Assembly: GCA_963707915.1 (NCBI GenBank)
Contig: OY970178.1
Location: forward strand, 2,272,001 to 2,336,000
DNA length: 64,000 nucleotides
Reading direction: 5' to 3'
Source of the DNA: Candidatus Eiseniibacteriota bacterium
Lineage (GTDB): Bacteria; Eisenbacteria; RBG-16-71-46
The notes beneath the pieces were generated by a model. The model saw nothing but the letters and a program-made list of their open reading frames with translations, did not search any database and was not told the DNA's origin. Positions 1-64,000 of the stretch are shown here, piece by piece. Position numbers and translations under genes: made by a program. Position 1 is the stretch's first letter. Each line of letters begins with the position of its first letter.

Positions 1-840
1 GTTCGCGATCGAGACCAGCACCGGGAACATGGTGACGGACTGCTGGACCACGGCCTGCGGCTCGATCTTCAGGACCGTGCCCCGGAACGGCCGGTTGGGG
101 AACGCGTCGACCGTGACCGTGGCGGGCAATCCGGGCTGCACGCTGCCGATGTCGGTCTCGCCCACCAGCGCCTGCATCTGCACCCGGTTCAGGTCGGCCA
201 TCTTCAGCAACAGCGTCCCGCCGCTCGCGGACATCGTGGCCGACGCGATCACCTGTCCCTTGGTGACGTCCTGCTCGACGATGGTGCCGTCGTAGGGCGC
301 CCGCACCGTGGCGTCGTCCAGGGCCTGCTTGGCGTTGGACCGGTTCGAGCGCGCGTTGACCAACTGCGACTGGGCGTTGGCGTACGCCAGGATCGCGCTC
401 TCGTGCTGGTCGGCCGTCATGTATCCCTTCGCGAAGAGCTCGTCCGCCCGGTCCTTCGCCGCCCGGGTCACGGTCACGCTCGCCTGCGCGGCCTGCAGGG
501 CGGCCGACGCCTCGTCGTAGGTGTTCCGGACGTTGAGGGGATCCACCTGCGCCAGCACGTCCCCGGTCTTCACGGCCGAGCCGATCTCGACCGCCATCTT
601 GATGATCTGCCCCGACGCCTTCGAGCGGATCTCGGTGACCTCCACCGGTTCGACGGTCCCGGTGGCCTCGACGGTCTGGGCGATGTCGCGGCGCGCGACG
701 GCTTCGGTCTGCACGGCCGTCACCGCGGAACGGCGGCCGCGAACGGCCCGCACGACGAGGAACACGGCGATCACCGCGAGCAGCAGCGCCGCGATCGCCA
801 CCGGGCGCATGACGAGGGAACGAGACGGGCGTTGGTTCAC
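1..840 (-). CDS. Efflux periplasmic adaptor (MacA/HlyD-like), 3' end runs off the window
   Basis: GTG at 840 behind a GGAGG RBS. Manual translation gives an N-terminal TM segment, then EATGTVEPVEVTEIRSKASGQI, VRAPYDGTIVE and PQAVVQQSVTMFPVLV, all typical of membrane fusion proteins. Lies downstream of TolC. Confidence 0.9.
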   Translation of the reverse strand, partial: MNQRPSRSLVMRPVAIAALLLAVIAVFLVVRAVRGRRSAVTAVQTEAVARRDIAQTVEATGTVEPVEVTEIRSKASGQIIKMAVEIGSAVKTGDVLAQVDPLNVRNTYDEASAALQAAQASVTVTRAAKDRADELFAKGYMTADQHESAILAYANAQSQLVNARSNRSNAKQALDDATVRAPYDGTIVEQDVTKGQVIASATMSASGGTLLLKMADLNRVQMQALVGETDIGSVQPGLPATVTVDAFPNRPFRGTVLKIEPQAVVQQSVTMFPVLVSIAN

Positions 841-894
841 GGCTTCCTCCCAGCGGGCGCCGGGTCACGGCGCGGGACGTGGACGCGGATCATG

Positions 895-2202
895 TCAGAG
901 GTTCCTTCCCACCAGCGCCTCGAGCTGCGCCTTCGCCACGCGCTGGTCGTAGCGCGCCTGGATCAGGGCGTGCCGCGCCTGGTCGAGGGTCGTCTGCGAG
1001 GTCAGCATGTCGAGCAGCGTGGCGAGGCCCATCGAGTACATCTCCTGCTGCTGGCGCAGGTCCTCCTGCGCGGCTTCCACGGTGGCGGCCTGCACGGCGG
1101 ACTGCTGCTCCGCGGTGTGGAACGCGCCCAGCGCCTGCGTGAGGGTCTGGGCCGCAGCCAGCCGCGCGTCGGCCAGGTCCGCCTCGGCGTTCCGCACCGC
1201 GACCTGCGCCTGCGTCACCTGCTGCACGCGCTGGAAGCGCTGGAAGATCGGGAGCGAGAGCGAGAGGCGCAGCGACCCCGAGTACGAGTAGTCCTCGGTC
1301 GAGAGCGTGAAGGCCGCAGCGGTCCCGCTCCCGCCGCGCGAGTAGCTGGCGGTCACGGACGGCAGGTAGCTGGTCCAGGCCCCGCGCAACGCCGCCCGCG
1401 ACGCCTCGAGCGTCGCGGCGGCCTGCTGCACCGCCGGGCCCTCGAGGGCGAGCCGGCGGAGCGTGTCGTCGTCGAGCGCCAGCGCCGGCCGGTCGAGCGA
1501 GTCCTCGGCCGCCGCCGTCACCCGGTGCGGCGCGCCGACCGCCCGCGTGAGCTGCGCGTCCGCCAGCTCGAGCGCCTGGCGGGCCTGCAGCACGGCGAGG
1601 CGCGCGTTGCTCGCCTGGATCTCGGAGCGCAACGAGTCGGAGCGCGTCACGACCCGCAGCTCGAGGCGCCGGATCGAGGTCCGGAGCTGCTGCTCCGCCT
1701 GCTCCAGCTGCGCGCGGGCCGCGGCCTCGGACTCGCGCGCCGCCAGCACGCCGAAGAACTGCTGCTTCACGGCGAGCGTGGTGCCGAAGCGCTGGGTCAC
1801 CAGGTTGGCGGCCGCGCCCACGGCCTGCGCACGGGCCTGGCGCAGCTCGAAGAAGCGCGCGCCGCCGGTGAACAGGTCGACGCTGGCGCCGAGCCCGATG
1901 TTGAGCGACCAGGGGTCGGGCGCGAGCGTGAGCACCTGGCCGTTCTGGACGATGGTCTGGCCCTGGCGCGTCGGCACCTGCCGCGAGGCCCCGGCCGAGA
2001 CGCTCACCGTGGGCAGGAACGCGCCGTACGCCGCGCGCAGCCCGGCGTCGGTGGTGCGCTTCTGGCCCTCCGCCTGGATCACCGCCGGGGCGTTCGACTG
2101 CGCGAGCGCCACCGCCTCCGCAAGCGTGATGGGCCGCGGCGCGGTGTCGGCCGGAGCCGACGACGAGAGCGCGGCCGTCACGAGCCACAGGCCGATCCAC
2201 AT
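895..2202 (-). CDS. TolC-family outer membrane efflux protein
   Basis: Start MWIGLWLV (signal peptide) overlaps the upstream stop. Contains TLAEAVALA, FLPTVS, LSLSLPIF and YSMGLATLLDML motifs of OEP repeats. Confidence 0.9.
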   Translation of the reverse strand: MWIGLWLVTAALSSSAPADTAPRPITLAEAVALAQSNAPAVIQAEGQKRTTDAGLRAAYGAFLPTVSVSAGASRQVPTRQGQTIVQNGQVLTLAPDPWSLNIGLGASVDLFTGGARFFELRQARAQAVGAAANLVTQRFGTTLAVKQQFFGVLAARESEAAARAQLEQAEQQLRTSIRRLELRVVTRSDSLRSEIQASNARLAVLQARQALELADAQLTRAVGAPHRVTAAAEDSLDRPALALDDDTLRRLALEGPAVQQAAATLEASRAALRGAWTSYLPSVTASYSRGGSGTAAAFTLSTEDYSYSGSLRLSLSLPIFQRFQRVQQVTQAQVAVRNAEADLADARLAAAQTLTQALGAFHTAEQQSAVQAATVEAAQEDLRQQQEMYSMGLATLLDMLTSQTTLDQARHALIQARYDQRVAKAQLEALVGRNL

Positions 2203-2995
2203 CACGTTCTCACCCCCTCGGGTTGCGGGCCGCGAGGCCCTTCGGACTTCGGTGCGGAGGCCGGGACGCGCGGGGCCGCGTCGTCCGACTCGACCGCGCC
2301 GTCGCGCAGGACGATGCGCCGCTGCGCGTGGGCGGCCACGTCCGGGTCGTGGGTGACGACCACGACGGTCTGCCCCCCGGCGTGCAGCTCCGCGAGCAGC
2401 GCCAGCACCTCCTCGCCGGTCCGGGTGTCGAGGTTCCCGGTCGGCTCGTCGGCCAGCAGCAGCGCCGGCTCGGTCACCAGGGCACGCGCGATGGCGACCC
2501 GCTGGCGCTGCCCCCCGAGAGCTCGTTCGGGCGGTGGTGCATCCGGTCGGCGAGTTGCACGCGGCGGAGCGCTTCGGTCGCACGCCGGTGGCGCTCCTCG
2601 GCGCGGACGCCGGCGTAGACCAGCGGCAGCTCGACGTTGCGCAGGGCGGTCGCGCGCGCGAGCAGGTTGAAGGTCTGGAACACGAAGCCGATCTCGCGGT
2701 TGCGGATGTGCGCCAGCTCGGTGTCGGTCAGGCCCGAGACGAGCTGGCCATTGAGCCAGTACTCCCCGCGGGTGGGGGACTCCAGGCAGCCGAGGATGTT
2801 CATGAGCGTGGACTTCCCCGAGCCCGACGGCCCCATGATGGCCACGTACTCGTTCCGGGCGATCGCGATGTCCACGGACCGCAGCGCGTGCACCGTCTCG
2901 CTGCCCATGGCGTAGTCGCGACCCAGGCCGTTCACCCGGAGCACCGGCGCGCCCTCCCCGGCCACGGCGCCGCGCGCGAGCGCCACCTCGCTCAC
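2202..2995 (-). CDS. ABC transporter ATP-binding protein (LolD/MacB-like), split by a 1-bp indel at about 2511-2516
   Basis: Walker [20 protein letters not shown] and ELSGG occur in one frame. [22 protein letters not shown] and VVTHD continue in another. The break sits in a G6 run. Confidence 0.9.
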
Positions 2996-3651
2996 TCGGT
3001 CACCCGCGCGTAGACACGCTTGAACTCGCGGGCCGGCATGTCTTCGGAGCCCTCGATCCTCGTGCGGACCACCAGCAGGCTCCCGTCCGCCTCGAGCCGG
3101 ATGCTCTCGGTGACCTTGCCGCCGCGCGGGCCCTGCCGCTGGACCACCAGGGTGTCGCCCTTCCACCCTCCGCTCAGCACCGTCGCGCCGGGCGCGTGCG
3201 CGAGGTCGTCCTTCGCGCCACCCAGCGTGGTGATCTCCTGCAGCACGGTGCCGGTCGAGTCCTCGAAGCTGACGAGCTGGTCGGTGTGCGTGACGTGCAT
3301 CAGGTCGGGCAGCCGCGCGGGACGGCGGGCGGCACCCTCGGGACGCGGGCCCCGCGCACCCTCGCCCCCGGCGCGGCCCACGCCGCCTGGTCCGCCCATG
3401 CCGCGGCGTCCTCCCGGCCCACCGGGCCCGCCCATGCCGCCGGGGCGTCCACCGAGACGCTCGCCGCGCGGCCCGCCGGGCTCCTCGCCCCCGCCCGCAC
3501 CCCCCATCACGTCGCTGCGCTTCGGATCCAGCCGCCACTGCCCGGTCATGTCGGGCACCTGTGCGGCGCCCTGGGCGACGGCGGATGCGCCCGGCCACGC
3601 CACCACCGTGCCCGCGATCAACGCCAGGCCGATCACCGTACGACGGATCAT
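2992..3651 (-). CDS. Secreted hypothetical protein with a Gly/Pro/Arg-rich insert
   Basis: GGAGG RBS, signal peptide [14 protein letters not shown] and [15 protein letters not shown]. Its stop overlaps the ABC ATPase start (GTGA). Confidence 0.75.
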
Positions 3652-3764
3652 CGTGGTCCTCCTCGCTTCGGGTCCTGGCGCGGGCGGCGGGTTCCGCCGA
3701 CGCGCGCGGCCCACCTGCGGTGCCGCCCGGCATCCGCGCTTCTCGTCCCCAACCTACGCGTCCG

Positions 3765-3870
3765 GTGTGGCAGAGATGTGGCGTCGCGCTGGCAAATTCA
3801 GACTCGCGCGAGGCCACCAAGGCCCACACTCGCGCCACATCTCTGCCACACGTCCGGGATACGCTACGAT
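3765..3870. promoter_or_regulatory. Divergent promoter with two inverted copies of a GCCACA-N5-GCCACA tandem box (putative OmpR-family site)
   Basis: GTGTGGCAGAGATGTGGCG (3765-3783) is the exact reverse complement of CGCCACATCTCTGCCACAC (3833-3851). A TACGAT -10-like hexamer is at 3865-3870. Confidence 0.65.
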
Positions 3871-3916
3871 GGTGGAGCGGGGCCGCGGTGGCCCCGCGTT
3901 CGATCCGAGGTCACGG

Positions 3917-4603
3917 ATGGGTCAGCGGATCCTGCTGGTCGAGGACGACGCCCGCATCGCGGACGTCGTCGCCAAGAACCTGGAAGCCGTGGGGTTCGAG
4001 TGCCACCAGTCGCCCGACGGCGGCCGGGCGCTCGCCGACTTCGCGCGCCTCAAGCCCGCCCTGGTGGTGCTGGACCTCGGGCTGCCCGGCCTCGACGGCA
4101 CCGAGGTGCTGCGCCGAATGCGCCGCGAGAGCGACGTGCCGATCCTGATCGTGACCGCGCGCACCAGCGAGAGCGACAAGCTGCTCGGGCTCGAGATCGG
4201 CGCCGACGACTACGTCACCAAGCCGTTCAGCACCGCCGAGTTGGTGGCGCGCGTGCGGGCCCTGCTGCGGCGCTCCAGCGGCACCGTCACCGAGCGCATC
4301 CTCGAGTTCGAGGACCTGCGCATCGATCCGGGCAAGCGCGCCGTCGAGCGCGCCGGGGCGCCGCTGCCGATGACCACCCTCGAGTTCGACCTGCTCTACT
4401 TCCTCGCCTCGCGCCCGGGCCGCGTGTTCAGCCGCGAGGCGCTCATGGAGCACGTCTGGGGCAGCGACCGCCTGGTCGACGACCGCTCGATCGACAGCCT
4501 GGTGAGCCGCGTGCGGCGCAAGCTCGAGACCGACCCCTCGAAGCCGCGCTGGCTGCAGACCGTCTGGGGCGCAGGCTACCGCTTCTCGGAGGCCGCCTCG
4601 TGA
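3917..4603 (+). CDS. OmpR/PhoB-family response regulator
   Basis: ILLVEDD, LDLGLPGLDG, GADDYVTKPF and the winged-helix end LQTVWGAGYRF. Confidence 0.95.
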   Translation: MGQRILLVEDDARIADVVAKNLEAVGFECHQSPDGGRALADFARLKPALVVLDLGLPGLDGTEVLRRMRRESDVPILIVTARTSESDKLLGLEIGADDYVTKPFSTAELVARVRALLRRSSGTVTERILEFEDLRIDPGKRAVERAGAPLPMTTLEFDLLYFLASRPGRVFSREALMEHVWGSDRLVDDRSIDSLVSRVRRKLETDPSKPRWLQTVWGAGYRFSEAAS

Positions 4604-6033
4604 ACCGGCGCGGCCGCAGCCTGTTCTGGACCATCGCCGGCCTGTTCCTGGGTGCGCTGCTGGTCGGCACGCTCGTCCAGGTCCTGCTCGCCGTCGCCGT
4701 GCTGCGCCCGCTCGAGCTGCGCGAGTCGCGCTCGCGCGCCGAGGTGACCGCTTCCTCGCTCGCCGCCGAGATCGCCTCGTCGCCCGGACACTGGAGCGCC
4801 GCCGAGATGCGCGCGCTCATCGAGCGGCACCGCGCGATGCTCGGCCACGGCCCCGGCGTCTTCGGCTACCGCGACGGCGCGGGCTGGCGGATCACCGACC
4901 CGCCGGACCGCGGGCACTTCCTCGACCGCGTGCAGAGCATGGGCCTGCCGAACCGCGAGGGCGGTCCCGCGCCGCGGGAGTTGATCGTGCGCCGCCCGGT
5001 GATGCGCGGAAGCGAGCGGCTGGGCGAGGTCGTGGTGGTGCGGCCGCTGTGGCCGCGTCACGGGCCGTCGGCCTGGGGCTCCTCCACCGCGTTGCTGTTC
5101 GTCCCGATCGCGCTGGTCGTGTCGGTCGTCGTCGGGCTGCTGCTGGTGCGCGTGCTGGTGCGCCGGCTGCGGGCGATCGAGCTGCTCGCGGCGCGCGTCG
5201 CCGAGGGCGACCTCACGGTGCGCATCGGCGACGCCAGCGGGGACGAGATCGGGCGCCTGGCCGAGCGGCTCGACCGCATGACGGAGCGCCTGCTGGACGC
5301 GCGCACCCACGTCGAGGAGACCGAACAGCAGCGCCGGCAGCTCTTCGCCGACATCACGCACGAACTGGCCACGCCGCTGACCTCGATCCGCGGCTACGCC
5401 GAGACCCTGCTCGACCCCGGCGTGTCCGTCTCCGACGAGGAACGCGCCCGCTATCTGCGCGGCGTGCTGGAGGAATCCCGGCGCCTCGACCGCCTGATCC
5501 GCGACCTGTTCGAGCTGGCGCGGCTCGAGGCCGGGGCCTCGCCGCTCGCGCTCGAGCCGATCGACTGGACCGCGCTGTGCCGCAACACCGCCGAACGCTT
5601 CGCGCCGCGCTTCCGCGAGGCGGGCCTGGAGCTGCACTGGCAGGAGCCCGCGGCCGAGGCCTGGATCCACGCCGACGGCCACCGCATGGAGCAGGTGCTC
5701 GAGAACCTGCTGGTCAACACCCTGCGCTACGTGCCGGCGGGTGGGACCGTGGAGGCTTCGATCGCGCGCCCGGCCGGCCGGGCGGACCGCTTCCGCCTGG
5801 TGGTGAGCGACGACGGGCCCGGACTGCCGGACGCCGAGCGGGCGCACGTCTTCGAGCGCTTCTACCGCGCGGCGGGGACGCGCGGCGCCGGCGCCGCGCG
5901 CGACCAGGGCGGCTCGGGGCTGGGGCTCGCGATCGTGCGGGAGATCGTCGAACGGCACGGCGGCACGATCGCCGCCGAGTCGCGCGCGCCGCACGGACTC
6001 ACCATCGTCGTCGAGTTGCCGGCGCGCGCCTGA
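4600..6033 (+). CDS. HAMP-domain sensor histidine kinase
   Basis: Two TM segments, HAMP, H-box ITHELATPLT, and DDGPG/FERFYR/GSGLGL boxes. GTGA overlap with the regulator. Confidence 0.95.
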   Translation: MNRRGRSLFWTIAGLFLGALLVGTLVQVLLAVAVLRPLELRESRSRAEVTASSLAAEIASSPGHWSAAEMRALIERHRAMLGHGPGVFGYRDGAGWRITDPPDRGHFLDRVQSMGLPNREGGPAPRELIVRRPVMRGSERLGEVVVVRPLWPRHGPSAWGSSTALLFVPIALVVSVVVGLLLVRVLVRRLRAIELLAARVAEGDLTVRIGDASGDEIGRLAERLDRMTERLLDARTHVEETEQQRRQLFADITHELATPLTSIRGYAETLLDPGVSVSDEERARYLRGVLEESRRLDRLIRDLFELARLEAGASPLALEPIDWTALCRNTAERFAPRFREAGLELHWQEPAAEAWIHADGHRMEQVLENLLVNTLRYVPAGGTVEASIARPAGRADRFRLVVSDDGPGLPDAERAHVFERFYRAAGTRGAGAARDQGGSGLGLAIVREIVERHGGTIAAESRAPHGLTIVVELPARA

Positions 6034-6213
6034 GGCGCACCGGCGCACGAGCACCGCCGTCCATCCCACCGCGGCGCCGAACCGCGTCCCGATCGGCGTA
6101 CGGCCGGCGACCGCGGTGCCCACCGGCCCGCCGCGCCGCTCGCGGATCGTGCAGGATGCAACGCGTCTCCGCCCGCCGACCCGCGCGACCACGGGGCGCG
6201 GAGAGATTGACCC

Positions 6214-6242
6214 TTGACGGCCGGAGGCTCCGGGACCATCAT
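6214..6242 (+). promoter_or_regulatory. Putative sigma70 promoter of ncRNA copy 1
   Basis: TTGACG-17 bp-CATCAT, positioned identically to the promoter of copy 2. Confidence 0.6.
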
Positions 6243-6246
6243 TGTG

Positions 6247-6432
6247 GGTGACGCCACGACGAAACGAGGTCGCGGCGTGAACCCACCCCACGAATAGAGT
6301 GGGGTCAGGCCGGCACCGGACTCCTTTGCGGGTCCCACGGCCAATACTGCGAACGACGCCGGTTGAGCGCCACCCCGGGACACGGGTCGAACCGAGAGTC
6401 CCCGAGCGACGAGCGATCGGCGTCGGGTATTT
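6247..6432 (+). ncRNA. Candidate structured ncRNA, copy 1 (family not recognised)
   Basis: Intergenic between convergent genes and homologous to 13026-13210. Has four conserved stem-loop domains, G-U pairs valid only on the + strand, and a compensatory base change. Confidence 0.7.
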
Positions 6433-6539
6433 CGGAGCGGGCCGCCCGCGCGGCCGCCGCGGACGCACGCGGCGCGCAGGCGCCGGGCGCCCGCCCCGGG
6501 ACCGGGCGGAGGTGGGGTGCGCGGAGGCGGCCGGCGGAG

Positions 6540-7691
6540 CTACCCGGCGTCCACCGTCCCGGTCACCCGCGGGTTCTCCGCCACCCCCGGGCCGAAGAAG
6601 CGCTTCTCGAGGTCGGCCCACGTCCATTCCGGCTCGCCCGAGGCCGCCAGTTCGTCGCGCAGGCGCGCGATCTCGTCCTGGTACCAGGCCACGACGGGCC
6701 TGCCGATCCGCAGGCCCTCGAGTTCCGCGGCGAGGTCCGCCGGCCGCAGCAGGCACGCCCAGCCGCGGTCGTAGGGGCTCTCGATGACCAGCCGCGGCGC
6801 GTGCTTCAGCTCCTCGTTCACCTGCGTGACCTCGCCGCCCAGCGGCGCCGGGATGCGGACCCGCTCGTCGCCCCGGACGCACGGTGAACAGCGTCCCGCC
6901 GCGCTTCACGCGTGGGTCCCCGGCGCCGGCAGTTCGACGCGGTCGACGGACTTCAGCGCCTTGCGCGCGAAGTCGTCGAGCCCGGTCCACACCTGGCCGG
7001 CCGGATCGATGCGCGCCCAGGCGTGTCCGGGCGAGACGAACGCGCCGCCCGGCACGCAGTACTCACCCGCCGCCACGCTCTCGGCCCGCGCCGGCGCGAC
7101 CACGCGCACCGTCGGTCGCAGCTGGGCCTCGAGCCGCGCCTCGCGCTTGATGAGGAGGCGCGTCGCCAGCGCGACCAACTCCTCCTCGGTGAAGGGCTTC
7201 TGCGCGTAGTCCACGGCGCCGAACTGCATGGTCTCGACCGCGGTCTCGATGGTGCCGTAGCCGGTGATCACGACGACGTCGAGATCGGGGCGCAGGTGGC
7301 GGGCCGCCTTGACCACCTCCACGCCGTCCATCACGGGCATCTTGAGGTCGGTGAACAGGAAGTCGTACGGATGGGCGCGCAGCAGCGTGAGCGCCTCGGG
7401 ACCGCTCTCCACGGTGTCCACGCTGAAGCCGGCGAGCACCAGGATCTTCCGGAAGCTGTCGAGGATGACGGGCTCGTCGTCCACCGCCAGGATGCGCGCA
7501 CGCGCTCCCGGCACCTCCGCGCGCTTCAGGCTCTTCGCCTCGTCGGCGAACGACAGCTGGAGCGCGCTCGTCAGGACGGCCTCGCGCTCGCGTTGCTCGC
7601 GCGCCGTGGCCATGCGCCGGGTGGCCGTGCGCACGATCAGGTCGGCGATGACGAAGAAGACGACCAGCAGGACCATCAGCAGAGCAGTCAT
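6540..7691 (-). CDS. Membrane-anchored receiver domain fused to a GcvH-like domain, with two indels near 6878-6910
   Basis: N-terminal TM, then REC (ILAVDDE, FTDLKMP, QKPF), then GcvH-like HAWARI..TGLDDFA..VELP, APLGGEVTQVNEEL and SPYDRGW. Confidence 0.85.
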
Positions 7692-8086
7692 GGCTTCCGT
7701 TCCTCGCGGGCATCCGCGGCCGGGGAAAGCACGCGTCGCACCAGGGTCAACAGCTCCGAATCATCGAAAGGCTTGGGCAGGAACGCCGCGGCGCCCGCGG
7801 TGAGGACGAGTTCCTCCTGCTCGGGCGTGGCGTACCCGGTGGTCATCACGATGGGCAGCTCCGGGCGGCGCGCGCGGATGGTCCGCAACGCGTCGAACCC
7901 GGAGAGCCCGGGGAGCATCAGGTCGCAGATCACGAGACGGCAGCCGGCCAGGGCCGGGTGCGTGAGCGCGGTCTCCGCGTCGGGGACCGCGGTGACCGCG
8001 AACCCCGCGTGCCCGAGGACCAGCCGGATCGCGTCCGACACGACCGGCTCGTCGTCCACGACGAGGATATCGCAGCGGTCCGTCAT
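7688..8086 (-). CDS. Single-domain response regulator (CheY-like)
   Basis: ILVVDDE, CDLMLPGLSG, TTGY and FLPKPF. Confidence 0.9.
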   Translation of the reverse strand: MTDRCDILVVDDEPVVSDAIRLVLGHAGFAVTAVPDAETALTHPALAGCRLVICDLMLPGLSGFDALRTIRARRPELPIVMTTGYATPEQEELVLTAGAAAFLPKPFDDSELLTLVRRVLSPAADAREERKP

Positions 8087-10100
8087 GACGCGCCCCCCGT
8101 CCCGTCCGGGGGCCCGCCGGCCGGGCGGGCCGCCGCCCGCGGGGCGACCGGCGCGGTCCGCCCCGGGCCCGGTTCGCCGCGCGCGTCGGGCATCGGGACC
8201 GCGGCCGGCGCCTCGGCGCCGGGGGCTCGGGCACCCGGCAGGGGATGCGCAGGGTGAAGCACGTGCCGCGGCCGGGCTCGCTCGCGACCGCGATCGAACC
8301 GCCGTGCCCCTCGACGATGCCCCAGGTCACGGCCAGGCCCAGCCCCGTGCCGCGCGCCCCCTTGGTCGTGAAGAAGGGCTCGAACAGCCGGTCCATCTCC
8401 TCCGGCGCGATGCCGCGTCCCGTGTCCTCCACCTCGATCTGCGCGTACGGTTGCGCCCCGACGGCATCCAGCGCCTCCCAGCGGCTGCCGGGACAGCCCT
8501 TGCGCGCGCACCAACTCGCCGCGCCGAGGCGCGCCACCTGCACGCCGAACATCGGCGCCCCGCATTCCGCGCAGCGCCGCTCCGGCAACTCGAGCCGCGC
8601 GCGGCAGGCGGGGCACAGGTAGGCGGCGATGACGCCCTCGTCGCACGGCTGCGACGCGCGGTGGTTCGCGCGGCCGTACACCGGGTCGAGGTGCACGACC
8701 GCCTCGCGGTCCATGACGCGCCGGATCACGCGGATCGCCGGGACCCCGGCGAGCCGCACGTGCGGGTCGAGCAGGTCGCAGCCCTTCGGGCACCGCGCGC
8801 TGCGGATCGTGGCGTTCCCGCGCGGCGGCACCGCCACCGCGGAGGTGCGCACGCGGATCGAACCGCCCGGCGGCGCGTCGTCGCCCGCCATCGCGTCCGC
8901 CGCGTTGAGCAGCAGGTTCACCACGACCTGCTGGACCTGGTTCTCGTCCGCCGGGACCGGCGCGAGATCGGACGCCAGCTCGAGCTCCACGCCGACGTGC
9001 GCCAGCGCCAGCTGGTTGGTGACGATGGTGCGGGCCCGTCGCACGACCTCGTTGAGGTCGGTCGGCACCCGCTTCGGCGGGGTCTGGCGGGCGAAGTCGA
9101 GGAGCCCGCGCACGATCTCGCGACAGCGCTTGGTCTCGCGCACGATGACGTCGAGGTCCGCGCGGGTCTCGGGGTCGTGCTCCGCGCGCTTCTCGAGGAA
9201 CGAGGCGTAGGTCAGCACGCCGGTGAGCGGGTTGTTGATCTCGTGCGCCACGCCGGCGGCGAGCCGGCCGACCGAGGCGAGCTTGTCGGCCTGGGCGAGC
9301 TGGCGCTGCGCCTCGTTCAGCCGGCTCGTCATGTGGTTGAAGGCGCGCGCGAGGTCGCCGAGCTCGTGCCGCGCCGTCGCGGGCACGGCGGTCGAGAGGT
9401 CGCCCTGGGCGACCCGGCGCGTGCTCGCGATGAGCACCGCCACCGGGCGGAGGATCAGCTGGCGGCTCAGCCACCACAGCAGCGCGCTGCTCGCGGCGAT
9501 CGCCAGCACGGCGAGCAGGATCAGGTTGCGCTGGTCGTGCGCGATCTGGCGGTCGGCCTCGGCGAGCGACAGGTTCACGTCGAGGACGCCGAGCACGGAC
9601 TCCCCGCGCGTGTGCGCGTGGCAGTCGGCGGTCCAGCAGCTCGACTGGTTGGCGATCGGCCGGATCATGCCGAGCACGCGGTGCCCGTCGCCGGCGCGGT
9701 AGATGCGGGCGCGGGCGTGGATCGGCAGCCGCTCGAGCGGGCGCCCGGCCGCGTGGCACGCGTAGCAGGCCTCGGCCCGCTTGTCGACCGCGCGGCCGAT
9801 CTCGGCCTCGTCGGAGGAGAACATCACGGTCCCGGTGCCGTTGAAGAGCCGGACCCGCTCGATGCCCTGCTGCCGGCCGATCGTGACGATCTCGCGGTGG
9901 ACCGCCTCCCGGCGGTTCTCGAGCATGTCGTGGTAGGTGCTGCTGGCGATGGTCTCGCTCAGCTGGTCGGCGCTGCGGGTGAGCTGGGCGATGAGCGCCC
10001 CCTGGTGGGCGCGCAGGATGATGACCGACATGACGCCGATCACCGCGGCCGTGACCGCCGCCACGCCCAGGATCGCCAGCGTCCCGATGCCCGCCTTCAA
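8083..10100 (-). CDS. NtrB-type sensor histidine kinase with a heme c sensor domain and a Cys-rich insert, probable 1-bp indel at about 8241-8244
   Basis: TTG start overlaps the NrfD stop. Contains CYACH and CWTADCH, HAMP, VAHEINNPL, NLLLNAADAM, DTGRG, FFTTK and GTGLGL. One more base in the 4-nt homopolymer gives FTLRIPL and a stop overlapping the next ATG. Confidence 0.9.
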
Positions 10101-11280
10101 GGCTTCGCTCCCCGCGGCGCCGGGACCGGACGGCCCGCGGTCGCGCGGCCCGGCCCGGGGAAGACGGGCAGGAAGCGCACCGCGAGCGCGAAGGCGGCGA
10201 ATCCGATGGCGACCAGACCGACGGACACCACGACCTCCATCCAGGTCGGCGCGTAGCGCGTGCCACTGGCCCGTTCGAGACCGGTCACGCTCACGTTGAG
10301 CCGGTGCATGATGAAGCCTAGCACAGCGAAGGCCGCGCCGGTCACGAGCCCGGCGGACGAGTTGCGGACGCGCGGCCAGGCCAGCAGCGCGACCGGCAGC
10401 ACGACGCCCGAGCCCGAACTCGACCAGGAACATCCGTCCCTCGTAGGTCGGGTTGCAGAGCGAGCGGCAGCGCGCCGCTGCGCGCCAGCGCCTGCAGGCG
10501 CAGCACGCCGAACACCGCGAGCACCACGACCATCGCCCGTCCGAGCGGCTCGAGCAGGTCCAGCTCGAGCCGCCGGCCGAAGGCCCGGCCGCTCAGGTGC
10601 GACTCGACGATGATCATCCCGAGCCCGGCGCCGATGGCCGAGACGTAGAACAGCAGCGGCAGCGTCGGCGAGTACCAGAGCGGGTGCAGCTTCTGGGGCA
10701 CGATCAGGTAGAGCGACCCCAGCGAGGACTGGTGCAGCGTGGAGAGCAGCACGCCCGACGATCACCAGCGGGGTGTTCACCCCGTGCAGGATCCGGCGCG
10801 CCCGCTCGAAGCCGAAGCGCTCGAGCACGAGGGGCACGAACTCGAGCGTCAGCACCGTGGTGTAGAGCATCACGCACCAGGCGACCTCGAACATCACCGA
10901 GTGCGGGTTCCAGAACACCATCGCGTGCCAGATGCGCCACGGCTGGCCGAGGTCGAAGAGCAGCGCGAACACCACGAACAGGTAGCCGAGGAACCCGGTC
11001 AGCACCGTGGGGCGCACGATCGGCTCGAAGCGACGGATGTGGAACAGGTGCACGACCGCCATGAGGTGAACGCGCCGGCCGCGAGCCCGACCCCGCAGAG
11101 GATGTCGAAGCCGATCCACAGGCCCCAGGGAACGCGGTCGCTCAGGTGGGTCGTCGCCCCGAGGCCGCGCGTGAAGCGCAGCACCGCGACGACCAGGAAG
11201 AGGCCGAGGAGCGCGAAGAAGACCGCGGTCCAGAACCCGATGCGCGGCCGGCGGGGCGCGGCTTCGAGCGTGGCGCTCAT
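10097..11280 (-). CDS. NrfD/PsrC/HybB-family membrane subunit, split by about 4 indels
   Basis: Segments in successive frames: GLGATTHLSDRVPWGLWIGFD, DLGQPWRIWH..SVMFEVAWC, STLHQSSLGSL..LHPLW and HRLNVS. Confidence 0.88.
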
Positions 11281-12060
11281 GGTCCCGGCCGCTCGTCGCG
11301 GCGCGGCCCGGCGGGCGGCTCGACCGGGGCGTCGGGGGCCTCGCTCCGGCGGACCTCCGCGCGGCGGCTGGTGATCCAGTGGATGCCGAAGAGGGACACG
11401 GCCGCGACCGTGACGATGTCGGGCAGCTGCGAGAGCACCTGCCAGGTGAGCGCGGGCAGCGGCTCGCGCGGCAGGCCGTCCGGCAGGCCGAGTCGCGCGA
11501 ACGGCACCCCGGCCAGCAGGAGCACCGCCGTGCCGCCGGCTTCGTCGAGCCCGTAGATGCGGTCCACGTAGCGCGCCGGGGCGTGCGCGATCCGGTCGCG
11601 CGCCTCGCGAATCAACGCCGCGCGCTCGCCGCTGAGGGTCGCGCCCGTCGGGCAGACCTGGGCACAGGCCACCGGCTGGCCGGCGGCGAGCCGCGGTGCG
11701 CACATCACGCACTTGCCCACCAGCGGGACCGGACGGTCCCACTGGTACTTCGGGACGTCGAACGGGCACGCCATGATGCAGTAGCGGCAGCCGATGCACA
11801 GCTTCGAGTCGTAGATCACCGGCCCCGCGGCCGTCTTCTTCATCGCGCCCGACCGGGCACACCGAAGCGCAGGTCGGCGTGAGGCAGTGCATGCAGAGGC
11901 GGCGCACGTTCACCCCGGCCCGTCGCTCGACGACGGTCCAGGTGTAGGCCGTGGTCTGCGGCTCGATCCGGTGGGGCAGGCCGTTCTGCTCCTTGCACGC
12001 CGCCGAGCAGGCGCCGCAGCCGATGCAGCGCGTCGAGTCGAACAGGATCCCCCGGCTCAC
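11277..12060 (-). CDS. 4Fe-4S dicluster subunit (HybA/NrfC-like) with a C-terminal TM, indel at about 11848
   Basis: CIGCGACSAAC, CMHCLTPTCASVCP, CIGCRYCIMACP and KCVMC..ACAQVCP. Confidence 0.9.
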
Positions 12061-12776
12061 GGCCGGGCCCCGGGCTCGGCGTGGCAGCGCGAACAGGCGT
12101 CCGGGTCGGCCGCGGCGAAGGCCTGCTTGCCGTCGTGGCAGGCCCCGCACGCCGCGCGCTCGTGCATCCCGCCACCCGGCCGGGGAGACGTGAAGGTCAT
12201 CTTGAAGGGCTTCGGATGGCATCGCGCGCAGCCGCCCGCGCCGAGCAGGTGCGGCTCGTGCCGGAAGGTGACCACCCCGGGGGAGGCGTCGCTCGCGGGA
12301 TAGGCATGCGGTCCCGGCAGGCGGCGGGCAGCGGTCCCGGCCAGGTCCCGGGCGCCCGCGGCGGTCAGGCCGGGCAGAGGACCGGTGTGGCAGGTGCGGC
12401 ACTTGCCGGAATCCAGGACCCCGAACGCCTGCTTCCCGTCGTGACACATGCCGCAGCCCCCTCCAGCGTTCATGTCCCGATGCGCCTGGGCTGGCCCCCT
12501 GCGCAGGATGGGGAACGGTCGAAGATGGCAGCCCGTGCACCGGTTCCCGGCGAACGCCACGTGGCTCTGGTGGCTGAAGACCACCGCGCTATCCGAGCCA
12601 ACGACAAAGTCATAGACGATGTCGGCGGGCAGGCGCAGCGCCGCGGGGGCAACTCGCGCCGAATCGCGCGCGCCCCGCTCGGCGCCGGGCGCGACCGCTG
12701 GACCCATGAATTGCGCTGCGAGCAGGACCGCCCATGCGCACCAGGCACGCAGGATGCGGCAGGAGGGTGAACCCAA
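12057..12776 (-). CDS. Periplasmic hexaheme cytochrome c (two c7-like triheme domains)
   Basis: Six CxxCH motifs (CTGCH, CGMCH, CRTCH, CARCH, CGACH, CSRCH). The VxFxHxxH and CHDGKQAF elements are duplicated. Signal peptide and AAGGAG RBS present. Confidence 0.9.
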   Translation of the reverse strand: MGSPSCRILRAWCAWAVLLAAQFMGPAVAPGAERGARDSARVAPAALRLPADIVYDFVVGSDSAVVFSHQSHVAFAGNRCTGCHLRPFPILRRGPAQAHRDMNAGGGCGMCHDGKQAFGVLDSGKCRTCHTGPLPGLTAAGARDLAGTAARRLPGPHAYPASDASPGVVTFRHEPHLLGAGGCARCHPKPFKMTFTSPRPGGGMHERAACGACHDGKQAFAAADPDACSRCHAEPGARP

Positions 12777-12813
12777 GGAATCTCCTTCCCGACCAGGATG
12801 AGTATTACTACGG

Positions 12814-12842
12814 ATGGTAGCGTCCCTTTACTTCCGTGTGAA
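12814..12842 (-). promoter_or_regulatory. Putative sigma70 promoter of the cytochrome cluster
   Basis: Minus strand TTCACA-17 bp-TACCAT in an AT-richer patch. Confidence 0.5.
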
Positions 12843-12992
12843 GTGACAACTCCGAGTCGGGGCCGATGAGCCGTGCCGGGCCCCGCCAGGGCCCGGCGGC
12901 AAGGAGGATCACGGGGTTCCCCGGGGGTGAACCGGCCTCGAGCGTCCGGCGGCGACCGCGCCGGAGCCGATCGGCAGGTGGCAGAGAACCCC

Positions 12993-13021
12993 TTGACAGC
13001 CCCGGGGGGCGGAACAATGCT
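12993..13021 (+). promoter_or_regulatory. Putative sigma70 promoter of ncRNA copy 2
   Basis: TTGACA-17 bp-AATGCT, 4 nt before the conserved GGTGACGCC 5' end. Confidence 0.65.
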
Positions 13022-13025
13022 CTTT

Positions 13026-13210
13026 GGTGACGCCACGACGCAGAGATTTCGGCGTTAGGTCACCCCCCACGTTTCGAGTGGGGTCGGGCCGGCAGCGGGC
13101 TCCCGTGCGGGCCCCTCGGCCATCACTGCGAACGACGCCGGTTGAGCGCCACCCCGGGACACGGATGCATTGGAGAGTCCCTGAGCGACGAGCGATCGGC
13201 GTCGACTATT
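13026..13210 (+). ncRNA. Candidate structured ncRNA, copy 2 (family not recognised)
   Basis: Homologous to 6247-6432 at an offset of 6779, including a 40-nt identical block. The next gene is convergent. Confidence 0.7.
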
Positions 13211-13314
13211 GGGGGCGCACCGCCGGGAGCATCCCCCGGGGATCCCCGGCCACCACGGGGGCTCGCAGCTGACGCCGGTCCGCGCCCCGCGGGGGCGCGC
13301 CGCTCTGCCGCCGG

Positions 13315-13884
13315 TTACAGCCCCAACTCGCCCCGGATACCCCGAAGCGCCTCGAGCGTGGTGGCGATGTGCGAGTCGAGCTCGACCCCCAGCTCGGCCG
13401 CGCCCCGGACGATGTCCTCGCGGCTCACGTTCCGGGCGAAGTCGGCGCGCTTCATCTTCTTCCTGACCCCCGCCACCTCGACCTCGTCGAGCGACTTGTG
13501 CGGCGTGATGAGCGCGCAGGCCACCAGGAAGCCGCACAGCTCGTCACAGGCGTAGAGCACCCGCGCCATCGGCGTCCCGCGCGGCACCCCGGTGTGGGTC
13601 GCGTGACCGAGCACCGCCTGGCAGATGTCCTCCGGCCAGCCCAGCCCGCGCAGCACCTTCACCCCCTCGAGCGGATGGCGCTCGGCGTCGGGGTGACGCT
13701 CCCAGTCGAAGTCGTGGACCAGGCCGGCCAGTCCCCAGCGCTCCTCGTCGGCGCCCAGCAGGCGCGCGTGGTGACGCATCGCGGCCTCGACCGCCAGGCA
13801 GTGCTTGCGCAGGTTCGGGTTCTGGATCCACTCGTGCAGCAGCGCGAGCGCCTGCTCGCGGGTGGGAAGGGCGGGGTCGCTCAC
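13315..13884 (-). CDS. HDIG/HD-domain metal-dependent phosphohydrolase
   Basis: LRKHCLAVEAAM, GLVHDFD, ACDELCG and FARNVSRE. Confidence 0.9.
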   Translation of the reverse strand: MSDPALPTREQALALLHEWIQNPNLRKHCLAVEAAMRHHARLLGADEERWGLAGLVHDFDWERHPDAERHPLEGVKVLRGLGWPEDICQAVLGHATHTGVPRGTPMARVLYACDELCGFLVACALITPHKSLDEVEVAGVRKKMKRADFARNVSREDIVRGAAELGVELDSHIATTLEALRGIRGELGL

Positions 13885-13938
13885 GGTACGGTCCTCAGGA
13901 GGCGGGCGGCGCGGTGCCCGGCGGTGCAGCGGATCCGC

Positions 13939-14178
13939 TCACTTGTCGTCGAAGAAGGCGCGGTTCTTCTCGATGTAGTCCACCCACTTCTCGGGCACGC
14001 TGCTGTCCGGGAAGATGGCCTGCACCGGGCACGCGGCCTCGCACGCCTGGCAATCGATGCATTCGTCGGGATGGATGTAGAACTGGTCCTCGCCCTCGTA
14101 GATGCAGTTGACCGGGCAGACCTCGACGCAGGACTTGTCCTTCACGCCGATGCAGGGCTCCGCGATGACGAACGGCAT
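13939..14178 (-). CDS. 7Fe-type ferredoxin
   Basis: CIGVKDKSCVEVCPVNCI..IHPDECIDCQACEAACP. Confidence 0.95.
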   Translation of the reverse strand: MPFVIAEPCIGVKDKSCVEVCPVNCIYEGEDQFYIHPDECIDCQACEAACPVQAIFPDSSVPEKWVDYIEKNRAFFDDK

Positions 14179-14451
14179 TCACTCCTCCGACCCGGCCCGG
14201 GAACCGCCCTCGGTGGGCGCTGCGGGACGGGGCTCGCGGCCGCGGCGGGTGGCGGGCGGCGCGCCGACGGCCCGCGACGCCCGGAAGACTCCCGGGAAAG
14301 TGGGCGGCAGTCTAGCCGCGCCATCCCCGGGCCGCAACCGGAGGGGCCCACCCGCATCTCAGAGAAGGCGTATGCTCGGGCCGTCCCGCACGGGCGGCCC
14401 GTGCGGCAAGCGCCCGCAGCACCGGCCGCGCCCCCACCCCAGAGAGGTTCC

Positions 14452-15633
14452 ATGAACGCCACGCCTCCCGACCTTTCGAGCCTGCGCATCCAGCGTGACG
14501 ATCCCGCCCGGGTCCCGGGCGGCGGACGCCGCCGCGGCTGGCTTGTCGCCGCGATCGTCGTCGTCGTGCTGGTGGCGGCCGGCTTCGCGCTGCGTTCCCG
14601 GCCCCCGCAGGTCCAGGCGGCGACCGTGGCGGTGAGCGGCGGCCCCGGCGCCGCCGGCGATGGCATCACCGCCAACGGCTACGTCGTCGCGCGCACCAAG
14701 GCCTCGGTCGCGGCCAAGCTCTCGGGCCAGCTCGAGTTCCTGGGCGTCAGCGAGGGCTCGCATCTGCGCCGCGGCGAGGTGCTCGCCCGCATCGAGAGCG
14801 GGGACCAGCAGGCCGCGCTGGCGCAGGCGCGGGCGGCGCAGGCGCAGGCGCAGGCGAGCCTGGAGCAGGGCCGGCGCGACCTCGAGCGCGCGCAGCGCCT
14901 CGCCACCGAGCAGGTGCTCTCCCCCGCGGACCTCGAGACCGCGCGGACGCACGTGGACGTACTCGACGCCCAGCTGGGCCAGGCCCGCGCGCAGGTGCAG
15001 CTCGCCGAGGTGAACCTCGAGAACACCCGCGTCCGCGCGCCCTTCGACGGCACCGTGCTGCGCAAGGACGCCGAGGTGGGCGAGATCGTGGCGCCCGCCT
15101 CCGCCGGGGGATCCCTCACGCGCACCTCCATCGTGACCATGGCGGACCTCGCCACGCTCGAGGTCGAGGTGGACGTGAACGAGGCCTACATCGCGCAGAT
15201 CCACAACGGCCACTCCGCGCAGATCACGCTGGACGCCTACCCCGACACGTCGTTCGCGGGACGCGTGCGGCAGGTGGTCCCCACCGCCGACCGCCAGAAG
15301 GCGACGGTGCTGGTCAAGGTCTCGATCCTCGACCGCGACCCGCGCATCCTGCCCGAGATGGGCGCCCGGGTGGTCTTCCGGCGCGAGCCGGACCGCGCGG
15401 GCACCGCGCCGCGCCGCGTGCTGGTGCCGGGAGACGCGGTCGTGCGCTCGGGCGCCGCGGCCGGCGTCTGGGTGATCGACGGCGACCGGGTGGCCATGCG
15501 CACCGTGGTCCTCGGCGCCGCGCGCGGCGCCGACCTCGAGGTGCGCGACGGGCTCACCGGCGGGGAGCGCGTCGTGTTGCGCCCGCCCGCCCGGCTCCGA
15601 CCGGGTGCGCGCGTGCGCGTCCCGGCTTCCTAG
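14452..15633 (+). CDS. Efflux periplasmic adaptor subunit
   Basis: TM segment, ANGYVVAR, RAPFDGTVL, EVEVDVNE and PTADRQKATV. Confidence 0.9.
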   Translation: MNATPPDLSSLRIQRDDPARVPGGGRRRGWLVAAIVVVVLVAAGFALRSRPPQVQAATVAVSGGPGAAGDGITANGYVVARTKASVAAKLSGQLEFLGVSEGSHLRRGEVLARIESGDQQAALAQARAAQAQAQASLEQGRRDLERAQRLATEQVLSPADLETARTHVDVLDAQLGQARAQVQLAEVNLENTRVRAPFDGTVLRKDAEVGEIVAPASAGGSLTRTSIVTMADLATLEVEVDVNEAYIAQIHNGHSAQITLDAYPDTSFAGRVRQVVPTADRQKATVLVKVSILDRDPRILPEMGARVVFRREPDRAGTAPRRVLVPGDAVVRSGAAAGVWVIDGDRVAMRTVVLGAARGADLEVRDGLTGGERVVLRPPARLRPGARVRVPAS

Positions 15634-15641
15634 GAGCGCGC

Positions 15642-16313
<672 letters not shown>

Positions 16314-16316
16314 CCC

Positions 16317-17603
16317 ATGCCACGTTCCCTGCTCCCGCTCGCCGTCCTGGCCCTGGTGCCGCTCCTGCTGTGGGGCGTGGCGAAGCTCTCGGACCGCCTG
16401 CAGCGCCGGCTGACGCTCTCGCCCGTCCTGCTGGTCTTCGTCAACCTGAGCCGCAACAAGCTGCGCACGCTGCTCACGACGCTGAGCGTGGCGGTGGCGC
16501 TGTTCCTGTTCAGCGCCCTGGGCGGCGTGCTCGACACGATCTCCGACTCCATCCGGATCGGCAGCGAGACGCGGATCATCACGCGCAACGCCATCGCGCT
16601 GGTCTTCCCCCTGCCGCTCTCCTACCTCGAGCGCCTGCGCACGGTGCCCGGCGTGCGGGCGGTGAGCTGGTCGAACTGGTTCGGCGGGCGCGACCCGGTG
16701 AACCGGCGCAACTTCTTCCCGCGGTTCGCCGTGGATGCCGGCACGTTCTTCCCCATGTACGCGAACGACCTCGACATCGTGCAGGCCTCCCCCGCGTCCG
16801 GCAGCGCGCCGCCCGGCGTCGATCCCAAGCTCGCGTCGTTCCTCGAGGAGCGGACCGCCTGCGTGGTGGGCGAGGACCTGCTCCGGAAGCAGGGCTGGAA
16901 GCTGGGCCAGACCATCCGGCTCGACGGCACGATCTACCCGGGCTCGTGGGAGTTCACCATCCGCGCGGTCTACCGCCCGAAGTCCAAGTCGTTCTACGGC
17001 GAGTCCATGTACTTCGACTGGAAGTACCTCTACGAGAACAGCGGGCGGCAGGCGGGCGTCGGCGTCTACTACCTGAGCCTCGACGACCCCGGGCGCGCGG
17101 CGGACGTCGCCCGGCAGGTGGACGCGATGTTCGAGAACTCCTCGGCCGCCACCCACACCGAGAGCGAGCAGGCGTTCCAGGCCGGCTTCGTCTCCTACTA
17201 CGGCAACCTGCCCTTCGTGCTCCGCGTCATCGGGCTGGCGGTGGTCTTCGCCATCCTGCTGGTGGCGGCGAACACGATGGCCATGGCGGTCCGCGAGCGC
17301 ACCGCCGAGGTGGCGGTGCTCAAGACCCTGGGCTTCGGCGACGGCACGATCTTCCGCATCGTGCTGGCCGAGGGCGCGCTGATCACGCTGGGCGGCGGCC
17401 TGCTCGGGGCGCTGCTCGCGAAGCTGCTCATCGACACCTCGGGCTTCAACGCGGGAGGGCTGCTGCCGCCGATGCGCGTGCACTGGGCCACGGTGATGAC
17501 CGCCGTCGCCGCGGCCGCGCTCGTCGGCGCGGCGAGCGGGCTGCTCCCCGCCTGGCAGGCCTCGCGCATGCGCATCGTCGACGCCCTGCGGCGGGTGGAG
17601 TGA
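16317..17603 (+). CDS. ABC transporter permease (MacB/FtsX family)
   Basis: RNKLRTLLT and [22 protein letters not shown]. Confidence 0.92.
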
Positions 17604-17605
17604 CC

Positions 17606-18772
17606 ATGGCGCTGCCGCTCTCCTATCACCTGCGCAACGTGTCGCAGCGCCCGGTCTCCACGCTCACCACCGCGATCGGGGTCGGCCTCACGATCGCCAT
17701 CTTCATCGGCGCCCTGTCGCTCGCCGCCGGGTTCCGCGCGGCGCTCGTGCGGACCGGCTCGCCCGACAACCTCGTCGTGCTGCGCAAGGGCGCCGACACC
17801 GAGATCGCCAGCGGCATCTCGCGAGAGACCGCCGCCATCCTGCACGCCTACGGCGAGGTCGCCGCCGACGCGCAGTCGCGGCCGCTGGTGAGCCCCGAGG
17901 TCGTGGTGGTCAACAACCGGCGTCGTCTCGGGCAGCCCGGCAACTCGAACCTCACGGTGCGCGGCATCGACCGCGAGGCCCGGGTCCTGCGACCCGGCGT
18001 GCGGATCGTCGCGGGCCGCTGGTTCGCGCCCGGCGCCGCCGAGATCGTCGTCGGCCGCCGCATCGCGACCCGCTTCGAGGGCTGCCAGCTCGGCGACCGC
18101 GTCCGCTTCGGACAGCGCGACTTCACCGTGGTCGGCCGGTTCAGCGCGAACGGCGCCGCCTTCGAGTCGGAGATCTGGGGCGACAACGAGGTGCTGATGC
18201 CCGTGTTCCGCGGCGGGGTCTTCCAGAGCGTGACCTTCCGCATGCGGGACCCCGCGCGTTTCGACGCCATCCGGCGCGAGCTGGAGGGCGACCCGCGCCT
18301 CGGCGTCGACGTTCAGCGCGAGAGCGACTTCTACGCGAAGCAGTCCGAGACCCTGGTGAACCTGATCCGCGTCCTGGGCGGGTTCATCACGGTCATCATG
18401 GCGGTCGGCGCGATCTTCGGCGCCATGAACACCATGTTCGCCGCGGTCGGCGCGCGCACGCGCGAGATCGCCACGCTGCTGGTGCTGGGCTTCAGCCCGC
18501 TATCGATCCTCGTCTCGTTCATGATCGAGTCGGTGATCCTCTCGCTGTTCGGCGGCGTGATCGGCTGCCTCATGGCGCTGCCCCTGAACCGCATCGTGAC
18601 CAGCACCACGAACTTCTCGTCCTTCAGCGAGCTGGCCTTCGGCTTCCGCGTCACCCCCGGCATCCTCCTCACCGGGCTCGCCGCGGCCGTGGTGATGGGC
18701 CTGGTGGGCGGCTTCCTGCCCGCGCTCAAGGCCTCCCGCCAGCCGCTCGCCGCCGCGCTGCGCGGCGGCTGA
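17606..18772 (+). CDS. ABC transporter permease (MacB/FtsX family)
   Basis: GAMNTMFAAVGARTREIATLLVLGF, with four predicted TM segments. Confidence 0.92.
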   Translation: MALPLSYHLRNVSQRPVSTLTTAIGVGLTIAIFIGALSLAAGFRAALVRTGSPDNLVVLRKGADTEIASGISRETAAILHAYGEVAADAQSRPLVSPEVVVVNNRRRLGQPGNSNLTVRGIDREARVLRPGVRIVAGRWFAPGAAEIVVGRRIATRFEGCQLGDRVRFGQRDFTVVGRFSANGAAFESEIWGDNEVLMPVFRGGVFQSVTFRMRDPARFDAIRRELEGDPRLGVDVQRESDFYAKQSETLVNLIRVLGGFITVIMAVGAIFGAMNTMFAAVGARTREIATLLVLGFSPLSILVSFMIESVILSLFGGVIGCLMALPLNRIVTSTTNFSSFSELAFGFRVTPGILLTGLAAAVVMGLVGGFLPALKASRQPLAAALRGG

Positions 18773-18877
18773 GCCCGGCCCCCGCGCCCGGACCCGCATC
18801 CTCCGCGCCCGGCGGGCCATCCCTGCGTGCGGGATCGGCGGCCCGCGGGCCCCCTCCGGCTGCGGCAGAATGGCGGC

Positions 18878-19480
18878 ATGGCGACCGACATCGCGGCGAT
18901 CCTGCGGGACCTCGAATCCTGCTACGACTTCACCGGCAAGACCGTGATCCACGTGGGCGCCGGCGGCGGCCAGTTCATCGGCTACGCCGGCAAGGCCGCC
19001 GGGGTGCTCGGAGTGGATCCCGATGCCGCGGCGGTCGAGCGCCTGCACTCGGCCATCCGGGAGCGCGGTCTCGAGAGCCGCTTCCGCGTGCGGCAGGGGG
19101 ACATCCTCTCGGTGAAGACCCGCGCGGACGTCGCGTTCTTCGAGTTCTGCCTCCACGAGATCGTGGACCCGCTCACCGCCCTGCGCCACGCCCGGAGCCT
19201 GGCCCCCGAGGTGTTCGTCGCGGACCACGCCCCGGGTTCGTCGTGGGCGTGGCACATGTGCGAGACGGAGAAGGTCCTGCGCGGCTGGACCGCGGTCGAG
19301 CGCTTCCCCCGCGTCCTCGAACGCACGTTCCCCGGCACGCAGCGCTTCCACGACCACGCGGAACTGCTCGCCAAGCTCCAGTCGCTCGGCGATTGCGTGG
19401 TCCGGCGCGTGCGGGAGTTCGAGGAGCAGCGGGACTTCACGATCGACATGCCGTACCGCGTGGCGGTACTGGCGAGGTGA
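18878..19480 (+). CDS. Class I SAM-dependent methyltransferase
   Basis: Motif I variant VIHVGAGGG, plus GVDP, GDIL and CLHEI. Confidence 0.75.
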   Translation: MATDIAAILRDLESCYDFTGKTVIHVGAGGGQFIGYAGKAAGVLGVDPDAAAVERLHSAIRERGLESRFRVRQGDILSVKTRADVAFFEFCLHEIVDPLTALRHARSLAPEVFVADHAPGSSWAWHMCETEKVLRGWTAVERFPRVLERTFPGTQRFHDHAELLAKLQSLGDCVVRRVREFEEQRDFTIDMPYRVAVLAR

Positions 19481-19585
19481 GCGTCCCGCTGCGCCGCAGC
19501 GACCGCATCCGCGTTCCCGCTTGCGGTCCGCGAGCGCTCCAAGCTAGGTTCGAACCTGGTCGCGTTCCCCACCCCGAGGTGCCCC

Positions 19586-21706
19586 ATGCCGGCTCCAGAC
19601 CGTCGCGCCCTTCCCGCTGCCGCACTGGCGGCGCTGCTCTCCCTCGGCGCCGGGCTCGCAGCGCAGCCCGCCGCCGGCGCCGCGCCCGGCGCGGAGCGTC
19701 CACCCTGGATGGCGTCCTCGGTCCAGGCCCTGGGGCGGTCGTTGGCGGCCCGGCACGGCGAGGCCGAGCGCGGCCGCATCGACGGCGGCCTGGCGCAGGT
19801 GGCCGACCGCTGGCGTGCCGGCGACGGCAGCGCCGCGGACTTCGCCGCATTCGTCGAGACCCACTACGCGCCCGCGGGACCGCAGTTGGACGCGCTGTTC
19901 GCGCGCCTCGAGGGCAATCTCGAAAGCCTCGACGGCCACCTGAATGAGATCGAGCGCGACTGGCGCAGCCAGTCCGAGCTGGACCTCGGGCCGGCCTACC
20001 CGTTCGACGAGTTGATGGCGGGCTACGCGCCGGGCGCGCACTTCCTCGACGACAGCTTCCGCAACAAGCTGGCCTTCGTCGTGCTCCTCAACTTCCCGCT
20101 CAGCACGCTCGAGCAGCGGCAGGCCACGGGTGCGACCTGGACCCGGCGGCAGTGGGCCGAAGCGAGGCTCGCCGACCGCTTCGCCCGGCGGGTCCCGGCC
20201 GAGGTGAACCAGGCCTTCGCCGAAGCCAGCGCCGAGGCCGAGACCTACATCGCGGGCTACAACCTGTGGGTCCACCATCTGCTCGACGCCAAGGGCCAGC
20301 GTCCGTTCGCCGCTGGCAAGCGCCTCCTCAGCCACTGGAACCTGCGCGACGAGCTCAAGGCCCACTACGCGCGCGGCGCGGCGGGTCTCGACGCGCAGCG
20401 GACCATGGCCCGGGCGATGGAGCGCATCGTCGACCAGACCATCCCCGCCTGCGTCATCGACGACCCGTTCGTCGACTGGAACCCCTTCACCAACGAGGTC
20501 CGGCCCGCGACCGTGAAGGACAGCGACCGCCCCGCCCCCGTGGACCTGAAGATCACGAACGCGCCCGAACCGGACCGCCGCTACGCCGTGCTGCTGAAAT
20601 GCTTCCAGGCGGTGAAGCTCCAGGATCCCTACAGCCCGCGCACCCCCACCCACATCGCCCGCAGCTTCGAGGAGGGCCGCCAGCTCCCCGAGGCCCGCGT
20701 GAAGGAGATGCTCGAGGACGTCTGCGGCAGCCCACAGGTGAGGGAGGTGGCGAAGGTCATCGAGCGGCGCCTCGGTCGCAGGCTCGAGCCATTCGACATC
20801 TGGTACAACGGCCTGCGCCCCGCGAGCAGCGTGAGCGAGGCGGAGCTGGACGCCATCACCCGCGAGCGCTACCCCACGCCCGCGGCCTTCGACCGGGACC
20901 TGCCCAACATCCTCGGTTCGCTCGGCTTCAGCGCGGAGCGCGCCGCCTTCCTCGCCTCCAAGATCGACGTGGACCCCGCGCGCGGCTCCGGCCACGCCGC
21001 CGGCGCGTCCCGCCGCGCCGACAATGCCCGGCTGCGCACCCGCGTGGGCAGGGACGGCATGGACTACAAGGGTTTCAACATCGCCGTCCACGAACTGGGC
21101 CACAACGTCGAGCAGGTCTTCGGCCTCGACCTGGTGGACCACACGCTGCTGCAGGGCGTGCCCAACACCGCGTTCACCGAGGCGATGGCCTACACCTTTC
21201 AGAACCGCGACCTCGAGATCCTCGGCGTGCCGCGCAGGGCCGAGGACGCGCAGGCCCGGGCCCTGAAGACGCTGGGCGAGTTCTGGCAGACCTACGAGAT
21301 CTCGGGCGTGTCGCTGGTGGACATGGCGATCTGGCAGTGGATGTACGACCACCCCGACGCGACGCCGGCCGAGCTGAAGGCGGCGACCCTGCGGATCGCG
21401 AAGGACGTGTGGAATGCCTACTTCGCCCCGGTCTTCGGTCGGAAGGACTGCACGCTGCTGGCGGTCTACAGCCACATCGTCCACTCGTTCCTGTACGTCC
21501 CCGACTACGCCGTCGGACACCTGATCGGCGTGCAGGTGGAGACCCAGATCGCGAAGAGCGGCGACGTGGCCGGGGAGGTCGAGCGCATGTGCCGCATCGG
21601 CAACGTCGCCCCCGACCTGTGGATGATGCAGGCCACCGGCAGCCCGGTCGGCCCCGAGTCCCTGCTGGCGGCCACCGCCGCGGCACTGAAGCAGGTCGGC
21701 AGGTAG
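19586..21706 (+). CDS. Secreted putative zinc metallopeptidase (gluzincin-like)
   Basis: Signal peptide, HELGH motif and a downstream Glu in NTAFTEAMA. 706-aa ORF with typical codon bias. Confidence 0.65.
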   Translation: MPAPDRRALPAAALAALLSLGAGLAAQPAAGAAPGAERPPWMASSVQALGRSLAARHGEAERGRIDGGLAQVADRWRAGDGSAADFAAFVETHYAPAGPQLDALFARLEGNLESLDGHLNEIERDWRSQSELDLGPAYPFDELMAGYAPGAHFLDDSFRNKLAFVVLLNFPLSTLEQRQATGATWTRRQWAEARLADRFARRVPAEVNQAFAEASAEAETYIAGYNLWVHHLLDAKGQRPFAAGKRLLSHWNLRDELKAHYARGAAGLDAQRTMARAMERIVDQTIPACVIDDPFVDWNPFTNEVRPATVKDSDRPAPVDLKITNAPEPDRRYAVLLKCFQAVKLQDPYSPRTPTHIARSFEEGRQLPEARVKEMLEDVCGSPQVREVAKVIERRLGRRLEPFDIWYNGLRPASSVSEAELDAITRERYPTPAAFDRDLPNILGSLGFSAERAAFLASKIDVDPARGSGHAAGASRRADNARLRTRVGRDGMDYKGFNIAVHELGHNVEQVFGLDLVDHTLLQGVPNTAFTEAMAYTFQNRDLEILGVPRRAEDAQARALKTLGEFWQTYEISGVSLVDMAIWQWMYDHPDATPAELKAATLRIAKDVWNAYFAPVFGRKDCTLLAVYSHIVHSFLYVPDYAVGHLIGVQVETQIAKSGDVAGEVERMCRIGNVAPDLWMMQATGSPVGPESLLAATAAALKQVGR

Positions 21707-21737
21707 CCACGTCCTTCATCGCAACGGAGGCCCTCCC

Positions 21738-22058
21738 ATGGCGGACGAGTTCGCGTACCGGATCCGGCCGGTCCGCCCCGGCATGCTCACCGGGGGCCCG
21801 ACCGACGCCGAGGCCGCGGCGATCGAGCGGCACTTCGCCTACCTGGAGCAGGCCATGGCGGCGGGCACCCTGCTGATGGCGGGACGGACGCTGACCACGG
21901 ACGAGGGCAGCTTCGGCATCGTGGTCTTCCGCGCCGGGTCACCGGAGGCGGCACGTCGCTTCGCCGAAGCCGACCCCGCCGTGCAGGAGGGCGTGATGCG
22001 GGCGGAGGTGTTCCCGTTCCGCGTGGCACTGCTGGCCGAGCGGTGGGAGCGCGGGTGA
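21738..22058 (+). CDS. YciI-family protein
   Basis: HFAYL, LMAGRT and ADPAV, with a GGAGG RBS. Confidence 0.8.
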   Translation: MADEFAYRIRPVRPGMLTGGPTDAEAAAIERHFAYLEQAMAAGTLLMAGRTLTTDEGSFGIVVFRAGSPEAARRFAEADPAVQEGVMRAEVFPFRVALLAERWERG

Positions 22059-22083
22059 GCCCCGCCGGAGACCCGGGTCCCGC

Positions 22084-22698
22084 GTGATCACCTACCTCGC
22101 CATCGGGATGACCTACGCCTTCGCGTCGGCCGTGCAGCCCGGGCCGCTGCAGGCCTACATCATCTCGCAGACCATCCGCCACGGCTGGCGCCGCGCGCTG
22201 CCCGCGGCGTTCTCGCCACTGCTCAGCGACGGCCCGATCATCGTGCTGATGCTGGTGGTGCTGAGCCGCCTGCCGGCGTGGCTGATCCCGGCCGTGCGGC
22301 TCGCCGGCGGCGCGCTGCTGCTGCTGTTCGCCTTCCTCGCGGCACGGTCATGGTGGCGCTACGACCCCGCCGCGGCCACGACCGCGACCGCCCGGCCGCG
22401 CAGCCTGCTGGGAGCGACCGCGGTGAACCTGATGAGCCCGGGCCCGTACCTGGGCTGGAGCCTGGTGATGGGCCCGCTGCTGCTCAAGGGCTGGCGCGAG
22501 GCCCCGGCCAACGGCATCGCGCTGCTGGTCGGCTTCTACGGCGTGCTGGTCGCGAGCATGGCCGTCATCATCATGCTCGCCGGAACCGCCCGCGGCCTGG
22601 GCCCGCGCGCGAACCGCGCCCTGATCGGCCTCTCGGCGGTGGCGCTCGCCGGACTGGGCGCGTGGCAACTGTGGGCCTGGGCGGCGGGGCGACAGTAG
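22084..22698 (+). CDS. LysE-family exporter
   Basis: N-terminal PGP motif, hydrophobic, NLMSPGPYLGW. Confidence 0.85.
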   Translation: MITYLAIGMTYAFASAVQPGPLQAYIISQTIRHGWRRALPAAFSPLLSDGPIIVLMLVVLSRLPAWLIPAVRLAGGALLLLFAFLAARSWWRYDPAAATTATARPRSLLGATAVNLMSPGPYLGWSLVMGPLLLKGWREAPANGIALLVGFYGVLVASMAVIIMLAGTARGLGPRANRALIGLSAVALAGLGAWQLWAWAAGRQ

Positions 22699-22732
22699 CC
22701 CGCGACCACGTCCATGGCCCGCGGGAGACGGC

Positions 22733-22981
22733 CTATCCCTCCCGGTCGCCGCCGCGCAGGTGGCCGAAGCCGGAGTCCTCGCCCAGCAACTGGTCGTCCA
22801 GCCAGCGGTCGATGATGCTCCGCCGGAAGCGCCACTCCTTGCCCAGCTTCACCGCGGGGATGCGCTTCTCCTGCGCCCACTTGTAGATGGTCTGCGGCTT
22901 CAGGCGCAGGTAGCGGGCGACCTCCTCGAGCGTGAGGATCTCGTGCTCCGCGCCCGCGGGGTCCGCCGGCGGACCGCTCAC
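22733..22981 (-). CDS. Excisionase/BldC-like (HTH_17) DNA-binding protein
   Basis: LTLEEVARYLRL..TIYKWAQEKRIPAVKLGKEWRF. Confidence 0.9.
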   Translation of the reverse strand: MSGPPADPAGAEHEILTLEEVARYLRLKPQTIYKWAQEKRIPAVKLGKEWRFRRSIIDRWLDDQLLGEDSGFGHLRGGDREG

Positions 22982-23805
22982 GGCCGGCCGCCCGGGATGC
23001 TGTCGAAGACCGGCGGGACCACCAGGCGGTAGCCCCGCGGTGCCTCGACCGGCCGGGGCGGGACGGCCACGCCGGCCCTTCCCTTGTCCTCTCCCTGCGA
23101 GAGCTTCTGCAGCGAGTAGACCACCGCCGTGTAGAAGTTGCCCTCGTAGCGCCGGAACACCTGGAACGGTTCACCGCGGTCCCCGACGAAGGGACGCAGG
23201 TTCCACGCCATCTGCACCCCCACGAAGGCGAACAGCACGGCCCACACCTGCATGATCGTCATCGCGTGCCGCGGGTAGACGCCGCGCTTCTCGCAGGCGT
23301 AGGCCAGGCCCTCGTGCAGCGCGAACATGCCGACCAGGCCCGCCCCGAGCACGATCACGACGTGCAGCAGCTCGAGGAAGTAGTAGTTCGCGGCGGTCAG
23401 CAGGAAGAAGAGGACGATCGGAACGACGGCGGCCAGCACGATGGCGCAGAGCGCCAGGGCGCCGGCGATGAGCGCGAGCACCTGCGCCAGTCGCAGGCGC
23501 GAGCCGACGAGGACCTGGACCACGAAGAACCCGGGGAAGCAGATCGCCAGCGTGCCGAGGAACAGCAGGGGAAGCTTGATGGCGGAGGAGAGCACCTGGA
23601 GCGGGCCGGCGTAGGCACCGGCCGCCGCCCCGTAGAATGCGCCGAGGAGGACGAGCGTCCAGAGCGAACGGACGATCTTGCCGCCCAGGTCCCGGCCATC
23701 GGCGACGTCGGCGAAGAACCGCTCGCGGTCGCTCAGGAGCTGGGAGAGGAACGACGCGTACCCGGACGCTGTGGGATGGGCGGGAATCGCTGAAGAATCG
23801 TTCAT
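22978..23805 (-). CDS. Conserved multi-pass membrane protein (possibly Yip1-like)
   Basis: About five TM segments, KLPLLF..TLAICFP and VGVQMAWNLRPFVG, with an AAGGAGG RBS. Confidence 0.75.
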   Translation of the reverse strand: MNDSSAIPAHPTASGYASFLSQLLSDRERFFADVADGRDLGGKIVRSLWTLVLLGAFYGAAAGAYAGPLQVLSSAIKLPLLFLGTLAICFPGFFVVQVLVGSRLRLAQVLALIAGALALCAIVLAAVVPIVLFFLLTAANYYFLELLHVVIVLGAGLVGMFALHEGLAYACEKRGVYPRHAMTIMQVWAVLFAFVGVQMAWNLRPFVGDRGEPFQVFRRYEGNFYTAVVYSLQKLSQGEDKGRAGVAVPPRPVEAPRGYRLVVPPVFDSIPGGRP

Positions 23806-23828
23806 GTCGCGGCCTCCTTTGTGACATG

Positions 23829-23875
23829 ATTATCCCACGCCAGAGACGTTTTGCAACTGTTTTCTGCTGTTTTCT
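23829..23875 (-). promoter_or_regulatory. Sigma70-like promoter with upstream phased direct repeats
   Basis: Minus strand TTGCAA-16 bp-GATAAT. CTGTTTTCT occurs at 23857 and 23867, with a related CGTTTTGCA at 23847. Confidence 0.6.
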
Positions 23876-24009
23876 ACGACAACCCACGTCGATGTCCGGC
23901 CGACCGCCCACCGGCGACCGGCCGCCACCTCCACGAGCCGCTTCCAGCAGCGAGTTGCACGGCTTGCTAGTATTCCGCGATCCAGTCACCCCCAACCCGG
24001 AGTCGGCAC

Positions 24010-24957
24010 GTGTCCAAGGTCCACGACGTCGTCATCATCGGTGCGGGCCCGGCCGGCTACACGGCCGCCATCTACGCCGCGCGCGCCAGCCTCCAGCCGC
24101 TCATGATCGTCGGCCCCCAGCCCGGCGGACAGCTCACCATCACCACCGAGGTCGAGAACTACCCGGGCTTCCCCGAGGGCATCCAGGGGCCGGAGCTGAT
24201 GCAGAAGTTCCGCGAGCAGGCGGAGCGCTTCGGCACCGGGATCGTCGAGGCCACGGTCGAGAGCGTGGACTTCTCGAAGCCGCCCTTCATCATCCGCACC
24301 GACCAGGGCGAGCACCTGGCGAAGACGGTCATCGTCGCGACCGGGGCCTCGGCGCGTCTGCTGGGGATCCCGAGCGAGCAGGAGTTCTTCGGCTTCGGCG
24401 TCTCCGCCTGCGCCACCTGCGACGGCTTCTTCTTCAAGGGCAAGCGCGTGATGGTCGTGGGCGGCGGCGACACCGCGCTCGAGGAGGCCAACTTCCTCGC
24501 ACGCTTCTGCGCCGAGGTGACCGTGGTGCATCGCCGCGACCAGATGCGCGCGTCGAAGATCATGCAGGAGCGCTCGCAGCAGAACCCGAAGATCCGCTTC
24601 ATCCTGAACGCGACGGTGGAGGAGGTGCTCGGCGAGACGGCCCCCCGGCACGTGGTGAAGGCCGTGAAGCTGCGCGACACGAAGACGGGCGCGCTCAGCG
24701 AGCATGCGATCGACGGCATCTTCGTGGCCATCGGGCACCAGCCCAACACCGCCTTCCTCAAGGGCCAGCTGCCACTCGACGCGAAGGACTACGTGGTCGT
24801 CGAGCCGGGCAGCACGCGCACCGGCGTCGCGGGCGTGTTCGCGGCCGGCGACGTCGCCGACTCCGTCTACCGCCAGGCGGTGTCCGCGGCGGGCAGCGGC
24901 TGCCAGGCGGCGATCGATGCCGAACGCTGGCTCGAAGCGCAGGGACACGGCCGCTAG
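24010..24957 (+). CDS. trxB: Thioredoxin-disulfide reductase
   Basis: GAGPAG, GGQL, CATCDG, GGGDTA, HRRD and FAAGDV..YRQA. Confidence 0.97.
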   Translation: MSKVHDVVIIGAGPAGYTAAIYAARASLQPLMIVGPQPGGQLTITTEVENYPGFPEGIQGPELMQKFREQAERFGTGIVEATVESVDFSKPPFIIRTDQGEHLAKTVIVATGASARLLGIPSEQEFFGFGVSACATCDGFFFKGKRVMVVGGGDTALEEANFLARFCAEVTVVHRRDQMRASKIMQERSQQNPKIRFILNATVEEVLGETAPRHVVKAVKLRDTKTGALSEHAIDGIFVAIGHQPNTAFLKGQLPLDAKDYVVVEPGSTRTGVAGVFAAGDVADSVYRQAVSAAGSGCQAAIDAERWLEAQGHGR

Positions 24958-24970
24958 CCTGGGGAGCGAC

Positions 24971-26659
24971 ATGGAACGCGAAGTCCTCGAGTTCGACGTG
25001 CAGTTCGTGGGCGCGGGGCCGGCCGGCCTCGCGGGCGCCATCCACCTCGCGAACCTGGTCGCGCGCCACGACGCGAACGTGGCCGCCGGCGCGCCCGGCC
25101 GGCCGCTGGGCGAGATCGCGATCGCCGTCATCGAGAAGGGCAGGCGCGTGGGCGCCCACGGCCTTTCGGGCGCGGTGCTCGATCCGCGCGCGCTGGCCGA
25201 GCTCGTCCCCGACTGGCGCGCGAAGGGTTGCCCGGTCGCCAGCGAGGTGATCGCGGACGACGTCTACTTCCTGTGGGAGACCGGCCGGTTCCGCCTGCCG
25301 GTGCTGCCGCCGATCCTGCAGAACCACGGCAACTCCATCGTCTCGCTCGGCCGCCTGGTGGAGTGGCTGGCCGGCATCGCCGAGGAGAAGGGCGTGCTGG
25401 TCGTGACCGAGACCGCCGCCTCGCAGCCGCTGGTCGAGGACGGCCGGCTCGCGGGCGTGCGCACCGGCGACAAGGGCGTGGACCGGTCGGGCGCGCCGAA
25501 GCCCAACCACCAACCCGGCTCCGAGTGCCGCGCGAAGGCGACGGTGCTGTGCGAGGGCCCGCGCGGCACGCTGGCGAAGGCGCTCGAAACCTCGCTCGGG
25601 TTGACGGTCGGGCGGAACGCCCAGGTCTACTCGACCGGCGTGAAGGAGCTCTGGGAGGTCCCCGCGGGCCACGCGCAGCCGGGACGCGTGATCCACACCA
25701 TGGGCTGGCCGCTCCCCGACGACACCTTCGGCGGCGGCTTCGTCTACGGCATGGACGATTCGCACTGGGCACTCGGGCTCGTCACCGGCCTCGACGCGCC
25801 CGACCCGGTGAACGATCCGCACGGCCACTTCCAGCGCTGGAAGACCCACCCGCTGCTGCGCCCGTTGCTCGCGGGCGGCAAGCCCGTCGCCTACGGGGCC
25901 AAGGCCATCCCCGAGGGCGGCTGGTGGGCCATGCCGAAGCTCTCGGCCGACGGCCTGCTCCTCGCCGGCGACTCCGGCGGGTTCCTCAACGGCGCGCGCC
26001 TGAAGGGCATCCACCTCGCCATCAAGTCGGGCATGCTCGCCGCCGAGACGCTGTTCGAGTGCCTCCTGGCCGGGGACTTCTCGAAGGAGCGGCTCGCCAA
26101 GTACGAGGAGCGGGTCCGGCACTCGTGGGCCGCGGACGAGCTCCGGAGCGTGCGCAACTTCCACCAGGGCTTCGCGGGCGGACTCTACGCCGGCATGGCC
26201 AGCGCGGCGATCCAGATGGCGCTGGGCGGACGCGACGCGTTCGGCGACCGGCTCGGGAACGCGCCGGGACACGAGCACATGCGCCGGCTGCGCGAGCGCC
26301 ACCCTCACGGCAAGCCCGCGCCGCAGAAGTTCGACGGCGTGCTCACCTTCGACAAGCTGGCGGACGTCTACCTCTCGGGCACGAAGCACGACGAGGACCA
26401 GCCCGTGCACCTGGTCGTGACCGACCCGGGCATCTGCGCCACGAGGTGCCGGGAGGAATTCGGCAACCCCTGCCAGCACTTCTGCCCGGCGAGCGTCTAC
26501 GAGATGGTGCCGGACGAATCGAAGCCCGACGCGCTGCGCCTGCAGATCAACGCGTCGAACTGCGTGCACTGCAAGACCTGCGACATCGCCGACCCGTACC
26601 AGGTCATCACCTGGGTCCCGCCCGAGGGGGGCGACGGCCCGGACTACAAGGACCTGTAG
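24971..26659 (+). CDS. Electron transfer flavoprotein-ubiquinone oxidoreductase
   Basis: VGAGPAGL, LSGAVLDP, KGIHLAIKSG, and a C-terminal CPASVYE..NCVHCKTCDI 4Fe-4S site. Confidence 0.95.
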   Translation: MEREVLEFDVQFVGAGPAGLAGAIHLANLVARHDANVAAGAPGRPLGEIAIAVIEKGRRVGAHGLSGAVLDPRALAELVPDWRAKGCPVASEVIADDVYFLWETGRFRLPVLPPILQNHGNSIVSLGRLVEWLAGIAEEKGVLVVTETAASQPLVEDGRLAGVRTGDKGVDRSGAPKPNHQPGSECRAKATVLCEGPRGTLAKALETSLGLTVGRNAQVYSTGVKELWEVPAGHAQPGRVIHTMGWPLPDDTFGGGFVYGMDDSHWALGLVTGLDAPDPVNDPHGHFQRWKTHPLLRPLLAGGKPVAYGAKAIPEGGWWAMPKLSADGLLLAGDSGGFLNGARLKGIHLAIKSGMLAAETLFECLLAGDFSKERLAKYEERVRHSWAADELRSVRNFHQGFAGGLYAGMASAAIQMALGGRDAFGDRLGNAPGHEHMRRLRERHPHGKPAPQKFDGVLTFDKLADVYLSGTKHDEDQPVHLVVTDPGICATRCREEFGNPCQHFCPASVYEMVPDESKPDALRLQINASNCVHCKTCDIADPYQVITWVPPEGGDGPDYKDL

Positions 26660-26672
26660 CCGGGCGGGAGGC

Positions 26673-28649
26673 TTACGCCGCGGCCCGGCCCGCCGCCCCG
26701 CCGTCGAGCAGCTCGTGGATCCGCTCGAGCAGCTCGCCCGGGGAGAACGGCTTCTGGAGGAGCGTGACGCCCTCGTCCAGGCGGCCGTTGTGGAAGATCC
26801 CGGTTTCGGAGTAGCCGGACATGAAGATGACCCGCAGTCCCGGCCGCAGCCGCGCGAGCCCCAGCGCGACCTCCTTGCCGTTCATCCCCGGCATGACCAT
26901 GTCCGTGAGCGCCAGGTGGAGCTCGCCGTCGTGCCCCCCCGCGACCTGGAGCGCCGTCGCGCCGTCGCGGGCGGGCAGGACGCGATAGCCGCCCTCGCGG
27001 AGGGTCTCGGAGACCAGCTCGAGGAGCAGCGGCTCGTCCTCGACCACGAGGATCGTCTCGCCCTGGCCCTGCAGTCTCCGCGCCGACCCGGCCGGAGCGA
27101 CCGGGGCTGCCAGCGGAGCATCCACGATCGGCAGATAGACCTTGAACGTGGTCCCCACTCCGACCTCGCTGTATGCCGTGATGTGGCCTTCGCTCTGCCG
27201 GACGATGCCGTAGACCATCGAGAGCCCGAGACCGGTGCCCTGGCCCATCGGCTTGGTGGTGAAGAACGGCTCGAACACGTCCGCCAGCACTTCGCGGGTC
27301 ATCCCGCAGCCGGTGTCGGTCATGGCGAGCATGACGTACTCTCCCGGGGGGACGTCGTCGCCGCCCAGCAGGGGCCCCGGCTCCCGCCGGACGTTGGCCG
27401 CCTCGAGCAGGAGCCGTCCGCCCCGCGGCATGGCGTCGCGGGCGTTGACGGCCAGGTTCATCATCACCTGCTCGAGCTGCCCGGGGTCGATCTTCACGCG
27501 GCCCAGGCCCTCCGGCATGCGGATCACCAGCTCGATGTCCTCGCCGATCAGGCGTGCGAGCATGCTCCCCAGGTCCTCGACGACGGTGCGGACATCGAGC
27601 ACCTTGGGCGCCAGCATCTGCTTGCGGCTGAACGCCAGGAGCTGGCGCGTGAGCCCCGCCGCACGTTCGGCGGCCTTGAGGATCTCGTCGAGGCCGCGGC
27701 GGTGCGGCGAATCCTCCCCGATGCGCCGCACCAGCAGGTCGCCGCGGCCCTTGATGACGGTCAGCAGGTTGTTGAAGTCGTGGGCGACCCCGCCCGCCAG
27801 CCGGCCGATGGCCTCCATCTTCTGGGCCTGGCGGAGCTGCTCCTCGCTGCGAAGCAGGGCCTCCTCCGCGCGGCGGCGCTCGGCCACCTCGGCCTCGAGC
27901 TGGGCGACCTTGGCCTCCAGCTCGATCCGGATCCCGTGCAGGGCCTTGTCCCGGTTCTCGATCTGGGCCAGCATGTTGTTGAAGGCCCGGGCCATGTACG
28001 CCACCTCGTCCCCGCCCGTCTCGGTCACCCGGACCGAGAAGTCCTGTCGCTCGGCGACGAGCCGCGCCGCCCGGGCCAGCCGGAGGATCGGCAGCGCGAC
28101 CAGCGGCTGGATCGCGATGGACAGGAAGAAGGCCGCCGCGCAGGCCAGCAGCAGCACCAGCAGCACGGTGAGGCCGTAGCGGACCAGGCGCAGGCGCAGC
28201 TCCTGCAGGTCCGAGACCACGACCAGCCGGCCGATCGCCGCTCCGTCCACGAGCAACGTGCGCCCGACGACCAGGTGGCCGGCGCTGAACTGGTGCCCGT
28301 CGCGCGTGAGGTCCGGAGACCGGGTCCACGCGCCGTGCCGGGGCGATGCGAACCGGGCGAAGAGCCGGCCGGAGGGCCGGTAGAGGAGCGCGCGCTCGAC
28401 CGACGACTTGGCGGCCAGGGTCGCGAGCACGTCCCCCGCCGATGGCGCGTCGTTGAAGAGCAGCGGGGCCGAGCAGTTGTCCCCGATCACGGCCGAGAGC
28501 GTCTCGACGTCGCTCACCATCCGCGACCGGAACGTGTAGACGTCGTACGCGAGGAATGCCGCGCTCGCGAGCAGCAGCGCGGCCACGCTGGTGAGCATGT
28601 TGACCAGGGTGATCTTGCCGCGCAGGGAGAGCCGCTGGTGGAGCTTCAT
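26673..28649 (-). CDS. Hybrid sensor kinase (YfiN-like sensor, HAMP, HisKA, HATPase, REC)
   Basis: APLLFND, QAQKMEAIGRLAGGVAHDFNNLL, FFTTK and a C-terminal REC (TDMVMP, QKPF). Confidence 0.93.
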   Translation of the reverse strand: MKLHQRLSLRGKITLVNMLTSVAALLLASAAFLAYDVYTFRSRMVSDVETLSAVIGDNCSAPLLFNDAPSAGDVLATLAAKSSVERALLYRPSGRLFARFASPRHGAWTRSPDLTRDGHQFSAGHLVVGRTLLVDGAAIGRLVVVSDLQELRLRLVRYGLTVLLVLLLACAAAFFLSIAIQPLVALPILRLARAARLVAERQDFSVRVTETGGDEVAYMARAFNNMLAQIENRDKALHGIRIELEAKVAQLEAEVAERRRAEEALLRSEEQLRQAQKMEAIGRLAGGVAHDFNNLLTVIKGRGDLLVRRIGEDSPHRRGLDEILKAAERAAGLTRQLLAFSRKQMLAPKVLDVRTVVEDLGSMLARLIGEDIELVIRMPEGLGRVKIDPGQLEQVMMNLAVNARDAMPRGGRLLLEAANVRREPGPLLGGDDVPPGEYVMLAMTDTGCGMTREVLADVFEPFFTTKPMGQGTGLGLSMVYGIVRQSEGHITAYSEVGVGTTFKVYLPIVDAPLAAPVAPAGSARRLQGQGETILVVEDEPLLLELVSETLREGGYRVLPARDGATALQVAGGHDGELHLALTDMVMPGMNGKEVALGLARLRPGLRVIFMSGYSETGIFHNGRLDEGVTLLQKPFSPGELLERIHELLDGGAAGRAAA

Positions 28650-29245
28650 CGCGCCCCCCCGGCCTGCTTCCGTCCCAGGACCAGGTCCGCGACCCGCAGC
28701 AGGCCCGAGCTCAACTGGAGGCGCGCGGAATCGGCGGCCGCCACGTTGACGTCGAAGCGCACGCGGTCGCCGACCGTCTTGAGGCGGATGATGCCGCCGG
28801 CGGCGGCGAAGTCGTCCTGCTCGCCCACCGTCAGCACCGGTTTCGAGCGGAGCCTGCGCAGTTCCCCGGCGAGGGACCGCTTCCCGGTGGCGCCGACGAA
28901 CAGGACGTCGCAACGCGAGGCGTCGTCGAAGGTGGAGAGGCGCCGCAGGACGATCGGCCGGCCGGCCGGGACCCGCCCGGCGAACAGCCGGTCGATCGCG
29001 TCTCCGAACGGATCCGCGCCCACGATGCCGACCACGATCGTGTCGCGGGCCGCGTCCGCCTCGGGCCAGGTGACGAAGTGGATGAAGTTGTAGAGGAACG
29101 CCGCCTTCACCTCGTACTCGTCGCGCGGACGCGCGGCACGAGCCGCCGGGACGGCGGCGCAGGCGGAGAGGAACCCGAGCCCGAGCAGGAACCACGATCC
29201 CACCCGCGAAGACCGCCGGCGGGAACGGCCCGTCGCGACGCTCAT
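28646..29245 (-). CDS. YfiR-family periplasmic protein
   Basis: EYEVKAAFLYNFIHFVTWP and RFDVN..LQLSSGLL. Confidence 0.92.
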   Translation of the reverse strand: MSVATGRSRRRSSRVGSWFLLGLGFLSACAAVPAARAARPRDEYEVKAAFLYNFIHFVTWPEADAARDTIVVGIVGADPFGDAIDRLFAGRVPAGRPIVLRRLSTFDDASRCDVLFVGATGKRSLAGELRRLRSKPVLTVGEQDDFAAAGGIIRLKTVGDRVRFDVNVAAADSARLQLSSGLLRVADLVLGRKQAGGAR

Positions 29246-31374
29246 GGCCAGGGGGACGACTGGAAGCCCACGACGAGGTTGAGGCCGGGCCCGTCGATCC
29301 CCGATCCGTGGAGGCGGTACGTCTCGTCCGTGAGGTTCTCGAGCGCGAGCGTGAACGTGCCGACCCGGTCCAGCTCGAACCCGCCGCTCAGGTGGAAGAT
29401 CGCGAACCCGGGAGTGCCCCCGACGGGGATGCGCGGATCGGTCCGGTCGCCCGGTGCGAGCCGGTCCTGGCGACCCGCGAATACGGCGCGGAGGTCGAGC
29501 CACAGGTCCGGGCTCACCTGCCAGCGGGAACCGACGACCCCCTTGAGCGGCGGGACGCGACGCAGGGGCTGACCGGCGACGCGGTCGTCACCGCGGGTCC
29601 AGGCGAGGTTCCCGTAGAGGTCGACCGCTTCCCGGACCGGCGCCTGCGCCTCCAGGGTCGTGCCCACGACGCGCGCCCGGCCGGTGTTCAGCCGCTGGTA
29701 CACGTCCGGCTCCCCGGCGTCCTTGACCCGGTTGTCGTTGACATCGAGGAAGGAGAGTCCCCCGTAGGTCCCCCGCTGGCGCTGGATGATGTCCCTCAGG
29801 TCGCTGAGGAAGCCGAAGACCGTGGCGTAGGACCGGCCGCGCTGCACCTTGACGCCCAGTTCGTAGTCCAGGCTCCGCTCGGGATCGAGCCCCGGATTGG
29901 GGACTTCGAACCCGCCGCCGAAACTGCCGAGCGCGCTCATGTCGTCCAGGTTCGGCGAGCGAAAGCCCTGCGCGACACCGGCGACCAGGTGGAGGTCGGG
30001 GGCCACGCGGAACAGCGAGCGCAGGCCGCCGGTGGTGGCGTGCGGCGCGTAGTGCACGCAGGTGGCGACCCCGGACGGGTCCTGGACGACGGCGTCCAGC
30101 ACGTTGCGGCTGTGCCGCAGGCTGAGGTCCACCGACCAGCGCTCGTGCACGGCGACCTCGTCCTGGAGGTAGAACGCGCAGGAGCGGTAGCGCGCCCCGT
30201 CGGCGAAGGTGCCCTGCTTCGGGGTCTCGACGCCGGTGCGGAGATCGTGGTCCACGCGCCGGCTGGTCACGCGGTCCACGTAGGACTCTCCGCCGTAGGT
30301 CAGCTTCTGCCGGGCGCCGAGCGCGGAACCGGCCTGGAACCGGAAACCGTTGGAGAGCACCTCGTCGTGGTAGCGCCGCTGGACGCCCGGGGCCGACGCC
30401 TCGACGCGCCGGACGCGTTCGTCCTGGTCGTGGAACGAGGTGCCGATCGTCACCGAACGCACGAACCGGTCCGGGGACTCGAGGTCGCAGCTCAGGTCCA
30501 CCAGCGTCCGTTCCTGCGGGTCCCACTCGTACTGCAGGTTCGCACCCGATTCGATCACGTCGGTCCGCGGCACGTCGTGCTGCGCCACGTGCTGGACCGC
30601 CAGCGTGGCGCGCGCGCCCGGCGCGACCTGGTGCTGCAACTTGAGGTCGCCGTCCAGCTCGTGGTAGCCGGTCGAGCCCTGCAGCCCGGTCCGGCGCCCG
30701 CCCCGCAGGTCCCCGAAGCTCTTCAGGCTGACGCCGCCGTTCAGTCCGAAGCGCCGGGTTCCCCCGGCGAGCTCCAGGCGGCCCGTGGCCCCGTGATCGG
30801 CCGAGGAGAGCCGGGCGCTGGTCGTGGCCTGGAGTCCCCGCGGGCCGGTCGCGAGGTCCCGGCTCTTCGTGATGATGTTGACGATGCCGCCGAGCGCGTC
30901 GCTGCCGTACAGCACCGAGCCGGTCCCGTGCACGATTTCGATCTGCTCCACCTGGTTGATGTCGACCAGGTTCAGGTACTGGTTGGGACCGAGGCGGTAG
31001 ATGGCGTTGTTGAGTCTCACGCCGTCGACCAGCAGCAGGATCTGGTTGCCGACGAGGCCGCGGATGATCGGCGAGCCGCCCCCGTAGTTGGTCTCCTGCA
31101 CGAGGACGCCCACCACTTCGTTCAGCGCCTCGGGGACCGTGCGAAAGTTGCGCCGGCGCAGCTCGGCGGCGGTGACGATGGAGACCGACCGGGGCGCGTC
31201 GATGCGGCGCTGCAGGTGGCGCGAGGCCGTGACGACCGGCGTGCGCAGCAGCTCCTCGAGGCTCGCCTGCGTGAGGTCCTCGTCATCCGGGTTCGTCGCA
31301 GCCGCGCCGGACCCCGCCACGATCAGCGCCAGGGCAACGATCGCGCAGGCCACCGGGGATACCGGTCGTCGCAT
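29242..31374 (-). CDS. TonB-dependent receptor
   Basis: SLEELL..VVTASR, IEIVHGTGSVLYGSDALGGIVNIITK, QGFRSPNL and ENLTDETY. Confidence 0.93.
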   Translation of the reverse strand: MRRPVSPVACAIVALALIVAGSGAAATNPDDEDLTQASLEELLRTPVVTASRHLQRRIDAPRSVSIVTAAELRRRNFRTVPEALNEVVGVLVQETNYGGGSPIIRGLVGNQILLLVDGVRLNNAIYRLGPNQYLNLVDINQVEQIEIVHGTGSVLYGSDALGGIVNIITKSRDLATGPRGLQATTSARLSSADHGATGRLELAGGTRRFGLNGGVSLKSFGDLRGGRRTGLQGSTGYHELDGDLKLQHQVAPGARATLAVQHVAQHDVPRTDVIESGANLQYEWDPQERTLVDLSCDLESPDRFVRSVTIGTSFHDQDERVRRVEASAPGVQRRYHDEVLSNGFRFQAGSALGARQKLTYGGESYVDRVTSRRVDHDLRTGVETPKQGTFADGARYRSCAFYLQDEVAVHERWSVDLSLRHSRNVLDAVVQDPSGVATCVHYAPHATTGGLRSLFRVAPDLHLVAGVAQGFRSPNLDDMSALGSFGGGFEVPNPGLDPERSLDYELGVKVQRGRSYATVFGFLSDLRDIIQRQRGTYGGLSFLDVNDNRVKDAGEPDVYQRLNTGRARVVGTTLEAQAPVREAVDLYGNLAWTRGDDRVAGQPLRRVPPLKGVVGSRWQVSPDLWLDLRAVFAGRQDRLAPGDRTDPRIPVGGTPGFAIFHLSGGFELDRVGTFTLALENLTDETYRLHGSGIDGPGLNLVVGFQSSPWP

Positions 31375-31680
31375 GACACTCCTCTCCTGCATCCCCCGTC
31401 CACGCGGATCGAGGCGCCGTGGGCTCCGGGGCCGGGCTCATCGTCCCGGTTGACGGTTCGCAGGGGTGCACGATCCGGGGGGCCGGGTGCGTGCCTCCGG
31501 TATCGGCACGCCTCCCCGTTGGCTTGAGCGGCGTTACGGGGCGCCCGGGCCTCCGGCGGCCCCGCCGGGCCGGGGCATTACCGTGCACGGGCGGCGCGCC
31601 CCGCTCCTGGTCTACAATGCCGGTGCCGGCCACCGTCGAAGCCGGCCACACGCATCGCCGCCATCCCCCGAGGACGCCTC

Positions 31681-32718
31681 ATGCGCATCCGTTCCTGGAG
31701 CCTGTTCGCCCTGGCCCTGCTCGCCGGGGCCCAACTCTCGTGCGCGACGGTCGGACCCATGCCCGCGCAGGAATCCATGCCCTCGGCGCGCGCGGGGTTG
31801 CTGCCCGAGCAGCGGATCTTCTACGACGCGCTGCAGGACTACGGCGACTGGACCCTCATCGAGCCGTTCGGCTACGTGTTCCGGCCCTACGTGAACGAGG
31901 CGGACTGGCGCCCCTACGAATACGGCTACTGGGCGCCGAGCGACGTGTACGGCTGGGTGTGGATCTCGGCGGAGCCCTTCGGGTGGGCGACCTACCACTA
32001 CGGCGAATGGATGTACGACCGCTACCAGGGCTGGGTCTGGATCCCCGGCAGCGACTGGGCGCCGGCCTGGGTCTCCTGGGAGGAGACCCCCGACTACATC
32101 GGCTGGGCCCCGCGGTTCCCGGACGGCTACGGTCCGGACCTGGCGCCGGACGGCGGGTATCTCTACGTGCAGATCGCCGATCTCCCGGCCGCCGACGTGC
32201 AGGCCCGGGTGCGAACGAAGGGTCAGCTCGGCGAGGGGCTCGGCCTGCCGCGCCGCATCGAGAACCTCCTGGTGCGCGACGGCGTCAGGTTCAATGCGGG
32301 GCCGAAGCTCGACGGGATCGAGCGGCGCTCCGGGCCGCTGACCCGCGTCAAGCTCGAGGACCTCTTCTCCAGCGGCCCTGCGGTCACGAGGCCGGGCGCG
32401 GGCCCCGCACGCCAGACCGCGCCCGCGCCGTCCGATCCGTTCCTCGCCCGGAAGCCCGGGCCGCGACGCGCGCCGGCCGGCGCGTTCGGCGATTCGACCA
32501 CGGTCGAGGCGATGCGCCGCGCCGCGGAGGAGGCCGCTCGCGCGGCCCGGGCGGTGACCCGGAGCGGCGCCGCACCGCCGCCGAGCATCGGCGTGGTGCG
32601 GCGTGCGGTGGAGCGCGAGCCCGGTCCGGCCGGGAGGCCCGGCGAGGCCGTTCCCCGGGAGCGACCGCGGCGGGCCGGCCACGTCCCGGCCGCGCCCGAC
32701 AGCACGAAGCAGCGTTGA
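31681..32718 (+). CDS. Putative lipoprotein with a Trp/Tyr-rich domain (DUF6600-like)
   Basis: Lipobox-like QLSC, plus WRPY..GYW, PFGWATYHYGEW and WAPAWVSW..GWAP. Confidence 0.75.
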   Translation: MRIRSWSLFALALLAGAQLSCATVGPMPAQESMPSARAGLLPEQRIFYDALQDYGDWTLIEPFGYVFRPYVNEADWRPYEYGYWAPSDVYGWVWISAEPFGWATYHYGEWMYDRYQGWVWIPGSDWAPAWVSWEETPDYIGWAPRFPDGYGPDLAPDGGYLYVQIADLPAADVQARVRTKGQLGEGLGLPRRIENLLVRDGVRFNAGPKLDGIERRSGPLTRVKLEDLFSSGPAVTRPGAGPARQTAPAPSDPFLARKPGPRRAPAGAFGDSTTVEAMRRAAEEAARAARAVTRSGAAPPPSIGVVRRAVEREPGPAGRPGEAVPRERPRRAGHVPAAPDSTKQR

Positions 32719-32728
32719 CCGGGCGAGC

Positions 32729-33823
32729 GTGAGCGTCACCGACCGCATCAAGGCCCACGCGCTGGAACAGGGCTTCGATGCGGTGCGCGTCGCAGCCGTC
32801 GCCCCCGCCCGGGCGGATGCGCAGGACGCGGGTCCGGCCGCGCCCGACACGCCGGGTGCCGGGCACTTCGCCGCGTGGCTCCGCGCCGGGCGCCACGGGG
32901 AGATGTCCTGGCTGGCCACCGAGCGGAACCGCGCGCGCCGCGCCGATCCCGCGCGCATCCTGCCCGGCGTCCGCTCGTTGCTCTGCGTGGCGATGGGCCA
33001 CGAGCCCGACGCCGACGCCGCGCGCGACCGGCGCCTCGGGCGCATCGCCCGCTACGCCGCGGGCGAGGACTACCACCGCGTCATGCGCGACCGTCTCGGA
33101 GCGCTGGCCCGTTTCATCGAGCAGGCGCTGCCCGGCGCGCGCGCCCTGTGGTACGCGGACACCGGCGCGATCCTCGAGCGCGGCTGGGCCGAGCGCGCCG
33201 GCCTCGGCTGGATCGCAAAGCACTCGGGACTGGTCTCGCCCACGCTGGGCTCCTGGCTGCTGCTGGGCGAGGTGCTCGTCGACCACGAGCTCGACGCCGA
33301 CGCGCCCTTCGACCGCGAGCGCTGCGGCACCTGCACCCGCTGCCTCGCGGCCTGCCCCACCGGGGCCATCGCCGCGCCCGGCCAGGTGGACGCGCGCCGG
33401 TGCATCTCCTACCTCACGATCGAGCATCCCGGGCCGATCGAGCCGGCGCTGCGCCCGCTCCTGGGCGACTGGATCTTCGGCTGCGACCTCTGCCAGGAGG
33501 TCTGCCCGTGGAACCGCTTCGCCGCCCCCGCGCGCGAGCCGCGCCTGCGGCCGCGGTCGTTCGAGGGCTGGACGCTCGAGCGCTTCCTGGCGCTGGACGA
33601 GCCGGGCTTCCGCGACCTCTTCGCCACCAGCGCGATCCGGCGCACGGGACGGGGACGGTTCCTGCGCAACGTCTGCGTGGCGCTCGGCAACCGCGGCGAG
33701 GCTGCCGCGCGACCCGCCCTCGCCCATGCCCGCGAGGCCGACCCCGACCCGCTGGTGCGTGAGCACGCCTCGTGGGCGCTGGACGCGCTCGCCCGGGGCT
33801 CGGGGACGACCGGGACGGGTTGA
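32729..33823 (+). CDS. queG: tRNA epoxyqueuosine(34) reductase
   Basis: ARYAAGEDYH, CGTCTRCLAACPT, CISYLTIE, GCDLCQEVCPWN and a HEAT-like tail. Confidence 0.95.
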   Translation: MSVTDRIKAHALEQGFDAVRVAAVAPARADAQDAGPAAPDTPGAGHFAAWLRAGRHGEMSWLATERNRARRADPARILPGVRSLLCVAMGHEPDADAARDRRLGRIARYAAGEDYHRVMRDRLGALARFIEQALPGARALWYADTGAILERGWAERAGLGWIAKHSGLVSPTLGSWLLLGEVLVDHELDADAPFDRERCGTCTRCLAACPTGAIAAPGQVDARRCISYLTIEHPGPIEPALRPLLGDWIFGCDLCQEVCPWNRFAAPAREPRLRPRSFEGWTLERFLALDEPGFRDLFATSAIRRTGRGRFLRNVCVALGNRGEAAARPALAHAREADPDPLVREHASWALDALARGSGTTGTG

Positions 33824-33995
33824 CCCGTTCCCCTGCATGCCGGGTGCCCGGCGCTCCTCAAGTCCGACCTCGTCCGACCGATCCTCCAGATGAGGACCGA
33901 CCGGGCCCCGGTGCCCGGCCGACCCGTTCCGGCACCCCTCCGCGCGCCGGCCACGCCCGGCGCCGCGGGGCACCGCTGCTCCCTGGGAGGACCTG

Positions 33996-34859
33996 GTGGA
34001 CGCCATCCCGCAGATCGCGAACGACGCGGCTTGTCCCGGCGACACGCTGCCGTACCTCATCGTCCGGCTCAACCGCCAGGACGCGGCGATCCCGGTGCGG
34101 CACGTCCGCGCCATCCTCATGACCCCGAAAGTGGTCCCGATCCCCGGCGCTCCGCCGCACGTGCGCGGGGTCATCCACGTGCGCGGGGAGGTCATGCAGG
34201 TCATGGACCTCCGGCTCCGGCTCGGCATGCCGCACCGCATGAAGGACGTCGAGGACCTGCTCGAGGTCCTGCGGGCCCGGGAGGAGGACCACCACAACTG
34301 GATCCGGGAGCTGGACGCCTCGGTGCGGGAGCGGCGACCGTTCAAGCTGGCCCGCGACCCTCACCAGTGCAAGTTCGGGAAGTGGTACGACACGTACCAG
34401 ACCGACAACCGGATGCTGCAGCTGCTCTGGGGCAGGTTCAACCAGCCCCACCGGCAGATCCACGCCATCGCGGACGTCGTCTCCGCGCACATGGAGCGGG
34501 GCGAGGCCGACGAGGCGCTGGCGCTGATCGAGCACACGCGCACGACGGTCATGGCGGCCCTGACGGGCGTCTTCGCCGAGGCCCGGCAGGCGATCCTGGA
34601 GTTCAGCCGCGAGCTGGTGATCGTCCTCGACCACGGCGCGAAGGCGCTCGCGATCACGGTGGACGAGGCCGACGTCGTCGAGACCATCCGCGAGGCGGAC
34701 ATGATGGAACTGCCCGTCATGCTCTGCGCGGAGGGCGCCGCCGTGATCTCGCGCACCGCCCGCCGCGCGCAGACCGACGACCTGCTGCTGGTGGTGGACA
34801 CCGCGAAGCTGTTCCCGGACGAATCCGGCGAATCGGAGCGCTCCGCCCGCGCCGCGTGA
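33996..34859 (+). CDS. CheW-like protein with an inserted CZB zinc-binding domain
   Basis: CheW half IPGAPPHVRGVIHVRGEVMQVMDLR, then CZB motifs HHNW, DPHQCKFGKWY and PHRQIH, then the CheW remainder LAITVDE. Confidence 0.85.
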   Translation: MDAIPQIANDAACPGDTLPYLIVRLNRQDAAIPVRHVRAILMTPKVVPIPGAPPHVRGVIHVRGEVMQVMDLRLRLGMPHRMKDVEDLLEVLRAREEDHHNWIRELDASVRERRPFKLARDPHQCKFGKWYDTYQTDNRMLQLLWGRFNQPHRQIHAIADVVSAHMERGEADEALALIEHTRTTVMAALTGVFAEARQAILEFSRELVIVLDHGAKALAITVDEADVVETIREADMMELPVMLCAEGAAVISRTARRAQTDDLLLVVDTAKLFPDESGESERSARAA

Positions 34860-34884
34860 CGGCGGCGCACCGCCGGAACACCGG

Positions 34885-35304
34885 CTACTCCAGCTTCGCC
34901 CCCGCCACCCACCCGGCGTCGCCGCCGGCGTAGTGCTCCTTCTTCCAGATGGGCACCGTGTCCTTCACGCGGTCCATCGCCCAGCGCGTCGCGTCGAAGG
35001 CCGCGGCGCGGTGGGCGGCGGCCACGACCACGGCGATGCTCGCCTCGGCGGGCGGCACCACGCCGAGCCGGTGGACGATGCGGCACGAGGCCACCGCGTG
35101 ACGCTCCACCGCTTCGCGCTCGGTCCGCTCGAGGGCCGCGAGCGCCATGGGCCGGTAGGCCTCGTACTCGAGGCGCACGACTTCGCGCCCCTCGTGGTGG
35201 TCGCGCGTGGTGCCGAGGAAGAGGACGACCGCGCCGCAGTCGGGGCGCGCGGCGCCGGCGAGCAGGCGACCGATGTCGATCGGGCCGTCGACCAGTTCTG
35301 CCAC
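34885..35304 (-). CDS. moaE: Molybdopterin synthase catalytic subunit
   Basis: GAVVLFLGTTR, LEYEAY, HRLG and VPIWKKE. Confidence 0.95.
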   Translation of the reverse strand: MAELVDGPIDIGRLLAGAARPDCGAVVLFLGTTRDHHEGREVVRLEYEAYRPMALAALERTEREAVERHAVASCRIVHRLGVVPPAEASIAVVVAAAHRAAAFDATRWAMDRVKDTVPIWKKEHYAGGDAGWVAGAKLE

Positions 35305-35305
35305 G

Positions 35306-35551
35306 TCAGCCCCCGCTCACCGGCGGCAGCAGCGCCAGCTCGGCGCCTTCCACCAGCGACGTGTCGGGCCGCGCCAGCCGGCCGTTCACCGCGACCGCGA
35401 GGTGCGGCCACAGGGATTCGAGCGCGGGATGCTCGCGCGCGAGCACGGCGAGCGCGTCCGCGAGCCGGCTGCCCTCGGGCAGCGACAGCTCGGCGCGCGC
35501 GCGCCCGGCGCGCTCGCGCACCTGGGCGAAGAACAGCACGGTGACCTTCAT
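35306..35551 (-). CDS. moaD: Molybdopterin synthase sulfur carrier
   Basis: VLFFAQVRE and C-terminal PPVSGG. Confidence 0.95.
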   Translation of the reverse strand: MKVTVLFFAQVRERAGRARAELSLPEGSRLADALAVLAREHPALESLWPHLAVAVNGRLARPDTSLVEGAELALLPPVSGG

Positions 35552-35586
35552 GGACGCTCTCCCCTTCGAGTCGCTATGCTCGCCGG

Positions 35587-36753
35587 ATGAGCGACGAGAA
35601 TCAAGCGCCCCCGTCGTCCGGCGGCACCGCGCAGCGCCCGGACGGCCCGCCCGCCCGGCACCCCGCGCTCGAGTACCTGGAGTTCCCCGCGGACGCGGCG
35701 GGCCGGCCCGGACCGCCGGAGCCCCCCGCGCCGCCCCCCCTGCCCCGCGGGGTGCTGCACGCCGCCCTGGCGCTGGCGCTGCTCGGCCTCGCGGCCCTGC
35801 TGTTCGGACAGGTCGAGGCGTCGCTCCTGGTCGCGGTCGCGGCGCTCTACTTCATGGCCCAGGGCGCGGACGTCCACCCGGCGATGGGCCGCGTGTACGC
35901 GCTCCTCGCGTGGATCCCGCCGGTCACCGGGGCCCTCGTGATGGGGGCGCTCGCGGGGGTGCTGGTCGCGAACGGCCCGCTCACGCCGCTGCGCGCCGGC
36001 GTCGCCGCCGCCTCGGGCCTCGGAGCGGTCGCGAGCCTCGCCGGCCTGCGGACGTCGGTGGCGGACCGGCTCGTCCGCCTGCTGTTCCGCGGCGCCGGCT
36101 CCAGCCACACGCTCCGCCTCACCGCCGGCGTCGCGTTCGTGATCCTCTGGGTGGCGTTCCCGGCATGGCTCGCGTTCCGCGACCAGCTCGCCGAGCTGCT
36201 GCGCGACCCCGGCGCGCTGGTGAGCCCCTCGAAGCTCTCCGGCGGACTCGTCGGCTACGTCGTGCTGGCGTTCGCCGCGGTCGGTTTCCGGGTCCGCCGC
36301 GACGCGCGCGGCTCGCTCGCGCGCCTGGGCCTCACCGCGTTGCGTCCGGTGGACGGCCTGGTCGTCATCGCGGGGGTCGCGGCGCTCTGGCTCTTCAACT
36401 CCGGGAGCGAGGGGCTCGAGCGGATCGCGCTGCCGACGCTATGGGCGAGCGACCGGGCGTTCACCGCCGCGCTGGCCGGGGTCATGGGCCCGGGCCTGAT
36501 GGTGCTGCTGAGTCTCAGCGCCGGCATCGGCGAGGAGATCACCCTGCGCGGCGCACTGCAGCCGAAGCTCGGGATCGCGCTGACGTCGCTGCTCTTCGCG
36601 GCGCTACACGTCCAGTACACGTGGTACGGGATGCTCTCGATTTTGGTCTTCGGCCTGCTGCTGGGCGTGATCCGCGCGCGCAGCAGCACCACGGCCGCGA
36701 TCCTGGTCCACGCGCTCTACAACCTGCTCGCCGTGGCGTCCGCGAAGCCGTAG
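35587..36753 (+). CDS. CPBP (Abi/CAAX) intramembrane metalloprotease
   Basis: GEEITLRG, FAALH and HALYN. Confidence 0.9.
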   Translation: MSDENQAPPSSGGTAQRPDGPPARHPALEYLEFPADAAGRPGPPEPPAPPPLPRGVLHAALALALLGLAALLFGQVEASLLVAVAALYFMAQGADVHPAMGRVYALLAWIPPVTGALVMGALAGVLVANGPLTPLRAGVAAASGLGAVASLAGLRTSVADRLVRLLFRGAGSSHTLRLTAGVAFVILWVAFPAWLAFRDQLAELLRDPGALVSPSKLSGGLVGYVVLAFAAVGFRVRRDARGSLARLGLTALRPVDGLVVIAGVAALWLFNSGSEGLERIALPTLWASDRAFTAALAGVMGPGLMVLLSLSAGIGEEITLRGALQPKLGIALTSLLFAALHVQYTWYGMLSILVFGLLLGVIRARSSTTAAILVHALYNLLAVASAKP

Positions 36754-36792
36754 GGCCCGCGCCCGGCACGGCGGGAGGCCGCGCCCCGAAGA

Positions 36793-36834
36793 CGCAGCGA
36801 CCGCGGCGGGGAGTCCCCCGCTGCGGTCGCTGCG
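36793..36834. terminator. Long hairpin between convergent genes (putative bidirectional terminator)
   Basis: 19-bp stem CGCAGCGACCGCGGCGGGG / CCCCGCTGCGGTCGCTGCG with one G-T pair and a 4-nt loop. No U-tract. Confidence 0.55.
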
Positions 36835-36858
36835 AGACCGCGTGGCGCCATCGGGCCG

Positions 36859-37602
36859 TCAGCGCACGAGGTCGTATCCGACGCCGACCCTGACGTAGAA
36901 CCCGCTGAAGTCCAGCTCCGGCGTGGTGTCGGTCCCCTCGTACGCCGTCGTTCCGCCCGGCCCGGCCACGTCGCTGGTCCAGCGGCCGCTCAAGTGGCCC
37001 AGGTCGCGGAACTGGAATCCCGCCCGGACGAACCCCGCGATGCCGGCGGGATTGGTCTGGTCGAATCCCACGAACGCGCCCCAGGTCACCTGCGTGCGGC
37101 TCGCCGTCTCCTGCAGGTCGACCCGGATGCCGGGCTCCTCGTCGTACCCGCTCTCGATCAGCTCCCCGCGGCCCCTGGCCACGTTGGCGCCGACCGTGAA
37201 CCCCGCCCACTGGCGGAAGCGCACCGCGGCCTCCGCGCCGATCTCGGTCATCCGGAGATCCAGCTGGTCACCGTAGGCGATCACACCCGGCACGGTGAAG
37301 CCGTTGCTGCGCACGGCCCGCAGGTACGAGTACGTGGCCCCGAGCCGAAGCCCGGGAAGCACCCACACCCCCGCGGAGACCGCCGGTCCGTATCCGGCCC
37401 CGATCTCCTGGAACGTGGCCGGCAGTCCGGCCGCCCGGAACGCGGCCTCGTCCTCGCGGATCTCCCGGTTCGCGCCGCTCATCCTCAGTTCGTTCCCGCC
37501 GTACTCGAGGCGGACGTAGGGGGCGACGCCGGCCAGCACCGGCGCCGCGCCGGCAAGCGTCGTCAGCAGGCACGCCAGGGCCGGCAGGTCACGGATCTTC
37601 AT
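36859..37602 (-). CDS. Putative outer-membrane beta-barrel protein
   Basis: Signal peptide, amphipathic strands and C-terminal SGFYVRVGVGYDL, with a GGAGG RBS. Confidence 0.7.
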   Translation of the reverse strand: MKIRDLPALACLLTTLAGAAPVLAGVAPYVRLEYGGNELRMSGANREIREDEAAFRAAGLPATFQEIGAGYGPAVSAGVWVLPGLRLGATYSYLRAVRSNGFTVPGVIAYGDQLDLRMTEIGAEAAVRFRQWAGFTVGANVARGRGELIESGYDEEPGIRVDLQETASRTQVTWGAFVGFDQTNPAGIAGFVRAGFQFRDLGHLSGRWTSDVAGPGGTTAYEGTDTTPELDFSGFYVRVGVGYDLVR

Positions 37603-37899
37603 GGACTCCTCCTTGATTCCAGCGACGCGAACGAGCCGTACCCATTGAGTGTCGGCTCGACCGGGGCCTTCTTGATTCGGATCGGGGCCGGCCCGGCGAC
37701 GAGCAGCAGGTGGCAGGCGGGGAAGTCCGGTGGTTCCCGCTGGTTGGGACCCCGATTCCCCCCCGGCGAGCCGGCGCCCCGGGGAGCCGGGGCGACCCGG
37801 GCGCCGCCCGCCCGGGGAAGTGTCGGGTGGCGGTGTCTCCAGGAGCGGCTGGTGAACACGGCGAGCGTAGTCCCGCCGTCCGCCCAGGGCAATCGCCGA

Positions 37900-38619
37900 T
37901 TACGAGAGGGTCTCGCCCGGCCGCAACGCCACGACCTCGCTCGGGACCTGGAGCTTCTTCAGCTCCTCGCGCAGCATCTCGGGGGTGCCGGCGAGCACCG
38001 GATGCGTGCCGTAGTGGGCCGGCACGATCCATCTCGGCTTGAGCATGCGCGCCGCCACCGCCGCCTCGCGCGGCGACATCGTGTAGTGGTCCCCGATCGG
38101 CAGCAGCGCGATGTCGGGCGGGTAGAGCTCGCCGATCAGCGCCATGTCCGAATGCACGCCGGTGTCGCCGGCGTGGTAGATGCGCGTGCCGTCCTCGAGC
38201 GTGATCACGAAGCCGGCCGCCTCGCCGCCGTAGAACACCTGGCCGCCGTCCTCGATGCCGCTCGAATGGACGGCGTGGACCATCGTGAAGCGGAGGCCGG
38301 CCACCTCCGCCGTGCCGCCCTTGTTCATGCTGAGCGTGTTGGGCACGCCCTTGCGGTCCAGGAACAGGCTGATCTCGAGGTTCCCGATCACCACCGGCTT
38401 GAACTTCCTCCCCAGCGCCACCGCGTCGCCCAGGTGGTCGTTGTGACCGTGCGAGATGGTGATCACGTCGATCTTGTCGAAGGCCTTGAGCTCCTTCGGG
38501 CAGGCCGGATTGCTCTCGACCCACGGGTCCATCAACACGGTGCGGGCGCCACGGGTGACGAGCTTGAACGTGTGATGGCCGAGCCAGGTCAGCGCGAACC
38601 CGCGGTTGACGGCACTCAC
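37900..38619 (-). CDS. Metallo-beta-lactamase-fold hydrolase (UPF0173-like)
   Basis: TWLGH, SHGHNDH, YHAGDT, LPIGD and PAHYGT. Confidence 0.92.
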   Translation of the reverse strand: MSAVNRGFALTWLGHHTFKLVTRGARTVLMDPWVESNPACPKELKAFDKIDVITISHGHNDHLGDAVALGRKFKPVVIGNLEISLFLDRKGVPNTLSMNKGGTAEVAGLRFTMVHAVHSSGIEDGGQVFYGGEAAGFVITLEDGTRIYHAGDTGVHSDMALIGELYPPDIALLPIGDHYTMSPREAAVAARMLKPRWIVPAHYGTHPVLAGTPEMLREELKKLQVPSEVVALRPGETLS

Positions 38620-39989
38620 GGCCTGCCCACTTCCTCGAGCCGCGCCGTGAAGTGGCGGAGCGCCGGCGCCTCCCAGGTGATGCGCAGGCCCCGGAGCCGG
38701 CCGCGTTCCCGGTGGATGGCGATGACCGACTCCGCTACGTAGCGCATGTGCTCGTTGGTGTAGACGCGGCGCGGGACGGCCAGCCGCACCAGGTCGAGCC
38801 TGGGGAACACCGGCTCGCCGGTCTTCGGGTCGCGGTGCCCGAACATCAGGCTCCCGATCTCCACCGTGCGGATGCCGAACTCGCGGTAGAGCTGCACGAC
38901 CAGCGCCTGGCCGGGGAACTGCGACTGCGGGATGTCCGGCAGGAACGCGCGCGCGTCGAGGTAGACCGCGTGGCCGCCGACCGGCTTCACGATGGGCACG
39001 CCCGCCCGGTCCAGCAGGTCGCCCAGGTAGGCCACCTGCCCGACGCGGTGGGCGAGGTAGTCCTCGTCGAGCACCTCGGTCAGGCCGATGGCGATGGCCT
39101 CGAGATCGCGCCCGGCGAGCCCCCCGTACGTGGCGAAGCCCTCGACCAGGATGAGCAGGTTGCGGATCTTCTCGGCCCACGCCTCGTTCTTGAGCGCCAG
39201 GAAGCCGCCGATGTTCACCAGCGCGTCCTTCTTGGCGCTCATGGTGCAGCCGTCGCCGTACGAGAACAGCTCGCGCGCGATGTCCTTGACGCTGCGCTGC
39301 GACCAGCCCGGCTCGCGCTCGCGGATGAACCAGCAGTTCTCGGCGAAGCGGCAGGCGTCGAAGATCAGCGGCACGCCGTGCCGGTCGCAGACCTCGCGCA
39401 CCGCGCGCACGTTGGCGATCGAGACCGGCTGACCGCCCCCCGAGTTGTTCGTGACCGTGATCATCACGAGCGGCACGCGCTCGCGCCCGACCTCCCGGAT
39501 CGCGCGGTCGAGCTTCGCCGGGTCGAGGTTGCCCTTGAACGGGTGCAGGCAGCCCGGGTCGAGGCCCTCGTCGATCACCAGGTCGCGCGCCTCGGCGCCC
39601 TGGTGCTCGATGTTGGCGCGCGTGGTGTCGAAGTGCGTGTTGCTGGGCACGACGTCCCCGGGCTTGAGCACGCTCGAGAACAGCAGGTGCTCCGCGGCGC
39701 GGCCCTGGTGCGTCGGGATGACGATCGGGTAGCCGAAGACGTCCTGGATGGTGTCGCGGAAGTGATAGAAGTTGCGGCTGCAGGCGTACGACTCGTCACC
39801 CATCATGAGCCCGGCCCACTGGCGGTCGCTCATCGCCGAGGTGCCGCTGTCGGTGAGCAGGTCCACGGCAACGCTCTCGGCGGGCACGGCGAAGAGGTTG
39901 AGACCGGCCTCCGCCAGCAAGTGCTCGCGCTCTTCGCGCGTCACGCGGCGCAACGGCTCGACGACCTTGATGCGGAAGGGCTCTCGCAT
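38616..39989 (-). CDS. tnaA: Tryptophanase (beta-eliminating lyase)
   Basis: EPFRIKVVE, DLLTDSGT, HQGRAAE, PLP lysine motif MSAKKD and RLAVPRRVYT. Tyrosine phenol-lyase is not excluded. Confidence 0.85.
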   Translation of the reverse strand: MREPFRIKVVEPLRRVTREEREHLLAEAGLNLFAVPAESVAVDLLTDSGTSAMSDRQWAGLMMGDESYACSRNFYHFRDTIQDVFGYPIVIPTHQGRAAEHLLFSSVLKPGDVVPSNTHFDTTRANIEHQGAEARDLVIDEGLDPGCLHPFKGNLDPAKLDRAIREVGRERVPLVMITVTNNSGGGQPVSIANVRAVREVCDRHGVPLIFDACRFAENCWFIREREPGWSQRSVKDIARELFSYGDGCTMSAKKDALVNIGGFLALKNEAWAEKIRNLLILVEGFATYGGLAGRDLEAIAIGLTEVLDEDYLAHRVGQVAYLGDLLDRAGVPIVKPVGGHAVYLDARAFLPDIPQSQFPGQALVVQLYREFGIRTVEIGSLMFGHRDPKTGEPVFPRLDLVRLAVPRRVYTNEHMRYVAESVIAIHRERGRLRGLRITWEAPALRHFTARLEEVGRP

Positions 39990-40111
39990 GTCGGCGGCAG
40001 TCTATCCGGCGCGCAGGGTGGAGACAAGGCGCGGCACCCCGGTGCGGGGCGAGCGCCTCCGCCCGCGCGGGCGGCTTGCATGCGCCCCATCGCCCGGCTA
40101 CGGTCCCGCCC

Positions 40112-41467
40112 ATGAAGGCCGCCCTCGCCGTACCCGCCGCGCGCATGCGCACCGTCGTGCTCGACCTCGCGTTCACCGCGTTCCTGGCGTTCGCCCTCTC
40201 CCTGTCGGCCCGCGCCGCGGGGGCCGCGCCGGACGCGCCCCGGCTCGAGCTCGGCTTCGAGGAGCGCGTCCGCACCGAGAACTGGGACAACAGCACCGAC
40301 TTCGACCAGGCCGCGCCGGACGCGCGCCACCAGTTGCGGCTCCGCACGCGCGCCTGGGCGACGCTGAGCGCCGGGAGGAGCACCGAGTTCGCGCTCGGCT
40401 TCAACGACGAAGACCGCAAGGTGACCACGCCCCACGCCCCGTTGAAGCTGGACGAGATCGTGATCGAGAACCTCTACGTCGACCACCGCTTCTCCGACGG
40501 GGCCTCCATCCGTCTGGGACGCCAGAACCTCATGCGTGGCGACGGCTTCATCCTGATGGATGGCACTCCGCTCGACGGCTCGCGCACCGCCTACTTCAAC
40601 GCGCTCGACCTGGGCTGGACCTCGGGGAAGTCGAGGCTCGACCTGCTGATCATCTCCGATCCGCATCGCGACGAGTACCTGCCGCGCATCCACGACCAGG
40701 ACAAGCCGCTGATCGAGCGGGACGAGAACGCGGTCGGTCTCTACTGGACCCGCGCGGACCGCCCGGGGACCACGCTCGACGCGTACTACTTCTTCAAGGC
40801 CGAGACCGGCGACACGCGCCCGGCCACGAACCCCGTCCGGCAGGGCGACCGGATGTTCCACACGCTCGGCGGCCGCGCGACGCGCGATTACCCGGGGGAC
40901 TGGTCGGTGAAGGCGGAGCTGGCGGGACAGGCCGGCGGGCAGCAGCCCGGTTCCGACATCCGCGCGTGGGGCGCCCAGGTCTCGGTGAAGAAGGGCTTCG
41001 CGCACGCGGCGAGGCCGTCCGTCCAGCTGGGCTGGATCGGCCTCTCGGGCGACGACCCCGCGACGGCGGCGAACGAGGGCTGGGACCCGCTCTTCGCGCG
41101 CTACCCGAAGTGGAGCGAGCTGTACATCTACACGCTGGCCGGTGAACGCGGCGTGTCCTACTGGACCAACCTCTCGATGTGGCAGGTCGAGGCGCGGGCG
41201 ACGCCGGTGAAGGCTCTCGAGCTGCGGGCCACGGCCTACCGCCTGGCGGCCTTCCACGCCTTCCCGGGCAAGTCCTCGATCTACGCCGACGGGACGCGGC
41301 GCGGCGACCTCTACGAGGCGCGCGCCGACTACCGGCTGAACGACAACTGGCGCGGGCACGTCGTGGGCGAGTGGATGGCGCCCGGCGACTTCTACACCCA
41401 CGGCGACGCAGGCTGGTTCCTCCGCGCCGAGGTGATCTGCTCGTTCAAGCGGTCGTTCGCCGGGTAG
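40112..41467 (+). CDS. Alginate-export-family outer membrane barrel
   Basis: Signal peptide, ERVRTE, RLRTRAW, RLGRQ and LSGDDP. Confidence 0.75.
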   Translation: MKAALAVPAARMRTVVLDLAFTAFLAFALSLSARAAGAAPDAPRLELGFEERVRTENWDNSTDFDQAAPDARHQLRLRTRAWATLSAGRSTEFALGFNDEDRKVTTPHAPLKLDEIVIENLYVDHRFSDGASIRLGRQNLMRGDGFILMDGTPLDGSRTAYFNALDLGWTSGKSRLDLLIISDPHRDEYLPRIHDQDKPLIERDENAVGLYWTRADRPGTTLDAYYFFKAETGDTRPATNPVRQGDRMFHTLGGRATRDYPGDWSVKAELAGQAGGQQPGSDIRAWGAQVSVKKGFAHAARPSVQLGWIGLSGDDPATAANEGWDPLFARYPKWSELYIYTLAGERGVSYWTNLSMWQVEARATPVKALELRATAYRLAAFHAFPGKSSIYADGTRRGDLYEARADYRLNDNWRGHVVGEWMAPGDFYTHGDAGWFLRAEVICSFKRSFAG

Positions 41468-41540
41468 ATTCCCGCCCGGGCGCGGACGTCGCCCTTCGGC
41501 CCTCCGTCGCCCGCCCCGGACTCGCGCGCGGTGAAGGCGC

Positions 41541-43157
41541 CTAGATCCTCGCCAGGAAGACGAACGTCATCAGCGCCACGGCCAGCACCATGAGGAGCGC
41601 GATGACGGCGGTCGCGCGGATGACCTGGCTCTCCATTCCGATCTTGTCGATCACGGCGGCGGCGTTCTGCAGCTTGGCGGGACTGATGACCGACGCCAGC
41701 CCGCCGCCGATGCCGCTCACCGCGGCGACCAGCAGGCCGATGCGGAGCAGGCGCTCGGGATCCGTCGAGCCGAAGACCTGTGCGACGGTGTCGAAGTGCA
41801 GCTTCGAGAGCATGGCGATGCTGCTGGTCTCGCTCCCGCTGATGAAGCCGCCCAGCAGTCCGAGGAACGCGGCCACGCCGGCGTAGGCCTGGTGGAAGAC
41901 GCCCGCGCTGGCGTCGGCGACCACCTTCACCATGTTCAGGCCGCCGGCGGGGTCCGCGGCCCAACCGGGCCGGCCGTCGACCTGGACCGGCGTCTTGCCG
42001 CTGTGGTTGAGCACGAAGGCGATGGCGAAGTAGATCGCCGCGGCGAACGCCGGACGCGGGGCGCGACGCAGGGTCTTGCGTCCCGCCGCCGCGAGCCGGC
42101 CGGCCGCCATGCGGTAGAACGGGATCGCGACCAGCGTGGCGATCAGCACCCAGGTGTAGGCCTGCCAGAGCATGCGCAGCCGCTCGGGCCGGCCCGGCAC
42201 GATCTCGAGCGGCATCGCCAGCCGCTTGAAGAGCAGGTCGTAGAGCCCGAACCCGCCGTAGTTCGTGAGCGCGCTGAAGGCGACCAGCAGCAGCCAGGGC
42301 AGTACGGCGAGGCCGAGTCCCATCCCCTGCTCGGTGCGGCGATCGTCCTCGCTGAGCGCGGACCGGTCGAGGAGCCGCCGCCCGCTGAGCCGCACGTAGA
42401 CGAGCATCACCAGGACGACGCCGATCCCGGCCACGACGCCGGTCAGGGTGGGCAGGCCCGCCACGTTCATGCCGATGGCGACGAAGCCCGCCGTGAGCCC
42501 GGTGAGGAGCGCGGCCGGCCAGCCACGGCCGACCTCCTTCCAGCCGCCCACCAGCCAGAGCATCGAGAGCGCGATCAGCGAGGTCACCACCGGCATGTAC
42601 TGCGCGAAGTAGAGCCCCACTTCGGCCGGCGTGAACTCGCGGCCGGTGATGCCCTTGGCCACGTCGGCGAAGACCACGACCGGCACGCCCAGCAGCGCGT
42701 AGGTGCACAGCGCGTCGTAGCCGATGGCGGGCAGCGCGATGGCGACGAAGGCGCTGTAGCCCAGCGACAGCATGATGGGCGGCAGGATGGAGACCGGGGT
42801 CGCGCCGAGCGCGGCCAGCATCGTCCCCGCGCCGACGTTGATGAGCATCACCTGCGCCGCGCGGCTGTCGCGCGCCAGCGTCTTCATGAAGACCACCAGC
42901 CGACGGATGGCGCCGGCCTCCTCCATGACGTTGATCTGGAAGATGGAGGTCACGACCATCAGGCTGATGGGGAGGCTGGCCACCATCCCGGCCACCGAAC
43001 CGACCAGGATCACCTGCCACGACGTGTGGAAGACGAACGCGGCGATGATCGCGGTGTAGAGCCAGCCGATGAGTCCGGCCACGTCCGCCGTGCGGCGGCC
43101 CCAGGTCATGAGCACGAAGATGAGGACCAGGGGCGAGATGGCGAGGAAGACGCTCAT
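41541..43157 (-). CDS. L-lactate permease family transporter
   Basis: Highly hydrophobic, with LGGFISGSETSS and ASVISPAKL. Confidence 0.8.
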   Translation of the reverse strand: MSVFLAISPLVLIFVLMTWGRRTADVAGLIGWLYTAIIAAFVFHTSWQVILVGSVAGMVASLPISLMVVTSIFQINVMEEAGAIRRLVVFMKTLARDSRAAQVMLINVGAGTMLAALGATPVSILPPIMLSLGYSAFVAIALPAIGYDALCTYALLGVPVVVFADVAKGITGREFTPAEVGLYFAQYMPVVTSLIALSMLWLVGGWKEVGRGWPAALLTGLTAGFVAIGMNVAGLPTLTGVVAGIGVVLVMLVYVRLSGRRLLDRSALSEDDRRTEQGMGLGLAVLPWLLLVAFSALTNYGGFGLYDLLFKRLAMPLEIVPGRPERLRMLWQAYTWVLIATLVAIPFYRMAAGRLAAAGRKTLRRAPRPAFAAAIYFAIAFVLNHSGKTPVQVDGRPGWAADPAGGLNMVKVVADASAGVFHQAYAGVAAFLGLLGGFISGSETSSIAMLSKLHFDTVAQVFGSTDPERLLRIGLLVAAVSGIGGGLASVISPAKLQNAAAVIDKIGMESQVIRATAVIALLMVLAVALMTFVFLARI

Positions 43158-43341
43158 GGGACATGTCTCCGGAGATGGTTCCCAGCGGCCAGGCGTCGCG
43201 GCACCCGCGTGAAGCGCGGGTCGCGCGCAGTCTATGCGGGGCGGAACAGCGGGGCAAAGCGGGCGGCGGAGTGCCGGGGGGCCGGAGTGCGACGCCGCGC
43301 GGTCGACGGAAGGCCGAAGGGCGACGCCCGCGCGGATCCGG

Positions 43342-43989
43342 CTAGTTGTGCTCGCCCGGCTCCGCCGGCCCGCCCGGGCGCAGGCGGTTCGCGACCAGTT
43401 CGCTCACGCGATGGCCGCGCTCGACGACGCTGTCGAGCGCCAGCAGGCCGAGCCGCTCGGTCGCGTCCAGCGGCGCGACCGTGCAGACGCCGTTCACCAG
43501 CGACACGAAGGGCAGGTCGGGGGCGGGCCCCTCTCCCTCGGCCGGTCGTTCCGCCCGGCCCACGAGCCGGCGGTGCAGGTCGCGCAGGACGCGGCGCTCG
43601 CTCATCACCAGCGGGTCGTCCTCGGGGTACGGCGCCTCGGGCAGCAACTCGACGCGCACGGAACGGTACGGATACTCGCGCACCGCCGCGCCGAGCCGCA
43701 CGCGGGAGAGCCCGAGGAGGGTGAGGTCGTAGCAGCCGTCCGGCAGCCACTCCACCGCTTCGACCCGGGCGAGGCAGCCCAGGTCGTGGAACGCGGGGCT
43801 GCCATGGTAGTCGCCCTCCCAGCCGGGCTTGAGCAGGGCCAGCGCGATCATCCGCTCGCCCGCGAGAGCGTCGCGCACCATGGTGCGGTAGCGCAGCTCG
43901 AAGACGTGCAACGGGACGACCGTGTGCGGGAAGAGCACGACGTTCGGCAGGGGGAACACCGGCACGGGCTGCCTGGGTTCCAACTCCAC
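43342..43989 (-). CDS. Stand-alone Lon N-terminal substrate-binding domain protein
   Basis: PVFPLPNVVLFP..PLHVFELRYRTMV and PDGCY. Confidence 0.9.
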   Translation of the reverse strand: MELEPRQPVPVFPLPNVVLFPHTVVPLHVFELRYRTMVRDALAGERMIALALLKPGWEGDYHGSPAFHDLGCLARVEAVEWLPDGCYDLTLLGLSRVRLGAAVREYPYRSVRVELLPEAPYPEDDPLVMSERRVLRDLHRRLVGRAERPAEGEGPAPDLPFVSLVNGVCTVAPLDATERLGLLALDSVVERGHRVSELVANRLRPGGPAEPGEHN

Positions 43990-44019
43990 GTTCCGGCCTC
44001 CGCGGTCGTCCGCGAACGG

Positions 44020-44499
44020 CTAGTCTCCGGCGACGAACTCCAGCACGTCCTGGATGTGGCCGTCCACCTTCACCTTGGGCCAGATCTGCGCGACGCGACC
44101 GGTCTTGTCGATCACGAACGTGGTGCGCTCGATGCCCAGGTGCTTCTTGCCGTACAGGTTCTTCTGCTTGTAGACGCCGAACAGCTTGGAGACCGTGGCG
44201 TCCTCGTCGGAGAGCAGCGGGAACGGGAGCTTCTGCTTCGCCTGGAAGTGGAGGTGCGATTCCAGGTTGTCGGTCGAGACCCCGAGAACTACCACCTTGG
44301 CCGCCTCGAGCTCGGCAGCGTGGTCACGGAAGTCGCAGGCTTCGCGCGTGCAGCCGGGCGTCGAGTCCTTCGGGTAGAAGTAGAGCACGACGGTCTTCTT
44401 CCCCTTGAACTGCTTGAGCGAGATGTTCTCGCCCGTGGTCGAGGGGAGACTGAAGTCCGGCGCCGGCCGGCCGATGACGGGTAGCACGTTGCTCGCCAT
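44020..44499 (-). CDS. bcp: Thioredoxin-dependent peroxiredoxin (BCP)
   Basis: YFYPKDSTPGCTREACDFRD and GIERTTFVID. Confidence 0.95.
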   Translation of the reverse strand: MASNVLPVIGRPAPDFSLPSTTGENISLKQFKGKKTVVLYFYPKDSTPGCTREACDFRDHAAELEAAKVVVLGVSTDNLESHLHFQAKQKLPFPLLSDEDATVSKLFGVYKQKNLYGKKHLGIERTTFVIDKTGRVAQIWPKVKVDGHIQDVLEFVAGD

Positions 44500-44592
44500 G
44501 CGTCCTCCAGAGAGCGGTGCCGGGCCCGGCCCGCCGACGGCGGGGATCCCGGGCCCGACCCGTGGGACGGCTCACCGTCCCGGCAGGATGTC

Positions 44593-45207
44593 CTACTTCA
44601 CGGCCGCGGACATGGCGAGCGCACGGTCCAGGTTCTGCGCCACCACGTTCCAGTCCAGGTTGTTGAAGAACGCCTCGATGTACTTGGCCCGCGCCCGGCC
44701 ATAGTCGATCAGGTACGCGTGCTCGTAGACGTCCAGCGCGAGGATCGGCGTGGCGTTCCAGAACGGGAACGAGTTCTGCGCGTCGCCCACCGCGGTGGTC
44801 AGCATCTTCCAGTCGTGGTCGTACGCCAGCCACACCCAGCCGCGCGCCGCCAGTCCGCTGGCCTTGAAGTCCGCCAGCCAGGCGTCGTACGAAGGGAAGT
44901 CCCGCTCGATCGTCTCGAGCAGCCTGCCGACCGGCTTGCCGCCGCCGCCGCCGAGGTGCCCGAAGTAGATCTCGTGGTTCTTCACCCCGCCCACCGCGAA
45001 GGAATAGTCCACCCGCAGGGAGCGCAGGTCGCTGTAGATCTGGCTGGCGGTGCCACGGTCCGCGGCGTCGAGCTTCTTCTGGATCTCGTTCACCTTCGGG
45101 ACGTAGCCCTTGTAAATCTCGTAGTGCTCTTCCATCGTGCGCGCCGAGATGCCGTTCAGCTCCCGGATGCACGGGAACTTCTTCGCTTCGATGTCCTTCC
45201 ACGCCAT
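44593..45207 (-). CDS. Fe/Mn superoxide dismutase family protein
   Basis: EEHY, NHEIYF and DVYEHAY metal-ligand motifs. Confidence 0.9.
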   Translation of the reverse strand: MAWKDIEAKKFPCIRELNGISARTMEEHYEIYKGYVPKVNEIQKKLDAADRGTASQIYSDLRSLRVDYSFAVGGVKNHEIYFGHLGGGGGKPVGRLLETIERDFPSYDAWLADFKASGLAARGWVWLAYDHDWKMLTTAVGDAQNSFPFWNATPILALDVYEHAYLIDYGRARAKYIEAFFNNLDWNVVAQNLDRALAMSAAVK

Positions 45208-45319
45208 GATCTTCCTCCTTCTGCTGCGAACGAGGAGCGGTTGCCGGCGGGTACCCGATGCCGCGCCCGAACCGGGCTGCGGACGCTCCGAGGGAATCGA
45301 GGATGACGAAGCGAAATCG

Positions 45320-45349
45320 AAGGTAGTCCCCGCTCCGGCGCAGTGTCAA
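45320..45349 (-). promoter_or_regulatory. Putative sigma70 promoter of sod
   Basis: Minus strand TTGACA-18 bp-TACCTT. Confidence 0.6.
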
Positions 45350-45479
45350 CCACTCCGGACAATGGTTTCGATGCGTTTGGCGCGCGTCCGATGCGGGGCC
45401 GCTCGTGGCTGGACCGGGCGTTCCCGCCCAACGGGGTCCTCTGCTAGCATCCCGGCCGTCACCCCCGAAAGGAGCGCCC

Positions 45480-46052
45480 GTGAGCTGGACCCGGACCATC
45501 ACCCCGCAGACCGCGGATGGCCCCGTCCGCGGCGTCTTCGAGCACATCTCGAGCTTCCACCCCGACCGGCGCGTGGGCCACCTCTGGCAGGCCTGCGCGC
45601 CCGATCCGGCCGCGCTGGACGCGCTCTTCCGCCTGGTGCGCACCGTCATGGACGACCCGGCGCCGCTCTCGCGCGCACAAGCCGAGGCGATCGCGGTCGC
45701 CGTCTCGGCCGTGAACGGCTGCGGTTATTGCGTCGCCCACCACGGCCGCCGGCTCGCGGCCGCGCTCGGCGACGAGCCGCTGGCCCGCGCCGTGGCGCGC
45801 GACTACCGCGAGGCGGACCTGCCCGCGTGGGACCGGGTGCTGCTCGACCACGCGGTCGCCCTCACCTGCGACCCCGCCGAGCGCACCGAGGACGACGTCG
45901 AGCGCCTGCGCGAATACGGCTTCGACGACCTGGCCATCCTCAAGGCCACCGAGATCACCGCGCTCTTCAACCTGGTGAACCGGATGGTCAGCGGCCTGGG
46001 TGTCCAGCTCGAGGACGGCGTCGAGGCCTGGGAGTTCGGATCGCAGGGGTAG
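45480..46052 (+). CDS. AhpD-like peroxidase-related enzyme
   Basis: EAIAVAVSAVNGCGYCVAHH and FNLVNR, with an AAGGAG RBS. Confidence 0.9.
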   Translation: MSWTRTITPQTADGPVRGVFEHISSFHPDRRVGHLWQACAPDPAALDALFRLVRTVMDDPAPLSRAQAEAIAVAVSAVNGCGYCVAHHGRRLAAALGDEPLARAVARDYREADLPAWDRVLLDHAVALTCDPAERTEDDVERLREYGFDDLAILKATEITALFNLVNRMVSGLGVQLEDGVEAWEFGSQG

Positions 46053-46118
46053 CCATGGAGGCGAGCGCCGCACGCCTGGCCTCGAGCTGCCCCACCATCA
46101 CCGCACCAGGGTCTTCCG

Positions 46119-47507
46119 TCAGGGCAGCCGCACGATCTTTCGGGTGATCGATCGCGCGCTCTGGTCGAGACGCAGGAAGTAGACCCCGCGTGGCGCCGTT
46201 CCTGGTGGCGCAATCATCACGTCATGTGGGCCCAGACCAAGCTCGTCCGGCCCCGAGGACCAGATGCGCCGCCCAGCGACGTCGAACAGGTCGAGTCTTG
46301 CGCCGGACGGCCCGCAGAGCGACACGCGGGCATTGAACGCTCCTCCACGCCAGACTGTAGACGGAAGCTCCAACGCGAGGGGTGTGCCATCCGCTGCCTC
46401 GGCGCCCCGGCCTGAGGACAGACCCATTTCCTTGTCATCGGCGACCGGAGTCTCCACGCGGCGCCCCCAGTCGAGAGTCCACAGCCACCACCCATCGCCA
46501 TCCATCAGGACCATGCGATCGCGGTCGGCGTCCGCGAAAGCGATCTGCCCATTGCCGCCCGGCGGCGCCTCGCCGGAAGGATCTAACCGCGACCATCGTG
46601 GCACGCCTCGGAGCGAAAGCGCCCACACGTAGTTGTCCCGCTGCCATCCGATGACCAGCATGCGTTCACGATGCGCGTCGTAGATCGCGGCATGTCCGGC
46701 TCGGCTCGCGGGGGCCTCGTCCCCAACCTTGATCTGCCGCCACCGAGGTTGTGGCCCCAGGTCGAGCGCCCAGACGTCCCCGAGGAGACCGCCGTCAGCG
46801 GCTGCTCGTCCTCCGTAGACGATCATCTCCCGATGAGCTGCTTCGTAGATCGCCGTGTTCCCCGTGCGTAGGGGCGGTGGCACACCACGCGGCTCGAGGG
46901 CCGTCCAGCGGGGATCATCACCGAGGGACAGGGCCCAGACATCTCCGCGGACCTCATTGTTCACGCTGAAGGGATCGGCCCCGCCATAGACCAGCATGCA
47001 GTCGCGCACGGGGTCGTAGACCGCGGATGCATGGAAGAGACTGGGCGAGGTCCCGGCCGGGACCAGGCGCTCCCATTGGATCGGGCCACCGAGTCTCAGG
47101 GCGAATACGTCAACGACAAGCCCCGAGGAACCGCCTCTCTTGGCGAGGGTCATGACGACAATGCGATCACGGCGAGGGTCGTAGATGGCCGAGCACCCGA
47201 GAGGGATGCCCGGCCAACCGCCGATGCGCACGACCCGGCTCGGCCCGGCTGAATCGATGTTCTTGAACGTGATCCGGTCCGAAGAGAAGTGAATCAGTTC
47301 GGCGCGCGAAGGATCGAAGACGACGCCCACCGGATTCGTCACGGGAAACGCGCCAGTCGTGTACCAATAACGCTTGTTCCAGGCGCCGTCGCTCCCATCT
47401 TCGCGTGGAGGATGTACCCGGGCCTGCCACTGGGCATGCGCGTACGAAGCGGTTGTGAGAAGCAGCGTTGCGACCAGAATTCCCAGCTGACGCGTCGGCC
47501 GTCTCAT
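46119..47507 (-). CDS. Secreted Kelch-repeat protein with a C-terminal FlgD-Ig/T9SS-CTD-like domain
   Basis: Signal peptide, repeats of AxYD..RDxMLVYGG..DVWAL, and C-terminal LDLFDVAGRR..GVYFLRL..TRKIV. Confidence 0.8.
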   Translation of the reverse strand: MRRPTRQLGILVATLLLTTASYAHAQWQARVHPPREDGSDGAWNKRYWYTTGAFPVTNPVGVVFDPSRAELIHFSSDRITFKNIDSAGPSRVVRIGGWPGIPLGCSAIYDPRRDRIVVMTLAKRGGSSGLVVDVFALRLGGPIQWERLVPAGTSPSLFHASAVYDPVRDCMLVYGGADPFSVNNEVRGDVWALSLGDDPRWTALEPRGVPPPLRTGNTAIYEAAHREMIVYGGRAAADGGLLGDVWALDLGPQPRWRQIKVGDEAPASRAGHAAIYDAHRERMLVIGWQRDNYVWALSLRGVPRWSRLDPSGEAPPGGNGQIAFADADRDRMVLMDGDGWWLWTLDWGRRVETPVADDKEMGLSSGRGAEAADGTPLALELPSTVWRGGAFNARVSLCGPSGARLDLFDVAGRRIWSSGPDELGLGPHDVMIAPPGTAPRGVYFLRLDQSARSITRKIVRLP

Positions 47508-47750
47508 ACACGATTCCTTCCTCCCGGTGCGTGAGATCCTACTCTCGCTACCGGCGCCGTACCATGGCGGTCTGACCCGCCTCCGGGACGTTGATCGAAT
47601 GCAACCAGCAGGCCTCCGGCGGCCTGGTCGCTACGCGAGAAGAAACGCTGGGGCGGGCCATTCCGTCGCCATTCGTGCCCGCCGGGCGGAGGCTCGGGCG
47701 CCCCGACCCCCCGGGGTCCGCATTGCTTGACCGTGGCGGAAGTGCAGCGG

Positions 47751-48992
47751 CTACCGCCGCCCAGTCGCCTCGCGATAGATCGCCGTCAGTCCCCCGACGT
47801 GCAGGGCGGGAGCACCGGCCTCGAGTACCCGTGCCCGGCCCGCGTCGGCCCAGCCCGTGGCCTGCGGGTCCGCGAGGGCACGCGCCACCGTCTCGGCCAG
47901 CGCCCGCGCATCGCCGGGCGGCACCAGCAGGCCGGTGACCTCGTGCTCCACCAGCTCGGGGATGGCCCCGATGCGGGAGGCCACGACCGGCCGGGCGTCC
48001 AGCAGCGCCTCGGCCGCCGCGTAGCAGAAGTGCTCGTAGAAGAGCGAGGGCACGACCACCACCGTCGCGGCGGCGCGCAGCGAAGCCAACTCGGCGTCGG
48101 AGCGGTAGCCGAGCGGACGCAGGTTCGGCAGCGCCGCGGCCTGCGCGTCGAGCCAGGCGCGCAGCGGCCCCTCCCCCACGACGGCCAGCGGCACCGGCGC
48201 GATGCGCGCCGCCAGCGCCGGGAGCAGGCGCACCCCCTTTTCGACCGAAAGCCGTCCGGCGAAGAGGACGTAGCGCCCGCCGGGGAACGCGGGCAGGTTC
48301 GCCGCGTCCGTGGCCGGTGACGCGCTCCCGGCGCGATCCACGCCGTGAAGCAGCAGGCGCAACCGGGCGCGATCCACGCCGAACTCGCCCGCCTTCTCCA
48401 GCACGAAACGCGAAGGCGCGATCCAGAGTCGGACGGCGCGATACGCGCCCACCAGGTCGTGCGCGTAGGCTTCGACCATGCCCACCGCGCTCTTCAACCG
48501 CGAGTCCTGCACGCAACCGATCGCGAGCGAGTGCCAGTGGTGTCCTCCGCGGCAGCGCTCGCAGGGCGCGCCGCGCGCGAACAGGATGCGGTTCGTGCAC
48601 CAGGGCTTGAAGTCGTGCAGCGTCATCACGACCGGCACGCCGGCGCGCTCGAGCGGTCCCAGGATCGAGGGCGTGAGGTAGCGGCTCGGGGCGTGGACGT
48701 GCGCGACCTCCGGCCCGAACTCGCGCACCGCCGCCGCGGCGGAACGCGCCGCGGGCCCCGACCAGATGGCGCGGGGCAGCTGCACGAGTTGCCGCAGTGC
48801 CGACGCGCCCTCGCCATAGTCCGCGGCGGGCGCGAAGTGCGCTGACGTCGGGCTGGGCAGGTTGCGCGGGTCGCGGATCGCCAGGTGCGCGACGTCGTGG
48901 CCGGCCGCGGCGAGCCAGCGCGACTCGTCCAGGTAGGTGCGCTCGACCCCGCCGCGCAGGTAGTGGAAGGCGTTGACGAGCAGGACGCGCAC
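47751..48992 (-). CDS. Glycosyltransferase family 4
   Basis: RGGVE, TLHDFK, GRLSVEKG, PSLFYE and GAIPELV..TGLLV. Confidence 0.92.
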   Translation of the reverse strand: MRVLLVNAFHYLRGGVERTYLDESRWLAAAGHDVAHLAIRDPRNLPSPTSAHFAPAADYGEGASALRQLVQLPRAIWSGPAARSAAAAVREFGPEVAHVHAPSRYLTPSILGPLERAGVPVVMTLHDFKPWCTNRILFARGAPCERCRGGHHWHSLAIGCVQDSRLKSAVGMVEAYAHDLVGAYRAVRLWIAPSRFVLEKAGEFGVDRARLRLLLHGVDRAGSASPATDAANLPAFPGGRYVLFAGRLSVEKGVRLLPALAARIAPVPLAVVGEGPLRAWLDAQAAALPNLRPLGYRSDAELASLRAAATVVVVPSLFYEHFCYAAAEALLDARPVVASRIGAIPELVEHEVTGLLVPPGDARALAETVARALADPQATGWADAGRARVLEAGAPALHVGGLTAIYREATGRR

Positions 48993-49006
48993 GGGCGTCT
49001 CTCAGC

Positions 49007-50533
49007 TCAACGGGGCCGCGGCCGCGGTCCGCGACCGCCGGCGGGACGCGGGCCGCCGGGACGCACACCCGGGCGCGGGCCGCCGGGACGCACACCCGGA
49101 CGCGGGCCGCCGGGACGCACGCTCGGACGCGGACCGCCGGGACGCGCGCCCGGGCGCGGAGCACCGGGCCGCGGGCTCGGGCGCGGGCCACCGGGACGTG
49201 CACTCGGGCGCGGGCCACCGGGACGTGCACTCGGGCGCGGGCCACCGGGACGCACGCTCGGGCGCGGAGCGCCGGGACGCACGTTCGGGCGCGGAGCGCC
49301 GGGACGCGCGCTCGGGCGCGGAGCGCCGGGACGCACGCTCGGGCGCGGAGCGCCGGGACGCACGCTCGGGCGCGGAGCGCCGGGACGCACGCTCGGGCGC
49401 GGAGCACCGGGACGCACGCTCGGGCGTGGGCCGCCGGGACGCACGCTCGGGCGCGGGCCGCCGGGACGCACGCTCGGGCGTGGGCCGCCGGGACGCGCGC
49501 TCGGGCGCGGGCCGCCGGGACGCGCGCTCGGGCGCGGAGCGCCGGGACGCGCGCTCGGACGCGGGCTGCCGGGACGCACGCTCGGGCGCGGAGCACCGGG
49601 ACGGCTTGCGGGCCGAGCGGCCGGACGGAACGGACGCCGCTCCGCCGACCGCGGGAACAACCGGTGCTCGAACTGCACGGGCACGTGCAGTCTCCGGTCG
49701 CGCTTCGGCTCGGGAGCGGCCGCGGGCTCCGTCGTCACCGGCGGGGCCGCGGGCTCGCCCACCAGGAACTCCACCAGTGCCGCTCCCACGCCCGGCCCGG
49801 GCTCGTAGCACTGCAGCGTGCCCCCGAGATCCCCGCCCAGGAACCCGCGCAGCACTTCGAGGTGCATGAGGTTCGCCTCGGGCAGGGCCTTCTCGCGCAG
49901 GCGCGGCTCGAGTCCGCCGAGTTCGTCCCACCTGCCCGCCTTGAGGTGCTCGAGCACGCGTCCGTCGAACGACTGCGCCTCCGGGGTCTCGCGCTTCAGG
50001 TTCCAGGCGTGGACGTTGTGCGAGAGCATCCCGCCCACCACGAACGCCACGCGCTCCGGCCAGGCGTCGAGCGTGCGCCGCAGGGCCGCCCCCCAGGCGC
50101 GGTGCCCGGCGGCCGTGCTCCGCGACAGCGACACGGGCACGACCGGGTAGAGGCGGCGCGACGCGAGGAAGTGCAGCGGCACCGACACGCCGCTGTCCAC
50201 GCCGCGCGCGGTGATGGCGGCGCGCACGCCGGCCGCGCGCGCCGATTCGACGATGGCCCGCGCCAGCGCCGGTGCGCCGTGGCAATCGTAGCGCACCTCG
50301 ACGCCGAAGCCGTGGTAGTCGGTGAGCGTGGTGTGCCGCCGGCCCGCGTCGGCCAGGAACGGCCCCGGCGCCTCCCAGCGCGCACTCAACGCCACGATCG
50401 CCGAGGGCGCCTCGATCTCGAGCCGGCGGGCGGCCACGGCGTACGCCTCGAGCATCTCGGTGCGGTGTCCGCGATGTTGGTCCATGAGCAGCGTGGAGAT
50501 GCTCGGGGCGAGCAGTACGCGTGCGGTCAGCAT
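49007..50533 (-). CDS. LigB/DODA-fold protein with a long Arg/Pro/Gly repeat tail
   Basis: IVALSARW, DYHGF, RGVDSG, GGMLSHN and FDGRV resemble the YgiD/DODA family. The tail has 21 nonapeptide repeats. Confidence 0.75.
   Translation of the reverse strand: MLTARVLLAPSISTLLMDQHRGHRTEMLEAYAVAARRLEIEAPSAIVALSARWEAPGPFLADAGRRHTTLTDYHGFGVEVRYDCHGAPALARAIVESARAAGVRAAITARGVDSGVSVPLHFLASRRLYPVVPVSLSRSTAAGHRAWGAALRRTLDAWPERVAFVVGGMLSHNVHAWNLKRETPEAQSFDGRVLEHLKAGRWDELGGLEPRLREKALPEANLMHLEVLRGFLGGDLGGTLQCYEPGPGVGAALVEFLVGEPAAPPVTTEPAAAPEPKRDRRLHVPVQFEHRLFPRSAERRPFRPAARPASRPGAPRPSVRPGSPRPSARPGAPRPSARPGGPRPSARPGGPRPSVRPGGPRPSVRPGGPRPSVRPGAPRPSVRPGAPRPSVRPGAPRPSVRPGAPRPSARPGAPRPNVRPGAPRPSVRPGGPRPSARPGGPRPSARPGGPRPSPRPGAPRPGARPGGPRPSVRPGGPRPGVRPGGPRPGVRPGGPRPAGGRGPRPRPR
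49037..49603 (-). repeat. 27-bp coding tandem repeat, 21 copies
   Basis: Encodes RPG(G/A/S)PRP(S/G/N/A)(V/A/P/G). The + strand unit approximates CGCCGGGACGCACGCTCGGGCGCGGAG. Confidence 0.95.
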
Positions 50534-50560
50534 GACGGCCGGGATCCTCTCACGCGGGGC

Positions 50561-51586
50561 TCACGGCTGTCGCACGCCGGGTTCGCCCGCTGCACGGTCC
50601 GCCGCGCGCTCGTTGCCCGCGCCCACCCCGAGGCCCTTCGCCCTGGCCGCGGCGAGCAGTTCCCCCGGCAGCGGGAACATCACGCGCTCCTCGACGAGCT
50701 GGAAGGGCTCCACGCGGAAGCCGCCCAGTTCCTGCAGCCGCGCCACGCAGGATTGCACGATGCCCTCGGGCGTCGAGGCGCCGGCGGTCACGCCGACGTC
50801 GCGGCCCGGCTCGAGCCATTCGGGCCGGATGTCCCCGGCCGATTCGATCAGGTGGGCCCGGACGCCGAGGGTCCGGGCCACCTCGACCAGGCGGTTCGCG
50901 TTGCTGCTGGTCGGCGCGCCCACGACCAGCACGGTGCGGCAGCGCCGCGCCAGTTCCTTCACGGCGTTCTGTCGGTTCTGCGTGGCGTAGCAGATGTCGT
51001 CCTTCGCCGGCTCGAGGATCTCCGGGAAGCGGCGCCTGAGCACCTCGACGACGACGCGGCAATCGTCCACCGAGAGCGTGGTCTGCGTGATGCAGGCGAC
51101 CTTCCGCGGGTCGGACACGGTCAGCGCCTCGGCCTCCGCCACGTTCTCGACGACCTGGATGGACTCGGGCGCCTCGCTGCGCACGCCCTGCACCTCGACG
51201 TGGTCCCGGTGCCCGACGAGGACGATGGTGAAGCCCTGCCTCGCGTGTCGCAGCGCCTCGAGGTGCACCTTCGTCACCAGCGGGCAGGTCGCGTCCAGCG
51301 CCTTCAGGCCGCGCCCGGCCGCCTCGGCGCGGACCGCGGGCGACACGCCGTGGGCCGAGAAGATCACCACCGCGCCCCGCGGCACGTCGGCGAGATCGTC
51401 GGTGAAGACCGCGCCCTTCGCCCGCAGGCCGTCGACCACGTGCCGGTTGTGGACGATCTCGTGCCGCACGTAGACCGGCGGCCCGTAGACCTGCAGGGCC
51501 ATCTCGACCACGTCGATGGCGCGGTCCACCCCCGCGCAGAACCCGCGCGGGGCGGCAAGATGGAGGACGGACTGGGCCTGGGACAT
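50561..51586 (-). CDS. ispH: 4-hydroxy-3-methylbut-2-enyl diphosphate reductase
   Basis: PRGFCAGV, EIVHN, FSAHG, DATCPLV, ICYATQNRQ and TAGASTP. Confidence 0.97.
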   Translation of the reverse strand: MSQAQSVLHLAAPRGFCAGVDRAIDVVEMALQVYGPPVYVRHEIVHNRHVVDGLRAKGAVFTDDLADVPRGAVVIFSAHGVSPAVRAEAAGRGLKALDATCPLVTKVHLEALRHARQGFTIVLVGHRDHVEVQGVRSEAPESIQVVENVAEAEALTVSDPRKVACITQTTLSVDDCRVVVEVLRRRFPEILEPAKDDICYATQNRQNAVKELARRCRTVLVVGAPTSSNANRLVEVARTLGVRAHLIESAGDIRPEWLEPGRDVGVTAGASTPEGIVQSCVARLQELGGFRVEPFQLVEERVMFPLPGELLAAARAKGLGVGAGNERAADRAAGEPGVRQP

Positions 51587-51679
51587 GGACGGGAAGCCTC
51601 GGGACCGGGTCGGGGAAGCGCGGCCCGTGGACTCTAACCGACCGCGCGCGGCGGGCAAAGCCCGTCCGCCGCAGCCCGC

Positions 51680-52993
51680 CTATCTCGCTTCGGCCGGCGG
51701 CGCCGGGTACAGCGAATCGGCGAAGCCGGGCGGCACGTTCAGCCCGGTCCCGGTCCGCTGCGAATCGGCCGCCGCCCCCGGCGCTCCGCTCCGCGCGGCC
51801 GGCGGCAGCCGGCGCGCGTCGCGCCGCGCCTGGGTCGCGCTGTCCGACCGGAACAGCGCGCGCAGCGAATCGGGCGCCCGCGCGTCGAGCGTCGCGATGA
51901 GCCCGCGGGCGCGCGCCCGGAGCCGGCGGTCGCCCGCCAGGGATTCCGCGCGGCGCAGTTCCAGCGCGGACTCGCGCAGCCGCCCCTGGGCCTCGAGCGC
52001 CATTCCCATGATGAGCCGGGCCTCGGCCGAGCCGCGGTCGTGGCGCACGCCGTCGCGCGCCAGCTCCAGCGCGATGTCGTCGCGGCCGAGCGCCTCGTAG
52101 AGACGGACGGCCGCGAACCTCGCCTCGAGGTCGCCGGGGACGCGCCCCAGCAACCGGCGGTAGGCCGCACCGGCTTCGTCGAAGCGCTTCATCTGCACGA
52201 GCAGCTGCGCCTGTCCCTTCATCGCCAGCGCCAGCGTGCTGTCGCGCGTCTCGGCCTCGCGGAAGTCCGCGAGCGCCCGCTCGAGATCGCCCTTCGAGCG
52301 GTCGAGGTTCGCCAGGTTCACCCAGGCGCCGGTCTCCTTCGGATCGAGCGCGATGGCGCGGCGGTATTCCTCGCGCGCCTCGCTCTCCCGCCCCGCGGCA
52401 GCAAGCACGAATCCGAGGTCGCGATGCTCGAGCGCGCTCGGCGGGGGCAGGGCGATGGCGCGGCGCAGGACCTTCTCGGCGTCGCGCGGGCGGCCGGCGC
52501 GCATGTAGGCGTAGCCCAGCGCGCGCCAGTTCTCGCCGTCGCCCGGGAACCGCCGCGCCAGCGACTCGAGCTGGGCGATGGCACGCGCGTGCTCGTTCAG
52601 CTGCGCCAGGCCCAGGCCCAGCTGGCGGGCGGCAGCCACGTCGCCCGGGTGCCTCGCGAGCTCCGCCGCGAAGGCCTTGACCGCCTTCTCGACCTGGCCC
52701 GCGCCGAGGAACAGCAGCCCCATGCGGTAGTTCGGGCCGGCCAGCGCCGGATCGAGCGTGATGGCGCGCTGGTAGCAGATGATGGCCCCGGCGAGGACGT
52801 TGATGCGTTCCAGGCCGAGCCCCTTCTCGTACTGCTGGCGGGCCAGCGTCGCGGGGCTCCGGTCCGCCGTGTCGGGGAACGTCGCCCGGCCCGGCACGAG
52901 CAGCGGCCCGGGCGGCGACTCCGACAGGGTATCGGCGGGCGCCGCGGCGACGAGCGCCGCGAAGACGACGAGGAACTGCAGGAACGTGCTCAG
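51680..52993 (-). CDS. Exported TPR-repeat protein (start codon uncertain)
   Basis: Hydrophobic leader FLQFLVVFAALVAA and multiple TPRs (YQRAITLDP, YRRAIALDP). Confidence 0.8.
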   Translation of the reverse strand: MSTFLQFLVVFAALVAAAPADTLSESPPGPLLVPGRATFPDTADRSPATLARQQYEKGLGLERINVLAGAIICYQRAITLDPALAGPNYRMGLLFLGAGQVEKAVKAFAAELARHPGDVAAARQLGLGLAQLNEHARAIAQLESLARRFPGDGENWRALGYAYMRAGRPRDAEKVLRRAIALPPPSALEHRDLGFVLAAAGRESEAREEYRRAIALDPKETGAWVNLANLDRSKGDLERALADFREAETRDSTLALAMKGQAQLLVQMKRFDEAGAAYRRLLGRVPGDLEARFAAVRLYEALGRDDIALELARDGVRHDRGSAEARLIMGMALEAQGRLRESALELRRAESLAGDRRLRARARGLIATLDARAPDSLRALFRSDSATQARRDARRLPPAARSGAPGAAADSQRTGTGLNVPPGFADSLYPAPPAEAR

Positions 52994-53147
52994 TCGAGGG
53001 CCCCCGGGATGACCGGCCGGGACGGCGCCGGATGGCGGCAGTATAGCCGAGCGGCCGGGGTCGGCGCCCGCGAGCCCGCGCGGCGCCGGGCGTGTGCTAC
53101 CGTCGCGCGGTGATGACGTGGCGACGCACGAAGGTCCCGGAGCGTTC

Positions 53148-53990
53148 ATGAAGCGGACGCCCAGCCGCGACGCCCCGGACGACGCGGCCCTGGCGCGGCT
53201 GTGCCTCGGCGCCGAGCTCGCGTCGATGCGCGAGCGCACGGCGGGCGCGCCGGCCGCGCTGGTCGCGGAGCTCGGACTCCGCTGCGAGCCGGTGGACGGC
53301 GGCACGGCCTTCGTCGCCACCCGCTTTCCGCACCCGACGGTGAACCGGGTCACCGGCTTCGGTCTCGACCGGCCGCTCGACGAGGCGACGCTCGAGCGCG
53401 CCATCGCGCTCTATCCGCACCGGGGCTTCTCGATCCAGCCCAGTCCGATGGCGCGCCCGGCGGAGATCTCCGACTGGCTCACCGCGCGCGGCTTCACGGT
53501 GGGCTTCCGCTGGCTCATCTGGGCGCGCGAGACGCAGCCGCCGCCCGACGAGCCCGCGACCGGGCTCGAGCTGCGGCGGCTGGAAGCCGGGCACGCGGCC
53601 GAATTCGCGGAGCTGGTGTGCACCGCCTATGCGAACCCGGCGCGGCTCGCCCGGCTGCACGCGGCCGGCGTGGGGCGGCCGCGCTGGCATCACTGGGGCG
53701 CCTTCGACGGCGACCGGCTCGTCTCGGCCGGCATCCTCTACACGCACGGCGAGGTCGGCCGGCTGTTCACCGCCGGCACGCTGCCCACGCACCGCGGGCG
53801 CGGCGCGCAGGGCGCACTGGTGGTGCGGCGCATGCGGGAGGCGCGCGCGCTCGGCTGCCGCTGGGTCACGGCCGAGACCGCCGACGACCGTCCGGAGCAG
53901 CCGAACCCGTCGGTCCACAACCTGCGGCGGCTCGGCTGGCGCCTGCTGCACCGCCGCCCGGCGTGGATGCCGGGCGACAGCGAGAGCTAG
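53148..53990 (+). CDS. GNAT-family acetyltransferase
   Basis: AGTLPTHRGRGAQ and SVHNLRRLGW. Confidence 0.85.
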   Translation: MKRTPSRDAPDDAALARLCLGAELASMRERTAGAPAALVAELGLRCEPVDGGTAFVATRFPHPTVNRVTGFGLDRPLDEATLERAIALYPHRGFSIQPSPMARPAEISDWLTARGFTVGFRWLIWARETQPPPDEPATGLELRRLEAGHAAEFAELVCTAYANPARLARLHAAGVGRPRWHHWGAFDGDRLVSAGILYTHGEVGRLFTAGTLPTHRGRGAQGALVVRRMREARALGCRWVTAETADDRPEQPNPSVHNLRRLGWRLLHRRPAWMPGDSES

Positions 53991-54065
53991 CGGGCGGCCG
54001 CGCCCGTGGACCGCCCGCTCCAGGACGGACCGCACGACGACGCGACGACGCCCGCGCGGGGGCGG

Positions 54066-54872
54066 CTACCTTCCCCGGAACTCCGCCCGGCGCTTGGCGA
54101 GGTAGGCGCCGAGGCCCTCCTTCGCGTCATCGCTCCGGAACAGCAGTTGCGCCAGCTCGCGCTCGAGCGCCTGCGCGCTCTCGACCGGCAGCTCGCCGCC
54201 GCTCTGTACCGCCCGCTTGATGTGGCCCACGGCCTTCGCCGCGCCGTGCGGCGGACCGAAGCTGCGGGCGTGGCGCAGCACCTTCTCGAGGAAGTCCCCG
54301 GGGTCCGCGGCCTCCCAGACGTCGTTCACCAGGCCGAGCCGCTGTGCCTTGTCGAAGGTCATCAGCTCGCCGGTCACCATCAGCTCGATGGCCCGGCTGG
54401 GGTTGACGAGCCGCGCCAGGCGCTTCGTACCCCCGATGGCCGGCATCAGCCCGAGCTTCACCTCGGGCAGCCCGAGCTTGCCGCCGCCCTTGCGCGCGAT
54501 CCTCAGGTCCGCCGCCAGCGCGAGCTCCAGGCCGCCCCCCACGGCGTGCCCGTTGAGCGCCGCGATGACCAACTTGGGCGTGTGCTCGAGACGGTCGAGC
54601 GTCTCGCTGGCGTGGAGCAGGAAGGCGTGGCGGAAGGCCGGCGCGACGGCGTTGAGCATGCGGATGTCCCCGCCCGCGCAGAACACGCTCTCCCCCTCCC
54701 CGCACAGCACGATGGCGTGGACCTCGTCGTCGAAGCGCGCCTTGAGGATCGCCTCGTCGAGCTCGTGCATCATCTCGAAGGTGAAGCAGTTCATGGGCGG
54801 GTTGCACAGCTCGATCACCGCCACGCCGTCCTTCGCGCGGTAGTCGACGAGCCGCGAGTTGCCGGTTTCCAT
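54066..54872 (-). CDS. Enoyl-CoA hydratase/isomerase family protein
   Basis: FCAGGDI, GHAVGGGLELALAAD and LPEVKLG. Confidence 0.93.
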   Translation of the reverse strand: METGNSRLVDYRAKDGVAVIELCNPPMNCFTFEMMHELDEAILKARFDDEVHAIVLCGEGESVFCAGGDIRMLNAVAPAFRHAFLLHASETLDRLEHTPKLVIAALNGHAVGGGLELALAADLRIARKGGGKLGLPEVKLGLMPAIGGTKRLARLVNPSRAIELMVTGELMTFDKAQRLGLVNDVWEAADPGDFLEKVLRHARSFGPPHGAAKAVGHIKRAVQSGGELPVESAQALERELAQLLFRSDDAKEGLGAYLAKRRAEFRGR

Positions 54873-55082
54873 GGTGGGTCTCCGATGCCCGGGTGCGGTG
54901 CGGCCGAGTCCCGCGAACATCCCCAACCCCCGCCGCGGGCGTCAAGCCGGGCCGGAACCGGCGCACGGGCGGGGGTCCACCGGGCGCGGACGTCGCCCTC
55001 CGGCCCCCCCCGCCCCCCCGGCGGTCCCCGCGAGCCCGGTCCTGCGTTCGCCCGCGCGCGGGGACTGCGCTACCTTGTGGAC

Positions 55083-55958
55083 ATGAAGGTCCGGTCCTGC
55101 GCGATCCTCCTCGCCCTCGCCCTGCTGCCCGGGCACGCGCCCCGCGCGGTCGCGGCCGAATGGCGCGGGCGCCTCTTCGCGACCACGCTGCCCGCTCCGT
55201 CGATGGGCGAGACGGAGCGCAGCGTGCGCGTCTACCTGCCGCCGACCTACGAGCAGCCGGAGGCCGCGAGCCGGCGCTACCCGGTCGTCTACCTGCTGCA
55301 CGGCTGGCCCGGCGGCGACGGCAACTGGCCCGGGAGCGGGCGCGCCGCCGAGACGCTCGACTCGCTGAGCGCGCGCGGCGCCATCCCCGAGGTCATCGCG
55401 GTGATGCCGAACGGCGCGGGCATCGGGCGGCTCGGGCGCCAGGAGTGGCTCGACTCCTGGGACGGCAAGGCCCGCATGGAGGAGTTCGTCTGGAAGGACC
55501 TCGTGGCCTGGACCGATCGCACCTACCGCACCCGGCCCGATTCCCTCCACCGCGCGTTGATCGGCCTCTCCGAGGGCGCGACCGGCGCGGTCAACATCGC
55601 CCTCAAGCACCCGGGCGTCTTCAACGCCTGCGGCGGCCTCAGCGGACAGTACGTCATGACGGACGACTGGGGCATGAAGCCGGTCTGGGCCGAGGGAGAG
55701 ACGGCCGTCCGCATCCGCGAGGCCAACAGCCCCGCGCTCTACGTCGCCCGGATCGCCCACACCGCCCGCCAGCAGGTCATCTACTTCGATTGCGGGATCG
55801 ACGACGAGGCGCTGGCGGACAACCGCGCCTTCGACCGCAAGCTCGACGAGGTGCGCGTACCCCACGTCTACCGCGAGTTTCGGGGCACGCACGGCTGGGG
55901 CTACTGGAAGGTCCACCTGCGCGACGCGCTCATCGCCTGCACCGCGAGGATGAAGTAG
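55083..55958 (+). CDS. Secreted alpha/beta-hydrolase (putative esterase)
   Basis: Signal peptide, VYLPP, YPVVYLLHG, GLSEG nucleophile elbow and GTHGWGYW. Confidence 0.88.
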   Translation: MKVRSCAILLALALLPGHAPRAVAAEWRGRLFATTLPAPSMGETERSVRVYLPPTYEQPEAASRRYPVVYLLHGWPGGDGNWPGSGRAAETLDSLSARGAIPEVIAVMPNGAGIGRLGRQEWLDSWDGKARMEEFVWKDLVAWTDRTYRTRPDSLHRALIGLSEGATGAVNIALKHPGVFNACGGLSGQYVMTDDWGMKPVWAEGETAVRIREANSPALYVARIAHTARQQVIYFDCGIDDEALADNRAFDRKLDEVRVPHVYREFRGTHGWGYWKVHLRDALIACTARMK

Positions 55959-56001
55959 GCGTCCACCCCGACACCCCCCTTGCGCCCCCCGGCGCGCCGT
56001 G

Positions 56002-56021
56002 TTATCGTTCATCTACGATAA
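56002..56021. promoter_or_regulatory. Putative ArsR operator
   Basis: Perfect 7-6-7 inverted repeat TTATCGT-tcatct-ACGATAA just upstream of the arsR RBS. Confidence 0.75.
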
Positions 56022-56037
56022 TCGATAGGAGGCGACC

Positions 56038-56346
56038 ATGACCCTGCAACGATCCCCCCGGACGAAGCCGCCACACCCCGCCGGCGACGTGGAGCTGGCG
56101 CGGCTCGCCCGCGCCCTGGCGCACCCGGCCCGCGTGCGCATCGTGCGCCTGCTGGCCCGGCGCGGCGAGTGCGTGTGCGGGCAGATCGTGCTCGACCTGC
56201 CGCTGGCCCAGGCCACGGTCTCGCAGCACCTCAAGGTGCTCAAGGAGGCCGGGATCATCCGCGGCCAGGTGGATGGTCCGCGCGTCTGCTACTGCCTCGA
56301 CCCGAAGATGCTGAATCGCCTGAGGACACTCGTCGGCGGGCTCTGA
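56038..56346 (+). CDS. arsR: ArsR/SmtB-family repressor
   Basis: [24 protein letters not shown] and CYC. Lies upstream of arsM. Confidence 0.9.
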
Positions 56347-56400
56347 TCCGGAACGGACACGCCGGCACGGAAGACCACCCAGGACCTGCAGGAGGATGCG

Positions 56401-57180
56401 ATGAGCGGGAACGAAGACATCCGCACCGTGGTGCGGGAGAAGTACGGAGAGATCGCCGAAGGCCGGCGGACCGGTTGCGGCTGCGGTGCCGGCGGCTGTG
56501 GCGACCTGCTGCTCACGCTCGGCTACACCGAGGAGCAGAAGGCCGCCGTCCCCGAGGGCGCCGACCTCGGCCTCGGCTGCGGCAACCCGCTCGCGCACGC
56601 CGCCCTGAAGCCGGGCGAGACCGTGCTCGACCTCGGCGCGGGCGCGGGGGTGGACTGCTTCCTCGCCGCGCGCGAGACCGGGCCCTCCGGGCGCGTCATC
56701 GGCGTGGACATGACGCCCTCGATGGTCGAGAGGGCGCGCGCCAACGCCGCGAAGGCGCGCACGGCGAACGTCGAGTTCCGGCTGGGCGAGATCGAGCACC
56801 TGCCGGTGGCCGACGCTTCCGTGGACTGCATCATCTCGAACTGCGTCGTGAACCTCTCTCCCGACAAGCTCCAGGTCTTCCGCGAAGCGCACCGCGCGCT
56901 GAAGCCCGGCGGACGGATGCTGCTCAGCGACCTCGTGCTCACGCGGCCGCTGTCCGAGGCGCTCCGGCAGGACGTCGAGCTCTACGTCGGCTGCATCGCC
57001 GGCGCCGCGATGAAGGACGAATACCTGGACCTGATCCGCCGGGCCGGCTTCGCCGAGGTCACCGTGGTCGAGGAACGCGCCTACACCGTGGGCCTGGACG
57101 CGCTGCCCGCGGGCAGCCCCGAGCGCGAGGCGTTCGCCTCCGTGGTGTCGGTGAAGGTGAGGGCGCGCAAGGCGGCCTGA
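56401..57180 (+). CDS. arsM: Arsenite S-adenosylmethionine methyltransferase
   Basis: GLGCGNP, VLDLGAGAG, IISNCVVNL and GCIAGA. Confidence 0.92.
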   Translation: MSGNEDIRTVVREKYGEIAEGRRTGCGCGAGGCGDLLLTLGYTEEQKAAVPEGADLGLGCGNPLAHAALKPGETVLDLGAGAGVDCFLAARETGPSGRVIGVDMTPSMVERARANAAKARTANVEFRLGEIEHLPVADASVDCIISNCVVNLSPDKLQVFREAHRALKPGGRMLLSDLVLTRPLSEALRQDVELYVGCIAGAAMKDEYLDLIRRAGFAEVTVVEERAYTVGLDALPAGSPEREAFASVVSVKVRARKAA

Positions 57181-57243
57181 GACGCGCGCCGGGGGCGGCA
57201 CGCGGGCCCGGCCCGCGGCCGCCGCCGGGCGGAGCCAGTCCGC

Positions 57244-58314
57244 CTAGGGCAGCGCTGTCGTCCCTTCCAGCGACGGATCGGTCACGACGTCCGCCCGGAT
57301 GATGCCCAGGCGCCTCATGAGCCGGATGTAGTTCGCGCGCGAGCAGCCCTCGAGCCGGGCGGCGGCGCTCACGTTGCGGGCCGCGCGCAGCTGGCGCAGC
57401 ACGCAGTCGCGCTGGCCCTCGTCCTTCGCGTACTGCGACGGCCGCCAGGCCGGCTGAACGTCCCGGGGAAGGTCCTCGACTTCGATCACCCGCCGCGAGC
57501 CCATGCGCTGCAGGGCTCGCACGATCACGGCGGAGAGCTCGACGATGTTCCCGAACCACTCGCGTCCGGACAACTCCTCGATGGCCGTCGGGGAGAGCCG
57601 GCAGAGCGGCCCGTTGGCCTGCCGCGCGTTCTCGATGAGGCAGCGCGCCGCCAGCTGCGGCAGGTCCTGCAGGCGTTCCCTCAGCGCCGGCACGCGCAGG
57701 ATGGGCACCGGCAGGCCATCGTGTCCGGGCCCGGCCCCCGGCTTCGCCTTCCAGTCGCGACGCCACTGGCGAAGCGCGGCCCCGGCGCGGGTGACGCCCG
57801 TGCCCGGCTCGCCGTAGATGTACACGGGCGCGTCCCTCCTGGAGGCGTCCCGCAGCTCCTGCACGAACTCGCGGGCCAGCGGCGCCCGGACCACCCAGAC
57901 GTCCGTGGTGATCGGCGGGAGGTCCGGCGGGAGCTCCAGGGACGGGGGCTCGAGGAGCGCCTCGAGCCTCTGCTGGAGGCCCGTCATGAAGCCCGGATCG
58001 GTCATCTCCCCCGTGAAGTGCGGCAGCACCATCCGTTGCATGTCGTCGCGGAAGCTCCGCGAGACGACCTCGGTGTAGATGAGCCGGAAGGTCCGCGGCA
58101 GGGTCTCGCGGACCACCTGGAGCACGTCGACGCCACTGCCGCCCCCGGCCAGGTCGCACTTCGAGACCACCGCCGACCAGTGCCGCTGGGAGAGGACCGC
58201 CATCGCCTCCTCGACCCGGCCGACGTGACGGCACTCGAAGGAGCTCGAGAGACTGCGGAGCATGGCCTGGCCGCGCTCGACGTCGTCCTCGACCAGGAGC
58301 ACGCGATGCGTCAT
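57244..58314 (-). CDS. Degenerate NtrC-like regulator (pseudo-receiver, truncated AAA+, Fis-type HTH)
   Basis: VLLVEDD, VYIYGEPGTGVT, VPALRERLQDLP, WFGNIVEL and NVSAAARLEG. Confidence 0.75.
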   Translation of the reverse strand: MTHRVLLVEDDVERGQAMLRSLSSSFECRHVGRVEEAMAVLSQRHWSAVVSKCDLAGGGSGVDVLQVVRETLPRTFRLIYTEVVSRSFRDDMQRMVLPHFTGEMTDPGFMTGLQQRLEALLEPPSLELPPDLPPITTDVWVVRAPLAREFVQELRDASRRDAPVYIYGEPGTGVTRAGAALRQWRRDWKAKPGAGPGHDGLPVPILRVPALRERLQDLPQLAARCLIENARQANGPLCRLSPTAIEELSGREWFGNIVELSAVIVRALQRMGSRRVIEVEDLPRDVQPAWRPSQYAKDEGQRDCVLRQLRAARNVSAAARLEGCSRANYIRLMRRLGIIRADVVTDPSLEGTTALP

Positions 58315-58833
58315 GACCCGACCGCTCCCCGGGGAGACATCGAGAGCGGGCAGGCCGCCCGTCGCGCCGGTGTCACGGCCGGCGACCGGAGGGCAGGGGG
58401 TTTCGGCCGGACGATGCAGGGGAGCGCGAGCACGCCACGGCTCAGCTCGGTCGAGATACCCGAACCGGAAATGCACGGTTGCCACGAGAACCAACGGAAG
58501 TCCAAGAGGGGCCTCTCTGACGATCCGGTGCATCGTGACGCAGGCGGGATTCTACTCGTTTCGCGAGGCTAGCGCACCAGGATCTCCGAGGCCAGCGCAT
58601 CGGGGTCCCGCATCAGGGTCTCGAAGATGAGACATCCGCGCGCGGCCCCGAATGCCGGACAATCGGACTCCCTCGGATGGTGTCCGTTCCGACCGGATGC
58701 ACGGGCGGACGGATGAGATCCTTGGTAACACGCCCTGCGGGACCACCGAAGCCATCACGCTCGGGGGACGGATGGTCCAGGTGCCCGCAGGGTTTTGCTT
58801 TTCCCGACGGACACCCGGCGCTTCGGTCGGATC

Positions 58834-59955
58834 CTAGCTCTTGCTCCGGCCGCCGCGCTTCGCCGCGGTCCGTCCCCGGCCCGCCGCTCCGTGCTTCACC
58901 GGCCGGCTCTTGCTGGTGGTCGCCCGCGCGCTGCGCTGGCTGGTGGCCGAGGCGCGCTCGGCCTTCTTGAGCCGCCCGGTCGCGGGCTTCACCCGCGTCT
59001 TCTTCTCGTCGGCCGCGCGCTTGGGCTTGAGCCTGGCGTGGTCCGGCCCCGCGCCGCGCTTCGACGACACCGTGCGCGTCGCGGCCGCGGGCGCCTTCTT
59101 CGCCGTCTTCTTCGCACCGTGATACTCGGGACGGACGGCCAGCCGGCTCATCGCCTTCGAGCCCTTCTTCACGGGCTTGCGCATCGCCACCTGGTGCGTG
59201 GGCACGTCCTGGTCGTAGGGCTCGGCCAGCTCCTCCTCGAACGTCTCCGGCGGCGCGGTCTCGCGGAACACGACCACGTTGCCGTCCGGGTCGAGCGCCT
59301 CGGCGAAGAACCCGAAGTCCTGCTCGGTCGGGGCGGTCGCGAAGACGACGTCCCGCTCGGCGATCTCGTCGACCCAGGCGTCCAGGTCGAGGGTCTCGAG
59401 GCAGAAGGCGATCCGCTGCCCGGCGTGCAGCGGGTGGTTGAGGCCCGCGGGGCGCTTGTGGACCGCGAGACGCACGTCACCCGCCTCGAACTCCACCCAG
59501 TGAGGGCTCACGTACGAGGTGGCCAGCCCGAGCCGGTCGCGGTAGAAGGCCACCGCCTGGTCGAGGTCCCGCACGTTGACGACGACCGTGCCGACGACCG
59601 GGCCGGCGTCGCTCGAACGGTCTCCGCCCGAGCGCAGCGCGACGAGGTTCCCCTCGGGGTCGCGGAACTGCGCCGTCGTCCCGTACGGCTGCTCCTGGAT
59701 CTCGCCCACCGGGTGGAGGCCCCGGTTGCGCAGGCGGTCGACCTCGCCCTTCACGTCGGGGCTGTCGAAGGTGAGCTCGATCTCGTGCCGGTGCATGGCG
59801 CCCAGCGGGTGCAGCGCCAGCGTCACGCCGGCGGTGCGGTAGGACGTCCAGTTCGGTCCCGCGTAGACCGGGTACAGGCCGATGCCCTCCTCGTAGAACT
59901 TCCGGGCGGCTTCCACATCGGGAGTGAAGAGGATGATCTGGACCAGGCGTCTCAT
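58834..59955 (-). CDS. Tandem VOC/glyoxalase-domain protein with a basic C-terminal tail
   Basis: ARKFYEEGIG..FRDPEGN and AVAFYRDRLGL..DPDGN, followed by about 120 K/R/A-rich residues. Confidence 0.85.
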   Translation of the reverse strand: MRRLVQIILFTPDVEAARKFYEEGIGLYPVYAGPNWTSYRTAGVTLALHPLGAMHRHEIELTFDSPDVKGEVDRLRNRGLHPVGEIQEQPYGTTAQFRDPEGNLVALRSGGDRSSDAGPVVGTVVVNVRDLDQAVAFYRDRLGLATSYVSPHWVEFEAGDVRLAVHKRPAGLNHPLHAGQRIAFCLETLDLDAWVDEIAERDVVFATAPTEQDFGFFAEALDPDGNVVVFRETAPPETFEEELAEPYDQDVPTHQVAMRKPVKKGSKAMSRLAVRPEYHGAKKTAKKAPAAATRTVSSKRGAGPDHARLKPKRAADEKKTRVKPATGRLKKAERASATSQRSARATTSKSRPVKHGAAGRGRTAAKRGGRSKS

Positions 59956-60064
59956 GGTGTCCTCGGTTGCGATGGGGTCTCGGCTCGAGCGCGCGTGATG
60001 TCTGAGGTTGGATGCCGGTCGCGGCGCAACGGCGCCTGGGTTCGCGCGGTCACGCGTCGGACGG

Positions 60065-60664
60065 CTACCGATCCGCCCGCGGGGAGCGCCCGTTCACGAA
60101 GCGCCACGCCGTCGGCAGCGCGAGCGCGGCCGCCACGGCCTTGACCAGGTCCCCCGGCAGGAACGGCAGCAGGCCCGCGGCCCACACCCGGTCGGCCGGC
60201 AGGAAACGCGCGAGCGCGGCCGTCCCGGCGGCCAGGATCACCGCGGAGCCGAGCAGCATCGCCAGCAACGTGCCGCCGAAGCGCCGGTCCCAGCCGCGCT
60301 CCGCGCACAGGCCGGTGACGGCGGCGGCGAGCGGGAATGCGAGCAGGAAGCCGCCCGTCGGCCCTGCGAGCACCAGCGGGCCGCCCAGGCCGCCCGCGAA
60401 GAACGGCAGGCCGAGCGCCCCCTGGAGCAGGTAGAGCGCCTGCGCCAGCGCACCGCGCCGGGCGCCCAGGGCAGCGCCGGTGAGCAGCACGGCGAAGGTC
60501 TGCCCGGTGAGCGGCACCGGCGACCACGGCAGCGGCAGGGCGACGCGGGCGGCCGCGGCCGTGACCAGGCTCGCACCGACGACCAGGAGGACATCGCGCA
60601 GGACGCCGGCGCGCGGCAGGGCCGCGTCGGCGAGGGTCAACGTACGGACGGTGGACATGGACAC
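60065..60664 (-). CDS. bioY: Biotin transporter BioY
   Basis: PVPLTGQT, GLPFFAG, GPTGGFL and PFLPGD. Confidence 0.93.
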   Translation of the reverse strand: MSMSTVRTLTLADAALPRAGVLRDVLLVVGASLVTAAAARVALPLPWSPVPLTGQTFAVLLTGAALGARRGALAQALYLLQGALGLPFFAGGLGGPLVLAGPTGGFLLAFPLAAAVTGLCAERGWDRRFGGTLLAMLLGSAVILAAGTAALARFLPADRVWAAGLLPFLPGDLVKAVAAALALPTAWRFVNGRSPRADR

Positions 60665-60947
60665 CTCGGATGAGTAGGGCGCGGCCGGGCGAGGCCGGGC
60701 ACATCGGTCGCCCGCTCACGCAGTCTCCGCAGCGACTTCCAACCGGATCAAGACCGTTGCAAGACCGCGCGAACCTAGCACGGTCCCCCGGGGTGGGCAA
60801 TGGTCAAGCGGCCCTCGTCACGGAGTCGTCATGCGGGCCCGGCGCGACGCGGCGGCACGGTGCGTGCGCCCGGGACCAGGTCCCCGCGGGCACGCCGGGG
60901 AGCGGGCGAACCGGGGTCCGCGCGGCCGCCGGCGACGAGACGTCGCG

Positions 60948-62226
60948 GGTAGCGTCAAGAGTCATGTGTCAGGAGGAAGGGGGCTGAGGTTCCGGCCTTG
61001 TGGTTTTCGTAGGTGAAGACGGCGAACAGGATGCGCTCCATGGAGGTGCGGTCACTGAAGACCCCCATGGGGCGCGTTCTTCTGCGGACCTCGCGGAAGC
61101 GGCGTTCGATGGCGTTGGTGGTGCGGGTGGCCTGGCGCCAGGCGGAATCGTCGAAGGCGAAGAACGCCAGCAGGTCCTCGAGGTCCTGCTGCAGGCAGCG
61201 GACCGCGGCCGGGTAGCGGGTGTGCCAGCGGTCGACCAGGTGCCGGGCGGCCGCTCGTGCAGTGGTGCGGTTGACTGCGTGGCTGATGCGGTGCAGGTCG
61301 CGCTTGACCCGCTCGCGGTCGGTGTCTCGCACCTTGTCGAGGATGTTGCGGGTCTTGTGGGCCCAGCAGCGGCCGACCCGGACCCGCGGGTAGACCAGCG
61401 GCAGCGCGGCGAGCAGACCGGCACCGCCATCGGTGGCGATCAGGGTGAGGCCCTCGCCGGTGAGCCCGCGGGCATAGAGATCGTTGAGGAACGCCTCCCA
61501 GGCCGGCTGGCTCTCGGCCGGGGCGAGGCGGAAGTCGAGGATCTCCTTCTTCCCGGCGAGCGTGATCCCGAGCGCCACCAGCACGGGCCGGCGCAACGCC
61601 CCGGCGCCGCTCTTGCGGGCCAGCACCACGCCATCGAGCAGCACGGCCCGGTAACGGTTGGCGAGCGGGCGACGATGGAACGCGGCGGCCGCCTCATCCA
61701 GGCCCCGCGCCACCCGGCTCACCGTCGCCGGGCTGACCCGCTCGCCCAGCAGGGGCAGCAGCGCCTCGCCCACCTTGCGGGTCGAAAGCCCGAGGACGAA
61801 GCCGGCCAGGATCACCCGCTCGAGTTGGGGCACCCGCCGGGCATAGCGGCCCAGCACGGCGACCGCGCTGTAGGTCCGGGAGCGTGGCACCTGCAACTCC
61901 AGGACGCCGACCTCATGCCACAGCCAGCGGCGGTAGCTGCCATTGCGGCGGTCAGCGACCCCGGCCGCGGCCAGTTCGGCGATCCGGTTGCCCACCAGGC
62001 CGTGCATCCGCTCCTCGATCACCCGCCGGACCGCGGCCTGGCTCGCCTGCCTCAGCTCGTTCCACTCCGGCGCCTGCACCGCCATCGACTTGAGCATCCG
62101 CACCGCCTGCTTCACACTGCGCACCGCAGCGACCTGCTGCATGGGGGTACCTCCTTGAGGTGGTTGGCCCTGCCTCTGTTGGAGTACCCCCTTCCTTGTC
62201 CCTGACACAAACACTGGTACATCACC
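60948..62226 (-). mobile_element. IS256-family insertion sequence, apparently complete
   Basis: Imperfect terminal IRs (GGT...TGTGTCAGG at both ends). The 8-bp direct repeat ACGTCGCG occurs at 60940-60947 and 62227-62234. Contains a single transposase ORF. Confidence 0.93.
60955..62142 (-). CDS. IS256-family transposase
   Basis: RNGSY, VPR, GLSTRKV, LDG, TDG, RCWAH and TTNAIER (DDE), with an AAGGAGG RBS. Confidence 0.95.
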   Translation of the reverse strand: MQQVAAVRSVKQAVRMLKSMAVQAPEWNELRQASQAAVRRVIEERMHGLVGNRIAELAAAGVADRRNGSYRRWLWHEVGVLELQVPRSRTYSAVAVLGRYARRVPQLERVILAGFVLGLSTRKVGEALLPLLGERVSPATVSRVARGLDEAAAAFHRRPLANRYRAVLLDGVVLARKSGAGALRRPVLVALGITLAGKKEILDFRLAPAESQPAWEAFLNDLYARGLTGEGLTLIATDGGAGLLAALPLVYPRVRVGRCWAHKTRNILDKVRDTDRERVKRDLHRISHAVNRTTARAAARHLVDRWHTRYPAAVRCLQQDLEDLLAFFAFDDSAWRQATRTTNAIERRFREVRRRTRPMGVFSDRTSMERILFAVFTYENHKAGTSAPFLLTHDS

Positions 62227-62300
62227 ACGTCGCGGGCCGGCTTGCCGCCGGACGAGGCCCGGGCGCATGCTCGCGTCCCGCCTGCCGGAGGGAGACCCCG

Positions 62301-62804
62301 ATGCTCACCGCCGAAGACGTGAAGCGCCTGCTCGCGCTCGAGCCGCTGCAGCCCGAGGGCGGCTGCTTCGCCGAGACCTACCGCGCGCGCGCGTCGCTCG
62401 CTCCCGGCACGCTGCCCGGCCTGGACGCGCCGCGGCCGCTCGCGACCGCGATCTACTACCTGCTCGAGCCGGGCAACTTCTCGGCGCTGCACCGGCTGCG
62501 GGCCGACGAGGTCTTCCACTTCTACCTCGGCGATCCGGTGGAGATGCTCCAACTCGGTCCCGGCCCGCCGGGCCGCCTGCTGCGGCTGGGCGGAGACCTC
62601 GCCGCCGGAGAGCGCCCGCAGGCGGTGGTGACCGCCGGCACGTGGCAGGGCACGCGGCTGGTCGCGGGCGGGCGCTGGGCCCTGCTCGGCACCACCGTGG
62701 CCCCGGGCTTCGACGCCGCCGACTTCGAGCTCGGCCGCCGCGAGGATCTGGTGGCGGGCTGGCCGGCGCACCGCGCGGCGATCGAGGCGCTGACGCGCGG
62801 GTAG
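62301..62804 (+). CDS. Cupin (DUF985/Cupin_5-like)
   Basis: PEGGCFAETY, TAIYYLL, HRLRADEVFHFY and VAPGFD..DFE. Confidence 0.9.
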   Translation: MLTAEDVKRLLALEPLQPEGGCFAETYRARASLAPGTLPGLDAPRPLATAIYYLLEPGNFSALHRLRADEVFHFYLGDPVEMLQLGPGPPGRLLRLGGDLAAGERPQAVVTAGTWQGTRLVAGGRWALLGTTVAPGFDAADFELGRREDLVAGWPAHRAAIEALTRG

Positions 62805-62872
62805 CACGGCGCGCGGGGCGTCCGGGACGACCCTCACGGAAGGACGAGGCGCCCGGCCCCCGGGAGCAGGGC

Positions 62873-63529
62873 CTAGCGCTGGGGCTTCTGGACCAGGCCC
62901 TCGCGGATCGCGAACTGCGTCAGCAGCGCCACCGACTTGAGGTTGAGCTTGCGCATCAGGTTCGCGCGGTGCGTCTCGACCGTGCGCGTGCTGATGTCGA
63001 GCTGCGTGGCGATCTCCTTGGTCGAGAGCCCCTTGACCACCAGCGCCACCACCTCGCGCTCGCGCTCGGTGAGCGTGTCCATCGGGCGCGGCGGCGCGGA
63101 GTGCGCACGCAGCAGCTCCGACAGCTCGCGCTGCACCGGCGGGCTGTAGTAGGCGCGGCCGGCCCGCACCGCCTCGATCGCCGCCACCAGGTCCTGCACC
63201 GCGGAGTCCTTGAGCAGGTAGCCGTCGGCCCCGTCCTGCACCGCGCGCGCCACGTATTCGGCGTCGGCGTGCATGGTGAGCACCAGCACCTTGACGCCGG
63301 GCTGCGTCGCCTTCACCTGCCGCAGCACGTCGAAGCCGTCGGCGCCCGGCATGGTCAGGTCGAGGACCAGCACGTCCACCGGCTCCGCCTGCAGGAACTC
63401 GAGCGCCGCCTCGCCGTTCGAGACCTCGCCCGCCACGGCCAGGCCGGGCTGCGCTTCCAGGATGCGCCGCACGCCGGTCCGCACCAGCGGGTGGTCGTCG
63501 GCCAGCAGGACGCGCACGGTATCGCTCAC
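62873..63529 (-). CDS. NarL/LuxR-family response regulator
   Basis: LADDH, LDLTMP, GYLLK and LTEREREV..TVETHRANLMRKL. Confidence 0.95.
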   Translation of the reverse strand: MSDTVRVLLADDHPLVRTGVRRILEAQPGLAVAGEVSNGEAALEFLQAEPVDVLVLDLTMPGADGFDVLRQVKATQPGVKVLVLTMHADAEYVARAVQDGADGYLLKDSAVQDLVAAIEAVRAGRAYYSPPVQRELSELLRAHSAPPRPMDTLTEREREVVALVVKGLSTKEIATQLDISTRTVETHRANLMRKLNLKSVALLTQFAIREGLVQKPQR

Positions 63530-64000
63530 GGCGTGGCTCCGGTGGGGATGAGGGCCTCGAGCCGGAAGCCCTGGGCGGGCGACGCGGCGACGGTCAGTGT
63601 ACCTCCAAGCGCGGTGACGCGCTCGCGCATGCCGAGCAGGCCGAGCTGCGGCTTCGGCTCGCCGGCCATCCCGCGGCCGTCGTCCTCGACCGCAAGCCGC
63701 AGCCCCGCCTCCGACGCCCCCAGCCCGACGCGCACCTGGCGGGCCCCGGCGTGGCGCGCGACGTTGGTGAGCGCCTCCTGCACCACGCGGTAGATGACGA
63801 CCTCCTGCTCGGGCGTGAAGCCGCGCAGGCCCTCGTCGATCGAGAGCGCGACGTCGACGTGCGTGCGCCGCGTGAAGTCCTCGGCCATCGCGCGCAACGC
63901 GGGCAGCAGCCCGAGGTCGTCGAGCACGCTCGGCCGCAGCAGGTTGCTCAGGTCGCGCACCTGCGCCAGGGCACGCGCCACCATCTCGCTCGCCTCCTTG
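63526..64000 (-). CDS. HisKA_3-type sensor kinase, C-terminal part (5' end outside the window)
   Basis: LRPSVLDDLGL, QEALTNVARHA, DDGRG and GLLGMRER. Confidence 0.92.
   Translation of the reverse strand, partial: KEASEMVARALAQVRDLSNLLRPSVLDDLGLLPALRAMAEDFTRRTHVDVALSIDEGLRGFTPEQEVVIYRVVQEALTNVARHAGARQVRVGLGASEAGLRLAVEDDGRGMAGEPKPQLGLLGMRERVTALGGTLTVAASPAQGFRLEALIPTGATP

Follow-up and report, generated by a model that had tools for sequence, protein, structure and literature searches.

The analysed stretch of DNA carried two genes which appear to be paralogous and to encode a structured small RNA of approximately 180-187 nt, each as a transcription unit of its own. As far as searched, this RNA represents a previously undescribed structured small RNA family which is confined to one family of Eisenbacteria (f1). 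Judged from sequence comparison, it is probably an independently transcribed, lineage-specific regulatory small RNA that acts in trans with its third hairpin (P3) as the working part. The stretch (64 kb, hereafter the window) corresponded to G000:C1:2272001-2336000 of a single-contig genome (G000) of 3.62 Mb which was 94.8% complete, and the G+C content of the window was 72.8%.

Copy 1 was located at 6247-6433 and copy 2 at 13026-13212, both on the + strand. Copy 1 was matched over its full length with 211.7 bits by a covariance model built from 10 sequences (R1) and with 144.6 bits by a second model built from 29 sequences (R2), with a predicted start at approximately 6247-6250, while the corresponding scores of copy 2 were 169.1 and 114.1 bits. 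The preliminary description of this DNA had reported two diverged copies of 179 nt with three blocks in common, and this was borne out by a gap-free pairwise alignment of 6247-6425 with 13026-13204. A 15-nt 5' end (GGTGACGCCACGACG) was common to both copies, a 40-nt block was identical between them (6346-6385 and 13125-13164), and so was a 22-nt block at the 3' end (GAGCGACGAGCGATCGGCGTCG). The divergence between the two copies was 17%. BLAST search of the genome matched just these two places, with 82-83% identity and an E-value of about 1e-47, so the RNA is not a dispersed repeat; the dozens of scattered copies which would be expected of a MITE or REP were not seen. Long spurious ORFs overlapped both copies and gave no Pfam match. 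A tree of the copies did not resolve the genus.

A promoter-like sequence was present upstream of both copies. For copy 1 (6214-6242, + strand) a -35 element TTGACG (6214-6219) was followed by a 17-bp spacer and a -10 element CATCAT (6237-6242). For copy 2 (12993-13021, + strand) the elements were TTGACA (12993-12998) and AATGCT (13016-13021), again with a 17-bp spacer, and the TTGAC-17-xATxxT pattern noted earlier for both copies was therefore confirmed. A promoter scan over 7.5 kb, where 0.2 sites would be expected, returned only two promoter-like sites, one of them the copy 1 promoter; the copy 2 promoter sequence was under the threshold of the same scanner. Among homologues, 60 nt of upstream DNA could be compared for 66 distinct sequences; TTGAC was kept in 65 of these upstream regions, in nearly all 32-37 nt before the match. 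The consensus consisted of an A/T-rich stretch, TTGAC, a G/C-rich 17-bp spacer and a TGnAAT-like -10 element, the final T of which was conserved in 86% of the upstream regions. Flanks farther upstream could not be aligned. For promoter comparison with the small RNA, the 6S and SRP RNA genes of the genome were inspected and were both placed after other genes. Another promoter-like site, TTCACA-17-TACCAT at 12814-12842 on the minus strand, faced the cytochrome c7 operon approximately 150 nt from the copy 2 promoter, which makes the two units divergent neighbours.

At the other end, the 8 nt 3' of the last hairpin (P4) contained at least three U in 64 of 70 homologues and at least four in 55 of 70; in copy 1 this U-containing tail was GGTATTTC (6426-6433, + strand). 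P4 was not called by a simple terminator scanner since its loop was longer than 8 nt and it had fewer than five T. Pair counts in the homologues gave 232 for G-U plus U-G versus 87 for A-C plus C-A, and this excess places the RNA on the + strand. From the promoter position, the U-tract and the G-U excess, a sigma-70-type promoter (TTGAC, 17-bp spacer, TGnAAT-like -10) would start the RNA a few bases before P1, the hairpins P1 to P3 would follow, and the long P4 with its U-tract would end the transcript. A promoter and an intrinsic terminator of its own, two marks of an independently transcribed bacterial small RNA, are both predicted here. The independent + strand transcription unit proposed in the preliminary description thus fits the -35/-10 elements, the U-tract, the G-U excess and the convergent genes, with transcription itself predicted from these signals.

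The predicted fold consisted of four hairpins on the + strand. In copy 1, P1 (6251-6278) was formed by ACGCC/GGCGT around CGAC/GTCG, P2 (6286-6304) by CCCCAC/GTGGGG, and P3 (6308-6342) by GGCCG/CGGCC around an internal loop and an inner stem, while the long P4 (6354-6425), the putative intrinsic terminator, had a 12-bp base with the arms CGACGCCGGTTG/CGATCGGCGTCG. The hairpins of copy 2 were located at 13030-13055 (P1), 13065-13083 (P2), 13087-13121 (P3) and 13133-13204 (P4). All four helices named in the preliminary description were found in the sequence, as was the compensatory change it pointed out between the copies in the inner stem of P3 (GGAC/GTCC in copy 1, GGGC/GCCC in copy 2). Its further claim that both copies fold into four domains stood for copy 1, for which single-sequence folding gave all four hairpins at -92.1 kcal/mol (z -3.70, a value equalled by 1 of 200 shuffles), but was less convincing for copy 2 taken alone, for which the minimum-energy fold was weaker and rearranged P2 and P3 (z -1.36, equalled by 17 of 200 shuffles). 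In the consensus, copy 2 had lost the inner P1 stem and kept P2, P3 and P4.

Covariation was assessed on an alignment fitted to R2. Its 100 sources were the window, 40 genome loci, 20 loci of GTDB genomes and 39 of 47 metagenome loci, which gave 99 matches at an E-value of 1e-10 or better and 70 distinct sequences. Standard pairs were formed in 91.2% of 3048 cells, a share which leans towards the structure of the model to which the alignment was fitted, and it fell to 28-48% when the partners were slid by 1-3 columns. Double compensatory changes were found at 37 of the 45 pairs, including 9 of 9 pairs in P1 and 3 of 5 pairs in P2, where 99.1% of the cells were paired. None of 500 shuffles reached the observed value on any of five measures. 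Structure-blind alignment with MAFFT followed by RNAalifold produced the same P1-P4, as did the first alignment of 10 sequences, and the column pairs with the highest mutual information were mostly those of the model. The structural selection proposed earlier is therefore upheld, by covariation among the 70 distinct homologues and by the independent MAFFT/RNAalifold fold. No pseudoknot emerged from mutual information, the high-scoring pairs outside the model being clade markers with low pairing.

Generally, changes in stems were compensatory while loops showed indels of 1-2 nt. The interior of P4 varied between genera and its base was kept. P3 was the most conserved part in most genera outside this genus, with the apparent conservation inflated by the 59 of the 100 alignment sources that had been picked by the P3 pattern. 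Its consensus in the MAFFT/RNAalifold alignment, seen also among the sequences found by the model, was GGCCGAG.GCGGAACCUCU.AGGGGGACCGCCGGCC, which can be read as a putative bulge of 3 nt (A-G-N), a 2x2 loop of purines and a tip strand rich in pyrimidines (CCUCU).

Comparison with known RNAs supported the earlier suggestion that no known family is involved. A search of the whole window with the 4227 models of Rfam 15 at gathering thresholds gave no matches. In E-value mode, copy 1 showed chance-level matches only, at most 16 bits against thresholds of 45-85, and copy 2 none. The same search on 16 representative homologues returned only two unrelated sub-threshold matches. The 6S RNA of the genome (RF00013) was found at G000:C1:810963-811183 with 71.2 bits and its SRP RNA at another locus. 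The 6S RNA was rejected as a candidate identity for the small RNA, with RF00013 matching elsewhere and the pairing of the 5' and 3' ends not above that of shuffles.

The distribution of the RNA was followed outward from this genus. With BLAST, copy 1 was found in 9 of 61 genomes, namely this genome, all seven others of the genus and one of a sister genus; in G007, just the last 35 nt of the RNA were visible, at the start of a contig. Within the family, R1 matched 35 of 89 genomes. Within the order, R2 matched 38 of 102, and these all belonged to f1 and represented 19 of its 28 genera; E-values of both models are rough, their calibration having been shortened. The homologue search called for in the preliminary description has thus produced full-length homologues in these 19 genera. 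The RNA was not matched by R2 in the two sister families (0 of 3 and 0 of 10 genomes), and within f1 it was not found in nine of the 28 genera, among them g2 (0 of 16), g22 (0 of 18) and g24 (0 of 3). In an even sample of the phylum comprising 151 genomes, two of the 91 genomes outside f1 gave weak full-length matches (E-values 3e-5 and 3e-4), and in one of these P1, P2 and the terminator were kept and P3 was reduced. Most genomes had one copy, and G000, G005 and G077 had two.

Searches by the P3 pattern yielded 20 loci in GTDB genomes, of which 15 were labelled Candidatus Eisenbacteria bacterium, 3 uncultured bacterium and 2 other, and 47 contigs in metagenomes. Two contigs with the RNA, L055 and L061, carried the labels Candidatus Udaeobacter sp. 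and Candidatus Saccharimonadaceae bacterium; their scores equal the matches in G079 and G036, both of family f1, and the labels look unreliable. In addition, a divergent RNA was sought in five genomes without a hit (G008, G035, G028, G061 and G021), both after dnaE and beside the HDIG gene, in the latter case with filters off, and the best results were hairpin fragments of 9 bits. As the RNA was found neither in nine of the 28 genera nor at the syntenic spot in these five genomes, it is dispensable.

Upstream of copy 1, on the same strand, were a response regulator gene and a histidine kinase gene (4747-6033, + strand, with a tentative 5' limit) which ends at 6033. A block of minus-strand genes between the copies (6540-12776) encoded cytochrome c7, a 4Fe-4S protein, NrfD, a histidine kinase and a response regulator with a GCV_H-like domain. 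Its GCV_H-like gene (6540-6905, minus strand) lay downstream of copy 1 and convergent with it. Downstream of copy 2 was a convergent HDIG-domain gene (13315-13884, minus strand; Pfam HD, NCBIfam HDIG), with a gene for an FdxA-type ferredoxin (13939-14178, minus strand) upstream of the HDIG gene, and the same pair adjoins the RNA in other genera. It had been noted before that each copy points into the 3' end of a minus-strand gene, and the GCV_H-like and HDIG genes show this to be correct.

Among 30 loci viewed with 1.5 kb of flanking DNA in both directions, 12 had dnaE, seen by its 3' end, as the upstream same-strand gene. The nearest confident downstream ORF was on the minus strand in 20 loci, was absent in 6 and in 4 was a small unsupported ORF on the + strand, one of which was scanned and gave no Pfam family while the other three were too short to scan. 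No convincing same-strand downstream gene was thus seen in the 30 loci, in keeping with the earlier view that the RNA is not a 5' leader. In 29 of the 40 full-length hits, a convergent HDIG orthologue lay no more than 1 kb from the RNA. Gaps between the RNA and this gene went down to 14-20 nt, and since P4 usually lies 14-130 nt from the convergent HDIG stop codon, it probably doubles as a shared terminator for the HDIG gene. In the other 11 hits the RNA was at a contig end (3) or farther away (8, among them copy 1 of this genome and the corresponding copy of G005).

The two copies in this genome bracket the minus-strand block over 6.6 kb (6433-13026). G005 had the same layout with its copies 6.7 kb apart, and in G004 a single copy had the kinase and HDIG genes as its immediate neighbours on either side. 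The two-copy layout of G005 and the single-copy layout of G004 suggest that recombination between the RNA copies led to gain or loss of the block. In G077, which belongs to another genus, there were likewise two copies (regions C9:15811-17949 and C14:1229451-1234450), the second being 1.5 kb from a second HD paralogue with 52% identity, as if RNA and gene had been duplicated together. At 6540-7760 (minus strand), a receiver domain and a GCV_H-like domain were in one frame with a single in-frame TGA at 6906-6908, and the G005 orthologue was an uninterrupted ORF of 386 aa with both domains; a nonsense mutation, recoding or an error in the assembly might explain the TGA. Finally, elsewhere in the window (2474-3838 and 895-2727, both minus strand), the match of an ABC-transporter ATPase broke off at position 113 of a 137-position profile, and the ORF concerned overlapped that of an outer-membrane efflux protein, which may reflect a frameshift or a miscalled start.

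The RNA would act in trans as a regulator. Being dispensable, present in one or two copies and restricted to one lineage, it fits a regulatory rather than a housekeeping RNA. P3 would most likely do the work, with its sequence as well as its shape kept in most genera. The conservation of sequence within the P3 loops suggests that a protein or another RNA recognises this hairpin, and the pattern would suit a protein or a purine-rich stretch of RNA as the partner. Searches of this genome (94.8% complete) revealed no gene for Hfq or ProQ. RNAduplex predictions for six RNA copies of five genomes against the mRNA start regions of fdxA and the HDIG gene, scored against shuffled targets and with the HD gene of G006 lacking a recognisable start, gave z from -0.98 to +1.31 and hence no signal.

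The main rival to a trans-acting regulator is a role in cis, in which the RNA would be an element of the convergent HDIG-ferredoxin operon and would serve to terminate transcription of that operon or, through read-through, to counteract it, either as an antisense or transcription-interference controller or as a shared bidirectional terminator. Such a role is unlikely, and it is kept alive by the tight convergence on the HDIG gene: the 29 of 40 hits with an orthologue within 1 kb fit a cis role equally well, the second copy of G077 lies close to an HD paralogue, and the interior of P4 varies freely above a conserved base. However, copy 1 and its counterpart in G005 are 6.8-6.9 kb away from the HDIG gene and have nevertheless kept the promoter and the better fold. 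An HDIG orthologue with 66-93% identity was present in all 28 genera, including those without the RNA. In G021, dnaE and a convergent ORF, read as the HD gene from the coordinates of the orthologue, were approximately 75 nt apart with no RNA between them; the RNA is therefore an optional gene of restricted lineage in a spot that is otherwise conserved. Furthermore, a plain terminator needs neither conserved P1-P3 hairpins nor a promoter, and synteny within one family can be explained by vertical inheritance alone.

More speculatively, P1-P3 might be a sensing domain which sets the rate at which transcription stops at P4, and thereby the amount of antisense transcription into the HDIG-ferredoxin operon, or else the RNA might be the scaffold of an Eisenbacteria-specific ribonucleoprotein; little probability is given to this pair of ideas. 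If true, a P1-P3 domain sensing a protein or a small molecule would make the RNA a new class of stand-alone antisense controller.

A switchable, leader-like RNA was considered as well, in which the 3' arm of P1 would pair with the 5' arm of P4, with P2 and P3 enclosed in a three-way junction, and prevent the terminator, so that read-through would be controlled in the manner of a riboswitch. The arms of P1 (GACGCC/GGCGU) are the same words as those of P4, the alternative pairs are possible in 81.6% of 675 cells, and the layout resembles that of riboswitch-controlled antisense RNAs. This share, however, hardly differs from the shuffle mean of 80.6%, and the covariation score was reached by 66 of 500 shuffles. 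The arms of P1 change together (ACGAC/GTCGT, GCACC/CGTGC, CTGAC/GTCA) while those of P4 stay ACGCC/GGCGT, which breaks the alternative helix, and no same-strand gene was seen downstream for such a switch to control. A switch of this kind is thus highly improbable, and a 5' leader or riboswitch was rejected, as neither a same-strand gene nor a conserved anti-terminator pairing was found.

A sponge for CsrA/RsmA of the CsrB/RsmZ type is scarcely credible. The genome does encode CsrA, and GGA occurs in the P3 and P4 regions of some members, but the 2-7 GGA per RNA counted in 29 sequences compare with roughly 4 estimated by chance from base composition and are not placed in loops. CsrA was encoded in 83 of 89 genomes, including those of the RNA-less genera g2 (16 of 16) and g22 (17 of 18). 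With neither GGA in loops nor co-occurrence with CsrA, this candidate was rejected. Finally, a MITE/REP-type mobile or repeated element, or else a stretch that codes for protein, suggested by two copies 6.8 kb apart around a gene block and by the spurious long ORFs over both, has next to no probability given the two copies here and mostly one per genome elsewhere, their 17% difference, the syntenic position across genera, the compensatory stem changes with loop indels of 1-2 nt and the overlapping ORFs without a Pfam match.

All knowledge of the Eisenbacteria phylum comes from metagenomes. Structured small RNAs specific to one lineage turn up regularly, and the kind itself is no surprise. In a limited literature search, no description of a non-coding RNA of Eisenbacteria was found; the passages on Eisenbacteria seen in one paper concern CsrA and not such an RNA. 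For this lineage, the analysis provides a covariation-backed RNA family and a working covariance model which can be used for annotation. The clear promoter consensus is a further gain for the lineage, and the RNA is a concrete object for metatranscriptome or heterologous tests.

Four known systems can be set beside the RNA. It is similar to 6S RNA in its length of approximately 180 nt, its stable structure and a probably strong promoter, but 6S RNA forms one long helix with a central bubble while four separate hairpins are predicted here. Like CsrB, RsmY and RsmZ, it is a small RNA of several hairpins with a predicted terminator at its end and a host which encodes CsrA, and differs from these as its GGA motifs are neither enriched nor loop-placed and its presence does not track CsrA. 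Riboswitch-controlled antisense RNAs, such as the B12-dependent RNA antisense to pocR in Listeria, likewise have a structured 5' domain followed by a terminator and are aimed at the 3' end of a convergent gene. In contrast to these, no match to a known aptamer was found here, the candidate alternative pairing showed no covariation, and the HDIG gene is distant both from the better-preserved copy 1 and from the corresponding copy of G005. The RNA can also be compared with orphan, lineage-specific structured small RNA motifs such as Acido-1, Chlorobi-1 and Flavo-1. All of these are in Rfam, whereas the RNA of this Eisenbacteria family has no Rfam match and is tied to the spacer between dnaE and the HDIG-fdxA pair; it shares with them a few covarying hairpins, restriction to one lineage, promoter and terminator signals and a noncoding nature.
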